From the NCBI GenBank assembly GCA_038496445.1, contig JALMLS010000420.1, positions 682,001-746,000 on the forward strand: DNA of 64,000 bases, written 5' to 3'. This DNA is from Trichosphaerium sp. ATCC 40318 (taxonomy: Eukaryota; Protista; Tubulinea). Positions within the stretch are counted from its first letter, which is position 1. Each line of letters begins with the position of its first letter. Below, in pieces: positions 1 to 64,000 of this stretch. The notes below the pieces were generated by a model, which did not search any database, had not been told where the DNA came from, and worked only from the letters and a program-made list of their open reading frames with translations. Position numbers and translations under genes: made by a program.

Positions 1-2800
1 AATTCCATTACAAGCTCTCTCTTACGTTTAATTTGCAAGGTACTTTGATTGTTTCATCACCTGGGGCAAACGACATATCAAATAACTTCGCAAGTGGAGG
101 TGTGATTAACCAAGTTTTCAGGGGAAGCTTAACACCACGTACTGAAAACAAAGGGATTGTAGTTTGTCTTATTTCTTTTCCAGTAAATGAAGGGGATTCT
201 GTACTAGATAGTGGTGTAGGGGATTCATTTGGGCTATTGCCAGTTATGGAAGGAAGCCGACTAGGAGAAGCTGCAAGTTTTTAATCCAAAACGAAAAAGT
301 GGTTTTGGTTAAACGTTGTTTAGATTGGTTTTGTTGACTTTGATAATACTGGTAGTCTCGATTTGATTTATTCAGTAAAGTTGGGTAGATCGGAGGTATG
401 TTATGACAAGAAATTTCTTTTTTTTATAAGTACACGTGCAAGATAATGAACTATTTTTTTTCTTCTAGCTTCTTTTTCAGCAGCACAAAAGAGTTGAAGG
501 GTAGTGTAGCCTTCCAAACGTTGAGAATTTTGTTAGACGAGGCTGAGGGAGTTGCAAGTCAAATCATTGGTGCTGATGTAAATGGTGACGGCTTTGTAGA
601 CCTTATTGCAACTTTTCCATTTGCTGTTTTTATTGTTTGTGGAAGCCAAAGTTCCTTTCAGCACTTTGCGGCAAATAATATTTCCTACAGTCCCTTTGAT
701 AGGCAATTGCTAGTAAAAGAAGGAGCTAAAATAACAGCGCATTACATAATCAAATTACTCGTTTGGGTGCGTCTATTGTTTATTTAATGTTTACCAAGGG
801 TTGCCCTACTTTTCGGCAAACATGTTCTAACTCCTAGACATCTCGTTTTTGAGCGCCCTTTTGTCTGAGAACATTTTTGCTGAAAACAACGTAGAGCAAG
901 AATATCACATGCTACAAGTTACCTTATGTTTTCTTAGGGTCTATTAGTGGCCGTTTATCGGATCAAGGGATAAAACTAGAATCTATCTCCATTGCTTATG
1001 CCAGCGCATTTAATGGTACCGGTGAAGTCTGGATATTGAATGGACCACTCTATGAGTGGATGGCGAGATATAGATTTGATGAAAATCTAAGTAGATTACC
1101 CCCTTCTGGTTTTATTATCAAAGGTTCAGTACCAGGAGACGAATTTGGAACTGATGTACATGGGGAGATGAACTTCAACAATGACGGTTTCAATGATTTT
1201 ATGGTTTCAGACGGCAAAGGTTATTTGTAATTTTGTGTTTCAATGATTTAAGTATACAAGCTCATTATTTGGATTGTGATTTTAATGGTGATGGTAAAAA
1301 AGACATTATAATGACCTCATTAGTAGATGCTAAGACATATGTTATTTGGATTTGAAGGACTTTATACTGGAAGAACTCTAGTATCCAACTTGGCAAATAT
1401 TTACATCCTAGAACACAATATCGGTAATTTAACTCAAATGCTTTGTAATGATATGAACCGTGATGAGTACGCTGATGTTATACTTGGTGCGCCGTATGAA
1501 GTTGAAGGCAGAGTGCATTTTTACTATGGAGGTCCAGGTAACGTACATATTAACTTCGTATTTTTATGAAATATGTTACAACGGCATAGCTGTACGACAG
1601 TTCAAAACTTCAACAATTACCTTTTCAATTTAGAAAAAAGTTTATAACCTTTTGGTTAGTGTTAAGCACCGTCATATCAGATGTAGCCATAAAAATGTTT
1701 AAAGACCCTCAATTTACAGAAGAGGTAGACATTATAGATGCCAGACAAGACAAGTATTTTAGTATGGTGTTCCAATCTCCAAGGTGCAGATGTAAAAAAA
1801 ACTTATTGTCAAACGGTTTTTATATGTAGCGATGATTCTTATACTTGTAGTTCGTTTAAAGTTAAAATTACGAATATCACAGCGCCTGATTTTCCATTAT
1901 TTGCTATCCTTCAAGCCCCAGAAAATGCTGATGGTATGGAAGTTCGGTATCGCATTGATCGTGAGCATGTGGTCATACACAACCAGCACAAACGCTCTAT
2001 TGAGCAAGCTGATGTTGAGATTGTAATAGAAGTAGACTTCTTTGATGCACGTACCATCCAGCCATATAAATTCATTGTAAATACCAAAATCAATATCACT
2101 AGAAGTAAGCACACAGACAACTTTTTTTCATCAACTTCTTTTTCTTATATTTTTCCAATCACCATTAATTGCGTTGTTGTAGATTGCGGTAATCTTGTAT
2201 ATGATCCAGAAACAGAGGAATGCGACTATTTATCATATGGGTGCGGAGAAGATTGTAGGTGTTACACAGCTGAGATTATTGGTGGAGGTATTTGTCAATT
2301 TGCACCAACAACAATGCCTCCTACAACATTGCCTCCTAATGGCTCCAACAATGCCTCCAACAACATTGCCTCCAACCACACTACCACCAACAACGTTGCC
2401 TCCAACAACATTACCTCCTACAATGTTACCAACAATGTCTCCAAGTACGTTAACCAAACATAACAGTTTTTAACAAGTCACTTTAGCCATCGCTTCAAAC
2501 GACACACTAATAGATGAGTCAAACAATATTGCAAGTATTTTCAACAAACCAAAGCCTTCGGTAAACAGTGTTTTAATATCCCTTTAGGTTAGTAGAGTTG
2601 CGTTTTGGGTCTATATTGTATTCGCTGTTGAAGCTTTGATTATTCTTATATTTGTGGTTTTTGTTATATACTTTCTTTATGATAAGTATTCCGTCCAAAA
2701 GAAGTTTCTTGCACAAATGCAAGATGAAGAGATACAGCTACGGCAAGATTCTAATAGTCACGATCCTCCACCTGAAGATCCTGAAGATAATGGGAAGTGA
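1..2800 (+). CDS. FG-GAP repeat (integrin-alpha beta-propeller-like) type I membrane protein; 5' end outside the window; multi-exon
   Basis: Ca-binding FG-GAP motifs in several exons (DVNGDGFVDL, NFNNDGFNDF, DFNGDGKKD, DMNRDEYADVILGAP). Then a Cys-rich segment, a PPTT mucin stalk, a TM helix (VAFWVYIVFAVEALIILIFVVFVIYFLY) and an acidic tail ending at TGA 2798-2800. No KxGFFKR motif. There is a frameshift in the stalk near 2338. Confidence 0.75.
2305..2445 (+). repeat. 15-bp coding tandem repeat (CCTCCAACAACATTG-like; PPTTL mucin stalk)
   Basis: Directly visible degenerate 15-mers encoding PPTTL/PPTM. Confidence 0.85.
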
Positions 2801-3374
2801 CAGTGCATCTAGCTCAGATGACATTTTTTGAATAAAATAAACAAAAAAAAGAACCAACAAGCGCAAGTAGTTAATAAGCATTTGGTAATATTAGTGTTCC
2901 TTCTAATTACAAAACTCTGTTTCAAGAGTACACTCACTGGTGGGTGTGGTTGTTTTCATTTCCTATCCGTCAGTTTGCACCTCTTTCACGTACGTATCTT
3001 GCGGTATGACTAGCACTATGACTTTTGTTATATTAGTTTTTGTATTTACGCGTGTAATTTAAGTTGAGGTTGTTACGTTGTCGTGCTACGTTTAGCGAAC
3101 ACTTCGATTATGGCTTCTTTTTCTAGTAAAACTCCACAACGACTTGCAAATGCGCTACGACGCCTTTTCTACGCACAAATATGTATATGGAGGGCAAGTA
3201 GCTTTAGGAAAATTGTTTAGCCACGACGAAAACAATAAACTGTTAATAATAATACAAAGACAATTTGGTTGTAGAGGACGACTTTCTTGTTTTCTGAACA
3301 GAACTATCAAAGGAAGTTCCCATTTTACTCGATTTGACTTGCTCGGCCTAATTTATACATACAAATACCACAGC

Positions 3375-3641
3375 ATGCGCTCTTCATCATTACTAGTACT
3401 TGTGCTATTGGCCGTTTTTGTAGCTCTATGCGCCGGTTGCAACCGTTATACTGCTAACAGGCGTTCCGGCAGTTGCCATTATCAAACTAAACCAAGGAGG
3501 AAAGGAATGCTGGACTCAATAAAAGACATGTGGCGTTCTAGAAGATCAGCATCTTTACGCAGACCACGCTCACTAGCATACAGAAGACCACACAGAAGAG
3601 CAGCCTTTGGCAGAAGCTATGCCAGAAACCCTTACGCATAA
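3375..3641 (+). CDS. Small secreted Arg-rich cationic peptide (88 aa), intronless
   Basis: MRSSSLLVLVLLAVFVALCAG signal peptide; highly basic mature region; AATAAA immediately after the stop. Confidence 0.65.
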   Translation: MRSSSLLVLVLLAVFVALCAGCNRYTANRRSGSCHYQTKPRRKGMLDSIKDMWRSRRSASLRRPRSLAYRRPHRRAAFGRSYARNPYA

Positions 3642-4541
3642 ATAAATACTTCAACGCGCTTTCTTAAATACTAGTTTAATACAATTGAGTTGCACTATTG
3701 GCGCGTAGAATTGCATTCAGAGCTTCCTAATGTCCTCGCTCGAATGCAAAAACAGTTTGTCCCACAGCTTGTAAAATCACTGTTGTAATTCACCAGAAGT
3801 GCGCCCAGTGTTTATTGTTGCATTTTTTTTTGCGAGTGAACTCGATTAGGTACTTTTCCTTTCAATTTAGAAAAAGCATTCCGAGTGCGTTAATCCAACG
3901 TCAAAAGACTAACATATTAGAAATTGACCAGTATTGTCATCACTCATAACCTACACCTTCCTCCAGTTGTTGCTTGTCGAGAACTTAATACTCACGACAA
4001 AACCGAACTCAACAATGGATTTAAATCGCTCCTTACACTTTACTTTTTGAGTCTGAAATACACAGGGACTGAATTCGCAGAGTTCCAAATTGGAGAACCA
4101 AGGTAATTCAGGTAACATATTTCGAGAAAACGGATGGTGTACAAGTCTCATCGATCACCTAAAAACAAAAACAGTTTACGTTATGTTTTGCAACTCATGT
4201 ATGGCTTTCATTTTACTCTCCCTTGTGCATTGTAGTGCTCCAAATACCGGATTGGTAGGGTGGGTAGCTAATAAACTTATTGTACCTGCAACAACAATGC
4301 AATATCACACCTAATACATGATATCTCAGTTTCCAATTATCAGCAATTATCTTAATTAAGAAATACTCCCTGAGCTTGAGATGGTATGGTATTGGCGAGC
4401 AACAAAATTACAGCCTTTTTTGCAAATACGCTTATGTATTGAAGCTAAGCAATTGTATAATGGGTACTATTGGATCAAACTTTTGTACAAAACCAAACGA
4501 CCAACTAGTAATTTATTTTACATGGACACCTTTTTAACTTT

Positions 4542-8654
<4,113 letters not shown>

Positions 8655-8802
8655 TCAACCTCGACAATAATGGAGAGTATTTCTGCTTTTAAAATTCAAT
8701 TATTTTGGGCAATTAAAACTCAGGCTTTAGTTTCGGTCAACGTTTGAAATTTCACTCAATAACAAAAGCAGCAGTTACTTTTAGAACGTTGCGCTGTACC
8801 AG
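8655..8802. promoter_or_regulatory. Probable bidirectional promoter (~150 bp) between DDX46 and the hydrolase
   Basis: Head-to-head ATGs at 8654 (-) and 8803 (+). Confidence 0.5.
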
Positions 8803-11195
8803 ATGTCAATATTTAAGAACGGCTATGAGCAGCTTGTAAATGCGATAATTAGACCACCAAGGTAACTGACCAATGCGCTGTAATAATTGCTTACGTATTG
8901 TAGACGCGAATACGACATTAGTAGCTTGGGTTCTCCAATATTCACTGTAAGTGGCCGGCGATGTAAGAGAACAGATTTAGAGGTATGACGAACCCATACC
9001 ACCGTAATATTCTGACGACTTTGTGCAGTTAACTAACTCACGCGATTTAACCCTTCAATGCAGTCTATATAGTCCTGTTTCGCGCCCTAAGAAACTTCCT
9101 TGTGTTATTTATTGTCACGGTTCGTAGTTTTTTTGGTTATTTCGGTTTTTTTTTTGGTTGGGTTTCACTAATGATCCACTACCCTCTTTATTTGGTAAAA
9201 AAAACCGCGAACAAAATGATCAAAAAGCGCATTCACGTGCGTCAACAAGCACAAAAAAAATAACAAAAAAATAGGAAATTGCGGATGTCGTTTAGACGCT
9301 ACTGATGCTATTCGCATGCTATTACCAATGAATATATGTGTATTTTGCTTTGATTTCTCTGGTTCCGGGTTGTCTGAGGTTAGTTTCAAGCATACAAGTT
9401 ATAACGACTTGGTTTTTGTGTAAAGCCCTTTTCTTCTATTTTTTTTTTCCGTTTGTGGATTTTTCTCGCTCAAGATTCTTTCTAGGGCGAGTATGTGACA
9501 CTAGGTCACTTTGAAAAATTAGATTTGGAGACAGTAATTGAATACCTAAGGTAACCACGCAGAATCTTTGTAACGCACAAATATCTAACATTTTTTAGAA
9601 AATCTGAGAGTGTTACAAGAATTGCTTTGTGGGGACGAAGTATGGGTGCTGTTACGTCTATTCTTTATGGTGTCACGTAAGTGTTATCGGTTTCAGTATC
9701 TATGTGCTGTACATGGGTTTTAAATATGTCTAGGGATCCATCCGTTGCTTGTATGATACTTGATAGTCCTTTTTCAAGCTTGACCACATTGTCACAAGAA
9801 TTGATTGAGACTATGCAAATAAAACTACCTAAACTTATGGTAAAGGCTGGTATGAAAGTGGTCTCACGTTCAGTAAAGAGTAGAGCGCAATTAGATATAA
9901 AGTAAGTAATATTTCTGTTCTGTTCTCCATAACTTTGTTGTCCTTTTTGTTTACTTTTTATGTTGCTTACTTTATATTAGTAAATTAGAACCAATTAAAG
10001 CGGCACCATGTTGCTTTATACCTTGTTTGTTCGTTCACGGGAAAGGAGATGATTTTATTGCTCCTTCTCACTCTGAAGCTTTGTATCCTTTATTTTTTCT
10101 TTTCTTTTTTTTCTGATGATACTTTTTTGTTGTTGTTTCGGTTTGTGACTTGACTTCACTGTCTTATTTTGTTTTTCCTTAACTACCAGAAATAAAGAAT
10201 ACGCAGGTGATCATAATTTGATTCTGATCGATGGCGATCATAACAGCCAAAGGCCACGATTTTTCTATGATTCTGCTAGTATTTTCTTTTCAAACAACCT
10301 ACTTATTGACAGCGACTTTGGTGGTATGTTAATGCTCACCAATCTGTTTTATTACTACTCATCTAATGAATATTAATAGAGGATAATCCAATACCAACTG
10401 AGAAGGAGTTGGAGCAAGAAGTTCCAAGCTTCCGTCAAAACGGAGGACCACTTGACTTTCAAGCACAGCTTGAAATGGCGCAGCAAGAATCAAGTACTTG
10501 TCTTGATTCAATGTAATAATAGTAACCTTATTAGTAATGGCTTCTTTGCTTGGTCAAGGTGGATCGGATGCGCCTAATAGTGTAGTAATGGACGAAGAAG
10601 AACAAATACGTCAAGCAATACTTTTATCTCTTCAGTACGTTTTAACAATGATTTTTGTTGTGTTTTTCATGGACTCACTCGTATTTTTTAGGGAAGCAAA
10701 TGGTGGAGATGCCAGTGCAGATGTTAGTAATGCTGATGATAGCGATACAAAACGTGCGTTTAGATTCGGTCTTTATTAATTGTTGACATGAATATTTCTG
10801 TTTTTAGCGAAATCAACCAGCAGCGAACAACAACCTAAGAAAAAGAAGGAATCCAAGTCTTCTAAAAAATCAAAATCGAAAAGAAATAGAGGAGATAAGA
10901 AAACACAAAAGGAAGATAAACCTAAACCTAAAAAAGAGGAACAACTTGTGCGTTGGCGTTACCTTTTTAGTTCTCACCTACAACCAACAATGTTTCTTGA
11001 ATTTTTCTTAGAAAACTTTCACGTGTTTTCGCTGTTGTTTTGTTGGTTTTGAACTCTAGTTTAATTAGCTATAATATACGTAACATTCTATGTGCTTATG
11101 TATTTATTTAGATATCATTGGATGATGATTCGACAGAAGAGGAAGAGCAGTTAGTTAAAAAGCCAAGAAAAAAAAGAGACAAAAAAAGTACTTAA
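8803..11195 (+). CDS. Alpha/beta hydrolase (YqkD/ABHD-like) with C-terminal UIM motif(s) and Lys-rich tail; multi-exon
   Basis: EQLVNAIIRPPR, CVIYCHGNCGCR, FDFSGSGLSEGEYVTLG, nucleophile motif LWGRSMGA, LDSPFS, GDHNS, and UIM-like DEEEQIRQAILLSL. Confidence 0.9.
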
Positions 11196-11390
11196 AAAAA
11201 AAGGTGAGTTGATTTCGAGCAGTGTGGTTGTCTTTGTATGACACTTACACTATTGGTTTATGTACAGTTATAAAGAAGTGTTTTAATATGAATGTATAAA
11301 GATAGTAGTATCTATTAACTTTACCAAAAAACCTGAAACTCTTTTGTTCTTGAATGAATTTTATAATGCAAGCAAAATGGTTCATAGTTC

Positions 11391-12300
11391 CTAATACTTT
11401 CTCAAATTGTACACCATCAAGTCCCCGTTGTCATGCCACTTGTGGTATCCTTCTTGTTTGCCATTGACATACTTGCACCACTCCATCAATTGGCCATTCT
11501 CATACCACTTCCTGCATTCTCCTTCTTTTCTGCCTTTGATGTAATTACACTGCTTTAGTAATTTGCCACTCTTGTACCACTTTTTGTATTCGCCTTCTTT
11601 ATTGCCATTAATGTAATTGCATATCATTGATTTGCCATTAGAGTAATCTACAATACATTTTCCTTCTTCCTTGCCATTAGTGTAATATGAAATCCTCCAA
11701 GATTTGCCATTAGAGTGCCATAACTTACATTCTCCTTCTCGTTTGCCATTAAGGTAATTATGCTGGGTTGCCAATTGCCCATTCCTATACCAATCTTTGT
11801 ATTCTCCTTCTTTTTTGCCATTGGCGCAACTATGTTGCCACCTCAATTTGCCGTTGAACCACCATACTTTGCATTCTCCTTCTGCTCTGCCATTTGAAAT
11901 TTGTCTTCTCCCTTATTTTGCCACTAGAGTGCCATGACTTGTATTCTCCTTCAAGCATGCCATTAAGGTAGTTATGCTGGCTCGCCAATTGGCCATTGTC
12001 ATACCATTTCTTGTATTCTCCTTCTTTTTTGCCATTGATGTAATTACACTGGATCTTTAATTTACCATTCTTATACCACTCCTTGTACTCTCCATCTTGT
12101 ACACCAAGTATCCAGCACTCTTGCTGTAGAACAAAGTTGTTGCGTATTCGAAGCCACTTTCCATGCTTATTCATGTCACAATCATACCTTGTGTTCATTG
12201 CTGCCTGTTTTGAAAGGAGAGGCCACTTTAAATACAGTGACAAGTCCAAATCGATAATATCAAGCTGAATCTCAACTGGAAGAAGTTTAATAGATGGCAC
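11391..12300 (-). pseudogene. F-box-like + MORN-variant (YwqK-type) repeat gene; intronless, frameshifted
   Basis: LLPVEIQLDII N-terminus; repeats of the type NGKKEGEYKKWYxNGQL. The frame changes near 11895, and there is no in-frame ATG (TAA five codons upstream of the GTG). Confidence 0.7.
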
Positions 12301-12429
12301 ACTTCTGGATTTACATTAAATCTCTAATAATTCATTATTTAATACTTTAATTAAATGGATCCTGGTACGTCGGATGCGGTGCGCGCGAACATTGTGAATA
12401 AATCCGGCTAAAGGTTTTTAGCCTCTTTA

Positions 12430-13406
12430 TTTATTTTTCTGCTAAGTTGGCGAAGACGTGTTTTCACCTTCTCAATTCTTCAGGTTACCAAATGGTGCCA
12501 CTCTTTGTTTTCTTCATTGAAGCTTAAAACAAAGGTCTTTGCTGACATTGATACAAAAGACCATTACCCGTTTGTAATTGTGCGCTATCATTATGATCGA
12601 ATATAAATATCTTGGCTATTCCTCTAGACGTTGTTATGCAAGCCATTACATGTAAAGTGTTTTAGACTCGTCACTGTTTTTGTAAATTACTGAATGATTG
12701 ATTGAGTCAAGGTATTATTGTAAAGAGCTATTCGAGATGTCTAATAGTATTGATTTTGGTGATTGAGTCGAGTTAAAATATTATGAAGAGCTATTGAATA
12801 AGGAAAGCTTAGTCAAAATGTCTGGCATTACAATCTTAAAACGGAAAAAAAGTTGCAGTTACTTCACTTTCCCTAAATAGATTTACGCCTAGCATTTCCG
12901 CTAGAAATTTTATGTTATTATTAAACGTAAAAGTTACACGTGTTGTGGCAGATTGCTGCAGTTACCTCATGACACAGAAACACGATATTTGTAACTTGAA
13001 TCAGCGTTACAATTTCCAACAACAAACGCTTTCGAAATGTGACCGTGTGTTATCAGTCAATAAAATCCTAGATAGCTTACTTGCCTTTATATTCCTCTGC
13101 AGGTACATAACGTAAGTGGAAAGGTTTTTTACTAACAGTATTGGTGAATATCCAAGTGAACCAACAGTCATCGCCCATCGGTATTTCTTCCAACATTTTT
13201 GACACCATATCTTCAAAAATCTTAGATGGAATCTGAGAAATCACTTGCCTATACCTAGAATTCTCTTTGGCAAACAAGGTTAAGGCATCAATCCAGAAAA
13301 GAGCGTTATCTTGCGCCTAAAAAGCACGCGCCAATGGGAATAATGTTGCACGTGTTAATATGCTGCAACGAATTAGCAGCACTAATAAAAAGCTATTTCG
13401 CCACAT
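12430..13406 (-). CDS. Hypothetical multi-exon protein, possibly secreted
   Basis: MWRNSFLLVLLIRCSILT start, GT..AG intron pattern and protein-like exon 13077-13320. The 3' end is uncertain. Confidence 0.35.
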
Positions 13407-14759
13407 CTGAAAAGAGTTCATAGATTAACGCCCAAGTACGGCCGTTACTAAAAATCGTGATTAGCAAAAGACAGAATTCTTTTAAGAAACAACGATGTAC
13501 ACGATTTCAAGAACAATTGTTGATGAGTAAGTGCTGGGCGTAGGGCTAGTTTAACTTACGTACCAAGCAACCAGCCGGAGGTGCATGAGTCGGATATTTG
13601 CTGATTTTGATGCATAAACTTAGCGTGAAAGGTCAAAGGTGATTGGTCCTTTTTATATTCAGCTTCCACGTGCAAAAAGAAACAATCTCATTGGTTCATT
13701 TTTTTATGCAAATGCACGTTAATTGTGAAACCACGTGTTTTTTTTAATGTTGAATTTGTTTGTGGTGTTTCCAAATGCGTGAATCCTCATGTATCAGTTA
13801 AATATGGGATGTTATCCTCCTTTGAGACAGCCTTCTTAATCATCTATCCCGTAATAGTAATAGTCTCTGGCCTTTGGTAAAAACTAGCTCAATTCCAGAA
13901 ATATACGTTCAAGGTAAGTAGAACCAACAGTAAGACAATTAGTTCTCACGTGTTAAAAGGAGTTCTATGCACTGTACAGTTTGGGTACATGTACAAGTTA
14001 AATCATAGTCTTTGCAATCACTTTATTGTATATTTGCGCTCTTGGTACAGCAAGTGTTGCAAAGAATGCCTGTTTAGTTTTAAAACCGGACTCAGATGAG
14101 AAAGAGGTTTCATCAGACATATACAAAAATAACAAAAGCCATTGGTGATGTCTTTAGATATGCCCAAAAGCATAAAAATCTTTGAGTCTATTTTTGACAT
14201 GCCATACGATGACCTTGCTCGGATTTTTGTGATGGCTGAAAAGTCAGTTGTTCCAAAACAACTTTAAAAGGTGAACCAGTAATGGACAAAGTGTGTTTTA
14301 TGTAGGATAACCTTTCACCATCAACGAACTCTCAACAACAAGAGCAGCATCAATGATAGCAAGCAGACAACATTGTGGGTAAATAAACCACACACTTGCC
14401 TTGCACTAGAGCTATCTGCCAAGGACGATTCATCCCCTCCCAGACCGTTTTCGTGGTTCTTGGTTGGTAACTGATCTAACTTCTTACATTAGTACTATTC
14501 TGTATTCTGCCAATACCAGCTATTGTGCATGGTGGCATGAATATTCTTATTGTGCATAAGTACTCCAGCTGTTCTAACATGGGTACTACAGTGCCACTAA
14601 TTGCAAGCAACTGTACTTTAATCTGAAAAAGGTTATGTTTATTGGTTTGTTGGTCGCAAGTAAGTTATTGCTCGTAGCTTCAAATACATTAAAAGTGCAT
14701 TTTCAGCGTTACAGATAGTTGTTTCCTAGAAGCAAGATGCTTCTATACTAGCTTCTAAA

Positions 14760-17700
14760 TTAAATATGGGTGTTTTTCTTTGTAGTGATAGCCTTCTTGA
14801 TCATCTAACCGTAATAGTAAGTACACAGCACTAATTTTGAATATTTTACACCTCATAAGTCTTAGCAGCTTCAACTCCAGAAGGGTTTGAACTCGAAGTC
14901 TGTTTAATTATTTTTTTCAAAACATTTCTAACTTTAGTAGTAGCAAGTGTGGGTATCATGTCATCAATTGAAGTGCAAGCTCTGGGACAACATGTTAGTT
15001 TGTTAACAAGACATTGTAGAAGCCCAAAGGATTGAAACTTGTGCAAAAAGAACTAATAACTTACCCTAAAAACTGTGCTATTGATATTTTGATGTCATCG
15101 AGATATGCTCCATGGTTTGTTGTTAGGCTTATGACCTCTAACAAAGTATTGTTATCAAGTTGTTTGGCATATTTGCTTTCAATAATCGCAGTGTAAACAT
15201 CACACAAGCCCTTCATCAAGTGACTTTTACAATAAGATTGTTTACTTTGAAGCAGTGAGGTTTGAATAGCAGCATATCTCAAGGTGGGTTCAACATAACA
15301 TTCATATTCATCACCAACAGCTGTCAAGATAGATGCAAGGCAAGATCCTAAGCTCCCTAAACAATCTTTCTCGGCACTTTCTTTGGAATATAAGTTTGGC
15401 CATTGTTCAACACTAGCAAGTCTCTTCTAATTTCAAGTTAGGTGTATAACTAGAAAGGCCTGTTTTTGGAAAGCAATTGATTTACCTCAACATCAAATAA
15501 CACTTGCATCACAGATTTGATGTGTTTACCAAACTGGGCTCCTTGTTGGCATGCGCGATAAGCTATAAGCTTTATCAAATTGCAAATAACCTATACCAAC
15601 TTAATTTAATGCCTATTCCAAATATCTCACGCTGTCGTCTGTTATTTTTTGCATCTTTATCTGTTGTACTAACAAAGGTACAATGTTGCGATAGATTGTT
15701 AATGTTGGATAGGCTAATAATTGTTACTTCTCACAAGTTAGAACACAGTGACTCACAAATTGCAATGTGACGCAAACGTGATATTGCTGTATGTTGTAAT
15801 TGTTTTTGTTCATCACAACTAACTTCAGCGTACATCAAGCTAACAAGCACTGACATAAGGTTATGTCAATTGAGCCTACAATAACATCAAATACACGCAA
15901 AATAAAGCAAAACATACCCATTTCTCTGATTACATCACAAACTGCTTTTGTCATACAATTGATAAAATTTGCTTTCAAACTTTTATCTATGGAAGGTGTA
16001 TGCAAAGACATAGTTTCAATGGCTTTCACCATATTAAACAATATGTCTTGCTTTCTGTGCTCAATTCTTCTTCCACGTAATGCAATCAGTACTGATTCTA
16101 GAGCTTTTATAATATCTGTTCCTTGTTGGTGAAAAAGAATTGAACCAGGCCTACACTTCTTGTTACTATTTTGTGAATTCTAAATGTATTACTGCAGTAA
16201 ATTGTCAAAATCAATTATTTCCACTAGCTTTTCAAGTATTTCTTCTTTGTTAACATCTCTCTTAGTAACCAGAAAAGGTTAAAACAATAGTGGTAATACT
16301 AGGTTGAAATGTACCCAGTCAGCACCATGATATGCTGTCATTGTGTAAACGAACAAAGCTACATCAAACATGTGTTCTGCATCATCCAAATGAGTAATAA
16401 TTTCGGTTTTTGTTTCGTCAGTCATTTGATGGACTATAACATAGATGCCCAAAACCTTGCTGCAAATAATAAACCCAAAATTGTAAAAAAATAATGAGAA
16501 GACCTTATTCCACATTTTGAGCAAAAACAAACAATAAAAATGATAAAGGACAGGACATACAATGCATCTCTCCTGATGCTGGGATGTGGGCTATCAAGAG
16601 CTTCCAATGCCATTCTTTCAATCTATACACATGGTTAAGTAAATAATATTGAGTTTGTATTACATCTTCAGCCATATCATAGATTTCATCAACTCGATAG
16701 GAGGTAGAAAAATGGGAAAGCAATTGGATTGCAGTTCGTCTTGCATGCCGATCAGAAACATTAAATACATTATTACTGATATAAGTAATTGTTGATTTTA
16801 AGCGTTGTTTGGCTTCATCTGGCTTTTTAGTTGTTAGAAATGGACTAAAAAGCACTAGCATAAAAACGTACAACACTTAAAACTTCGTCAGAAAAAATAT
16901 CTTGCCAGAATTCGCTGTGTAAAAGCATTGGAGCAATTTCCTTATAAAAAGGATGAGAAAAATAGGTGCTAGTTCTTCAAATACTTCCACGTGCGAGCGG
17001 CTCAATTTCACAATAAACTCAAAGTGCGTACCTTCATGAACGATTTCTCGTTTAACGTTTTACACAGTCGCTTTGACACAAGTCTCAGTGTAAATACGTT
17101 ATTGGTGCTTAAGTACAACACAATCTCGGTTATTATGTCATACGGCACTGAATGAAGTGTAGCGGCTTCCTAAAAAAACGCGAAGTAAATACTAATTCTT
17201 TAGCTCCTTACGTGTAGTAAAAAAAAAAGTTACGTGTAGTAAAAGTATTTCGTCATTTATTTTTACTGATGTGATCTTTTGTGTACAAAGTTACATTGAA
17301 TAGCAAGCTAGCAGCCTTGCGCCTACTAGTGGTGAATTTCGGCGTGTTATCAGGTGTCATACTGTCGATAATGGCATGTAAAGATGTTAAGGTCAGTTTC
17401 ATAAGACCTCGTATCATGCGACATTTCTCATTTTGTACCCGACCCTTTTCAACATTACACCATGGCATCTGGTTGGCCTTATCCACAGAGCAAAATTTGG
17501 CCTTATAAAAGGAATGCAAAACGGCTTTGTCAGTTCTGGGATGACCTACAAATAAATCAAGCTCTTTTTCTGCATTTTCAAGTAGATTTGGATTTGTGGC
17601 TCGAAGAATGCGATTGATCAAAACAGGCTTGTTGCCAGCTGATTTAAGTAGTAGCTCCTTGCATATATGCTGAAGCTCTGGTTTGTGTTTGGATTTTAGA

Positions 17701-19528
17701 GTTTCCTCTGTCCATCTCAATATTTTTTTTCGTTTTTTTGCTTGTTGCTTGCTGCAGTTGTAACAAGACCATGAATCGCCCTCAATGTTTTCCTTGTGCT
17801 CCTCAGAATCCCAATTAAGACATTCAGTGTGATACCAAAGTTCACAATCATCACACAAAATCATTTCATGTCCTTCAATTTCTTTGTTTTCAAATTTACA
17901 TTCATCTATGCAATGATATTCGACAGCATCAGGGAGGGGTTTGAGAAGGATTTTTTCTTTCTCCTGCAATACTTCAACATCTTTTAAAGAGAGTCCAGTC
18001 AGAGTTGATACTAAACGACAGTTGTCTCCTAATCCAGCATAGCCTTTTTCTTGAACTAATTTGACCAAAGTGGGTCTCGAAAATGTTAATAGTGCATTGT
18101 ATTCAGCTAACGTCACTGGGTTTTTTTTTTTGGTTTTGAATGAAGTCCTCCATCTGTGTGCTAATAAACGCCATTCTTTAACTTTGCCAGTTTTCATTTG
18201 AACCTTTTTGAATGAGGCAATGACCCCTGATGGGTTTACTGCTGCACGCCAAGTACCAACGGGCAAGTTATGAGATAGCACATCAAACAATGCTTTTTCA
18301 TGAGTACTTGGAAGAGACACAGTAACCCCTCCTTTTGAACCGTTTACTGTAAAAGCTTGCACCCAGTCTAAAAAGTCTCGATCCATAAAACGTGCATCCA
18401 AAACTGAATGTGGACAGTAGCCATAAAAGTCTCGATATTTTACCATTAACGTTTTAGCAATATCTAAATGAATGAGAAATAACCCACGTGATGCATACAT
18501 ACCTAACGGAGTCTCTCTAGGTGTCCAATGAGGGTACACTGCTAATATGTATGGTTTTTGACTATGTTTTGAAGAGAAAACTGCATGAACGAAAACCATT
18601 GCTCCAAGTTCATGTGGTTTACCAGGTATTTTTACAGTGTTTTCACCTTTTCCCTTCCAAGCATATATAGTTTCGTCTATAGCAGAGACTTCACCAGCAT
18701 TCCAAGCTGTCATAAAGTTGGCTGAAAGCATATCACACAGATGATGGATGTTTGCATTCAGACACTCATTTAATATGCTGATTCTTGTTGTTTCAAGAAA
18801 CTTTGATTGTTTCCAGTCCAGGTCACTTGCTTTAAATCTTTTAATAGCCTCACGTAAATCATTTAACCCTAATTGCTGTTACTAAAACACTAAAAAACTT
18901 TGTGTGCCTGATTCTAGTTCATACAGCCACAGAATTCCAAAATATTTCATAATCTCAGAAACAGTTATTGGTGTTTTCCAAAATGAATTTAACTTGACAC
19001 CTTTTTTTGTTCGGGCAGTGTATATAATACCTCGTTGAGCTTCAGAGCATGTTGCAAGATATTCCCAGACTCTCATTGGAACCAGCTTTGAATAAATAGA
19101 TTTAACTGAGTAATTCCCTCTGTCAAACAACGCAAAATTAGGTTCTGATACTTGAACTTGCTTCGGCTCTTTGATGGAGTGGAATTCCTCATTTAACACT
19201 TCCCAACCTTGTTGTTTTACTTTGAGAAGGCTCTCAGAGATTTGTACTAGATAGGCACACTGTTTGGCAGTGTTTTCTTTGCTACGTTGTAGTCTACGGG
19301 CTTTTTCTGCAGCTCTTTTTGCATTTTGCCTGTCTGCGTTATTTTGCACTTTGGCCTCCAGAGCGCTGATGTCCATCACGTACAAAGGTATGCAGGCACA
19401 AAAAGAAGACGTTTTACTAATATTTACTACACGTAAAAAAAATTTTTACTACACGTAAGGAGTTTAGAGGTGTTGTTTACGCTTAAAGTGGATTTTATTG
19501 ACTTTTTGGGCGTATACAAAGCTGCCAT
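14760..19528 (-). CDS. F-box protein with helical (HEAT/ARM-like) body; intron 1 carries the transposon
   Basis: Exon 1 19528-19481 (MAALYTPKKSIKSTLS|GTAAAC). Exon 2 starts after TTTTTAG at 17170 and encodes the F-box LHSVPYDIITEIVLYLSTNNVFTLRLVSKRL. Helical exons follow to about 14760. A paralogue with matching exons is at 63342+. The 3' end is approximate. Confidence 0.7.
17204..19462 (-). mobile_element. piggyBac-like DNA transposon, 2259 bp, 40-bp bipartite TIRs, TTTAG direct repeats on both sides
   Basis: Both ends read CTCCTTACGTGTAGTAAAAA-N6-TTACGTGTAGTAAA (17204-17243 and the reverse complement of 19423-19462). TTTAG lies at 17199-17203 and 19463-19467. The transposase gene fills the interior. 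Confidence 0.93.
17253..19376 (-). CDS. piggyBac-like DDD transposase (~680 aa) with inserted SAP-like, PHD and SAP domains; 1-2 short introns
   Basis: AIDETIYAWKG..KIPGKPHELG (D1), VLDARF (D2) and SVDKANQ (D3) match piggyBac motifs. PHD C..C..MILCDDCELWYHTECL..WSCYNC; SAP LKSKHKPELQHICKELLLKSAGNKPVLINRIL. Intron 18869-18907 removes the in-frame stops joining the two ORFs. There is a probable in-frame intron at 18464-18502. Confidence 0.88.
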
Positions 19529-19695
19529 GGTTGAAAGACGGCTAACGTGTTAACGCTTGAGTTTTGAAAAAACGTGACTTGTCACGTGATCTTAGACCAA
19601 TAAACTGGCATCACTTCATGCTAAGCTTGTTACAGGAGTTCTGTTGACTACAAAATGTGTATGTAAAAACTGCTCTAAGTCAAACGGCATCAAAA
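19529..19695. promoter_or_regulatory. Bidirectional promoter with GTCACGTGA E-box and CCAAT box
   Basis: Divergent ATGs at 19528 and 19696; GTCACGTGA at 19581-19589 and CCAAT near 19597. Confidence 0.45.
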
Positions 19696-20360
19696 ATGAG
19701 TAGCAGCGCAGCATCGTTATTTTTAGTATGCGTAGTACTTGTCGTAGCACAGAATACGCCCAATCTTCGCGTACCGATTAAATTCACGTTCAATGAGTCT
19801 TTTACGTGTGGCAATGGCAATTTCAGCAATAGCGGACTTTGGTTATCGCCAGAATCGCCTAGAGAGCAGGTAGCCGCGTTTTATTGTTGAATTACTCACT
19901 GAATGTAGCCAGACATGCTTTTTGACATGTCTTGCGGAGATACGAAACCTGGGCTCTTTTTAGTACCACTAGCAGGAGATTTAGCCGTGTACTGGTACAA
20001 AACATGATAAAAACGCTTCACATATTCAAAACCGCATAGTGACGCAGGTGCAATACCATTGACGAATGTATCAGCAGAAGATTACCAATTTGCTTCGTGT
20101 GAACCTGCAGGAACTGTAGAGATTGGCCACAGTTACTTTGTCATTATAGCACGCTCATACGAGAGGTTAGCGTTGTTTTTAAACGGTTTAACTAACGAAC
20201 GCTTTGCAGAGTGATGTTTGCTTTTCATGTTGACAAAGTCGGACCTATTCCAGCAACAACAGCAACAAGCATGGACATAACTTATGGTGTTTTCATTTTC
20301 GAACAAATAAAAGTGATCAATGAGTCGCCTGGATTTTCATGGTCTAAACCAATCGCATGA
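19696..20360 (+). CDS. Hypothetical secreted protein; multi-exon
   Basis: Signal peptide MSSSAASLFLVCVVLVVA; exons join through short GT-AG introns to TGA at 20360. Confidence 0.6.
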
Positions 20361-20673
20361 TTCTAACAGTGTACAACAAAGACCAAAATAAAATCCAACT
20401 TTGTACCCTGTATTTTGAGGTAAATAGTTTCCTTGTACATACAGCAGCCAACAATAATTTTGAATAACTTTTTGCTTTCACGTGTCACCAACAGGTTATT
20501 TCGGTGCCAAATATAAGATAATTGCAACTAACGGTTCTCAATTGGTTTAAGAGAGTGAAGTCAATCAAGCCAAAAGGGTGCCTGTGACGGACCTACACTA
20601 GTTGCGCCTAGATGTACAAGAGAAAAAGCAGCTTCACTATTCAGAACATTCAAATGTTTTCAATCTCGCTACA

Positions 20674-21325
20674 ATGTGGGATTACGATAGCTACAATGCT
20701 CTTGGTTTTGAAGCTGGATTAGTGTTCCTTGGAAATGTTAATATCCAGGCATCATACATGTCGCCTGACAGCTACTTAAACCCAACACCTGGTACTCATT
20801 TAGATGGTGTTTTTTGGTTCTTTTCTACGATATTGATGATATTGTATCTAGGCGTGAAAAATGTGGTCTCTAGCTACTGGAATGTTGTCTATAGGATCAA
20901 TCCTGAATTCGTACCTTACGATGCTGATATGCAACTTCTAGACGATCTTACAGTAAAGAAAGTGTTCCCTTTTGTTGACAAAGAAAAAACAGAGAAGTGT
21001 ACAAGAGAACAAAAGTACTTCCTCAGTATGCCTTCACTACGTAATTGTATCTTTAGAAACTGGAGTAGCCTAATGGAAACAACGGCAAGGCGTGGGATTT
21101 TTCTATTATCACTGGATTAGAAGGAGTAGCTGACTACCAGGGCGCTTTTGTTTGTAAGTACGCACACAACGTTAAAAAGGTTTGGGAAACACAAGCAAAG
21201 GATCTTATTGATAAAAATGGTGGTCCCCTCGGAATCATTGGTGTACAGGAGATCGTTTACAGTGTTGTCAATGGAAAAAGCAGTAAAGCAATGGGAGAAG
21301 CTCACTGGCAACAAAGTTATTGTTG
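20674..21325 (+). CDS. Hypothetical protein; multi-exon
   Basis: Protein-like exons (MWDYDSYNALG..., PNGNNGKAWDFSIITG, DLIDKNGGPLGIIG...). The splice pattern is not fully resolved. Confidence 0.4.
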
Positions 21326-21929
21326 AAAGCACAGATTCTATCGCTAAGCCTTTTTGAAGAGAATAGTAGAATCAAAATAGCTCCTGCTTTGGAAGGTGTA
21401 ACGTTTTACATAACGCAATAAATAGTGAGTCTCAATCACGCCCGTTTAGTTTCAAAATATGAGCTTCTGGAAAATGAGTTAACGGGTCAGATGTTTATCG
21501 ATAATCCGGTTTAACTCCTTCGCTACACAATACAGAACTACACCTTTTAACTGGTATCTTGGAAGTAAAAATCATACACAGTAAACACAACATTCGATCA
21601 GCTAGCTACACCAGGAAAATAGTTGACTTCAATAATTCTAGAAGACAAAAAGAAATCTCTTTGCGATCTACATACATTTCTAAAATCAGCTCCACAATAA
21701 TTTGTATAGGGCTAGCTTCTTGTTGCGAGTAGGAGCTATTCACAAAACCTACTGTTACTTAAGTGCGAACTTAACCGTGCTATCATTTTCAAATTGACAT
21801 TCTTGGCGCGCACCTCGTTACCAAGAATTTACACTTCGATACTTACAACGACTAGATAGTACGTACTCTTTCCCCTAAGCCCAAGTACCTATTGATACAT
21901 TTTACCCGCAGATTGAAAACAACAAAAGA

Positions 21930-24900
21930 ATGAGTGGAAAACGTATCAGGAAGCGTAAATGCACAAAGATTGTGATCAAAAGAAAGCGCAGAAAAAAAAG
22001 ACATGAACCGACACACGTCCAAACTCCAGAGTTACCTTACGAGATTCTTTTGATGATTTTCGATCAAATATCATGCAAAGACTTGCGTAGCGCCGCTTGC
22101 GTTGATGTACGTAGTTCTAATACTACAGTCTAGATAGTAACTAACTTGGTTTAATAGCGGTTTTGGAACGCAGTAAGCGGCAATGATGCCCTGAGTTGGG
22201 CGGAACTGTTTGGCGGCTACAGAAAGTGGAATGGTCCCGACAACACAGATGGAGATGTCAAAGTCGAAGAGCTTAGATCAATTTCAATCAATGATTGTAC
22301 TGTTGTATCTGTTGAGATGCGCGTTCGGAAATATTACACTCAACAAAAAATGAAGGTACTTTATGTTAATTTGCTGTTGATCCTTACAATTTTGTAGCTG
22401 GCCGTACCCGATGGACGCCAGTTTACTATTATTTGTGGCATGTCAGGTAAAAGTACATCTCATCAAGATATATTTGGTTCATGGTTAGAAATGGCTCAGA
22501 ATAAAAGACTTTATCGCCTTTCAATCAACGCCTCAGCAACCCAAAAAAAGGATAAAAAAGTAGAATATGATATTGAATTTCTTGTCAACACCAAGAGGTA
22601 CGTAATGCGTTATAGGCAATTGAAGTTAACTATAGTTGAAAGGTTTTTTGAGATGATGAAAGCTAAGCAGGCTATTCCAGGATTGAAAGAACTCAAACAA
22701 TACGCCGCCAAAAAACTGAAAGATGTACCGCACTGGTCTTTTACTCCTATACATGGTGCCTTGACACACACAGTACGTTGTAGTTACATATGAAGTAGTA
22801 CTAAGCGAATACTAGGACGGTGTTACGTTGCTAAATCAACCTGAAGAATTGAACTTGACTCTTCACAAATACCAATCAAAGGCTTACAGCTGGATGATGG
22901 CCGTTGAAACAGATGTTAAATTCTCTGGTATGTCTTATTCTCAGTTTATTCAAAAAATGACTAGTGCTAGAGTTCAATTATATTTCAGCATTTCCATTGG
23001 TCAAGTCAAGATCTAGTATATACTATATCCCTGGCGAATATGGCACAGACAAGTTGGTAAAAGCAGACCAACTTGATCCTACTGACCGTGGCAAGATAAC
23101 GTTCTATGGTGGCATACTTGCAGGTACGTTCCCAATAAACAACTTTGCTATTCGTGATGTACTATCTAGATGACATGGGCCTTGGTAAAACAATAGAAAG
23201 TAAGGAAAAAACATGACATTTTAATATTTAAGGCACTGACTATTTTGTAGTTCTTGCTTTGATTCTCGGAAATCCCATAGATAATCATAAACCTTCAATC
23301 GTCAAAAAAACCGTAACTCAGTTTAAAAACCCTGTAAAAGAATCGCGACTCTTGTCTAGAACTATCACTCTGAACAAAAAACATGCTTTTTTCTCAACAA
23401 AGGCAACTCTAAGTACGCCAAAGTACAATCAATCAATACTAATTCTATTTTTTCAATAGTTTTGTGTCCGAATCATCTTGCCAAACAATGGTGTGATGAA
23501 CTTCAGGCTCACTCAAAGAGTGAATTAGATATCATCAGATTGACAACTATTGTTCAACACCGGAAATACAACAGCTGGGATCTATCAAATGCAGGTACGT
23601 ACCTTTGAACTCAAGGCATAAAATGTAACGTTGTTAGACGTTGTCGTTGTATCATATGAGTTCCTGAAGAACATGAACTACATCAGATTAGTGATGCCTG
23701 AAGCGCGCACAGCACGCAAAGAAATCCACATTGATCGCAAAAAAACACTTGAATCAAACCGTTCTGTGCGTCGTCAATTTTATTTAAAGCTACAGCACTC
23801 ACTCTTTATTAGAAGATCGTTGTTAAAAGAACTCTATCTAAAAACTCAGACATATTACCCATACTTGATTACTTCTCATGGCACCGTATTGTGTTGGATG
23901 AGGTATGGATAAGGTTCATTTATTTTTACTTAGTTGTTATCCAAGGGTCATGAACACATCACCGAAACGTTCTACCTAGATGCAGTTATTAACCTAAAGG
24001 CTAAATATAAGTGGTATGTCACTGGTACGTTTAGCCACTTCATTATTAAATTGTACTAATATTCCTATTAGGAACACCATTCCCCACTGAGCACGTTACA
24101 ATATTTATTATTTTATTTGCTTACAATTCGTGTAGAGCTACTTTTAAACACGCTTTCCAGTTTTTGACAAAAGAGAAAACACATGATACAGATATCAACA
24201 GCACTTTCTATGCTGGTGCACACCACAGGTATATGAATTCCTTTTGATATCCTCTAACACTATCCTTTGTAGTAAATTAGTTTGTAAGTTTTTCGAGAAT
24301 AATATGATATGGCGTAACACAAAGAAGAGTGTGGCCAAAGAGTTTGATGTCCCTCCCTACATTGAAAAGATCATAAAAGTAGAGTTTCATCCAATAGAAC
24401 GCGCTTTGTATGACTATGCTTTGCTTCGCGAGAGATATAGTAAGTCGAAGAGATTAGAAAAATGACTGATAAGTTTTGATAGGAAAGCTGATACATCTCT
24501 GTGGTATGAACTTGGAAGGTACTAAAATCATCGATCAGCTTAAAGAAGCACGAGATGAAGCTATGGTAAGTACTTTTCTATTCCTACTGCCAGTACTTGG
24601 ACAAAAATTGTTGAATAGTTCAATGTAAATTATTGACAAGCTGTAGAAAAAATTGATAGAGGCCAAAACAGAACTGGATAGGTTGAAACGACAACCTAAG
24701 CCAACAAATGACAATCATTTTAGAGTTGAAGCTCGCAAACGTTTTGTGAATGTACGTGTGAAAGAAAATAATACTGTAGTACATATATACGTGACAAATG
24801 GTAGGAGTACAACGAGACGTACTTAAAGTGGAAAAAATGTGAAACAATATTATTCAGTGTGGTACGCTTGATTCAATTATTGGTGTTGTACAAAGGGAAC

Positions 24901-25708
24901 TGGTTATTAATAGTTCATGTAGGATCTGGTAGATGCGAGTTTTGTAGATGCTAAAAAGGAATGCCTTAAAAATGATGCTGTCAAATACAATGCTCTCACA
25001 CATGGTGAGATGCAACTACTGTACGTCCTATCATTTCGGATCCATGGATTTTTTGTCATTCATGTAGGTATGGAAGCAAAGTAGCTTACTTGCTACGCTT
25101 TTTGAAGGACGAGGAAAATGCAGAAAAGAGAGTGATTTTGTTTTCACAACACAAAGAACTTCTCAACCAAATCGATGGCGCTCTTCGCGAAAATGGAGTC
25201 AACGCTGTCTTTATAGAGGGGCATGTACACTGTGTATAGAACCACTCTAACATCCTATTTCTTAGCAATGTACACAGAAGAACTAAAGCAATTGACTTGT
25301 TCCAAGGTAGACGAACAGATGGCGACTATAAAGTAATTCTTATCAGGTGAGTTCTTACCAATTAAGCAATGTTGTCCTCATTCTATTTCAAAGCATTTCA
25401 AACGCTGCATCTGGGACAAACTTAATGAAAGCGGATGTTGTCTTTATGTTAGGTACACATGGAGACCTTGTATTGTTGGGTTTCTGACACGAGTTTAGAT
25501 CCATTGTTCAAATCTAGACTAGAAGCTCAGGCAATTGAAAAACAAGGTACCATTACATAGCATACAGAACACTTACTGAGTGCTTTAAGCGATTGGAAGA
25601 GCATATAGAATGGGTCAAGAGAAACAAGTATCAGTTTATCGTCTACTTATGAAAGACTCTGTTGAGAACGACCAGTATGAAAAGACCTATTTGAAAGGCA
25701 AAAAGTAA
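21930..25708 (+). CDS. F-box + SNF2-family (RAD5/16-like) helicase; many introns
   Basis: Basic NLS-like start; F-box LPYEILLMIFDQI; YQSKAYSWM; GGILADDMGLGKT; WHRIVLDEGH; TGTP; GSKVAYL; VILFSQ; GTNL; QAIGRAYRMGQ. Confidence 0.9.
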
Positions 25709-25993
25709 CCTGTAAAACAAGCAATGTAATACACGCCTTTGCTTGACGTTTCGGGAACAACCTCAATCAAACCAATACAATAACAACAATAATAAAGATC
25801 GCCAAACATTGGTGTAACGGGTTTTGTAGATAACCGGCTTTCTTAGCCCTAATCAACTTTGACTGTAATTTTCCAATTATGCATATTTCAATTTTCTTTA
25901 ACATGTGCTACCTAGTCACAAAAATACCCACGATAAATCAGTGCTCTGTCCAAGGCTTAATAGGAATTAAGTCAGGTAGTTTGGACGGCCAAA

Positions 25994-27265
25994 ATGTCTG
26001 GTGGACACTACGGAAGCATAAAAAATGAAAAGGCGCTACTAATATCTCAAAAAATAGTGAGGAAAAGCACTAAAAAGGGTAGAGCTATCAAAAGCTTTGT
26101 AGAATCTCACTACAACGACCACGATAAGAAACGATGTCTTGGGTACCTAGTATAATATCTAAATTACCGTTTAAAAGTAATAATACAGCGTTTAGATCAT
26201 TTCGAGACTTTACTGCCGATGTAATTGAGTCTCATTCTATGCAGGTTCGTGGTTCACGTGTTTTAAGCGTTCTCGTATCTTATCAGCGTAGATATTCTTC
26301 CTTAGTCTTATTGCTCTTGATATGGTTGTTATTATTATAGAAGTTGCTTTAGAGTCTCAAAGAAAGTGTATACATGGTATGTCACGTGATAAATTTAGCT
26401 ATTTTTTTGTTTTATCTTTGCTTATTTTTTCAAAGGCGAGTTCACGTGGGAGAACCATTTAATTGAAGAAATAATGCATGCATTACACTATGTATCTATT
26501 GGGATATTGACCATTTTCGAGATTGAGAATTTATTCCTGCTTTTCGCGTATGGTTACAGGTACAACTCAGTTCTGCGCTCGTTGCTTAGCTATTTTTACA
26601 TCTCAAGTCAACTAGGTTTTTCAAACATATTTTATACGTTCTTGATCTTATCATTATCTCTTTGTCTCTTGCTATTATGATAGCGTACGTATCCTTTTAC
26701 CTTAAGCTTCAACCTTCACAAGAAAAATAATACTACATTAGATTCTCATACCTATCTGTGGTTGGGTCTTTGCTTGCTATTTTTAGGTAAGTCTTGTAAC
26801 AAAAAAAAACAGATGTCACATGACTTCGAAACATTAGCTTGAAGTTGTTAATGTGTCCATGAATTAACTGTAGTAATAGGATATGGCGCTTAGTGAGGTT
26901 GATGCATGCAGTTATAGTAATGGAAGAAGAAAAAAAGGAGAAACAGCATGTGCGATACATTTGTTGTTTATTGAAATTGTTTTTTAAATGACCTTTTTTT
27001 TTTGTTTGGCGTTGTGTACTTAAATAAGCTCTTTAAGAAATTAATAAACTCATCCATTACGTAGCTTGCAGATGAGTACGAGATGAGTCTCCTCAGAGAA
27101 AAAATCAGAAAATTACAAGACAAAAAACACAAACTAAGAAAAAACAACAGCGAATTAAAATCAAAGCTATCAGAATCAGTAACAGTCGAGTCCGAAGATG
27201 ACGAAGCAGAAGAACAATCTGAACAAAAAATCCCAAAAGTAATTGACATTGAATACGTATCATAA
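25994..27265 (+). CDS. HVCN1: Voltage-gated proton channel Hv1
   Basis: Four TM helices, S1 Asp (LLLLDMVV), spliced S4 signature RIWRLVR (RxWRxxR), no pore domain, C-terminal coiled coil. Confidence 0.85.
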
Positions 27266-27924
27266 AAACCTGATGTAGTGATAATAAAGACGGACGCACT
27301 GGGAGTTAGAATGTTTGTATTTTTCATTTCTAAGCGCAGGTAATACTCGAGGTACTTTATCTAGGTGTAGTGTGGGCAATGTCAGATAATACAGACGATC
27401 GCTTGTGGAATTAGCCGTGGCAGAAAAGAAGACTGAATAGAAATAACAGAAATGAGGGATACTAACAATTTATAACGCTTACAGCGTACAATTTGGTTTT
27501 TTAATGCAAATTATTTTATTGAGATGCAATTATAGCTCCACAGGCGAATTTTACGCGTGGAAATGCGCAAAATGGAACTAAAACCCTCGCTTATGAATTT
27601 TTCCCGAAGTGCGATACACAGTACGTTGTCGTGTAAAGTGCACTTCACAAACCCCAGGTAAATAGCTCATAGACTTACATGTACTTAGACACAAGAGTGT
27701 GGAAGGTGTAATTTTGACTCTTATAGACTTGGAGAATTTGCAAGCGAAAAGTCCAAATTCCATCTCCAAACGTCTGTAGTGCATCAATGAAAACCAACGG
27801 CCGTAAAAGCTATTTGCTGGCATAGTTTGTAAAGGTTATGAACAACCGTGCCAAACAACTTAAAAACAAGAGTATTAAGCCTATTAAGCTTGTTTGGTGA
27901 CATTTACTACCAACACGAGACAAA

Positions 27925-29281
27925 ATGATGCAGTATATGCTTATAATAGCGTTGGCATTGTGTATAGGCAAAACAATGGCGTCATGTTCCGAATTTGCGC
28001 ATTGCAAGTCGTGCGCCAACGCCTCTTCGTGGATTAGCAACTGTAGGTGGTGTCCTAAGGACCAACGTTGTCACGCTTACGGCTCCCTTTTGAACACTTG
28101 TTCAGAAGATGAAAATATCAAAAACCCGATGTACTGCCCGCCAGGTACGACACCACGTGCTCGATTTATCTTCATGATCTTCACAATCTTTTTTCGGTTT
28201 TTTTTTTTTTTCAACACGAAAATCACTAATATAGTCGCATTTGACTTGCTTTGCAGCTTACTCAGCTCTTCTAGTAAACAAGCAAACTGATTTTGATCTC
28301 AATATGGCGTATGCTATGCTTGGGTACAGCAATGCCACAAAAGCTGAAGATCCAGCGTTAGCAATACCCAAAACAGCGACGCTTCTAGGGAAATGGCTCT
28401 TTCCCGCAATAAATACTTCAACATTCGGCTTCATGGCCAAGGACGATAGTCAAAGTCAGATTATACTTGCGTTCCGCGGTACAGTCGAAATTAAACAACT
28501 AATGGAAGAAGTTCTTAACTCTGAAGGCGTACCATACCCTGGTGCTCCATGTACACTAAAAAAAAACCACTTCGATTTGAGTACTAATTTTTCATTAGCT
28601 TTGACAATTCTCAAGTATTTCTATGCTGCTTGGTTTCCATTTGTACAACCAATGAATACCATACTGAAAGAACAGCTACAAAAACATTCTAACTATACCG
28701 TGCTCGTAACCGGCCACTCACTTGGCGCCGCTATTGCATCGCTAATGGCTTTCGAAATAGCCAGAGCGAAGATTGCAACTCCTGTGTTGTACACTTTCGG
28801 ACAACCTAGAACAGGTAGCATGGAATACGCCGATGCTCATAACAAAGCTGTACCGCAGTCATATAGGGTGGTAAACAACAGAGATCCTGTACCACATTTG
28901 AATTTGTGCGTACCAAGCGCAACGGAAAAAAAGTGTAAATTTACACTCACTTCATGGAGCCCTTGGTACGAGACTTACCTCCAAACTTTATCCTTTTTAC
29001 GTTATGTTAGGCATCACGGGACTGAGATGTTCTTTGGCGCAGGAGAATATAAAAATCAAGTCATGTGTGGATATAGAGAGTGTACACGACAACCCTTTGG
29101 AGAAGACCATTCTTGTGCTGATGGTTTTATAAACTTACCTACTGCCATATTCGCTCCTGGAGTTAGTAAATTAAAACGGATAGTTCTTATTTCTGTATGG
29201 GCTGTAGAGCTTGTTGAACAACATACAATAGAATACTGGAAAGCACTGTCAGATGGATATTGCGGAGTCAACGCACAATAA
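27925..29281 (+). CDS. Secreted PSI-domain + class 3 lipase
   Basis: Signal peptide; CSEFAHCKSC..CRWCPKDQRC (PSI); AFRGT, VTGHSLGAA, YTFGQPRTG, RVVNNRDPVPHL. Confidence 0.9.
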
Positions 29282-29444
29282 AGATATTTTATATTTTATT
29301 ACCAAACGCTTTTTCTGTTATGAATTATCTTTACCAGGAGTGCTGAATAAATTGTTTTTACTACTTGGCAGTTTTTTTGGACCAAGAAAATTGTACGATT
29401 GAATCAAATGCTCCAAAAAAAAACCGTTTAGATTACATAACTAC

Positions 29445-29730
29445 ATGAAACGCGTAAAGTCACAGCCAGCTTCAAAGAAAAGGAACAACAACGCCATTCT
29501 ACTAGGAGCGATTGTTTTTCCTATTGAAATTATTGTGATTATTCTACAATACGCTCCAATCGATGCACTAATCCATGTTATGATCACGTGCAAGCTACAA
29601 AGAATACTGTAAGGCAATCTATTTTAAAACAATTATTATGTGGCAATGACACATGAAGGGTTTAAAGCAATTGCAGGTGTTCATGGAATTCCCATTGATC
29701 AAAGCGCTGGGTGGTGTTCATGTTTGACAG
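29445..29730 (+). pseudogene. Degenerate F-box/LRR fragment related to the 61718-63025 gene
   Basis: VFPIEIIVIILQY..TCK followed by a stop, then THEGFKAIAGVH and GGVH repeat remnants. Confidence 0.55.
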
Positions 29731-29793
29731 TCAACAAACAATCGGTGGGCATGATGAAAATAGAAACACAATTTTATTACAATGAGTTACACT

Positions 29794-30389
29794 TCAAGAT
29801 CCCCAGTAGAAAGGCATAAATACAGAATCAGAGTTCTGTCCCAGAGATGTCTCGGCAAGAGCCACGCCAGTGGCAGCGAGCCTGTCACCAAATTTTCCAA
29901 AGACAGTCTGTGAAGTCGCTAAAACATAGTTTAGGATTTGTAAGTCTTGCTCTAGGAAGTACCTGGTAGGAGTTGGTTCCAACCGCCTCCACCCATGAGG
30001 TGAAGTTCGAAATGAAGCTTAGAGGATCCGGAGCTATCACAGTTTGCCGATGCACCGTCGTAGTAGTAGACAGTGTTCATTATACAATTGTTGTAATGCA
30101 TTCTGCTGATGGTGATACTTTTAAATTGACTTTTTGGATTTGCCAACCCATTAACAAAGTCGATAATATGCTCACCAGCTTGTTTCCATGTTGTAGATGA
30201 CTCTAAGAGACTGTAAGAAGCGTTTGATACGTGTTGGGCGTTATTTTTAGATAACCTTTCTGTACCTTCGTAAAACACTTTGCATAGTAGTTTACGCTCC
30301 TCCGGAGCTTTTTTGGTTGGTTTCGAGTTAATTGTAATGTTGTATGTTCCTGGTTGTTGTAGTACGATTGTTTGTTTTGCTTCTGCCAT
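29794..30389 (-). CDS. Two-exon hypothetical protein with a ubiquitin-like LHFELHLMGG motif and C-terminal extension
   Basis: Intron 29919-29962 (GTACTT..TTTTAG) joins the two listed ORFs in frame. Confidence 0.6.
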
Positions 30390-31900
30390 TTTGCTTGCTT
30401 GTTGTTGTTGGTTTGTTTCTTTACACTTGTGTAAATTTGTGTAAACCTTTCACTGAACCTAGTTAACCACAATTTTTCTTATTTGAACTGTTTGCAAGGA
30501 TCTTGTACTGTTGTCAAATTTCGCTCAAATCCTGCGACTCTATCTGTCTGTCTTTTAGGAAGGTGGTTAGTTCTACGCACCAAGTAATGCACTTCTTAGG
30601 AACCCTTCATTAAAATCGAGTCACCCAAGGTAGAGATGTTAACGAAGCGGTTCAGCTTGTAGCGACTTGTTGGCGTGTAAGCAGTTTAGACCCATGGCGA
30701 AGCCGTTAACATGGAAAAAAAGAGGATTGAGATGAAGAAATTAGTTTCGTTTCTTAGGTTTGTTTTATGCATTTTTTGTTAAACTGTTTTTCCCACAGTC
30801 GTTTAACTTCTGTATTGCTTTTTTGAGCGTAGAAAATGTTGTTCGACATTGTGTCACATAAAGTGCCTCAGTTTTTTAGGTAGTTTCCGGAAAAATGTGC
30901 GAAATAAGTGAGTTGCTCGTATTCACAGTTTGAGAATAAAAACCGAATTTTTGAAGTTTAAGACTTGAGACCGAAACAGCCAGTGAAAATGGGGACTGTT
31001 ACAAAAACAGATTCGTTATCCCTCTACCCCAAGGAACAGCATCAGTTATCTTGTTACTTTCTTTTGTGAAAATGATAGATTGTATAATTGCATACTTTTG
31101 TAAAGATTTTCGAAGGCCAGAAATAAAAATGTCGACTCTGTGTTGCTGTCAGTGCCTCAGAGCGAAGGCTACAAAGTATACTATCAGTGCCTCTAATCTG
31201 CTTGGAAGTACTTAGTCTTCGTATGTTCGAAGGTGGTGTCGTTTATTCGTACCGAGTACATAAACAAGCCTACCTTCCACTTAGATATAGTTTGGGTATA
31301 AACACCTCGGTACGTTTGACAACTTGAACACTTTGAACTGCAGTGTATTCACATGTGAATAACGGAACAAAACTTGCGAAAATCTAATCATACAGAATGT
31401 AACCATTACCTTACTGACAATATTAAAATATCGTAAAAAAATCCTTGTTTTTGTGCCTGTGTTGAACATTCGGGTTTTTTGAAATGCCGAAGCAAACCTA
31501 TCGTTAGTTACCAAACAAAAGCTTTGTTTCATGATGTAACTTTATGAAGACTATTCGTTGGTTTTATCTTTTGGCATGTTGGGAACAGTTAGCGCGACAT
31601 ATTGCAGAAATACCTGCCACTGACGATCTACAGATGTTTATACGTATCTAGGAAAAGATACTAGCGCGTATCACGTGCTTGAAGCATTCGCTGCGTAAAC
31701 CACGCATGTGATAACCATGTTGATGCTGCACTTCGTTGTAGTAATCTTTGTACTCGCTGTACTAGCGCACCAGTAAAGCGCTTTGGCGCTCCTAGCGTAT
31801 TTGCTGTAAATAGTAAGAGCTAGCGCTATTGTTACACATTCCAAGTACACATAGCATCTTTCAGTTTAGTCAAGACATTAAAACAGCGAAACAATACAAC

Positions 31901-33988
31901 ATGCGCACCTCAACACTATTGTACAACGCTCCACGTTTTTTACCATGTAACACCATTTTAGGTTGTGCTTGGTGTTGTTTTTCGCAATCGCCGCATGTGG
32001 CAGGCTCCAATACTATGGTATGTTGCTATACTACGCATTTTCATGTTGTTCTGACTTATTGTAGGGGTAAACTACGCTGGAGCTGGTAATATTTTTTCGC
32101 CGTTTTATCACGTGTGATAACGAACTAAATCGCTTTAGAATTCGGCCATGGTTCTTTCTGGCCTAGAGCAAGTACTGTAGACTATTTTAGGAGCAAGGTA
32201 CTGTTGACACAAGCCTCAATAGGGCCACGCTTACATAAGCCATTAACGCTAATGTCTGTTAGCAATTATGCACTTTCCGTCTTCCTTTCTTGTGGCAACG
32301 GCTTCAACAACCAAGTGATTTCAGCGTAAGATTTGGAGAATCAGGTTATTGGAACTCGTTACAATCTGCTGTAACGATGATAACAAACAAAGGATCATAT
32401 GTAATCATTGATCCTCATAACTAGTACGTAGCAGTCTTTTTTTCGTTTTTTTTGTGTGCACTGTTTTTTTTACTGTAGTTCATGCGTTGTATTAATTTCG
32501 CGCTAGCGCTCGTTACACCTCCAACAAAAATTGTGAGGGTCCTTGGTGTGGTAGTGTTCTTGGTTCCGGTCAAGCATCTGCCGACGATTTTATTGGAATG
32601 TGGAGACTCTTTGCTGATAAGTACAAGAATAACGGCAGAGTAATCTTTGTACGTACAGATTGAGACCTGTGTACTATCTTCGCTTACCTGTACTACAGGG
32701 CCTGATGAATGAACCTCACGACTTGGGTGGTCTTGGTACCCGGGGTTGGAGAGATATTGCTCAGAGAACAATAAACGCAATCAGACAAAGAGGTGAGTAA
32801 TCATGTTCTCTGTTATGTTACAATATTAACTCTTCGAAGGCGCTAACAATCTCATACTTGTTCCTGGTAATCACTGGACTGGCGCTCACTCTTGGATCAG
32901 CAGCGAGTGCGTTGAATATTACTCTAAGATAAGCGTACTGACGATCATACAATAGCAATGACAATAACTTTGGAAGTATTACTGATCCTGCAAATAACTT
33001 CGCAATTGAAGTTCATAACTACTTTGACGGTGACCACTCTGGTACTTCTTCAGGATGCTCTTGTACGATTGATGATTTTACTACCCTCAGACTTATCCAT
33101 ACTATAGCGAATTGCGCAAGCCAATTGAGCTCCTTTACAACCTGGGCAAGAAACAGAGGTTACAAAGCTTTCTTGGCCGAATTTGGCGGTGGAAGAAACA
33201 GTGGTTGCTCAACATGTATCAGACAAGTTCTTGAGTACGTAATTTGTGTTTGTTTTTAGACTTCTATCGCCAAAACTAAATGTTGCTGCAGCCATATGGA
33301 ATCGAACAGCAATGTTTGGATCGGTTGGACTTGGTGGGCAGCAGGAGAAGAATGGCAAGATGACTACCTATTCAACTTACAACCTGTAAATGGAGACAGA
33401 CAACAACTACCTTGGTTGACACGTGTCGCTTCATGCAGCGGTGGTAGCGGTGGTAAGTACTACATTTTTCTTCATAGCCTTTTCTAACTTTTATTAGGTC
33501 CACCACCTCCTCCTCCTCCTCCTCCTCCTCCACCACCACCTCCTCCACCACCATCGAGTGGTACTTTCACACTTCGTAAAGGGAACGGTCAGAGTCATGC
33601 CCTTGACGCTGGTCCAAATAATGTCAACAATGAGAACGTTAAACTGTGGAGGCACAATATTTACAACCCTTACCAGCAGTTTGTTGAAATAAATCGTGGA
33701 GGCGGTTTTTACTCATACAGAAAGATGAACACAAACTTTTGTTTGGATGGTGGCAATGGCGGTAGAAACGGACAAAACGTCAAAGTGTACAATTGCAACA
33801 GTGGAAACCGAAACCAACACTGGCAAAAAATCAACGTTGGAGGCGGAAAATTCAGACTTCAGAAGCGTAACTCTCCTGGATTCTCTATTGATGGAGGTAC
33901 TGGTGTTTCTAATAACCAGAATGTTAAATTATGGGCATCTAGTAACTCTAATGGAAACCAACAATGGGTGTTCACAAGTGTTCCTTAA
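31901..33988 (+). CDS. Secreted GH5 endoglucanase (cellulase) + poly-Pro linker + ricin-B/CBM13 domain
   Basis: GVNYAGAEFG, FRLPFLWQRLQ, IIDPHNYARY, LMNEPHD (acid/base), GNHWTGAHSW, EVHNYFD, FLAEFG (nucleophile), WTWWAAG; QHW/QQW ricin repeats. Confidence 0.92.
33499..33553 (+). repeat. (CCT/CCA)n polyproline linker
   Basis: Directly visible trinucleotide run between the GH5 and ricin domains. Confidence 0.9.
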
Positions 33989-34777
33989 AAACAAAATAAA
34001 TTCAACCATTTGCAACAATACAATTCCGCTTATACAATTATCTTGTTCTACTTGTCCTATAACTTATACTTTATAAACAAAGGATTGTGGGGTTTTTTGT
34101 AGTCTGTGGTTTGGTCAATGTTGTCAAACTGGCTTCTTGTTTATTTCCTACTTGTTCAAAATCGTAAAATGGTTCACGTGGCAAATTATTTGGGTATTTT
34201 TTTTTGGAACAAGTCGAAATTTGACCATACTAAATAAACTAAATCAAGCTTGTGGCCACAATGTGCAGCTTACCCAAAGTCGCTCGAACTTTTGGCCGTG
34301 TTCACCCTATGGCGGAAAAACTAAAGTACATGTGTGGCACATGGCAAGGGGACGGCTCTGGTGCGTATTTAGCGGTAATTTAGCGTTTATAAGTGTATTG
34401 TAGGGTTTTATCCAACGATTAAACCGTTTACTTACAGCGAAACGACAAAGTACGTGCGTTTACTTCAGTAACGTTACTTACAGCGACAGAATAGATAGTG
34501 TGCCGTCTAAACCAATTTTGACTTACAATCAAGTAACGCGCAATAAGAAAGGTACACCTATCCCCAGCGACAAGTACTGGAGCGTAATTAGTCGAAATAA
34601 TCATTCTTAAATCCTGTATTTTTAAAACAGCGTCAGGGGAGATAGCACATTGCGAATCAGGGTTTATTAGGATAGTAGAAGAGCTGGACGATGATAACCA
34701 TGGCGTTAAAGCCGAATTAGTACTTGCAGATAATACAGGTTTGTTGAAAAGTAACAAACTGACTGAAGACGCTAATA

Positions 34778-35521
34778 TGCCAATACAGGGTATACTTCCA
34801 TATACTCAGGTACTTCTAAGCGTACAGACACTGGTTATAAATCATTTTGGTCGACCGTTAACGTGTCAAAACCGCCATCAAACAAGAAATATGTCAGGTA
34901 GTTCATGTCACCCTTAACAAGAATTAACCATGTGTATCAGGCAACTGACTCGTGAGTTACTTTTCAACGACAACCAACTGAACTACACAATGCGGATGGC
35001 CACAGACCAAGTACGCTATAGAGCGTAGAAAAGAACTCACTGCTTACTTCTTAGGTTACTCTGCAAGATCACCTCACAGCGACTCTTCAGCTACAAGAAA
35101 GTGATAAATCGCTATACAAAGAAGTCACAGTACAAGAAACAGAGCAAAACCAGGTAATCATTTGCAATACCTTTCGCCTACTTACCGAAATGTTAAAGGC
35201 AGACTACGCAGTAATAGACGTAAGGGAGCCAGATGAGTTGGAGAGCTCTGGAGAAATGCCTCACGCAGCAAATTTACCTCTAGGATATGTTCTCGGTCCT
35301 AACGGAAGAAAGGATGCTTACATTCAGAACTTACCCAAACATAGACCCGTGCTTGTTGTTTGTCGTGCTGGTATAAGAGCCAGACTAGCTGCAGAACAAA
35401 TAGCTGGGGTACGTGTAGTTGATATAAAAAGACGTTTAATTGTCTGTAATAGTGGGGATTTGGTAATGTAGATGTTCTCAAAGGAGGTTACATTGCGTGG
35501 AAGAAGCATCAAAAGAGATAA
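34778..35521 (+). CDS. Rhodanese-domain sulfurtransferase; start uncertain
   Basis: IDVREPDE, active-site loop VCRAGIRA, GFGNVDVLKGGYIAW. Confidence 0.85.
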
Positions 35522-35806
35522 TCTCTCGCGAATGTCTTGGCAATCACTGCAATTAGATATACATTATAATCATAAACGGCAATACATTCAATACGTCACA
35601 TGGCGCTCAGAAAGGAAAAAAAAGACAAATCTTGACCGCTGTTTTTTTTTCAATAGCGCGGAACCTTACAATTGTACAAATAATACATCGTCTACGCGCG
35701 TAGTACAGTTTATCTATGCTTTCGGAATTAATACTCCTTTGTTGTATCACGTCATTCTCTATCTTTTCGTGTTGTATGGTACAGTCTTTAAACAACCCTT
35801 TTTTTG

Positions 35807-36924
35807 ATGTTTTGCATTTTATGGATGTTTTACAGTTTTTTTCAGAATTGGAGTGTTTGTCGAATAATCACGTGGTTTTATAGGCATGCGATGTACCGAA
35901 TAACATTGAAACACATTGTGCAGATGGTAGAAGTGTATTTGATTGTCCTGTAGGTAGTAGAATAGATTTACGAGGAACTAAACTATCTGTAACGTCTACA
36001 AGTGCGTAAAAGGAAAAAACGGTAAAAATCACGTGATTAATTTCTTTTTAACTAGCGGATATGCCTGATGCGTTTCTCCGTGATGAACAGATATGGATAG
36101 ATGATACCAGTAGTATACGTTTCACTTACTGTCCAGTGTGGGAATCAATATTTGTAATTTACTTTGGGCCTGTACATAATCAAGATCACATTACACTTTT
36201 TAGTGTCCCAGACAATTGCACTATCAGCAGCGACGGCCTTAATGTTATGATGATTAATGATGATGAAATAGGTGGTTGTAGTATCGGCTGTTCTGTTGCT
36301 AGTACGTATATCACTGTTTGTTTCGATCAGTTCGTCCAACATGTTAATTTCTGCTTAGGTTCTAATATCGCTAGTGGTTTTTTTGACTTTGAAAATGATG
36401 ATTGCAATAAACACAACTTACTCGCAAGGATATTACCTACAGTTATCATAATAGTTGCTTTAATAGCACTAATAACATGTATAATTGTTTCTTGTTGTGT
36501 TAAATCTATAAGAAGACGAGTACGGAGACTTGTGTCTTTAAGTTTTTTGTTGAAGTAAAAAACTAACAAAATAAATCAGATTTTCTCGTATGAAGATGAC
36601 AAGCAACCGGACTCTGACAAAGGTTATTACCCTAGCAATACTCCATTTTCTAAGCAACTATAGATTCTGAAGATCCACCAGTCTCAGAGTATTCCGAAAG
36701 CGAAGACGAGCCGACACCTGCTGTTTCTTTGGTAATCTTTTTTTGTGTTTATTTTATAAACTTCTTAATTACTTTTATAGAACCCTCTGCAGATTGCCTT
36801 GGCATCTGAACTGAAAGAAAAAACAAAAACGATAGAATTAGGTACAATGAAAGACGCTGAGAAGAGCGTGGAATCAAAAGACGAAGAGAACACAAGTGTT
36901 GAAACTGTTAGCCAAACATTGTAA
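35807..36924 (+). CDS. Type I membrane protein with Cys-containing ectodomain and acidic tail
   Basis: TM segment VIIIVALIALITCIIVSCC followed by a basic stretch; intron-split acidic tail. The start is approximate. Confidence 0.55.
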
Positions 36925-37370
36925 CTAATTTACTTCAATTTCAACCAATTTTGGTCAGTTTCTTGTGTATATAGGTGGGCAATAAAACAACTGAATCAAT
37001 AATAAGGAGCGAGAAGTTGAGCAAACCGTTATTCAATACTTTAAATGCAGGTTAGCTTGTACCTTTGACAGCTGTTTCCTAATCTCGGACATAATTTTGC
37101 CAAAAAATATCAGGTATTGCAATCTGGAGAGAAAGAAAGTACAGAATCAGTGAAACATGGATTCTTTTTTACAAGTCTATGGTGACGCTCAATACGTTAT
37201 CAATGGCATCAAGAGTTACCAAGATTAAAATAGTCGAAACAGCCTCAGGAAATCACAAATTTCTAACTACCCGTTGCTGGAAAAAAACAAATAAACATCA
37301 CGAAACTAAAAGCCAGCTATGAGTAAAGAATACAGTAAGGAGACAATACAAACAGTACATGTTATAAAGT

Positions 37371-38490
37371 TTAATTCTTTATTTTTTGTTGTTTTTTTTG
37401 TCGTTTTTTTTCGCATTTAAGTGCGTATTGCTTCATTTTCTTTGAAATTTTCTTTGTGTCCTTCGCATTAGCCCAATTTCTCTTTACAGTTTTTTTGAAT
37501 TCTTTTGTAGATAGAGCGTTTTTTGTGATAAATGGATGTTTCAGCAACTCTGTAATGTATGATTGATTCTCATGGCTCAAGCATTGTTCAACAAAAGAGG
37601 TGAAGTCCTTATCAAAACCCCAAATGTTACGAAATGTAATCTCAGTTTGCTTTGTAACATAAAAACTTTCGCAGAAAGAGTCATCGTGAGGTTCCACTGA
37701 GGCCATTTCGCCAACTCCAAGTTGCATGGCCATCACGCCAATGGCGTAAATGTCTGTTGATCTGCTATATCCATACAGCTGGGCATGTGGTGACACAAAA
37801 CCAGATGTACCAATAAATTGTTTTGTCCTGTTTGATTTTTCTTTGGCGAGTCCAAAATCAGCCAACTGAGGAATAAAGTCTTTAGTGATCAAAATATTCT
37901 CCGCTTTTATATCTCCGTGAGTAATCCCAGATTTATGAAGCTCAAAAGCTGCTTCGAGAGTTGCTTTTACTATTGTAGCAACCTCATTAATATCTTTAAA
38001 GTGACTTAGTTCGGTGGCATCGCAGAGTGCCCTTTGCATGACCAATGAAGCACCGTCATCTTTCTCAATATAACCAACTGCCGCCATAATATTCTCTGAA
38101 GGAACAGCTCGAGATAATGTATACTCATTTTTCTAACAAAAACAGTTAGAACAATAATAAATAAACGTGGAAAAAAAACGAAAAATTTTTACACAAAAAG
38201 AAAGCCAACAAGTTGACTTAGTGAAAAAAAAAAAATGCTGAAAGCTAAAGACGTACCAGGGTTTCAGTCAGGGCTTCGATCTTTTCGTCGCTTTCATCAG
38301 TTTTGTTAACGACTTTGATAGCAAGCTTCTCGCCTGTTTTTCTATCTTTGGCCTTGAACACAGTGCCGCAACCGCCAGTTCCAAGAGGAATAGTAGACGT
38401 AACTTTAATGCCAGTTTTCTGAGTCCTGCCGGTAATGCCGTAGAAGAATGATCGTGCACATCTGGAAATCGATTGGATAAATTGGGCCAT
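37371..38490 (-). CDS. Ser/Thr protein kinase (STE-like), two exons
   Basis: LGTGGCGTV, LAIK, HGDIKAENIL, DFG, GTSGFVSP, DIYAIG. Confidence 0.92.
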
Positions 38491-39966
38491 TGTTGTCGGA
38501 GGAGGTGTTACTGTCGTATAGTATTGGAAGTTATGAAATTAGAGGTGTAAAACTGACTATTTTTTAATTGTGCTTCAAATTTCTCTTGACCAGATATCTT
38601 TGTTCTCAACTCTACAAACACTGTGGTATTACTGTGATGCTGTTCCGTACTCCCGAGAGTTCTAAGCGACTATAAAAAGAACTTGACAATGCTATTAAAC
38701 GGCACACTCTTCATACTATTAAAAAAGCCTCAGGTACCTCTGTATCAAGTCTCAATGCGTGGAAACGGCCAAAACTGTGACGATAGAGATTTCTTGTGTT
38801 GTTGAGTTGAAATCTTGACAGATCAGTTTTAAAAGGACTAAGACGACCAATCACAAGCACTAACAGCACATTGGCAAGGATTTCTGACTTTATTATCAGT
38901 CAGAATCTGTATATTCACTATTCTTCAACGTAAACTGCTTGAAAAAATAAATACAACACCCATACGCCGAATACAGGTACTATACAGTATTTTGATTCTT
39001 TTTCAAAATGTAAGACTCAGAGCGTTACTCGCTTTGAATCCCACCGCTTAGAAGCAGTAATCCTCTGCCGCACAAACATGAAAGTTAATTCCCGAGTAGT
39101 GGAAACTAAACAGACATTTTTAATGTTCTAAATCAAGAGACACGACAAACTAGACATAGCTGAACCCATTAATATACATGCCAACGGATAAAATTGTAAG
39201 TTAACGTTTCTACCATTTCACCTGCTTTTCTCATTTTTTCTTTATTTTCCGTACTATTTTTGATATTGAGCCAAAAATACAGAATTTGAGAATCCATGAT
39301 GCGCTTGGTTGGGTAGGGAAACGCCATTACAAGCATTTCCGGATGTAGCGCCCAAAACTCGAAAAAAGGAAAATAATTGCAGACTTTCAGAAAAGTCAGG
39401 ATAATTTCGTAACATCTATTCATACATCTTACCCTTTCCCAGCGCTTCTTCGCGAGAAATACAAATTTAGCACAAACCTCCGTACTTGCTTGACCAAAAT
39501 AATACTGTGTAGCTTTTTTGTACATTCTATAAGATACAAAGCGTTATTGTCCCTTTAAAAAACCCTACTACGCTAGTTTATAGCATGGAGCGCATGAAAT
39601 TGTTCTTTTACTACCCTAAACTGATCTCGATTAAAATCACGTTTCGGCAACCGAAACAACGCCGAACAAGCCTAAAGTGCTCTTGTTGTACGTTGAATAC
39701 TGTATTCAATAGATATAACATGTTACTCGAGCGCGTTTACTATTCTTACCTTTTTGACCAAAAGAATGTTATTGTTTTCCAACAAGTTAATTCTTAACAC
39801 TTCAAGGCAACCAACTATGGCATCAGTCTCAAGCATGGGATTCGTTCATACCTAGATTATAATATTTCTCCGGCTACGATGTTAGTTATCGGCTTCCAAC
39901 TGCGCAGTATTCACGCACGCACCAATATTATCTAACTACTACTACAAAGCAACTACTCCACTCAAA

Positions 39967-40473
39967 ATGCCTATCCGATCCTCCCTCAACACTAAGAAGA
40001 ACCAACAACCTACCTCCGTAAGCCTTTCTCAGTTCGCGAGTAAAGGATTGAAGCACAAAACTATTCTCATGGTGCTCAAATCAACAGTGATACAGCTTAG
40101 AGCCTTGCATCAAGCAGGGTATGCTTATAATCGCATCAACGGACACAACATAAAAGTACATCGGAAAGAACACTGTCTAATGCTCACTGGTTCTCTCAAC
40201 TACGACAACAACGCCTATTACAGCTCTATGGGACTTGAAGAGCAAAAAACAAAAGATATTTACCAACTCGGATGCTTGGCAACCTGGCTCGCACTTGGAG
40301 GCGAATTTGATTGCGTAAAAACACTGGACAGGCACCAACAACTTCTTGCTTTGAAAAAAACTCGAGCATCCGCCACACTCATCAACTTTGTATCTGCGTG
40401 CTTTGAAGGAACCATAACTACCGTACACCTTGTTAACAAGCTAGAAACTGTACATGTAAGAAAGCTAAAATAA
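39967..40473 (+). CDS. Intronless kinase-like C-lobe (pseudokinase)
   Basis: LRALHQAGYAYNRINGHNIKV resembles a degenerate catalytic loop; KDIYQLGCL resembles subdomain IX; no N-lobe or DFG. Confidence 0.5.
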   Translation: MPIRSSLNTKKNQQPTSVSLSQFASKGLKHKTILMVLKSTVIQLRALHQAGYAYNRINGHNIKVHRKEHCLMLTGSLNYDNNAYYSSMGLEEQKTKDIYQLGCLATWLALGGEFDCVKTLDRHQQLLALKKTRASATLINFVSACFEGTITTVHLVNKLETVHVRKLK

Positions 40474-41176
40474 AAAAACTTTAATTGGATGTCTCATTCA
40501 AGTTTTACTTCTAGTGTCTATAAAGTGAGTTTGTATATCCTGTGTCAGTTTCACACTATTTTACCTACACCTTGGGAAGATGATCGCAGTATTTTACACT
40601 GCACACAGTACGTTAAAACCGGGTTTAATGGTCCAATTACCGGCAAACACGGTGTGAATGCCTCAAACGCCACTTGCCGTTTGTTTTGCTTCTAAAAAAT
40701 CAACGTACGTGTATAACGTACTAGCGCTGACATTAGCGCTGCCCCACGCTAACAGAAGAACTCCCATAGCATTCAAACAGCAAAGTAGGTATAATAACGT
40801 GAAACCCCTTCAACACTACCAACGTTGCTTAAGGCTGGTAAACGCCACGGGTCAAATATGTAAATAATAATTTTGGGTTTGTTAAATCACGTGGGTTTGA
40901 AACGGTTGGATTAGCAAGACATTTTCCTCTGACACGTGAGGGTATCACATTTAAAAATGTGAGATTTGCCAGTTCCGTCAGAAGTGTCCACAGTTTTATC
41001 CGTTCTTACTTCTACTCTGTTTGCGTTGAATGCAGGTCTATTTTTACTAGCAACGCGCACTCCTCTACAAAAAAATGCACTAGTGCTGTCAAGTTGGGAC
41101 ATACACATGTGTACCTTTTACAATTCAAATCACAATACTCCGGAACAAAGTAAAAATCTCACCATTGGAACGCATC

Positions 41177-42694
41177 ATGCTTAGATACTTTTATTTGTGT
41201 ATAATATCTGCTCTCATAGGTAACCTGGTAGGTTTGCTTGTTAGCTAATAATGGTTTGCGTAGTTTTAGCAGCGAGAAGCTGTGATTGCCCAACAACAGC
41301 GTGTGATAATTGTAATTTCGCCCAATGCACTCAAATAACTACAGGTGGAACGCGTGCGTATTCCCTTTCGGTTTTTTGTATCTTTTAGGCAATGCTCAAA
41401 TAGCTTGACACTTTTACGTGTGCGAACACGTACAAACAAATGTTTTTCTTTTTAAGACATGGTAAAAACTATCCACAAAAATCTTTTTCTTCAACATCTG
41501 TAAAAAAGATTTTTTCTAAAAGCTCGTAGATAGTGGAGCGTGTTTGGACATTAACACAATGGACCCACTAGTGGACGTTGCAGGGACTGTAGGAGCCGAT
41601 TGTATACGAATAACAGGTGGAATGTTATCAGGACGTATTGGATTAGGGGATAGCGACGACTGCCTTATACTCATTTCAACAACCGTAATGGGACAAGTCA
41701 ATGGAGGTTTGTTTGTATCTTTTTTTGTTGATTTTTTTGAACTGACTGATTTTTTAAGGGGGAGATGACGATTGTATAGTTATGCAGGATAGCAGTGTTG
41801 GATCATTATCACCAGCTGCAGGAAGTCATAGTGTCATTATAGAAGGAAGTGATACTGATCCTGATGGGGATGGCATGTGCGTGTGCAAACAACAAATTGA
41901 CATTTTCTTTTGAAAAGAGTTTGTCACTAGGTCTATTTTATGAAGCTCAACCCATCCTAGGCTGGGCATAGTGGGAGGTGGTGAAGGAGTGGATTGTGTT
42001 TTAATCACTGCAAACTCACGTGTAGGCAACATCTTCACTGGAGATGGAGATGATTGTATTGAAATATCGCAGAGTAATACTGGTAGTGTTGGAGGTACCC
42101 CTTTTCCTTTTTTTTTATAAATCTACACACAAACTGACACCTCAAGGCGGTGAAGGTAACGATGTATTTGATATTGACGGATCGATAATAAGGAGAGTAT
42201 TTGCTGGCGAGGGTGATGATGTGGCTACAATATCAAACTTTAATTTGCGTATGTTTCTCTTTTTCCTTTGTTTATATCAAACAGATTGTTTACCACATAA
42301 TTTTGGACTCTGCGTCTGTTCAACAACAAAGATGTAAAAAGTCTTATTTCATTTACAAAGCGCTATTGGCTCTGAACTTATTTCAACTTTTTTGGAAAGA
42401 ACTAATGTTCTCTAGAGCCGGATTCTGAGGCAGCACCATTTCGTGGTTCAGATGGAGATGACGTATTCATAATAACTGGATTCCTTGGGAACACAAGCCC
42501 ATCAATTCTTGGAGATGGTGACATGGATAGGTAGCTAAAACAAATTCTGTTTTGCAGACTTATCAAAGATCAGTCTACTAACCATTTGTTAACAATTCAC
42601 TAGGTGTTGTTATGACTCAACATTGTCTAGTACCCTTGATTGTGATGAAATAATATCGCCCTGTCCTATTAGATGTATCAGACGTTTGGATTAA
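41177..42694 (+). CDS. Secreted Cys-rich protein with RTX/hemolysin-type Ca-binding GGxGxD repeats; multi-exon
   Basis: Signal peptide; GLGDSDDCL, GGGDDDCI, GGEGVDCV, TGDGDDCI, GGEGNDVF, AGEGDDVA, GSDGDDVF. Confidence 0.75.
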
Positions 42695-42922
42695 TAAAAC
42701 CAACAGTTTTATTGATTTTAACAAAGACTGGTAAATAATACTAGTAAAACTTATTATTTGAACCCTTGTTGACACAATAGTGTTGGTCAAAGTGTACTAA
42801 AGTGTAAACTTTGGCAATGTTATAGGTGAAAGATTTGTAGCTAAACTTGGATAATAAGATTATTCCCAGACAGTGGTGTGCCACTGTTTAGAAAATGTTT
42901 TAAACAAAACAAGTGTTTTTAT

Positions 42923-44138
42923 TCACATGACAAGTCTGTAAGTAATGTATCGCCCAGCAGTTTCGCTTGATCGTAAAATCTTAATAATCTACAACAAACT
43001 AGGTTAACAAATAGCCTCATAAAACCAGACAATAATCTAGCAGAAAAAAGAGTTCAGCCTTGCGGTTTTTTTCGTCAGCGTTCGAACAAGTGTTTTTTTC
43101 TGGTACACCTTTTCTGGCCAAGAACAACTGTTATTGCGCACCTGTCCTTTCTGTAAACCGTAGTAACGGGCTACAGGATCCACAGATTGTATTCGAGGGA
43201 GTTGTGTTTCTTGTAATTTACTACAATCCTTGTAAGCAAAGTAACACTGTCAATGCTTAATTATTTTTCTTTCAAAATAAAATCTAGTATTTTCATTGGA
43301 AAGCAAACGCTGTCCGTGTAATTTTGGTACAGCGATAATATCAAGGCGTATGGTTGGTAGAGAGGAGCGTCAAGTGCCGTTCTGACATAAAAATTGACAG
43401 AATCTTTTAAACGTACTAGCGTGTTAATAGTGATTCTTGCTCTTCTTTTGATAGTAATACGTGTTTAGGAACAAGTCTATGCTTTGTAATATTAACAAGG
43501 AGTTCTGACTCTTTGAATTGCTCCATGATTATAGGACGTAGTGTTTCAATACACTGAAAGAAGTATTAGACAGCGTTTAAGAAAGAAAAACTGTTTCATT
43601 ACTAATAATGAGCTTTAAAGGCGACGTACGGATCGTGCGTGGGGAGTGATTGCTTGGGAGTATACCATGATACATCTTGTTACGTTAGAAGCCTTCATTT
43701 TGGTATAACACCTTTTTGGTCATTTAGTGACACTTTGCGTTTGTTTTGAGCTTTTTTCGCACGTACTCTTTAATTTCTTTCGCGCCGACCTTGCTAGGCT
43801 CCAAAAAGAAGACGTATATTTGTTCATCAATAAAATCTTGATGTTGGTACATTTTCACCACAGATGTACGACTGTAGTAATGTCAGAAGTATTAGATTTG
43901 TATTTGGCGTACATGTGTTCTTGTTCACCGTGTTGATTTTTAAAATCTTCCAGAGTCATGTCTTTTACCCTCTGTTCGATAATATAGCGCCTAACGTATA
44001 TTTACACATCTGCAAATCATTTTCATAATAAATGAGGCGTTTATTGCATAAAACGCGTACGTACCTATCGCTAAGCATTTCGATGACTGTTTTGTGGACT
44101 TTGTACAAATGCTCAATTTCCGCATCATTATTTGCCAT
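42923..44138 (-). CDS. RPB5: RNA polymerase I/II/III shared subunit RPB5
   Basis: [23 protein letters not shown]; [21 protein letters not shown]; [20 protein letters not shown]. Confidence 0.95.
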
Positions 44139-44423
44139 TGTGTTAGTATATTATTATGTGACTAGAGACCTTTAACAAAGCGCCAGAAAAAAGTAAAAAG
44201 GTTCGAATAGTACGTGACTTTTCCGGAAAGTCAACCAAGCTTAAAGAAACACGAACTTTACTGTAGCTACAACCCGACTAATAATAGGTATTTGTAAGCT
44301 ACAGGTGACTGAATCAAAAAGGAGTAAGACAGTCTACTGATTTACAGGTCGCAAAAACCAACAAGTAAACGAAACACAGAGTTTATTTCAACATTTTGAC
44401 GTTTATCAAAACAAAAACCTTTC

Positions 44424-46090
44424 TTAAAAGGCGAAAGGAAGACTCAAATCCATAGCCCAACAGGTGGACAATTGAGGCTTCTGAGTAAAGGAACCGTCAA
44501 GTACAGCCTTCATTCTTCTCAAGAGCAAGTTGCAGGTCCATTCCTTTTGGTCTACAATACGTTAGTACTTGCCTTCAAAGACGCAAAAAAAATAAGTAAC
44601 ACTTACGATCCATGGCCTCCATAAAGGCGAAGGTAAGGGCACCTCCTTGTGAACCGTCGGCGAATTCAGCGTCAGCTGAAGTTTGGTCATCTTTACATCC
44701 ACTGAAGAGAATAGCTTCTCTTGCAGTGAAAGTGAGCTTTCCAGTACCTTCGAAAGCTTTGCTAGATAGAAATAAACATACAATCACTCACATCACAGTT
44801 GTGGCGTACGATAGACCACGCATGGCATTGATAATCTTCTTTTTAGAAGAAGTAGGATCGAGATCGACCTTCCATACCAAAGGAAGGTCCATACCAGTAC
44901 CACTGTGGCAGCAGTCCATGATACTAACCAATCTAGCGACTGGAGGTAGTGGCTTAACGAGCAAGCCAAATACTTCATCATCCTACAAAGAGAGTTACGG
45001 TTTTTATCCTTTAAAAATAATTGCCACTACGTACAGTGATACAGCTTGTTTTATGGCCGTCTTCCATAGTGAGGATGGCTTCGTCCATACCATCTTCTTC
45101 CTCACCATCATCATCGTCTTCACGTTGAATACCGTGACCAGAGAATTGGAAAAAGCGAATATCACCTCCCTTGGTACCTTCCATAAGCCATTTCATACCA
45201 GCCATGATGTTGTCTCTGCAATGAGGTTAGTTCTTGACCTAACAATAAAATCCTTTCAAAAAAAAACAAGCGGCATACCTAGATGGCTGCAAATCTGCTG
45301 GGGTTTCATCAGCGTCGTTGATCATTCTGATGTTTTCTTCTGGGTAACCACGAGCAAGAAGAGTAGCCTTCATCTTTTGAGTATCATTGATACATCCGTC
45401 AAGGTGTCTGTCTGCTTTTGGATGGTTTTTGTACAAGATACCTACAACCCGTTAACAAGATCTTTTTGGGCAAAACGCGCTATTGTTGACGCTATCATAC
45501 CAACCAACAAAGCTCTCTTATTTCCTTTGGATCTAAGGTCTTTGATCATCTCTGTAGGGTAGTAGTGGATTGCCATGTTAATTTTTGAATCACCTAGTGC
45601 CTTTCCTTTCTTGTTGGTAATATCTACCCACCCATCAACGCCACCTTCGTTGGCGAGGTCTGCGAATCTGTATATGAGGTGTCTATGCTGTATTAGTGGT
45701 TTTAATTGCCTTTTATCGCGTGCCCGATATTATCATCGCTGAAGTGGTCCTCGTCCCAAACTTGGATTTCAAGCTTAGCTGGGTTACCAACCAAACTGAT
45801 GAGAGTTTCTAGTACGGTTTAGTTTCGTTAGAAAACTAGGAGTGTGAACTCCGAAGAGCGCTTTTGCATATAACGTTTACGTACCGTGTCCCCATTGTGG
45901 GTTAGCCTCGTTACTAAGCTTTGCAGTAGTTACTCTAACTTCACCGTCGACCTACGCGTTTAATGAGTTGCTTGTCGATCTGTAGTGATTGTAGTACCTT
46001 TACAGTTACGAAAGGATCGGAAGCACCGCCCATATCGCCATTGATCAAATCTTTGGCTTCTCTGATGTTAATGTATAGCTGACTTTCCAT
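44424..46090 (-). CDS. Metacaspase with N-terminal C2 domain
   Basis: C2 domain: AKDLINGDMGGASDPFV..NPQW..VWDED. Peptidase C14: KRALLVG, LDGCIND, FSGHG, MDCCHSG, SGCKDDQTSAD, GALT. Confidence 0.93.
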
Positions 46091-46327
46091 TGTTGTTGAT
46101 ACTGTTTGAGTTGAAGTGCTCTGAACAATTTAAGCAAGTTTTTGCGACTAAACGAATATAAGTACTTACGGTGCTTTCTCTCGGGCTCCGGTTACCCATT
46201 GGACGAATTTGAAATACGTTTAAGCGGTAAAAAAACGAATTGTTACTTTATTACCATTTTGGTGTTTTTACCCCGAGCGCATTGTGCTTCATTATAAAGC
46301 GATTCTAGTACTTACAGACGAATGTAG

Positions 46328-47699
46328 TCATTTTCCTTTTTTAAACGTTGCAAAACCTTCCAGTACGCTATCAATTGCGTCAAACACAACTAAACAATGC
46401 GTCAAACAGGAACGAACACTAAACTTACCGTTAGGATTATTGTACGGAATGTAATGATCGCTTTGAGTCTGTAATACAACGTAGTTGTTACTCAAATCTT
46501 TAAAGATTGCCTCGTCATGATAAGAATTTGACACAACATGCACAATTGGAATGTCACCCAAGCCTTGTTCAAAAATTTTTGTAACAACCTTTGCTGTCTA
46601 TGCAGTGTTAGATTAATGGCTACCACGTGTGGTAGATATTTTTGTCTTTGGACCTCTTTGAATTGTTTTAGCTCATTATAAGCTGTGATACTAAATGACA
46701 TTTTGTTGACATAGTAGATTGTTCTCCAGAAAGCTTCGGAATCTTGTAGCTTACTAGGTGCGCCAGCTACTTGTATTAACGTCCAACATGTATTTTAAGC
46801 ATACCTTCAGCTGGGAGAGTTGTTGTGATACCCATTAATCCCATGAGGCCTAATGGGTACAGATATGTTGTGATAAGGAACGAAGAAATTCCTTCCTAGT
46901 TTCGTTAATCTCTGTCACCACGTGAAAGGTGGAGGGTTACCTCTAGGCTTGTCAAAAAAGTTTCGTTAGTGCACTGCTGTGGCGTAGTAGAGTCCATCAA
47001 AACAATTCCAGTAAGAGTATCTCCATACAATGAAGCAAATGACAAGGCTACCAATCTATAAATAAACTTGCCTCACGTGTATTTTGTACCATCGAAGCCT
47101 CCATAACTCCAACTATTAAAGTAAATAATACAACCAAGTCTGCTACTTACCCTACATAAATTATTGGCTTACCAGCCATGTCCCCACTGTGTTGAATGGC
47201 ATCATATACATCTCTTGCAACGTCCATGCTTGGCCAAGTTATAATTACACCTGACAACTAACGCACCTCGTGCGCGAATCGGGGTCATTTGGAAGCGAAC
47301 TAAGTCCATAACCAGGCCTGTAAATAAGTTACACGTGCACAACAATATTTATTTGGTAGAGGCACCTATCAAAAGCACAAATACGTGCGTCTAATTGTGT
47401 CAGTTTGCTAGATGTCAAGACTCTAGAAAAAGAGGCTGAGGTGAATGGTAGCCCTGCATCTAGTATAACGAGGGTTTCGCCAGTGCCTGTTTGGAAAAAA
47501 AATTAACGTTTTTGGTTGCTGGACTCTACGCACCGTTACAAAGCCAGTGCATCACTGTATCTGGCGTTTTCTCATTTACAGAGATTAAAGTATGCGGTTT
47601 GAAGCGAAATGAACCATACAGGGTAAGAATGGAACTAGATACGCATAAGGCGTATAATACCGCTATAGTAATTACTACACAGGAGCTTGCTTGGTTCAT
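46328..47699 (-). CDS. Secreted or membrane-anchored alpha/beta hydrolase; multi-exon
   Basis: N-terminal hydrophobic segment; VILDAGL, FDRPGYGLS, YVGWSYGG (GxSxG), GIVLMD, SDHYIP. Confidence 0.85.
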
Positions 47700-47823
47700 G
47701 TATTATTTGTCGTATGTCCGAAAAAAGCGAAACGAAAGTCAAACATCAGTATACTGCCACACATGGTGTAACACTGCCTTGCGATCTTAATTTTATACCT
47801 TGGCGCAGTGCCCGTTCCGCACT

Positions 47824-50800
47824 ATGAACCAAACGAGATTAATATATACAAAGCTGTATGACCCAGACAGTAAAGCGGTAGCGCTAAACTTTCACCCTGT
47901 AAAACAATGGATTGCGGTAGCCGACGAAAATGGCACAGGTACGCGCACGAGCGCTGGCACACCTCGTTTGCGTGCCCTTGCTCTATTTTAGTGCAACTGG
48001 GTTAATTTTGCCTAGTGACGGTCTGGGATTACGAACATAAGCTTGTAGTTTTTTCTGTGAGTATTAACGACCCAGAAATGCTACAAAGAGACGAGTTAGT
48101 GTATCAGCAACAACTGGAGAAAGAACACGACTACCAAGGCCCAAAGCTCGCCGAACAGCTCGCAAAGAACCTAGAAAGTAGCGTAGTCAAACCAAAACGA
48201 CGAAATGCGAAATTAACTGTAAGAGCAATTCGCTTTTACGATAATGACGTGCGTGCGGTACGAGGCATTGTAGATGAAGTGCAGGTGCGTAAAACAATAC
48301 CAAACAGAATAGAATCAAAGTTATCTCCACAAGTGGCTCACTTTCGCAATAGCACACACAAAAAGGCACTTCCATGTTTAGGGGTGGATCATTCCCTAAC
48401 TATGTCATCATTGCAGTTGAAAACAGGCACGTGGGAGGAAGAGAAACGAGAATTTTTTTCGTATTTAATCCCAAAACCGTTTCACTGGTACATAAACGCT
48501 GAATCGCTTTATTAGGGTTTTAATTTATGATTATGTTACTCTCGAGTACAAGGAGATTGATATAGGCCAAATGGAAGGCAGAGGACTTTCATGTATTGAA
48601 GTATTTGCTAGGGAGACGTATATTGCTTTGGGTGGTATGTTTATGACGTTTATAGCGAAATGGACATACAATGAATTAATTCCTTTTTCGCATTTTTCGT
48701 TTTTGTAATTTTTTTAAAACTTTCCCTTTTGAGCTTACTGGACGCTAGGTAATGATGGAGTAATACGAATATTTGATTTAGTACAATGGAAAATAGTAAC
48801 AAAGCTAAAAGGTGCTCATTCAAGAGCTATACGCGCCATTGACACTTACTTGGTACAAACTTGTGTTTTTTTGAGACAAATTCTCAGTTTGTTGAACAAC
48901 TTTCTAGAAAAAAACTTTTGTGTTTTTTTTATTTTGTTCGGTCTACAAAACCTGTTTTATAGTGGGTTATAAGTATATGTATTCCTAATGTATTGAAAAG
49001 GATGATGGTTTAACAAAAATATGGTCTATGGATGCTGGTGGAACACTATGCAATTTTGTTTTAACGGATGTGCCTAATAGAGGAAATGGCAGACTAGATC
49101 ATCTAAAAAATTGTAAACTTGGCGATGTTTATGACTGCGCTTTTAACCCTTGTACAAACCAGATTAATATTGTCGCAGATAAAGTGTACGTTATTGTTTG
49201 AGCTTAAACAGTCACCTTTCGAGCTGGTTTCTTAACTGACATATTCTCGTTTAGAAGCGTATTTACTAAGGCTTTACAGCCTATTGAAAACTCCAATACG
49301 GCTACATCGCATAAAGGCGATACTTACTCGCTTGTTGAGAACTTTCCACATCCATTGTGGTCAAACGATACCGTGCTTGTGGTAAAGGTACGTCTCAAAA
49401 AATTTTAGCTGGCATTTTCATGTTCTTTTTTTTTTTTTCGCTTGATTTTAGCGCCACAGGCTCATTGTGTATGCACTCAACTGACGTGTGGTTTAGGATT
49501 CTTGTATTTATATTTTCGACACAGTTTGCGGTATGAGCCAAGAGTTACTTGATTTGAATAATATCGAAGGACTTAATTTTGAGGAGAAAGTAAGTTATTT
49601 ATTTTTAGAATTGATTATCGATTTATGGTTTATTCTAGCGCTCAAAAATATTTGCACTGCATGTACATCCTACATCACCACATATTTTTGCTGTTGCGAG
49701 CACAGAAGGTTTAGTTGTTTTAGATGTAGAAGCACAAAGGTACTAGTGTTAATTAAAAAAATCCTTTGTATTTTTTTTGCTTACTTCTTGATCTAGCAAT
49801 CTACCTGTGTCACTTGTTTCTTACGGTAAAAAATCAGCAACGAAGTTATATATGTGTAAAAATTCAAAACTTTTCGCAGAGAACATACGTGATAACACGT
49901 GCGTTGAGTGTTATGATGATAATTTTCTTGTTTTTTTCTGTCTGAAGCATTTTAACTTTTTCTAGATTTTCGCAGCTTTATTCGTTACCTTTAGACGATT
50001 GTAGTAGATTAGGTATATTATACATAATGTATACGCTAAATAACACATGATAGGTTCTGTAGTAGTTGAGCATAGTTGGTCAAAACAATACATTTCATTG
50101 TTTTGTTTGCATGAGAATAAATACCTTATTGTTAGTGCAAAAAGTGGCAAGGTACGATTACACCTTATTTTTACCTTCCCTTCGCTTTAATCTAATATTA
50201 TTTAAGTTAATTGAGCGTGGTGAGGCTTGGAGTTTTGCTTGGAGTGCTACTAAAGATTACTATGCTATAATTAGAGCGGTTCAGAAGAAAGATAAAGCTG
50301 GTATTAACTGTTTTAAATTTGAAAAAACAACTTGCTACTATGTTTCGGTTTTAATTGTTTCAATTTGTTGTATTTGCGTCTAACCAATGTATGCAAGATC
50401 TTGCTGCCCAAAAAAAAGCCCATAAAAAGAAAAAGACGCCAAGACAAGAATTACCTGTAACTGTGTTCTTTGTTATAAAGAAGGTCAAATCTGATTGGTA
50501 TGAAGCACAGTGTTTTTGCTTTCTTTCTGTATCTTCTTTGACATTTTATTTAGTTCAACTGCTGTTGTTTGTGATACAATAAAGCAACAGAAGCAGTCAC
50601 GTTACAATCCAATAAAATTGGCTGGTGGACCTGTTCTTGGCGTTACTTTATCTATGCGTATGACTTTTATTTCTAGTCTTGATGCTTGGTTTTTTGATTT
50701 GCTTACAGTATTCTAGATCAACAATATAGTGTAGCGAATGTTGCAGAGTATGATAAGCATAGAAGTATGCAGTTTTATGATTGGTCTGGTGAAAAAATTG

Positions 50801-52700
50801 GCAGGTATGTCTCTGAAACAGTCAGTTTTTGTTTGAATGTTTCTTACTTTTGTTTGACATGTTAATTTTTTTAGAGTGTTACCTCCTGCAAGAAATATAA
50901 TATGGAGTCCTGATGGTGAGAATTGTGTCGTTATGTTCACAAAGTTTTTTATTATCCTACAAATAGTGTACGCTTTGTTTGATATGATTGTATTTGACAT
51001 TTTTTTGTTGATGTGTTTTTGATCGTTCTGAGCTTTGTTGTTTTGATTTGTTTCGTTTTAGGGACAGCAAGGTTATCTATGTTTGTAAGCACCATGACAC
51101 TATTACATCTGCGTTATGGTCTGATAAGACTTTGATTTATAGTAATGATAATGATATAAAAGCTTGTGCGTTTTTGTTTTTATCTCTTTTTGTTGTCACT
51201 TGAAGGTGTTCTTACTTCCTTTAGACTTTCCACACAAGAAAAAACCTGTTTCAGTAGTATTAAAATCGCGGCACTCAGCCATTAAAGCATAGTACGTACA
51301 GCAATGTTGCTCCTGTTGTAGACTTTATTTTATCTGGTTTCGAAAATGTTTTGACTTTGAAACCAGACCTCCATACCGGCGGTCTTGGGTTGAGTTCTTA
51401 GAAACTGATATTTGTGTTTAGCCATGCTGGTAAAGATTGTAAAGACTTGGAGTGGATTGTTTGTTCTTCTTTAGTCTCAATGAATGACAACGTGCGACGA
51501 TAAACATATGTCTGCTGATTTTTAGTTCTGACTTTTTTCAAAATTTAGACGTTGTTCGTACTTACAGCGAGTCAGAATGTTATACGGATTGAAGTCAAAA
51601 AGCCTTTATATGAATTTTATAGCTTATGCCAAGCTGATAAAGTTGACGAAGCTTTAGAACTGGTAAACCAACACGGCATTAATAGTTTTTTTTTTAACTT
51701 TTTTTTTTTAGCTTTCTAAAGTTAGTGAAAAGCGACACCCTGAAATATCAGAGTATTTCATAAAGAGAGGGATGCCTCAATATATTACACAACTATCAGG
51801 GATACCTATAACTGCTAGGGTATGTTACACGTTTGTCAATAATTCCTTTGTTTCTCAGTTTTTTAACCTTTTTCGCATCTTCAGCTTAAAGTTTGCATTG
51901 ATCACAAGTTGTATGTAAATATGGCAAAGTCTTTGCTGGAGCCTACAATAGCACATATAAGTCTTTTAAAGCCCAGCGAGAAACCGAAAGATGAAGTAGT
52001 CGCACTTATACTTCAGTTTGCTCAGATAGCTATTAACAACCGAGCAAGAACTACAGCGCTTAAAGTACTTGCAAAAGTTGCTAGTGTATACCCACCGTAC
52101 GTGCCTTATTTTATGCCATCATGATGGCAGTTGGTCTCCATGTTGGTTTCTTCTTATTGTTGTTTAGGGCTTACCGTCAGTTGGTTCTTCTTAAAGTTCA
52201 AGGAAAGAGACCAGATTATAGTTTTGTTAAAGAATTGCGAAAGTCTTTGTTGGAAAAAGGGTTTCATGAGGAAGCAAAGTTTTGTGCTGCTGTTCTTGGG
52301 TTTGATGAACTGACAGAGACGTGGGAGAGTAACGGTAAATCACCGTGTTCTGAAGCGTTGTCATTTTTTGGGTGCGAAGAGATTTACTTTTTTTTTTGTT
52401 GTTTTTTTTCTCTTTTTTGGAGATTTCTCCATGTAGTCTTTGAGGGATACAAACCAAAGTTATTGTATGCGAATTGTATATTTTTTTAGATACTTTTTCA
52501 TTTATCAAACAAATTTTATTGATGTTGTGATGGCTGAAACAAGTCAGTTTTTGTTTTTTTTTTCAAGTCTTTTACGATTTTTGTTGATTTTTTTTTGATT
52601 TAGACAGAGCGATGCAGGTATTGCGCGGTGGAATAAGAATGTAAATGAAAAATACCCAAATGTACCATCAGTGACTTACGATAATTCTCATTGCGAATGA
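47824..52700 (+). CDS. TSET/TPLATE coat subunit TTRAY (TWD40-2-like): WD40 propellers + helical solenoid; many introns
   Basis: FHPVKQWIAVADENGTVTVWDYEHK, VRAIRFYDNDVR and VENRVLIYDYVT resemble plant TWD40-2 as I recall it; GGPVLGV and YDWSG; coatomer-like architecture. Confidence 0.75.
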
Positions 52701-53199
52701 TTTTTGTGAGCCAAAAAAAAACAAACAAAAAAAAAACCAAAACAAAATCCGTAACAGAAAAAAAAAATACTTTGTAAATAAAAGAAATACCAGAAAACTC
52801 ACAAAATACTTATCAATGCTCAGAAATCTGTGGTTACTCACAACTGGTACTTTTGAAGATTGAATCGTTCAAAGAGGATTTTAAATGATCTCAACGTGAT
52901 CTGGTGGGTCAAAACTGCAAGTTTTTTGTAGTTTATGTAAACACTCCTAATTAATTACTGTTTGAAGTTTTCTTTTCTATTTAGCTGAATATAGAGAGGA
53001 AGTACCCGTACAATGCCCTTTGTCGTGAGTTTTGGTTTCTCGCGTATGATTACGTTGGCAAAAAAAGGCCCACGGTTTTAATTTTCAGCGAAAGCCGTTT
53101 GCCATCGTTTCTTTGCACCCACGTGGTTAATAGTTGTTATATTACTTTCTATATAGAGATGACGTAGTGTTTAGTCCACTTAAAGGAGAGAACCGGCGA

Positions 53200-53214
53200 T
53201 TCACGTGACGTCAG
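53200..53214. promoter_or_regulatory. Overlapping E-box/CRE (TCACGTGACGTCA)
   Basis: CACGTG 53202-53207 overlaps TGACGTCA 53206-53213, about 80 bp upstream of ATG 53292. Confidence 0.4.
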
Positions 53215-53291
53215 AGAAACTTCAACTAAACTAACGTGTGGATAAATTCCAAACCATAAACAAGCATACATCAACTCAACAACGTCATCAA

Positions 53292-53899
53292 ATGGCAAGG
53301 AGACTATGTACGTTTACTAAAGACCTTAAGAATTTTGTCTGGCCTTTTGTTCTTATCCTTGTACAGTATTTAGAGATCTAGTAGACAGCGCCAGAAGGAA
53401 GGCTGATAAACGAACAATAATCGAAGGCGCATTAAGTATTAGCGTCGAAGACGCTAACAAAGCACGTGATTGTATCCTAGAAGTAACATTGCGATCCTCT
53501 GCCGATACCAGAAGGCGAAAGAAACGTGTACTGAACACATCAACAAAGCAGAGGCAGAGCCCAATCAAAGTAATTTCAAGCACAGCTGACCTAATGTTTG
53601 TCGATTTTAAAGTAAGAAAACGTATAGTTGGTATTAAGAAAACTATTGGTAAGGCTGTGATACACTTGGATGCATTTGGAGATATGAACAGTGTGTTCAC
53701 AGGAACTTTTGATATTCCTCTTCGGAACAAGTATAAACTTGGCAATGAAGCACTTCGTGTCAAGATGGTATATGCTCCAGATAGCGATGTGAGTAATGAA
53801 GACCTTGAAAATTTGATAGCTATAAAGAATATAACTACAGATGATGTACCTGTATCAAATAGTAGTGAAGAACTTGACTTCAGAGAAGCATACTTGTAA
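53292..53899 (+). CDS. Hypothetical protein with a divergent C2-like domain; two exons
   Basis: GALSISVEDA..FVDFKV..IGKAVIHL..FDIPL pattern. Confidence 0.55.
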
Positions 53900-53949
53900 A
53901 AATAATGTAAACATAAAAAACAACCAATTTGTACTTTTATTTTGTGTAC

Positions 53950-55282
53950 TTATTTGTCGTCCATAGGTACATATCCTTGTTCTGTAGCATAGTACGTATT
54001 ACGTTTCTTTTTGTATATGCAGAAAAAGATCAATGCTCCAACTAGAAAAAAGTGTTTTAGATGAAGCAGAGACAGTGTTTATTATAAGTATGTGAAAAGG
54101 TTCATTTCTTGATATTTTTTTGTACGTACCAACTATGATCGTGACAATAATAAGTATAGGAAGTGTTACAGTAAGTGCAAGCATTTCAGGGTTTAAATAT
54201 CCATTACAAGTGTATCCAACGCTTTGGTTTTCAATGAAAGACTAGCAACAATGTTATAAAATTGATTACAGTTTAAACTATCGCCAGTGCAACGATAAAA
54301 TAAAGTCATAATGTCATTCTATTATACAAAATCCACCAAAGGATACAATCAGAGACTGTAAAAGATCAAATTGTTTGGCTTTTTTCATTTTTTTTTTCAA
54401 AATAAAAACCTTACCTGAGTATATATAATAGCTGCTCTCATGTCGTCTCTTGTGCATGTTTCAGGTCTACATACAGCAAGAGATAAACCAACTAACAATT
54501 ATAAATAAATGACGTTCTTTGAATTGTAGAGTGTAAAAAAACCAAAATACTCACGTCCTGATGCACTTGTTGCTTTTATATGACAAATTCTTCCAGAGCA
54601 AGCATCTTCGTATGAATTTGTAGGGCTTGTTTTACATTCTCTTTGGTTTTCTGAATTACACTTAGCAGTGGTAGTTAGTATTCGGCAGGTACAGGTGAGC
54701 GTAGTGAAGTTTGAATAGTAAAAAGGTTGTTTTGATTTGTACCTTGGTTATTTGAGTGATTATATTAGCTTCGTATTGATGCACAACATGGAAAGGCATA
54801 TTCTAAGGTGGGTAGTAAGGTTAGTGTTGTTAAGAAAAGTTGTTTGTAGTTTGCTTGTCAAAAATGAAGAGGGAGAAGAGTGCTCCGGGTAAAGTTTGTA
54901 GCGTTTGATATTTGGGCAAGGTTTCCACCTTTTTAGGCAATTACTGGTTTGGCAATAAGGTAATGGGTTGTGTCAGTCATAGAAGCGACTTGTTGGTTCG
55001 TGAACGTATTAGAAAGCAAAGTTTTCACTTCCAGTTTCGAAAAAATGCTCTTTTTGGATAAACGCGCTTGTTATACGTACTGAATATGCCAGACGACATT
55101 CGTGAGAAATGCCAGGTGTCGAAGCTCCAATAAAGACCAGTTCCGCTAATTAGACGTTATTATAATCATTTCGAGTGGCTGTATGCTTTAAAACTAATAG
55201 TAGGCGTACGTCTGATATCGTTACTCAGAGCGCACGCTAAAAAGCATAAAACTAACGCTGAAAGCGTGATAAAGTTAGACAT
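53950..55282 (-). CDS. Membrane protein: signal peptide, Cys-rich ectodomain, C-terminal TM segments; multi-exon
   Basis: MSNFITLSALVLCFLACALS signal; Cys-rich exons; hydrophobic LALTVTLPILIIVTIIVG. The 3' end is uncertain. Confidence 0.5.
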
Positions 55283-55535
55283 TAAACGTTGCAAAGAAGA
55301 CACCGATTAATCCTTTTTGGGTTGACAATGCAACGAACAAAGTTGACTCATTAAAAAAAACAGAGAAAAAACTCCACAACAAAAAGTTTCTGTCAATAGC
55401 TTGAAAATAGGCTATTCTACACTTGTTTGGCATTTAAGATATTTGGTACTTCTCATAAAACTGGTTGGGTGGACGCTGCTAGAGGCGAACCACTTGAAAC
55501 ATGTGATTTATAAATCCATGTAGAAGCTATGGAAT

Positions 55536-57060
55536 TTATTGTTTAACGTAAGGTCTCCAAGTTTCGCTAATCATTTGAGTAGCATTCTTCAACTCTTCAG
55601 TAGCCATACGGAATTCAAAAGGCTCTGATCCAAGAATTATTCCTTTATCTTCCAGCCAAGAAAACATGCCTTGATCAAAGAATAAGAACGAACAAATAAA
55701 AATTGTAAGAAAAAAAAAAGAAAGTTTCAAACTTACCACTTCCAGCGAACTCAGCAAGAGGGTTTAGTTCAACAACGAACACCTAATAGAAGTAATAAAT
55801 AATATTGTACATGGTAATTAAATTGTAAAACAAGTACTTCAAGGTCATCTAATTTATCAGAACCAGGTGTTTTTTCGAGAAGCATGAAGTCAATTACAAA
55901 GTTGTCCATCTTAACACTACCTATAAGATTTTTTTTCATAAACTCTTGAATAGTCTTTAGTATGTAGTCACGTTGTTTTACAAGTATTGGAAAGTAACAG
56001 AACTAAAATTATAAGAGTTAGTATTACTAAAGAATGAGGACTTGTAACACGTGTACTTGATTGTATTGAGTGAGTGCTGTTAATTTGTTTTTGTAAACAA
56101 AACCACGGAACTCAAGTTCAGGCTAAATAAAATCAATCATTTGTTCTTCATAACTGGTCTGTAGTTACTTCTGCATACCTTGAAATCCACGAACTCACGG
56201 ACAACTACGTTAAAGTCTTTGTTTATTTTCCCTTCTGCATGAAGTGACAAGTCACCTTGAATCCTTGGAAAGATGTCAATACGTTAGAAAATCAATTTTA
56301 ATTACCTTTTACTTTCTATCAACAACTGGACTGCAGCCTCTCCAGATGAAACCCGAAGACCTTTAGTACTTGCAACATATAATGCGTGAAGTCGTATATT
56401 CTCATCAGTTGTTGTCACACCAGCGTCAGCATACATTTTTGTTAATTGTTTCAGCGCCTATTTTAGAATACGCATGTCAAAAAAAATCGTAAAAGTACGA
56501 GGCCGTACAGCATCAAACAGAGGTTTGAACTTTTCAGCAGTGAGAGCAGCATCCTAGGTACAATGTTAAAAACAATATTTTGAAAATCGGTTGAGTGTAC
56601 TTTTGGTGAACGGGAAGAAAGGCGAATGAATATTCCATCAACTCCCAAAGTCGATTTATCTTGCTCAATTTTCTTGGCTACAGCCATCAAACACTCTCTT
56701 TTCTTCCATGCATCGACTTCACCGCCTTCTATAGTGTAAGGTACTAAGCTAGCAACGACTCAAGTACCTGACAATAATTTTTTATGTTCTTCTCCAATTG
56801 TCTTCGCAGCTTCTTTAGTAAGAGGAAAGAACGTTGATTTGAACGTAAAATCCTTCATTGCGGCATAATACTCTTCAAGGTATGCATCTTCCATCAAATC
56901 CTTGTATTGTTGCTCATCTTCGCATAATTGTATCTATTAGAGTATTATAAACGCAAACTAAGGAAATATGGTGTCGTACATTTACTTTTTGCTTTTTTAC
57001 AGGCGCTTCTTGCTTTTTTAGCTTATTTTTGTTCTGTTTTAGTTCGTTGAGGAAGCTCAT
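55536..57060 (-). CDS. CDC123/D123-like ATP-grasp protein
   Basis: IFIRLSSRSPKDA, VVREF, ELEFRGFV..LTALTQY, VVELNP, GMFSW. Confidence 0.85.
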
Positions 57061-57194
57061 GATGTTTTGTAGGTTGTTGAGATAAATTTAGAGCAAGAGG
57101 TTAAGTCTTGGTTTTTTAGTGAAACAACAAGAAAAATTAGAAGAATGTAATTGTAAAGTGTTTTCAGTTAATTGTGTAACAGCCTCGGATTTGT

Positions 57195-60100
57195 TTAGGT
57201 AATCTCATTCAGCGTCACATCCTGAAGATCGTCGTCTGTGCCGATCCAATATTTTAGCTTAGCGATATTCAAGCAGTCATCTGGCTACTTTCAATGTAAT
57301 TTTTTTTGATTTTATGATACAGTGGCTTCAATGTTACTTAAAATTTTTGATTGTAAGGATGACACTTTCTGTAGAGCCTTTATCAAGTCTGGGTGACTTA
57401 ATTCAGATACATCTATTTCATCTATTACGTTTTCAACCCTAAGTAGAGCTCAGTTAGCTGTATATTCAGAAAAACAAGTGTTGGTTGCAACAACGTACTT
57501 TTCCAACCAACTCTCAGCATTAGCGGTATTATTTGTTTCCTTCCTCGGTGATTCTGACTTTGATGTTCTTTTCCTATTAGGCAGAGCGAGCAAGAAACTA
57601 AGACTTTGTTAGTGAAGTTGACTTTGACCGAAAAAAACTTTACCTGCTAACAGCTTTCCTTAGTAGAGGATTACTCGGTATTACAATTTTACTTTCTGTA
57701 GATTCTTTGTGAACATGACTGGCAAGGCCTGCTCGAACTAATAGATATGGGTTATGGAGAGGAGTGTTTGTTTCTTGTACCCTTATCTTGGCTGTCAGGG
57801 TACCTGTAGAATGAGTTAATAATTGTTTTGGCAGTTGAGTAAGTTTACGCACTTATCCAGTAATGATGCAGCATCATCAGGTGCCAAAAAAAGCACGCAA
57901 GTAGGCGTTGCCTCTACTTTAATAAGGGTGTCTGATTTTATTTGTTGAGCAAACTAACATTGTTAAAAAAATTGTACAATACCAGAATAAATTGAGAACC
58001 TCAGTTGCTTGGTTCTTTGAATATCCAACGGTATGCTTTAGTAAGTCTACTTCACCAAAGAATTGATCTTCATGTAACTTGTTTACTGTTTGATGATGTT
58101 CTATAACCTATTTGGATGGGTAAAATATGCAACAGGAATAGGAACAGGCTTACCTTAAGTGACCCAATGCCAATGAACATTAATGAATTTTCATGTGATC
58201 TGTCACGTGCACTCAAAACAAATTGTCGTCTTACATAGCTGTGTATTGTGCATGCTTCAATTAAGTCATTACGAAACTCTTCTGAACAACTAGAGAAGAA
58301 AATAGAGTTCTTCAAAGCCTTTCTCATAGCGTCACCTTTATAAAACAAACCATGTAAGCAAAACTGCTAAACTCTTTTGGAAATGTAACTAAACTTACGT
58401 GATACACGTTGTTGTGCTATAGAACGGAATCGTTCTCTATAAACAAAGAAAATCTTGTGAGAAGCTATGGTGTAGATTATGGCACTTACTTTTGTTCAGG
58501 GAAGTCAGATAATACTTTACTCAAAGAATCCTTTGATAGAGCATATAAATCACAATAAGCAGTTGCGCGCACTGAGGCAGTTCGTTTACTATCAAGAAGA
58601 AGTACAACCTCTCCAAAGAAGTCACCTGTGCAGATTAGAGCTGAGACACATCTATCATTTCTAATTACCTTCACCCATTGTAGTGAGTTTGTTGTAGTTC
58701 TCATCTAGGACTTCTACAGCACCTCTACTTATAAAAAACATATTTTTTCCGGGATCTCCATAGTTTACTATCCAATCTCCTGGAGCAAAAATGTGGGTTT
58801 TGAGGCGTTTTATAATTGCTTTAATAAAGCCTATACGAAACTATGTTAGTTGATTCCTTTCGAGATGCTTTTGTTTACCTTCTGAGCATGAGTGAAACAA
58901 TGGAACTTTCTTTACTATATGACCATTCAAGCACCAATTAATTTCAGTTTTCAAGTGGGTTGGCAACTCTGCTAGTATCCTCTCGTCATGTTCACCTTGT
59001 CTTCTAGATTGCAACTAAACAGTTTTAAGTAATACGCTCTTAATTAAGATATAGCTATTTTTTACGCACGTGATCATAGTACCTCAAAACTCTTGTTTGA
59101 AGTTTTTTAGGTAGTCTTTTATTTGTCATGAAAGATTTAATCTTATCCAATTTATGACGAAATGCAACTTGTTGTTCGTTCAGATTAGAGATAACCTCAG
59201 TTATACCAGCAATTACTATTCAAGTATTAGTAAAATAACATGATTATAAAACGTACTCATAGATGTTATGAAAAGAACAACAAAGCACAACGCAAGCATA
59301 AAAAAAAGTTCTCTATCTGTTTCTGGTCTTTTAGGTGAACCGCCAACTCTTGTCAAAACATTTGTAGCCCACCAAATAGCACGCCTATACCAATAATTAT
59401 TTTCAAAATCCTTACCATAGATATCGAATACATACAAGTATTGTGTTCCAAACGACACGTTTTTCGACGCCAGGGTAGGTAGAAAATCTGAGCTTCCAAA
59501 CCCTTCGATGTACGCCATCCTACACTTTAGGTCAACTAGTATAACCACTAGTAGTGCGCACCCATAGTAAGTACATGCCATCCAATGTGAAACAAGGAAT
59601 ATGCCGATAAGAACCTTAGCGATCAAGTACTATTGGACATTGTGTCAGAGCAAGTAAGAGTTTGAGTGTAAGTGAAAACGCACACGAACTGTTCCACTGG
59701 CTTGTATTTCCCATTTTGTTGAGTATACAAACACGTGAGGTAATCTCAATAGCCTTGGCATACGCGCTAGGGTGTGATCTGGAAGTATGCGTGAGAAGAG
59801 AGTGATTTAATAAGCTGACAAAAAAGACATACGCCAATGTCCGCCCCAAATAAATAAATCGAACGGTAAAGATGCCAATAAATCTAAGGTGAACCAGTGT
59901 TTCAAATAGTGCTATTTCTGTGTGGTTAGATGGATGCACGTTTTCTTTCATGAAGTAAAGAAGGTAATCGAACAACGCTGTAAGCGGTACTAGTCACGTA
60001 CTAAAGCAATACTTTTCGAGTCATGTACAGATATGCCTGTTTTTTTGAAAACAGTACGAAAGTTAACGTACAAATCAATAGCGAATATTATATCCCTACG

Positions 60101-60616
60101 CGAAGAGTAAGCGTAACACGCACTCAATAAATTTTAAGATAGTTATTAAAGGATACTGACCCAATATAGTCCACAATTAGCATTATAAAGTACGTCCAAC
60201 CGCTCTGGTGGTTCCAAAGAACTCTAAATCCTAGTCTACCAATGTTAGAATATTTTCTTTTTTTGCTTGTTTCTCCGTACCGTAGAGGTACTGTTACGCA
60301 GTTATACAGTACAAAGAATGTTACTGTTACACGCCAGAGTATTAGTTTCGACGGTTGAAATGGTCCAGTTAACTACAAGCGTAAATATGTCGTTACGTTA
60401 TAACAATACACGTACAAACGATTTTAAAGTTCTTCGAGGTTTTGGCGGTTCTAACAACGCCGGAATGAGTGGTATTTCAACATCCTCCCCATTTATGCTC
60501 TGGGCACGCTGTGGGCCTTTCAGTTTGGTTACAGACGCCATAAAACCCATGTCTTCCTTTGGGGCTTTCGCTCGCGAACGCAGGCTGTACAAGCGATTTC
60601 CACGCTCAAGCTGCAT
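57195..60616 (-). CDS. Cyclic-nucleotide-binding 6TM cation channel (CNG/KCNH-like) with two CNBDs
   Basis: DIIFAIDLYVNFRT, HWMAC, pore helix AIWWATNVLTRVGG, C-linker LAELPTHLKTEI, CNBD1 GDFFGEV..RTASVRA, CNBD2 QFFGEV. Confidence 0.88.
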
Positions 60617-61717
60617 TACGGCGCTGCAGTTTGTACAGATACAACAATAAAGTTTTTATGGCGATTTCTGACATTCCTTATGTGACAAACAATGAAACTT
60701 AGACAATTATTTAAACGACAGAGAGTGTATCACGCTGATATCGGTTCGTAAGTGTAGTGCATGCTGTAATAAGAAAAACGAGAAAAGTTTCAAAAAAGGA
60801 GTTTGAATCTTTCAGATACCTATTGCTAGGGATGTTATGGCAAAACAATATCGTTGAAAAAATCGCAGTTGCACTTTATTGAACCAGTTGGCAATAGGAT
60901 TGGAGATGAAATTAAAACATACCTCTTTGCTACGATACGTTCAACCTTAGTTTTGAAATCAAACGACACCCCACTACACCTATAACATGCTTGAATGTTC
61001 CAGCTGTAGATGACTTGAGATTGCAGGTTATTGCAGCAGGAGAGCATGCATGGAAACATCATGTCATGTCGTTGGGTGTTGGTATATGGGGACGTTTCAT
61101 TAAGTCAACCAAAGACTCCCTAAATCCGCCCCGCTGTGACTAAAAGTGCATGTCTATAGATTATGTGTGTTTGAGGTTACCCTGCATTCATTAAGCAGCA
61201 GGAGAGCTTAGTCCGAGCTTGCTTTAATTCAAGTTTCTGCGAACGCGTCAAAACAGGTTCAGACGCTGTTCGAGCTGGTTGTGCTCTTCCTTTTTAGTTG
61301 ATCCTAAGGCTACAAACAATGGCTTAAGTAGGTTCAATCAGTCTCATACTATTATTTTACGCAATAGGCATCATCGCTTTGAGAATTGGTTAGAGGATTG
61401 ACTAACCGAAAAGTTTGCCCGGCATAATAGAATTACACAGATTCGCGTTTTTTAGCATTCAAATACGTTATCAAGTTGGTTTAGACCATTTGTACGTTTT
61501 TTAAATCCAACAACTAGTATCTTTCGTTTAATCGCGTATGAAGTGCTTTTTCGTAATGCCTACAACAAAAATACGCGTGGAAGCGACCTTAGCTAGGTTC
61601 CTCGTATGGTTTTTTGCCGACAGTCGTAAATTTGTTGTCCCGTTTTCTCTTCCAACTTTCGGCAACACGTGTTTGTTTAGGGCTGTTCTAATTTTACTTT
61701 TTAGTCAGACAGTGATC

Positions 61718-63025
61718 ATGGAGTTGCTCTATCTCCCACTTGAGATGATTGTCCAGGTTTTATATAATTTATCTCAGAAGGAGCGATGTGCAGCAGCACA
61801 AGCATGTCGCGCATTGGCGAACACAGTGAAGCAACATTTTATTACGAGACGAAGAATTTTAATCGAGTCAAAAGAAGACATTAAACAAGTCTCAAAGCGC
61901 AAGCATTTACTAAAATCAGCAACAGTAGTGTGTTACCGTGAGATACCAGATGACAAAATCTCAAAACTAGCCGGTGTCCATACGATATACCTTCAGCTTT
62001 GCTGCAACTTAACATCAAAGGGATTAAGTACGCTAGCTGGAGTACACACGATAAATATCGGCGGATGCCCGAAAGTAACAGACTCCGGTGTTAAAGCCTT
62101 AGCTGGAGTACATTCTCTAACAATGTGGTATTGTCCAAGGATTACTGGAAGTTGCCTCAAGTCGTTATCTGGTGTGCACTATATAAACTTAAGTGGTACT
62201 AAAGGAAAAAATAAAGGACTTGGAAGCATTGCTAGTGCTCATTCAGTCAACCTTGGCTTTTGTAAGTGGTTATCAGATGAAGGTGTGTCAATGCTATCAG
62301 GCGTTCATACTATTCAAGTTAACTCAACTAATGTAACGGATAAAGGACTAAAGGCATTGAATGGAGTACATACTATAAATGTTGGAATTTGTAGGAATAT
62401 AACATCAAAAGGTGTTGCTGCTCTTGCTGGAGTTCATGCTATATACTTACAACATTGTATCCATATTACAGACAATGCCATAATACCATTAGCTGGAGTA
62501 CATACGATAAATCTTGCCTGTTGTGACAAGATAACAGATAGAGGCATTTCTGCGCTTGCTGGTGTTCATTCAATAGATCTGACAAGATGTACAAAAATAA
62601 CTAGCAAGGGAGTCAACTCATTACATGGTGTTCATTATATTTCACTCCGTGGATGTCATAGAGTTACTGATGAAGGTATATCAGCTTTAGCTGGTGTACA
62701 TACAATAGATTTGGCCAATTGCAAAAGAGTCTCTGATGTTGGAATTAAAAAACTTTCGGGTGTTCATATCATCGATCTTATTGGCACAAAAGTGACTGAT
62801 GATGGCTTAATGAGTCTTGCTGGTGTACATACAATTAAACTTACAGGTAATGAGCATATTACAGATAAAGGTATCGCCTCTCTTAGCGGTGTACACACTA
62901 TCTTTATTGCGTACTGTCCGAAAGTAACAAAAAAAGGTGTAAACGCTCTTGTTAATGTGCATGCTGTCCACAGTAACAAGCTTCTTTTGAAAGTAAGTGC
63001 TGGAAGAAATAAATCAATTGTATAG
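61718..63025 (+). CDS. F-box + LRR protein (regular LAGVHTIxLxxCxxITDxG repeats), intronless
   Basis: LLYLPLEMIVQVLYNL F-box followed by about 15 21-22-aa Cys-containing LRRs. Confidence 0.9.
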   Translation: MELLYLPLEMIVQVLYNLSQKERCAAAQACRALANTVKQHFITRRRILIESKEDIKQVSKRKHLLKSATVVCYREIPDDKISKLAGVHTIYLQLCCNLTSKGLSTLAGVHTINIGGCPKVTDSGVKALAGVHSLTMWYCPRITGSCLKSLSGVHYINLSGTKGKNKGLGSIASAHSVNLGFCKWLSDEGVSMLSGVHTIQVNSTNVTDKGLKALNGVHTINVGICRNITSKGVAALAGVHAIYLQHCIHITDNAIIPLAGVHTINLACCDKITDRGISALAGVHSIDLTRCTKITSKGVNSLHGVHYISLRGCHRVTDEGISALAGVHTIDLANCKRVSDVGIKKLSGVHIIDLIGTKVTDDGLMSLAGVHTIKLTGNEHITDKGIASLSGVHTIFIAYCPKVTKKGVNALVNVHAVHSNKLLLKVSAGRNKSIV

Positions 63026-63341
63026 AAGTTAGGGTGGTCAACTATTCGTCATTATTCGACTTACAGTTTGGCAATTTTTTCAAACACAAGTCTTTTTTGA
63101 AATTTTTCACTGTAGTTCTTGCAACCTAAACTGGCCTTTTACAATCAGTTTCATCCTCTGCATGATGCACAACAAATATCAAGGCTATTGACAGTATTTA
63201 AGATCCCTAAAACACATATTGTGTCTCATGAACACCTCGACAATAGAAATAATCTGTTCAGGATAAAAATTGAAAAACAGTGTTTATTTTTGCAGAATAA
63301 AAGTCAACGGTATTTTCGTAACGCCGTTTCACCTCATAATA

Positions 63342-64000
63342 ATGGCAGCCTTGGATACGCCCAAAAAGCCAACAAAAACCCATTTTAGCGTAATCAACAT
63401 CTCATGATAGTAAACGTGCTTATTCCGCCATTTAGGAAGAGCCTACTCTTTATTCAGTGCCTTATGACGTAATAACCGAGATTATGTTGTATTTAAGCAC
63501 CAAAAACGTATTTACACTGAGACTTGTGTCAAAGCGACTGTGTAGAACATTAAACGAGAAATCCTTCATGAAGGTACACAAATTGAGTCCTTTATTGTAA
63601 GCCACGCGCAGCTTTATCCAGTGGTATTGAAGCGTTTGCAAATTAATTTGACTACTCCTCATCCTTTTTCCAGGGTATTGTGCCAATGCTTTTGCACAGC
63701 GACTTCTGGCGTGGTATTTTTGAGGAACAAAATGTTGTACGGTTTTTTTTAGCGTGACCAAACACGTGCTTTTTTATTTGATTTTTTAATCGCTAAACTA
63801 CTTTTAAGCCAGACGAAGCCCGACCATGTTTAGACGCAATGATTGCTTTTTTTCTGAAGAATGTGTTTAATGTCGCTGATCGACATGCAAGGCAAACTGT
63901 ATTCCAATTACTTTCTCATTTTTTGGATGTTCATAGAGAAATGTATGCTATGGTCGAAGATGTATAACATTTAATATCATGTTTGCATACTTAGCCACGT
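63342..64000 (+). CDS. F-box gene paralogous to 14760-19528; partial or degenerate
   Basis: MAALDTPKKPTKTHFS, a 46-nt intron, then EEPTLYSVPYDVITEIMLYLSTKNVFTLRLVSKRL with high nucleotide identity to 17030-17170. An in-frame TAA at 63965 (or a GT donor) lies near the window end. Confidence 0.75.

Follow-up and report, generated by a model that had tools for sequence, protein, structure and literature searches.

A piggyBac-type transposon of Trichosphaerium sp. ATCC 40318 with SAP-like, PHD, and SAP domains inside the transposase core

The transposase of T. ni piggyBac (PDB 6x67/6x68) has an RNase-H-like D-D-D core that is flanked by helical DNA-binding regions and accompanied by a beta-rich insertion domain, and it moves its element by cut-and-paste between short inverted ends that contain internal repeats. 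Canonical piggyBac binds its own ends via a C-terminal Cys-rich domain (PMC5861402, PMC8086355), and this domain and TTAA specificity are treated as defining piggyBac. Both were required in a large 2025 piggyBac survey (PMC13461360), and the published piggyBac duplications other than TTAA are all 4 bp (PMC5381638). A link to chromatin is found in the ciliate proteins PiggyMac and Tpb2, in which a piggyBac-family nuclease is linked to an H3-tail-binding zinc domain, so that chromatin guides cutting (PMC8086355, PMC3861120). These are immobile host genes, and their zinc domain is the C-terminal Cys-rich one, which in Pgm is not a PHD fold. RAG1/RAG2 and Transib/ProtoRAG provide a functional analogy only, namely a transposase-derived DDE nuclease guided by the H3K4me3-reading PHD finger of RAG2. 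They belong to another superfamily and fold family, carry the PHD on a separate subunit, and have no core homology with the protein described here; Transib likewise generates 5-bp duplications.

We analyzed a stretch of 64,000 nucleotides, hereafter the window, in which positions 17204-19462 of the minus strand constitute a complete 2.26-kb DNA transposon with one transposase gene (Table 1). While the element shares with T. ni piggyBac the features of core and ends given above, its transposase lacks the C-terminal Cys-rich domain, contains ~200 extra residues before the D3 helix, and has Asn at the fourth Asp position. In addition, its termini are CTCC..GGAG rather than CCC..GGG, and its duplication is 5 bp (TTTAG) rather than TTAA. 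The same differences set it apart from Myotis piggyBat (PDB 9c0f). Unlike in PiggyMac and Tpb2, the finger is internal, is a bona fide Pfam PHD, and resides in a mobile element. Very probably, positions 17204-19462 hold one copy of an autonomous-type cut-and-paste transposon of a divergent and apparently undescribed lineage within the piggyBac superfamily.

The element, its insertion site, and its transposase gene

The ends of the element are 40-nt bipartite inverted repeats, the terminal 18 nt of which are identical to each other. The termini read 5'-CTCCTT...AAGGAG-3' (family consensus CTCSTT), canonical piggyBac-like 5'-CCC...GGG-3' termini being absent, and the TTTAG duplication is a perfect 5 bp. 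The element has inserted into intron 1 of an F-box gene and runs in the same direction as this host gene; the intron measures 47 nt minus the element and one duplication copy, and 2311 nt now. An insertion ~60 bp downstream of a host ATG had been proposed in the original prediction, and the distance from the ATG at 19528 proved to be 66 nt.

Table 1 Features of the element and its insertion site, in gene orientation
Feature	Position in window	Strand	Observation
Host exon 1 (MAALYTPKKSIKSTLS) of F-box-like gene	19481-19528	-	Paralogue at 63342-63964 without element
Host intron 1, GTAAAC...TTTTTAG	17170-19480	-	Matching short intron in paralogue
Target-site duplication TTTAG, higher-coordinate copy	19463-19467	.	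Direct repeat, not reverse complement of other flank
Terminal inverted repeat, 5' end in gene orientation	19423-19462	-	Same two 14-nt motifs as at 3' end
Transposase N-terminal part, 164 aa from first ATG	18885-19376	-	BLASTP against N terminus of relative P0002, E 7e-18, ending at YFGxxWxxE
In-frame TAG TAA between two ORFs	18879-18884	-	Flanked by SFLVF and LNDLRE, each with matches in relatives
C-terminal 541 codons and TGA stop, catalytic core with inserted module	17253-18878	-	
First catalytic Asp motif AIDET (D68 of 541-aa piece)	18669-18683	-	Aligns with D268 motif of PDB 6x67
Probable 39-nt in-frame intron (GTATGT...CATTTAG)	18464-18502	-	Encodes 13 aa missing from all relatives
Second catalytic Asp motif LDARF (D161)	18387-18401	-	Invariant in 25-sequence alignment
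SAP-like helix-loop-helix, residues 266-296	17991-18083	-	Model helices 268-277 and 286-294, pLDDT ~90 or higher
PHD finger, Cys4-His-Cys3, residues 321-375	17754-17918	-	Pfam PF00628 E 1.9e-7; PDB PHD matches
Basic KKRKK patch after PHD	17724-17738	-	
SAP domain, residues 399-428	17595-17684	-	Pfam PF02037 E 2.2e-6
Third catalytic Asp motif VDKANQ (D466), +3 is Asn	17469-17486	-	Aligns with GVDtlDQ motif of 6x67
Terminal inverted repeat, 3' end in gene orientation	17204-17243	+	Two copies of 14-nt motif TTACGTGTAGTAAA, 22 nt apart
Target-site duplication TTTAG, lower-coordinate copy	17199-17203	.	Identical 5 nt abut both element ends

The transposase gene comprises two ORFs on the minus strand in the same frame (18885-19376 and 17256-18878). 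A 39-nt segment of the second ORF is likely an in-frame intron, separate from the TAG TAA between the ORFs: its removal yields PLD-IAKTLM, as in relatives, which carry 44-50-nt introns nearby. The ORF had been expected to be intact after splicing and the element to be possibly active. However, the in-frame TAG TAA splits the gene, and no convincing intron removes both stops; at this locus, we found no GT..AG intron that would excise them without losing residues conserved in relatives. Host ORFs terminate at TAA or TAG, and therefore the genome uses the standard code with no codon reassignment. Because of the unexplained double stop, this copy is probably dead and unable to make a full-length enzyme, and activity is doubtful for it. 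We think it rather unlikely that TAG TAA is excised as an unconventional short intron.

We lean toward a further reading, in which the copy analyzed here, perhaps along with the rest of its family in this genome, is a dead relic. A stretch once reading CAG CAA CAG CAA (QQQQ) would have acquired TAG TAA through two C-to-T nonsense changes, and transcription would be host read-through. Consistent with this, the stops fall precisely at the junction of two blocks that relatives conserve, with a surplus of six codons, and neither a canonical intron for their clean removal nor codon reassignment was found. Moreover, the element is sense-oriented inside a host intron, and a second copy, 95% identical to this one, has a 913-nt internal deletion and two stops and differs by 16 non-synonymous and 4 synonymous changes. 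Against a relic, the other ~700 codons are free of any frameshift or stop, the identical terminal 18 nt and the perfect duplication suggest a recent insertion, and introns of 39-47 nt occur in this genome, the element probably having one itself. This copy, or an identical one, is transcribed: SMART-cDNA contigs show 100% identity across 17761-18066, at a depth of ~3 and with a coverage that excludes the stops and the proposed intron.

The internal SAP-like/PHD/SAP module

A spacing of ~200 aa between D2 and D3, filled by a SAP-like helix pair, a PHD finger, and a SAP domain, had been described in the original prediction. The true D2-D3 distance is 305 aa, compared with ~101 in T. ni piggyBac, and ~200 of these residues are extra; they follow the insertion domain and precede the D3 helix, in the order SAP-like pair, PHD, KKRKK patch, and SAP. 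The PHD finger and the SAP domain both score above the Pfam gathering cut-offs, with PF00628 matching 17754-17900 (31.4 bits, cut-off 24) and PF02037 matching 17598-17684, residues 399-427 (27.6 bits, cut-off 23.9). The SAP domain is modeled as helices 399-408 and 417-428 (pLDDT ~90), and the family profile matches the SAP domains of Ku70, SIZ1, DEK, and THO1. The first helix pair is also a confident helix-loop-helix in the model, but its SAP homology is weaker: an hhalign comparison with the SAP region of the family places the two in register (probability 44%, E 2e-4), and neither Pfam nor the PDB sequences gave a match. As predicted, a C-terminal Cys-rich domain is absent. Only 76 aa follow D3, with 2 Cys among them, and just 9 nt separate the stop from the inverted repeat, which leaves no room for such a domain.

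The ligand set of the PHD finger is complete (C-x3-C...C-x2-C-x4-H-x2-C...C-x2-C). The top fold matches of the module model are PHDs (PHF8, TAF3, PHF2, ING4, and BPTF), and the most similar solved PHDs are those of TAF3 (37% identity) and PHF2 (38%), the nearest folds and sequences being methyl-K4 (H3K4me2/3) readers. The finger has a Trp after C4, a Met three residues before C3, and a Tyr two residues before C1; we take the motif M-I-x-C-D-D-C-x-x-W-Y-H, together with the aromatic residue two before C1, to match the TAF3/ING2 cage. Judged from the sequence and the model, a role of the PHD as a chromatin-steering device is plausible. The idea that it steers to promoters is based on its likeness in sequence and fold to H3K4me3 readers and on two insertions near a start codon, as two PHD-bearing elements sit 46-66 nt from a host ATG.

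In the mechanism that we propose, binding of the repeated 14-nt motifs would fall to the SAP-type domains together with the zinc module, and these would thereby assume the end-binding role of the absent Cys-rich domain, a step whose chances we put slightly short of even. More tentatively, the PHD might tether the transpososome to H3 tails, probably to H3K4me3 at gene 5' ends. The active-site spacing would presumably suit a cut with a 5-nt stagger, the duplication itself being observed.

Alternatively, the zinc/SAP module could be purely an end DNA-binding device, a relocated equivalent of the Cys-rich domain, in which case the PHD would be no histone reader and the near-start insertion would reflect chance in a compact genome. 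We regard this as somewhat unlikely. In its favor, the canonical Cys-rich domain is a PHD-like cross-brace finger that binds end DNA repeats (PMC5861402, PMC8086355), and the two 14-nt repeats at each end of this element require a binder. Furthermore, although relative P0003 has all 8 Zn ligands of the PHD in common with this protein, the other close relatives have just CxxC..CxxC at this position. Because most close relatives thus carry a single-zinc knuckle, the PHD position cannot have histone reading as its conserved role. However, the closest neighbors of this PHD in fold and sequence are H3K4me2/3 readers rather than the piggyBac Cys-rich domain. The finger here and that of P0003 also retain the Trp, Met, and aromatic residues at what we presume to be the TAF3/ING2 cage positions, and the closeness of both PHD-bearing elements to a host ATG argues in the same direction.

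A steering role of the PHD could be extended to the whole clade, present in this genome and in many metagenomes, which would have re-engineered both targeting layers, with a 5-nt stagger at TTnAA-like sites replacing TTAA, and an internal H3K4me3-reading PHD plus SAP DNA clamps replacing the Cys-rich domain, leading to promoter-proximal integration. We consider this two-layer reading unlikely. If it were true, intact members (such as P0107 and P0002, with ORFs of 638-654 aa, or the PHD-bearing P0003 element) would be active, and they would be usable as transposases with new target specificity.

Relationship to piggyBac and to uncharacterized relatives

The transposase core is of the piggyBac RNase-H-like D-D-D type. 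The DDD motifs occur in the predicted order, with D68, D161, and D466 invariant or at least 90% conserved among 25 relatives. The protein alone matches Pfam DDE_Tnp_1_7 with an E value of 0.011 (15.5 bits, under the cut-off of 22.4), and its place in the superfamily is therefore supported by fold and by transitive homology. An exhaustive phmmer search retrieved 106 relatives, of which distant ones carry DDE_Tnp_1_7 at E ~1e-12 together with SAP and are reached from this protein at E 1e-10. Searched against PDB, the family profile matches piggyBac 6x67 best (E 2.3e-19) and piggyBat second (E 2.5e-11), and it aligns the D1 and D3 motifs with those of piggyBac. Likewise, 6x67_C is the top fold match of the AF2 model (pLDDT 78), with a Foldseek E value of 5.8e-9 and a VIA Z of 22.3 over 303 residues, and other matches are piggyBat (Z 19.1) and Tn5 (Z 16.5).

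The strong fold match to Tn5 and the Pfam score under the cut-off would also fit a separate IS4/Tn5-like eukaryotic superfamily with the fold alone in common with piggyBac, as would the lack of TTAA, of 5'-CCC..GGG-3' termini, and of a C-terminal Cys-rich domain. Such an origin would account for a duplication length of 5 bp as well as for the CTCS termini and the missing domain. It is nevertheless improbable, as piggyBac and piggyBat outrank Tn5 in both Foldseek and VIA, intermediate relatives reach DDE_Tnp_1_7 at 1e-12, and the profile alignment pairs D1 and D3 with those of piggyBac. Domestication as a host gene, suggested by the chromatin-reader domains, which domesticated transposases (PiggyMac and Tpb2, for example) typically carry, is extremely improbable for a sequence with inverted ends, a duplication, a paralogous site without the element, several copies including a deletion derivative, and relatives with differing flanking sequences.

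Approximately 25 metagenomic relatives have the SAP insertion in common and lack the C-terminal Cys-rich domain; in nearly all that extend to D3, the tail from D3 to the end is 60-76 aa and has no such domain. The module is not a one-off capture because it is common to relatives. The closest clade (support 100/99) shares 5'-CTCSTT termini and 5-nt nTnAn flanks. Perfect 5-bp duplications are TTTAG in this element and ATTAA in relative L022, which lies on a 102-kb long-read contig, and the canonical TTAA duplication is absent from both. Two further duplication pairs, in L001 and L006, match at 4/5 positions, and only the two perfect ones are fully reliable because chimerism between copies probably affects most of the metagenomic contigs. 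Among distinct flanks, T occupies position 2 in 20/20 and A position 4 in 17/20, giving a family duplication consensus of nTnAn that is often TTnAA-like.

The internal module, the missing Cys-rich domain, and the 5-bp duplication agree with the proposed distinct, possibly undescribed piggyBac-like lineage, of which we found no description in the searchable literature. The survey (PMC13461360) would have left it out because the Cys-rich domain and TTAA were filters. A piggyBac-core lineage with 5-bp duplications, internalized zinc and DNA-binding functions, and a histone-reader-type PHD in some members would thus have been missed by design. With it, one could test how the piggyBac fold sets the length of the stagger and selects its targets. 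It would also represent a natural fusion of a DNA transposase and a chromatin reader, and it might supply transposases whose target preferences differ.

The uncharacterized proteins with DDE_Tnp_1_7 and SAP (metagenomic P0023, P0026, P0029, P0031, and P0039, and ESM-Atlas clusters, mainly Chlorophyta) have SAP inserted at the same site (between Pfam model positions ~250 and ~277), no C-terminal Cys-rich domain, and a short post-D3 tail. We found no paper describing them in the searched literature. Their homology to this protein is detected at E 1e-8 to 1e-10, with an identity of only 20-25%, and they differ from it in having neither a PHD or zinc knuckle nor a clear first SAP-like pair. The one element of this type that was examined, P0110, has TTCCCCGG termini.

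The catalytic core and its relatives

The two transposase open reading frames of the element, with its ends and flanks, are listed in the table. On its own, the transposase matched the Pfam profile DDE_Tnp_1_7 marginally and under the cut-off (E = 0.011), and a word-indexed protein search for relatives gave no match. Exhaustive HMMER searching, the only method to find any, recovered 106 relatives. The close ones share 34–45% identity with the transposase and comprise the metagenomic proteins P0001/P0107, P0002, P0003, and P0004 plus fragments, and the distant ones share 20–25% identity (E values of 1e-8 to 1e-10) and themselves carry DDE_Tnp_1_7 at about 1e-12. A scan of metagenome loci returned one locus, which was already known.

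Across a 25-sequence alignment, the catalytic aspartates D68, D161, and D466 (D1, D2, and D3) are invariant or at least 90% conserved. The profile built from this alignment matched Trichoplusia ni piggyBac (Protein Data Bank [PDB] 6x67) at 2.3e-19 and piggyBat at 2.5e-11, with D1 placed on the D1 motif and D3 on the D3 motif of T. ni piggyBac. The top structural match of the AlphaFold model (pLDDT 78) was also 6x67 (Foldseek E = 5.8e-9; VIA Z = 22.3 over 303 residues), followed by piggyBat (Z = 19.1) and Tn5 (Z = 16.5). The conserved Asp triad and the profile and structural matches therefore identify the catalytic core as piggyBac-type, and the original prediction of a piggyBac DDD transposase is borne out.

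Features of the element, its transposase, the first host exon, and the target-site flanks (window positions; residue numbers refer to the 541-aa C-terminal piece)
Feature	Position	Strand	Remarks
Transposase ORF, N-terminal	18885-19376	minus	164 aa from first ATG
Transposase ORF, C-terminal	17256-18878	minus	541 codons, TGA stop, frame shared with 18885-19376
Inverted repeats	17204-17243 and 19423-19462		40 nt each, bound the element
SAP-like helix-loop-helix	residues 266-296		confident in model
PHD finger	residues 321-375		Pfam E 1.9e-7, above cut-off
SAP domain	residues 399-428		Pfam E 2.2e-6, above cut-off
Host exon 1	19481-19528		encodes MAALYTPKKSIKSTLS
Flanks, element in window			left TTTAG, right TTTAG, 5/5
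Flanks, L022 (102-kb long-read contig)			left ATTAA, right ATTAA, 5/5
Flanks, L001 (contig with related element)			left TTTAG, right TTTAT, 4/5
Flanks, L006 (contig with related element)			left TTGAA, right CTGAA, 4/5

The module between D2 and D3

While D2 and D3 are about 101 residues apart in T. ni piggyBac, the spacing is 305 residues in the element transposase and 170–378 in its relatives. In the model, strands 184–241 form a beta-rich insertion domain ahead of the inserted module, which consists, in order, of a helix–loop–helix, a long helix, the PHD finger, a KKRKK patch, and the SAP domain. The module had been predicted as SAP-like/PHD/SAP, and its PHD and SAP parts stand, both scoring above the Pfam cut-offs. 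The first helix pair aligned in register with the SAP region in hhalign (probability 44%) and had no match in Pfam or the PDB; a SAP-like nature is plausible for this pair but unproven.

The SAP insertion is common to nearly all relatives scanned, the distant ones included, at an identical position of the Pfam model, and the ESM Atlas contains DDE_Tnp_1_7 plus SAP clusters, chiefly from green algae. A PHD finger with the unusual C-x3-C first pair is also present in P0003. Five other relatives (P0107, P0002, P0004, P0012, and P0021) have just CxxC..CxxC in the columns of zinc ligands 3, 4, 7, and 8, which amounts to one zinc site. In the tree, the close group is a clade (100/99) and the forms with this single-zinc knuckle make up a subclade within it (84/74), with the two PHD forms branching outside the subclade. 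This pattern fits an ancestral PHD finger that would later have been reduced to a knuckle, an order of events that the tree does not fix.

The C terminus was correctly predicted to have no Cys-rich domain. Such a domain is absent from all 25 aligned sequences, and almost every sequence that extends as far as D3 has a tail of 60–76 residues after it. Only 9 nt separate the stop codon of the transposase from the inverted repeat, which leaves no room for a further exon.

By sequence, the nearest solved PHD fingers include those of DPF2/3, KAT6A, and CHD4, and also TAF3, PHF2, DIDO1, MLL5, and CFP1. The structural matches of a module-only model were almost all PHD fingers, the majority being H3K4me2/3 readers: PHF8, TAF3 (37% identity), PHF2 (38%), ING4, BPTF, DIDO, and AL1/3. 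The element PHD has Trp at C4+3, Met at C3−3, and Tyr at C1−2 (counted from the zinc ligands), positions that we take to be those of the methyl-lysine cage residues of TAF3 and ING2. Judged by these residues, a putative methyl-lysine cage in the element PHD is a lead. Two PHD-bearing elements sit 46–66 nt from a host ATG, a nearness that is anecdotal given compact genomes.

Bipartite ends and a 5-bp duplication

The 2,259-bp element is directly abutted on both sides by TTTAG. Its ends are CTCCTTACGTG, the 18 terminal nucleotides of one end equaling those of the other with no mismatch, and each inverted repeat contains the 14-nt motif TTACGTGTAGTAAA twice at a spacing of 22 nt. Within the window, this motif does not occur outside the element ends, and neither another copy nor a MITE sharing these ends is present. 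No match was returned by an Rfam search or by an exact look-up of the originally predicted 492-aa ORF in public assemblies.

All close-clade elements have the termini 5'-CTCSTT...AASGAG-3' and a length of 2.0–2.4 kb. Both perfect flank pairs (window and L022) come from contiguous assemblies and are direct repeats rather than reverse complements. Other short-read metagenome contigs mix the flanks of different copies and were therefore counted as single flanks only; left/right pairing in them was rejected, as flanks recombine between contigs (L005/L009 and L010–L018). All 20 distinct flanks have T at position 2, and 17 of the 20 have A at position 4.

Several contigs carrying related elements showed further arrangements. 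The distant, SAP-only relative P0110 belongs to a multi-copy element (L010–L018) whose termini, TTCCCCGGAAGG..., recall the CCC ends of piggyBac and whose copies adjoin different host genes (CSN1/RPN7 and HECT); as these contigs recombine flanks, they yielded no clear duplication. At L021:2144-2256, a right end is directly followed by a second left end minus its first 4 nt, and at L007:2167-2197, what comes after the right end is the element's own 5' region in reverse complement. Both arrangements may have arisen by tandem insertion or self-insertion, or possibly represent end-to-end junctions. At L009:2359-2400, the sequence flanking a PHD-bearing relative on the right resembles the 3' half of a tRNA (GGTTCGATTCC...GCCA), in a contig that is probably chimeric, and ARAGORN found no complete tRNA in the relatives' flanks. 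At L020:2193-3632, a Harbinger-type (DDE_Tnp_4) gene immediately adjoins a relative of the element.

The window element unites a piggyBac-type core, internal PHD and SAP domains, the lack of a Cys-rich domain, bipartite ends, and a 5-bp duplication. The SAP-type and zinc module may bind the 14-nt end repeats, substituting for the Cys-rich domain, and the PHD finger could supply an added chromatin tether. In a published survey, TTAA variants were all 4-bp (PMC5381638), and a 2025 mining study dropped elements unless they had both a Cys-rich domain and a TTAA-type duplication (PMC13461360), filters that would have excluded this lineage. In the literature that we searched, no paper reports a piggyBac transposase that contains PHD/SAP domains internally or makes a 5-bp duplication.

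Host locus, coding state, and transcripts

The element lies in sense orientation inside intron 1 of an F-box-like gene (GTAAAC...TTTTTAG; 47 nt without the element), in a genome with introns of 39–47 nt. Its distance from the host ATG is 66 nt, in agreement with the predicted ~60 bp. A paralogue of the host gene at 63342–63964 (about 72–84% identity) is continuous across the site, with the short intron and without the element. This intron is too diverged (82%) to fix the duplication, and the paralogue was rejected as a base-exact empty site. The same paralogue follows an F-box/LRR gene (495-aa ORF) within 61538–63964. A divergent plus-strand gene at 19529–19908 has a signal-peptide-like product. 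The 5' end of the gene's cDNA at 19588, marked by the template-switch oligo, is ~60 nt from the F-box ATG on the opposite strand, and the gene's 39-nt intron (19870–19908, GTAGCC...AATGTAG) is cDNA-proven. Elsewhere in the window, a class-3 lipase ORF (nearest ESM Atlas cluster, Zoopagomycota) and a protein-kinase fragment were seen at 28241–29281 and 37371–38087. The lipase match and the short introns of the genome hint at an early-diverging fungus as host, which is a lead.

The transposase had been predicted to be intact after splicing, which found no support. A 39-nt minus-strand segment at 18464–18502 (GTATGT...CATTTAG) encodes 13 residues found in no relative, its excision gives PLD-IAKTLM, matching relatives, and relatives carry introns of 44 and 50 nt near the corresponding place. 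This segment is quite likely an in-frame intron, which the 492-aa ORF probably includes in retained form. The two same-frame transposase ORFs are separated solely by TAG TAA at 18879–18884, between SFLVF (S-Y-x-x-F in relatives) and LNDLRE (unchanged in the P0003 element), where the window copy has exactly six codons more than relatives: TAG TAA CAG CAA TTA GGG.

Every in-frame GT..AG intron that could remove TAG TAA was enumerated, and none was convincing, each removing conserved residues. Splicing out 42 or 51 nt would take LNDLRE with it, and splicing out 30 nt would cost the conserved S-aromatic-x-x-F block; a good GTATGA donor at 18924 gives products out of frame. A code reading TAA and TAG as Gln was rejected: domain-complete host ORFs terminate at TAA or TAG, both of which recur throughout TGA-only ORFs, and the genetic code of this genome is standard. 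On the simplest reading of the sequence, TAG TAA would stem from a run of Gln codons in which two C-to-T changes created stops, and this copy then probably does not yield the full-length enzyme. Its perfect ends and duplication nonetheless speak for a recent insertion.

Public runs with matching DNA were assigned as SMART-type cDNA because the template-switch oligo sequence is seen as loose ends. The cDNA contigs match the element at 100% identity over 17761–18066, and the PHD/SAP-like region is unspliced there. A second element copy, found as cDNA in run X2, is 95% identical and has a 913-nt internal deletion (17995–18907) with five filler bases, TCACT; the 5' end of the cDNA from this copy lies near 19073. 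With 16 nonsynonymous versus 4 synonymous changes and two premature stops, this second copy is decaying and non-autonomous.
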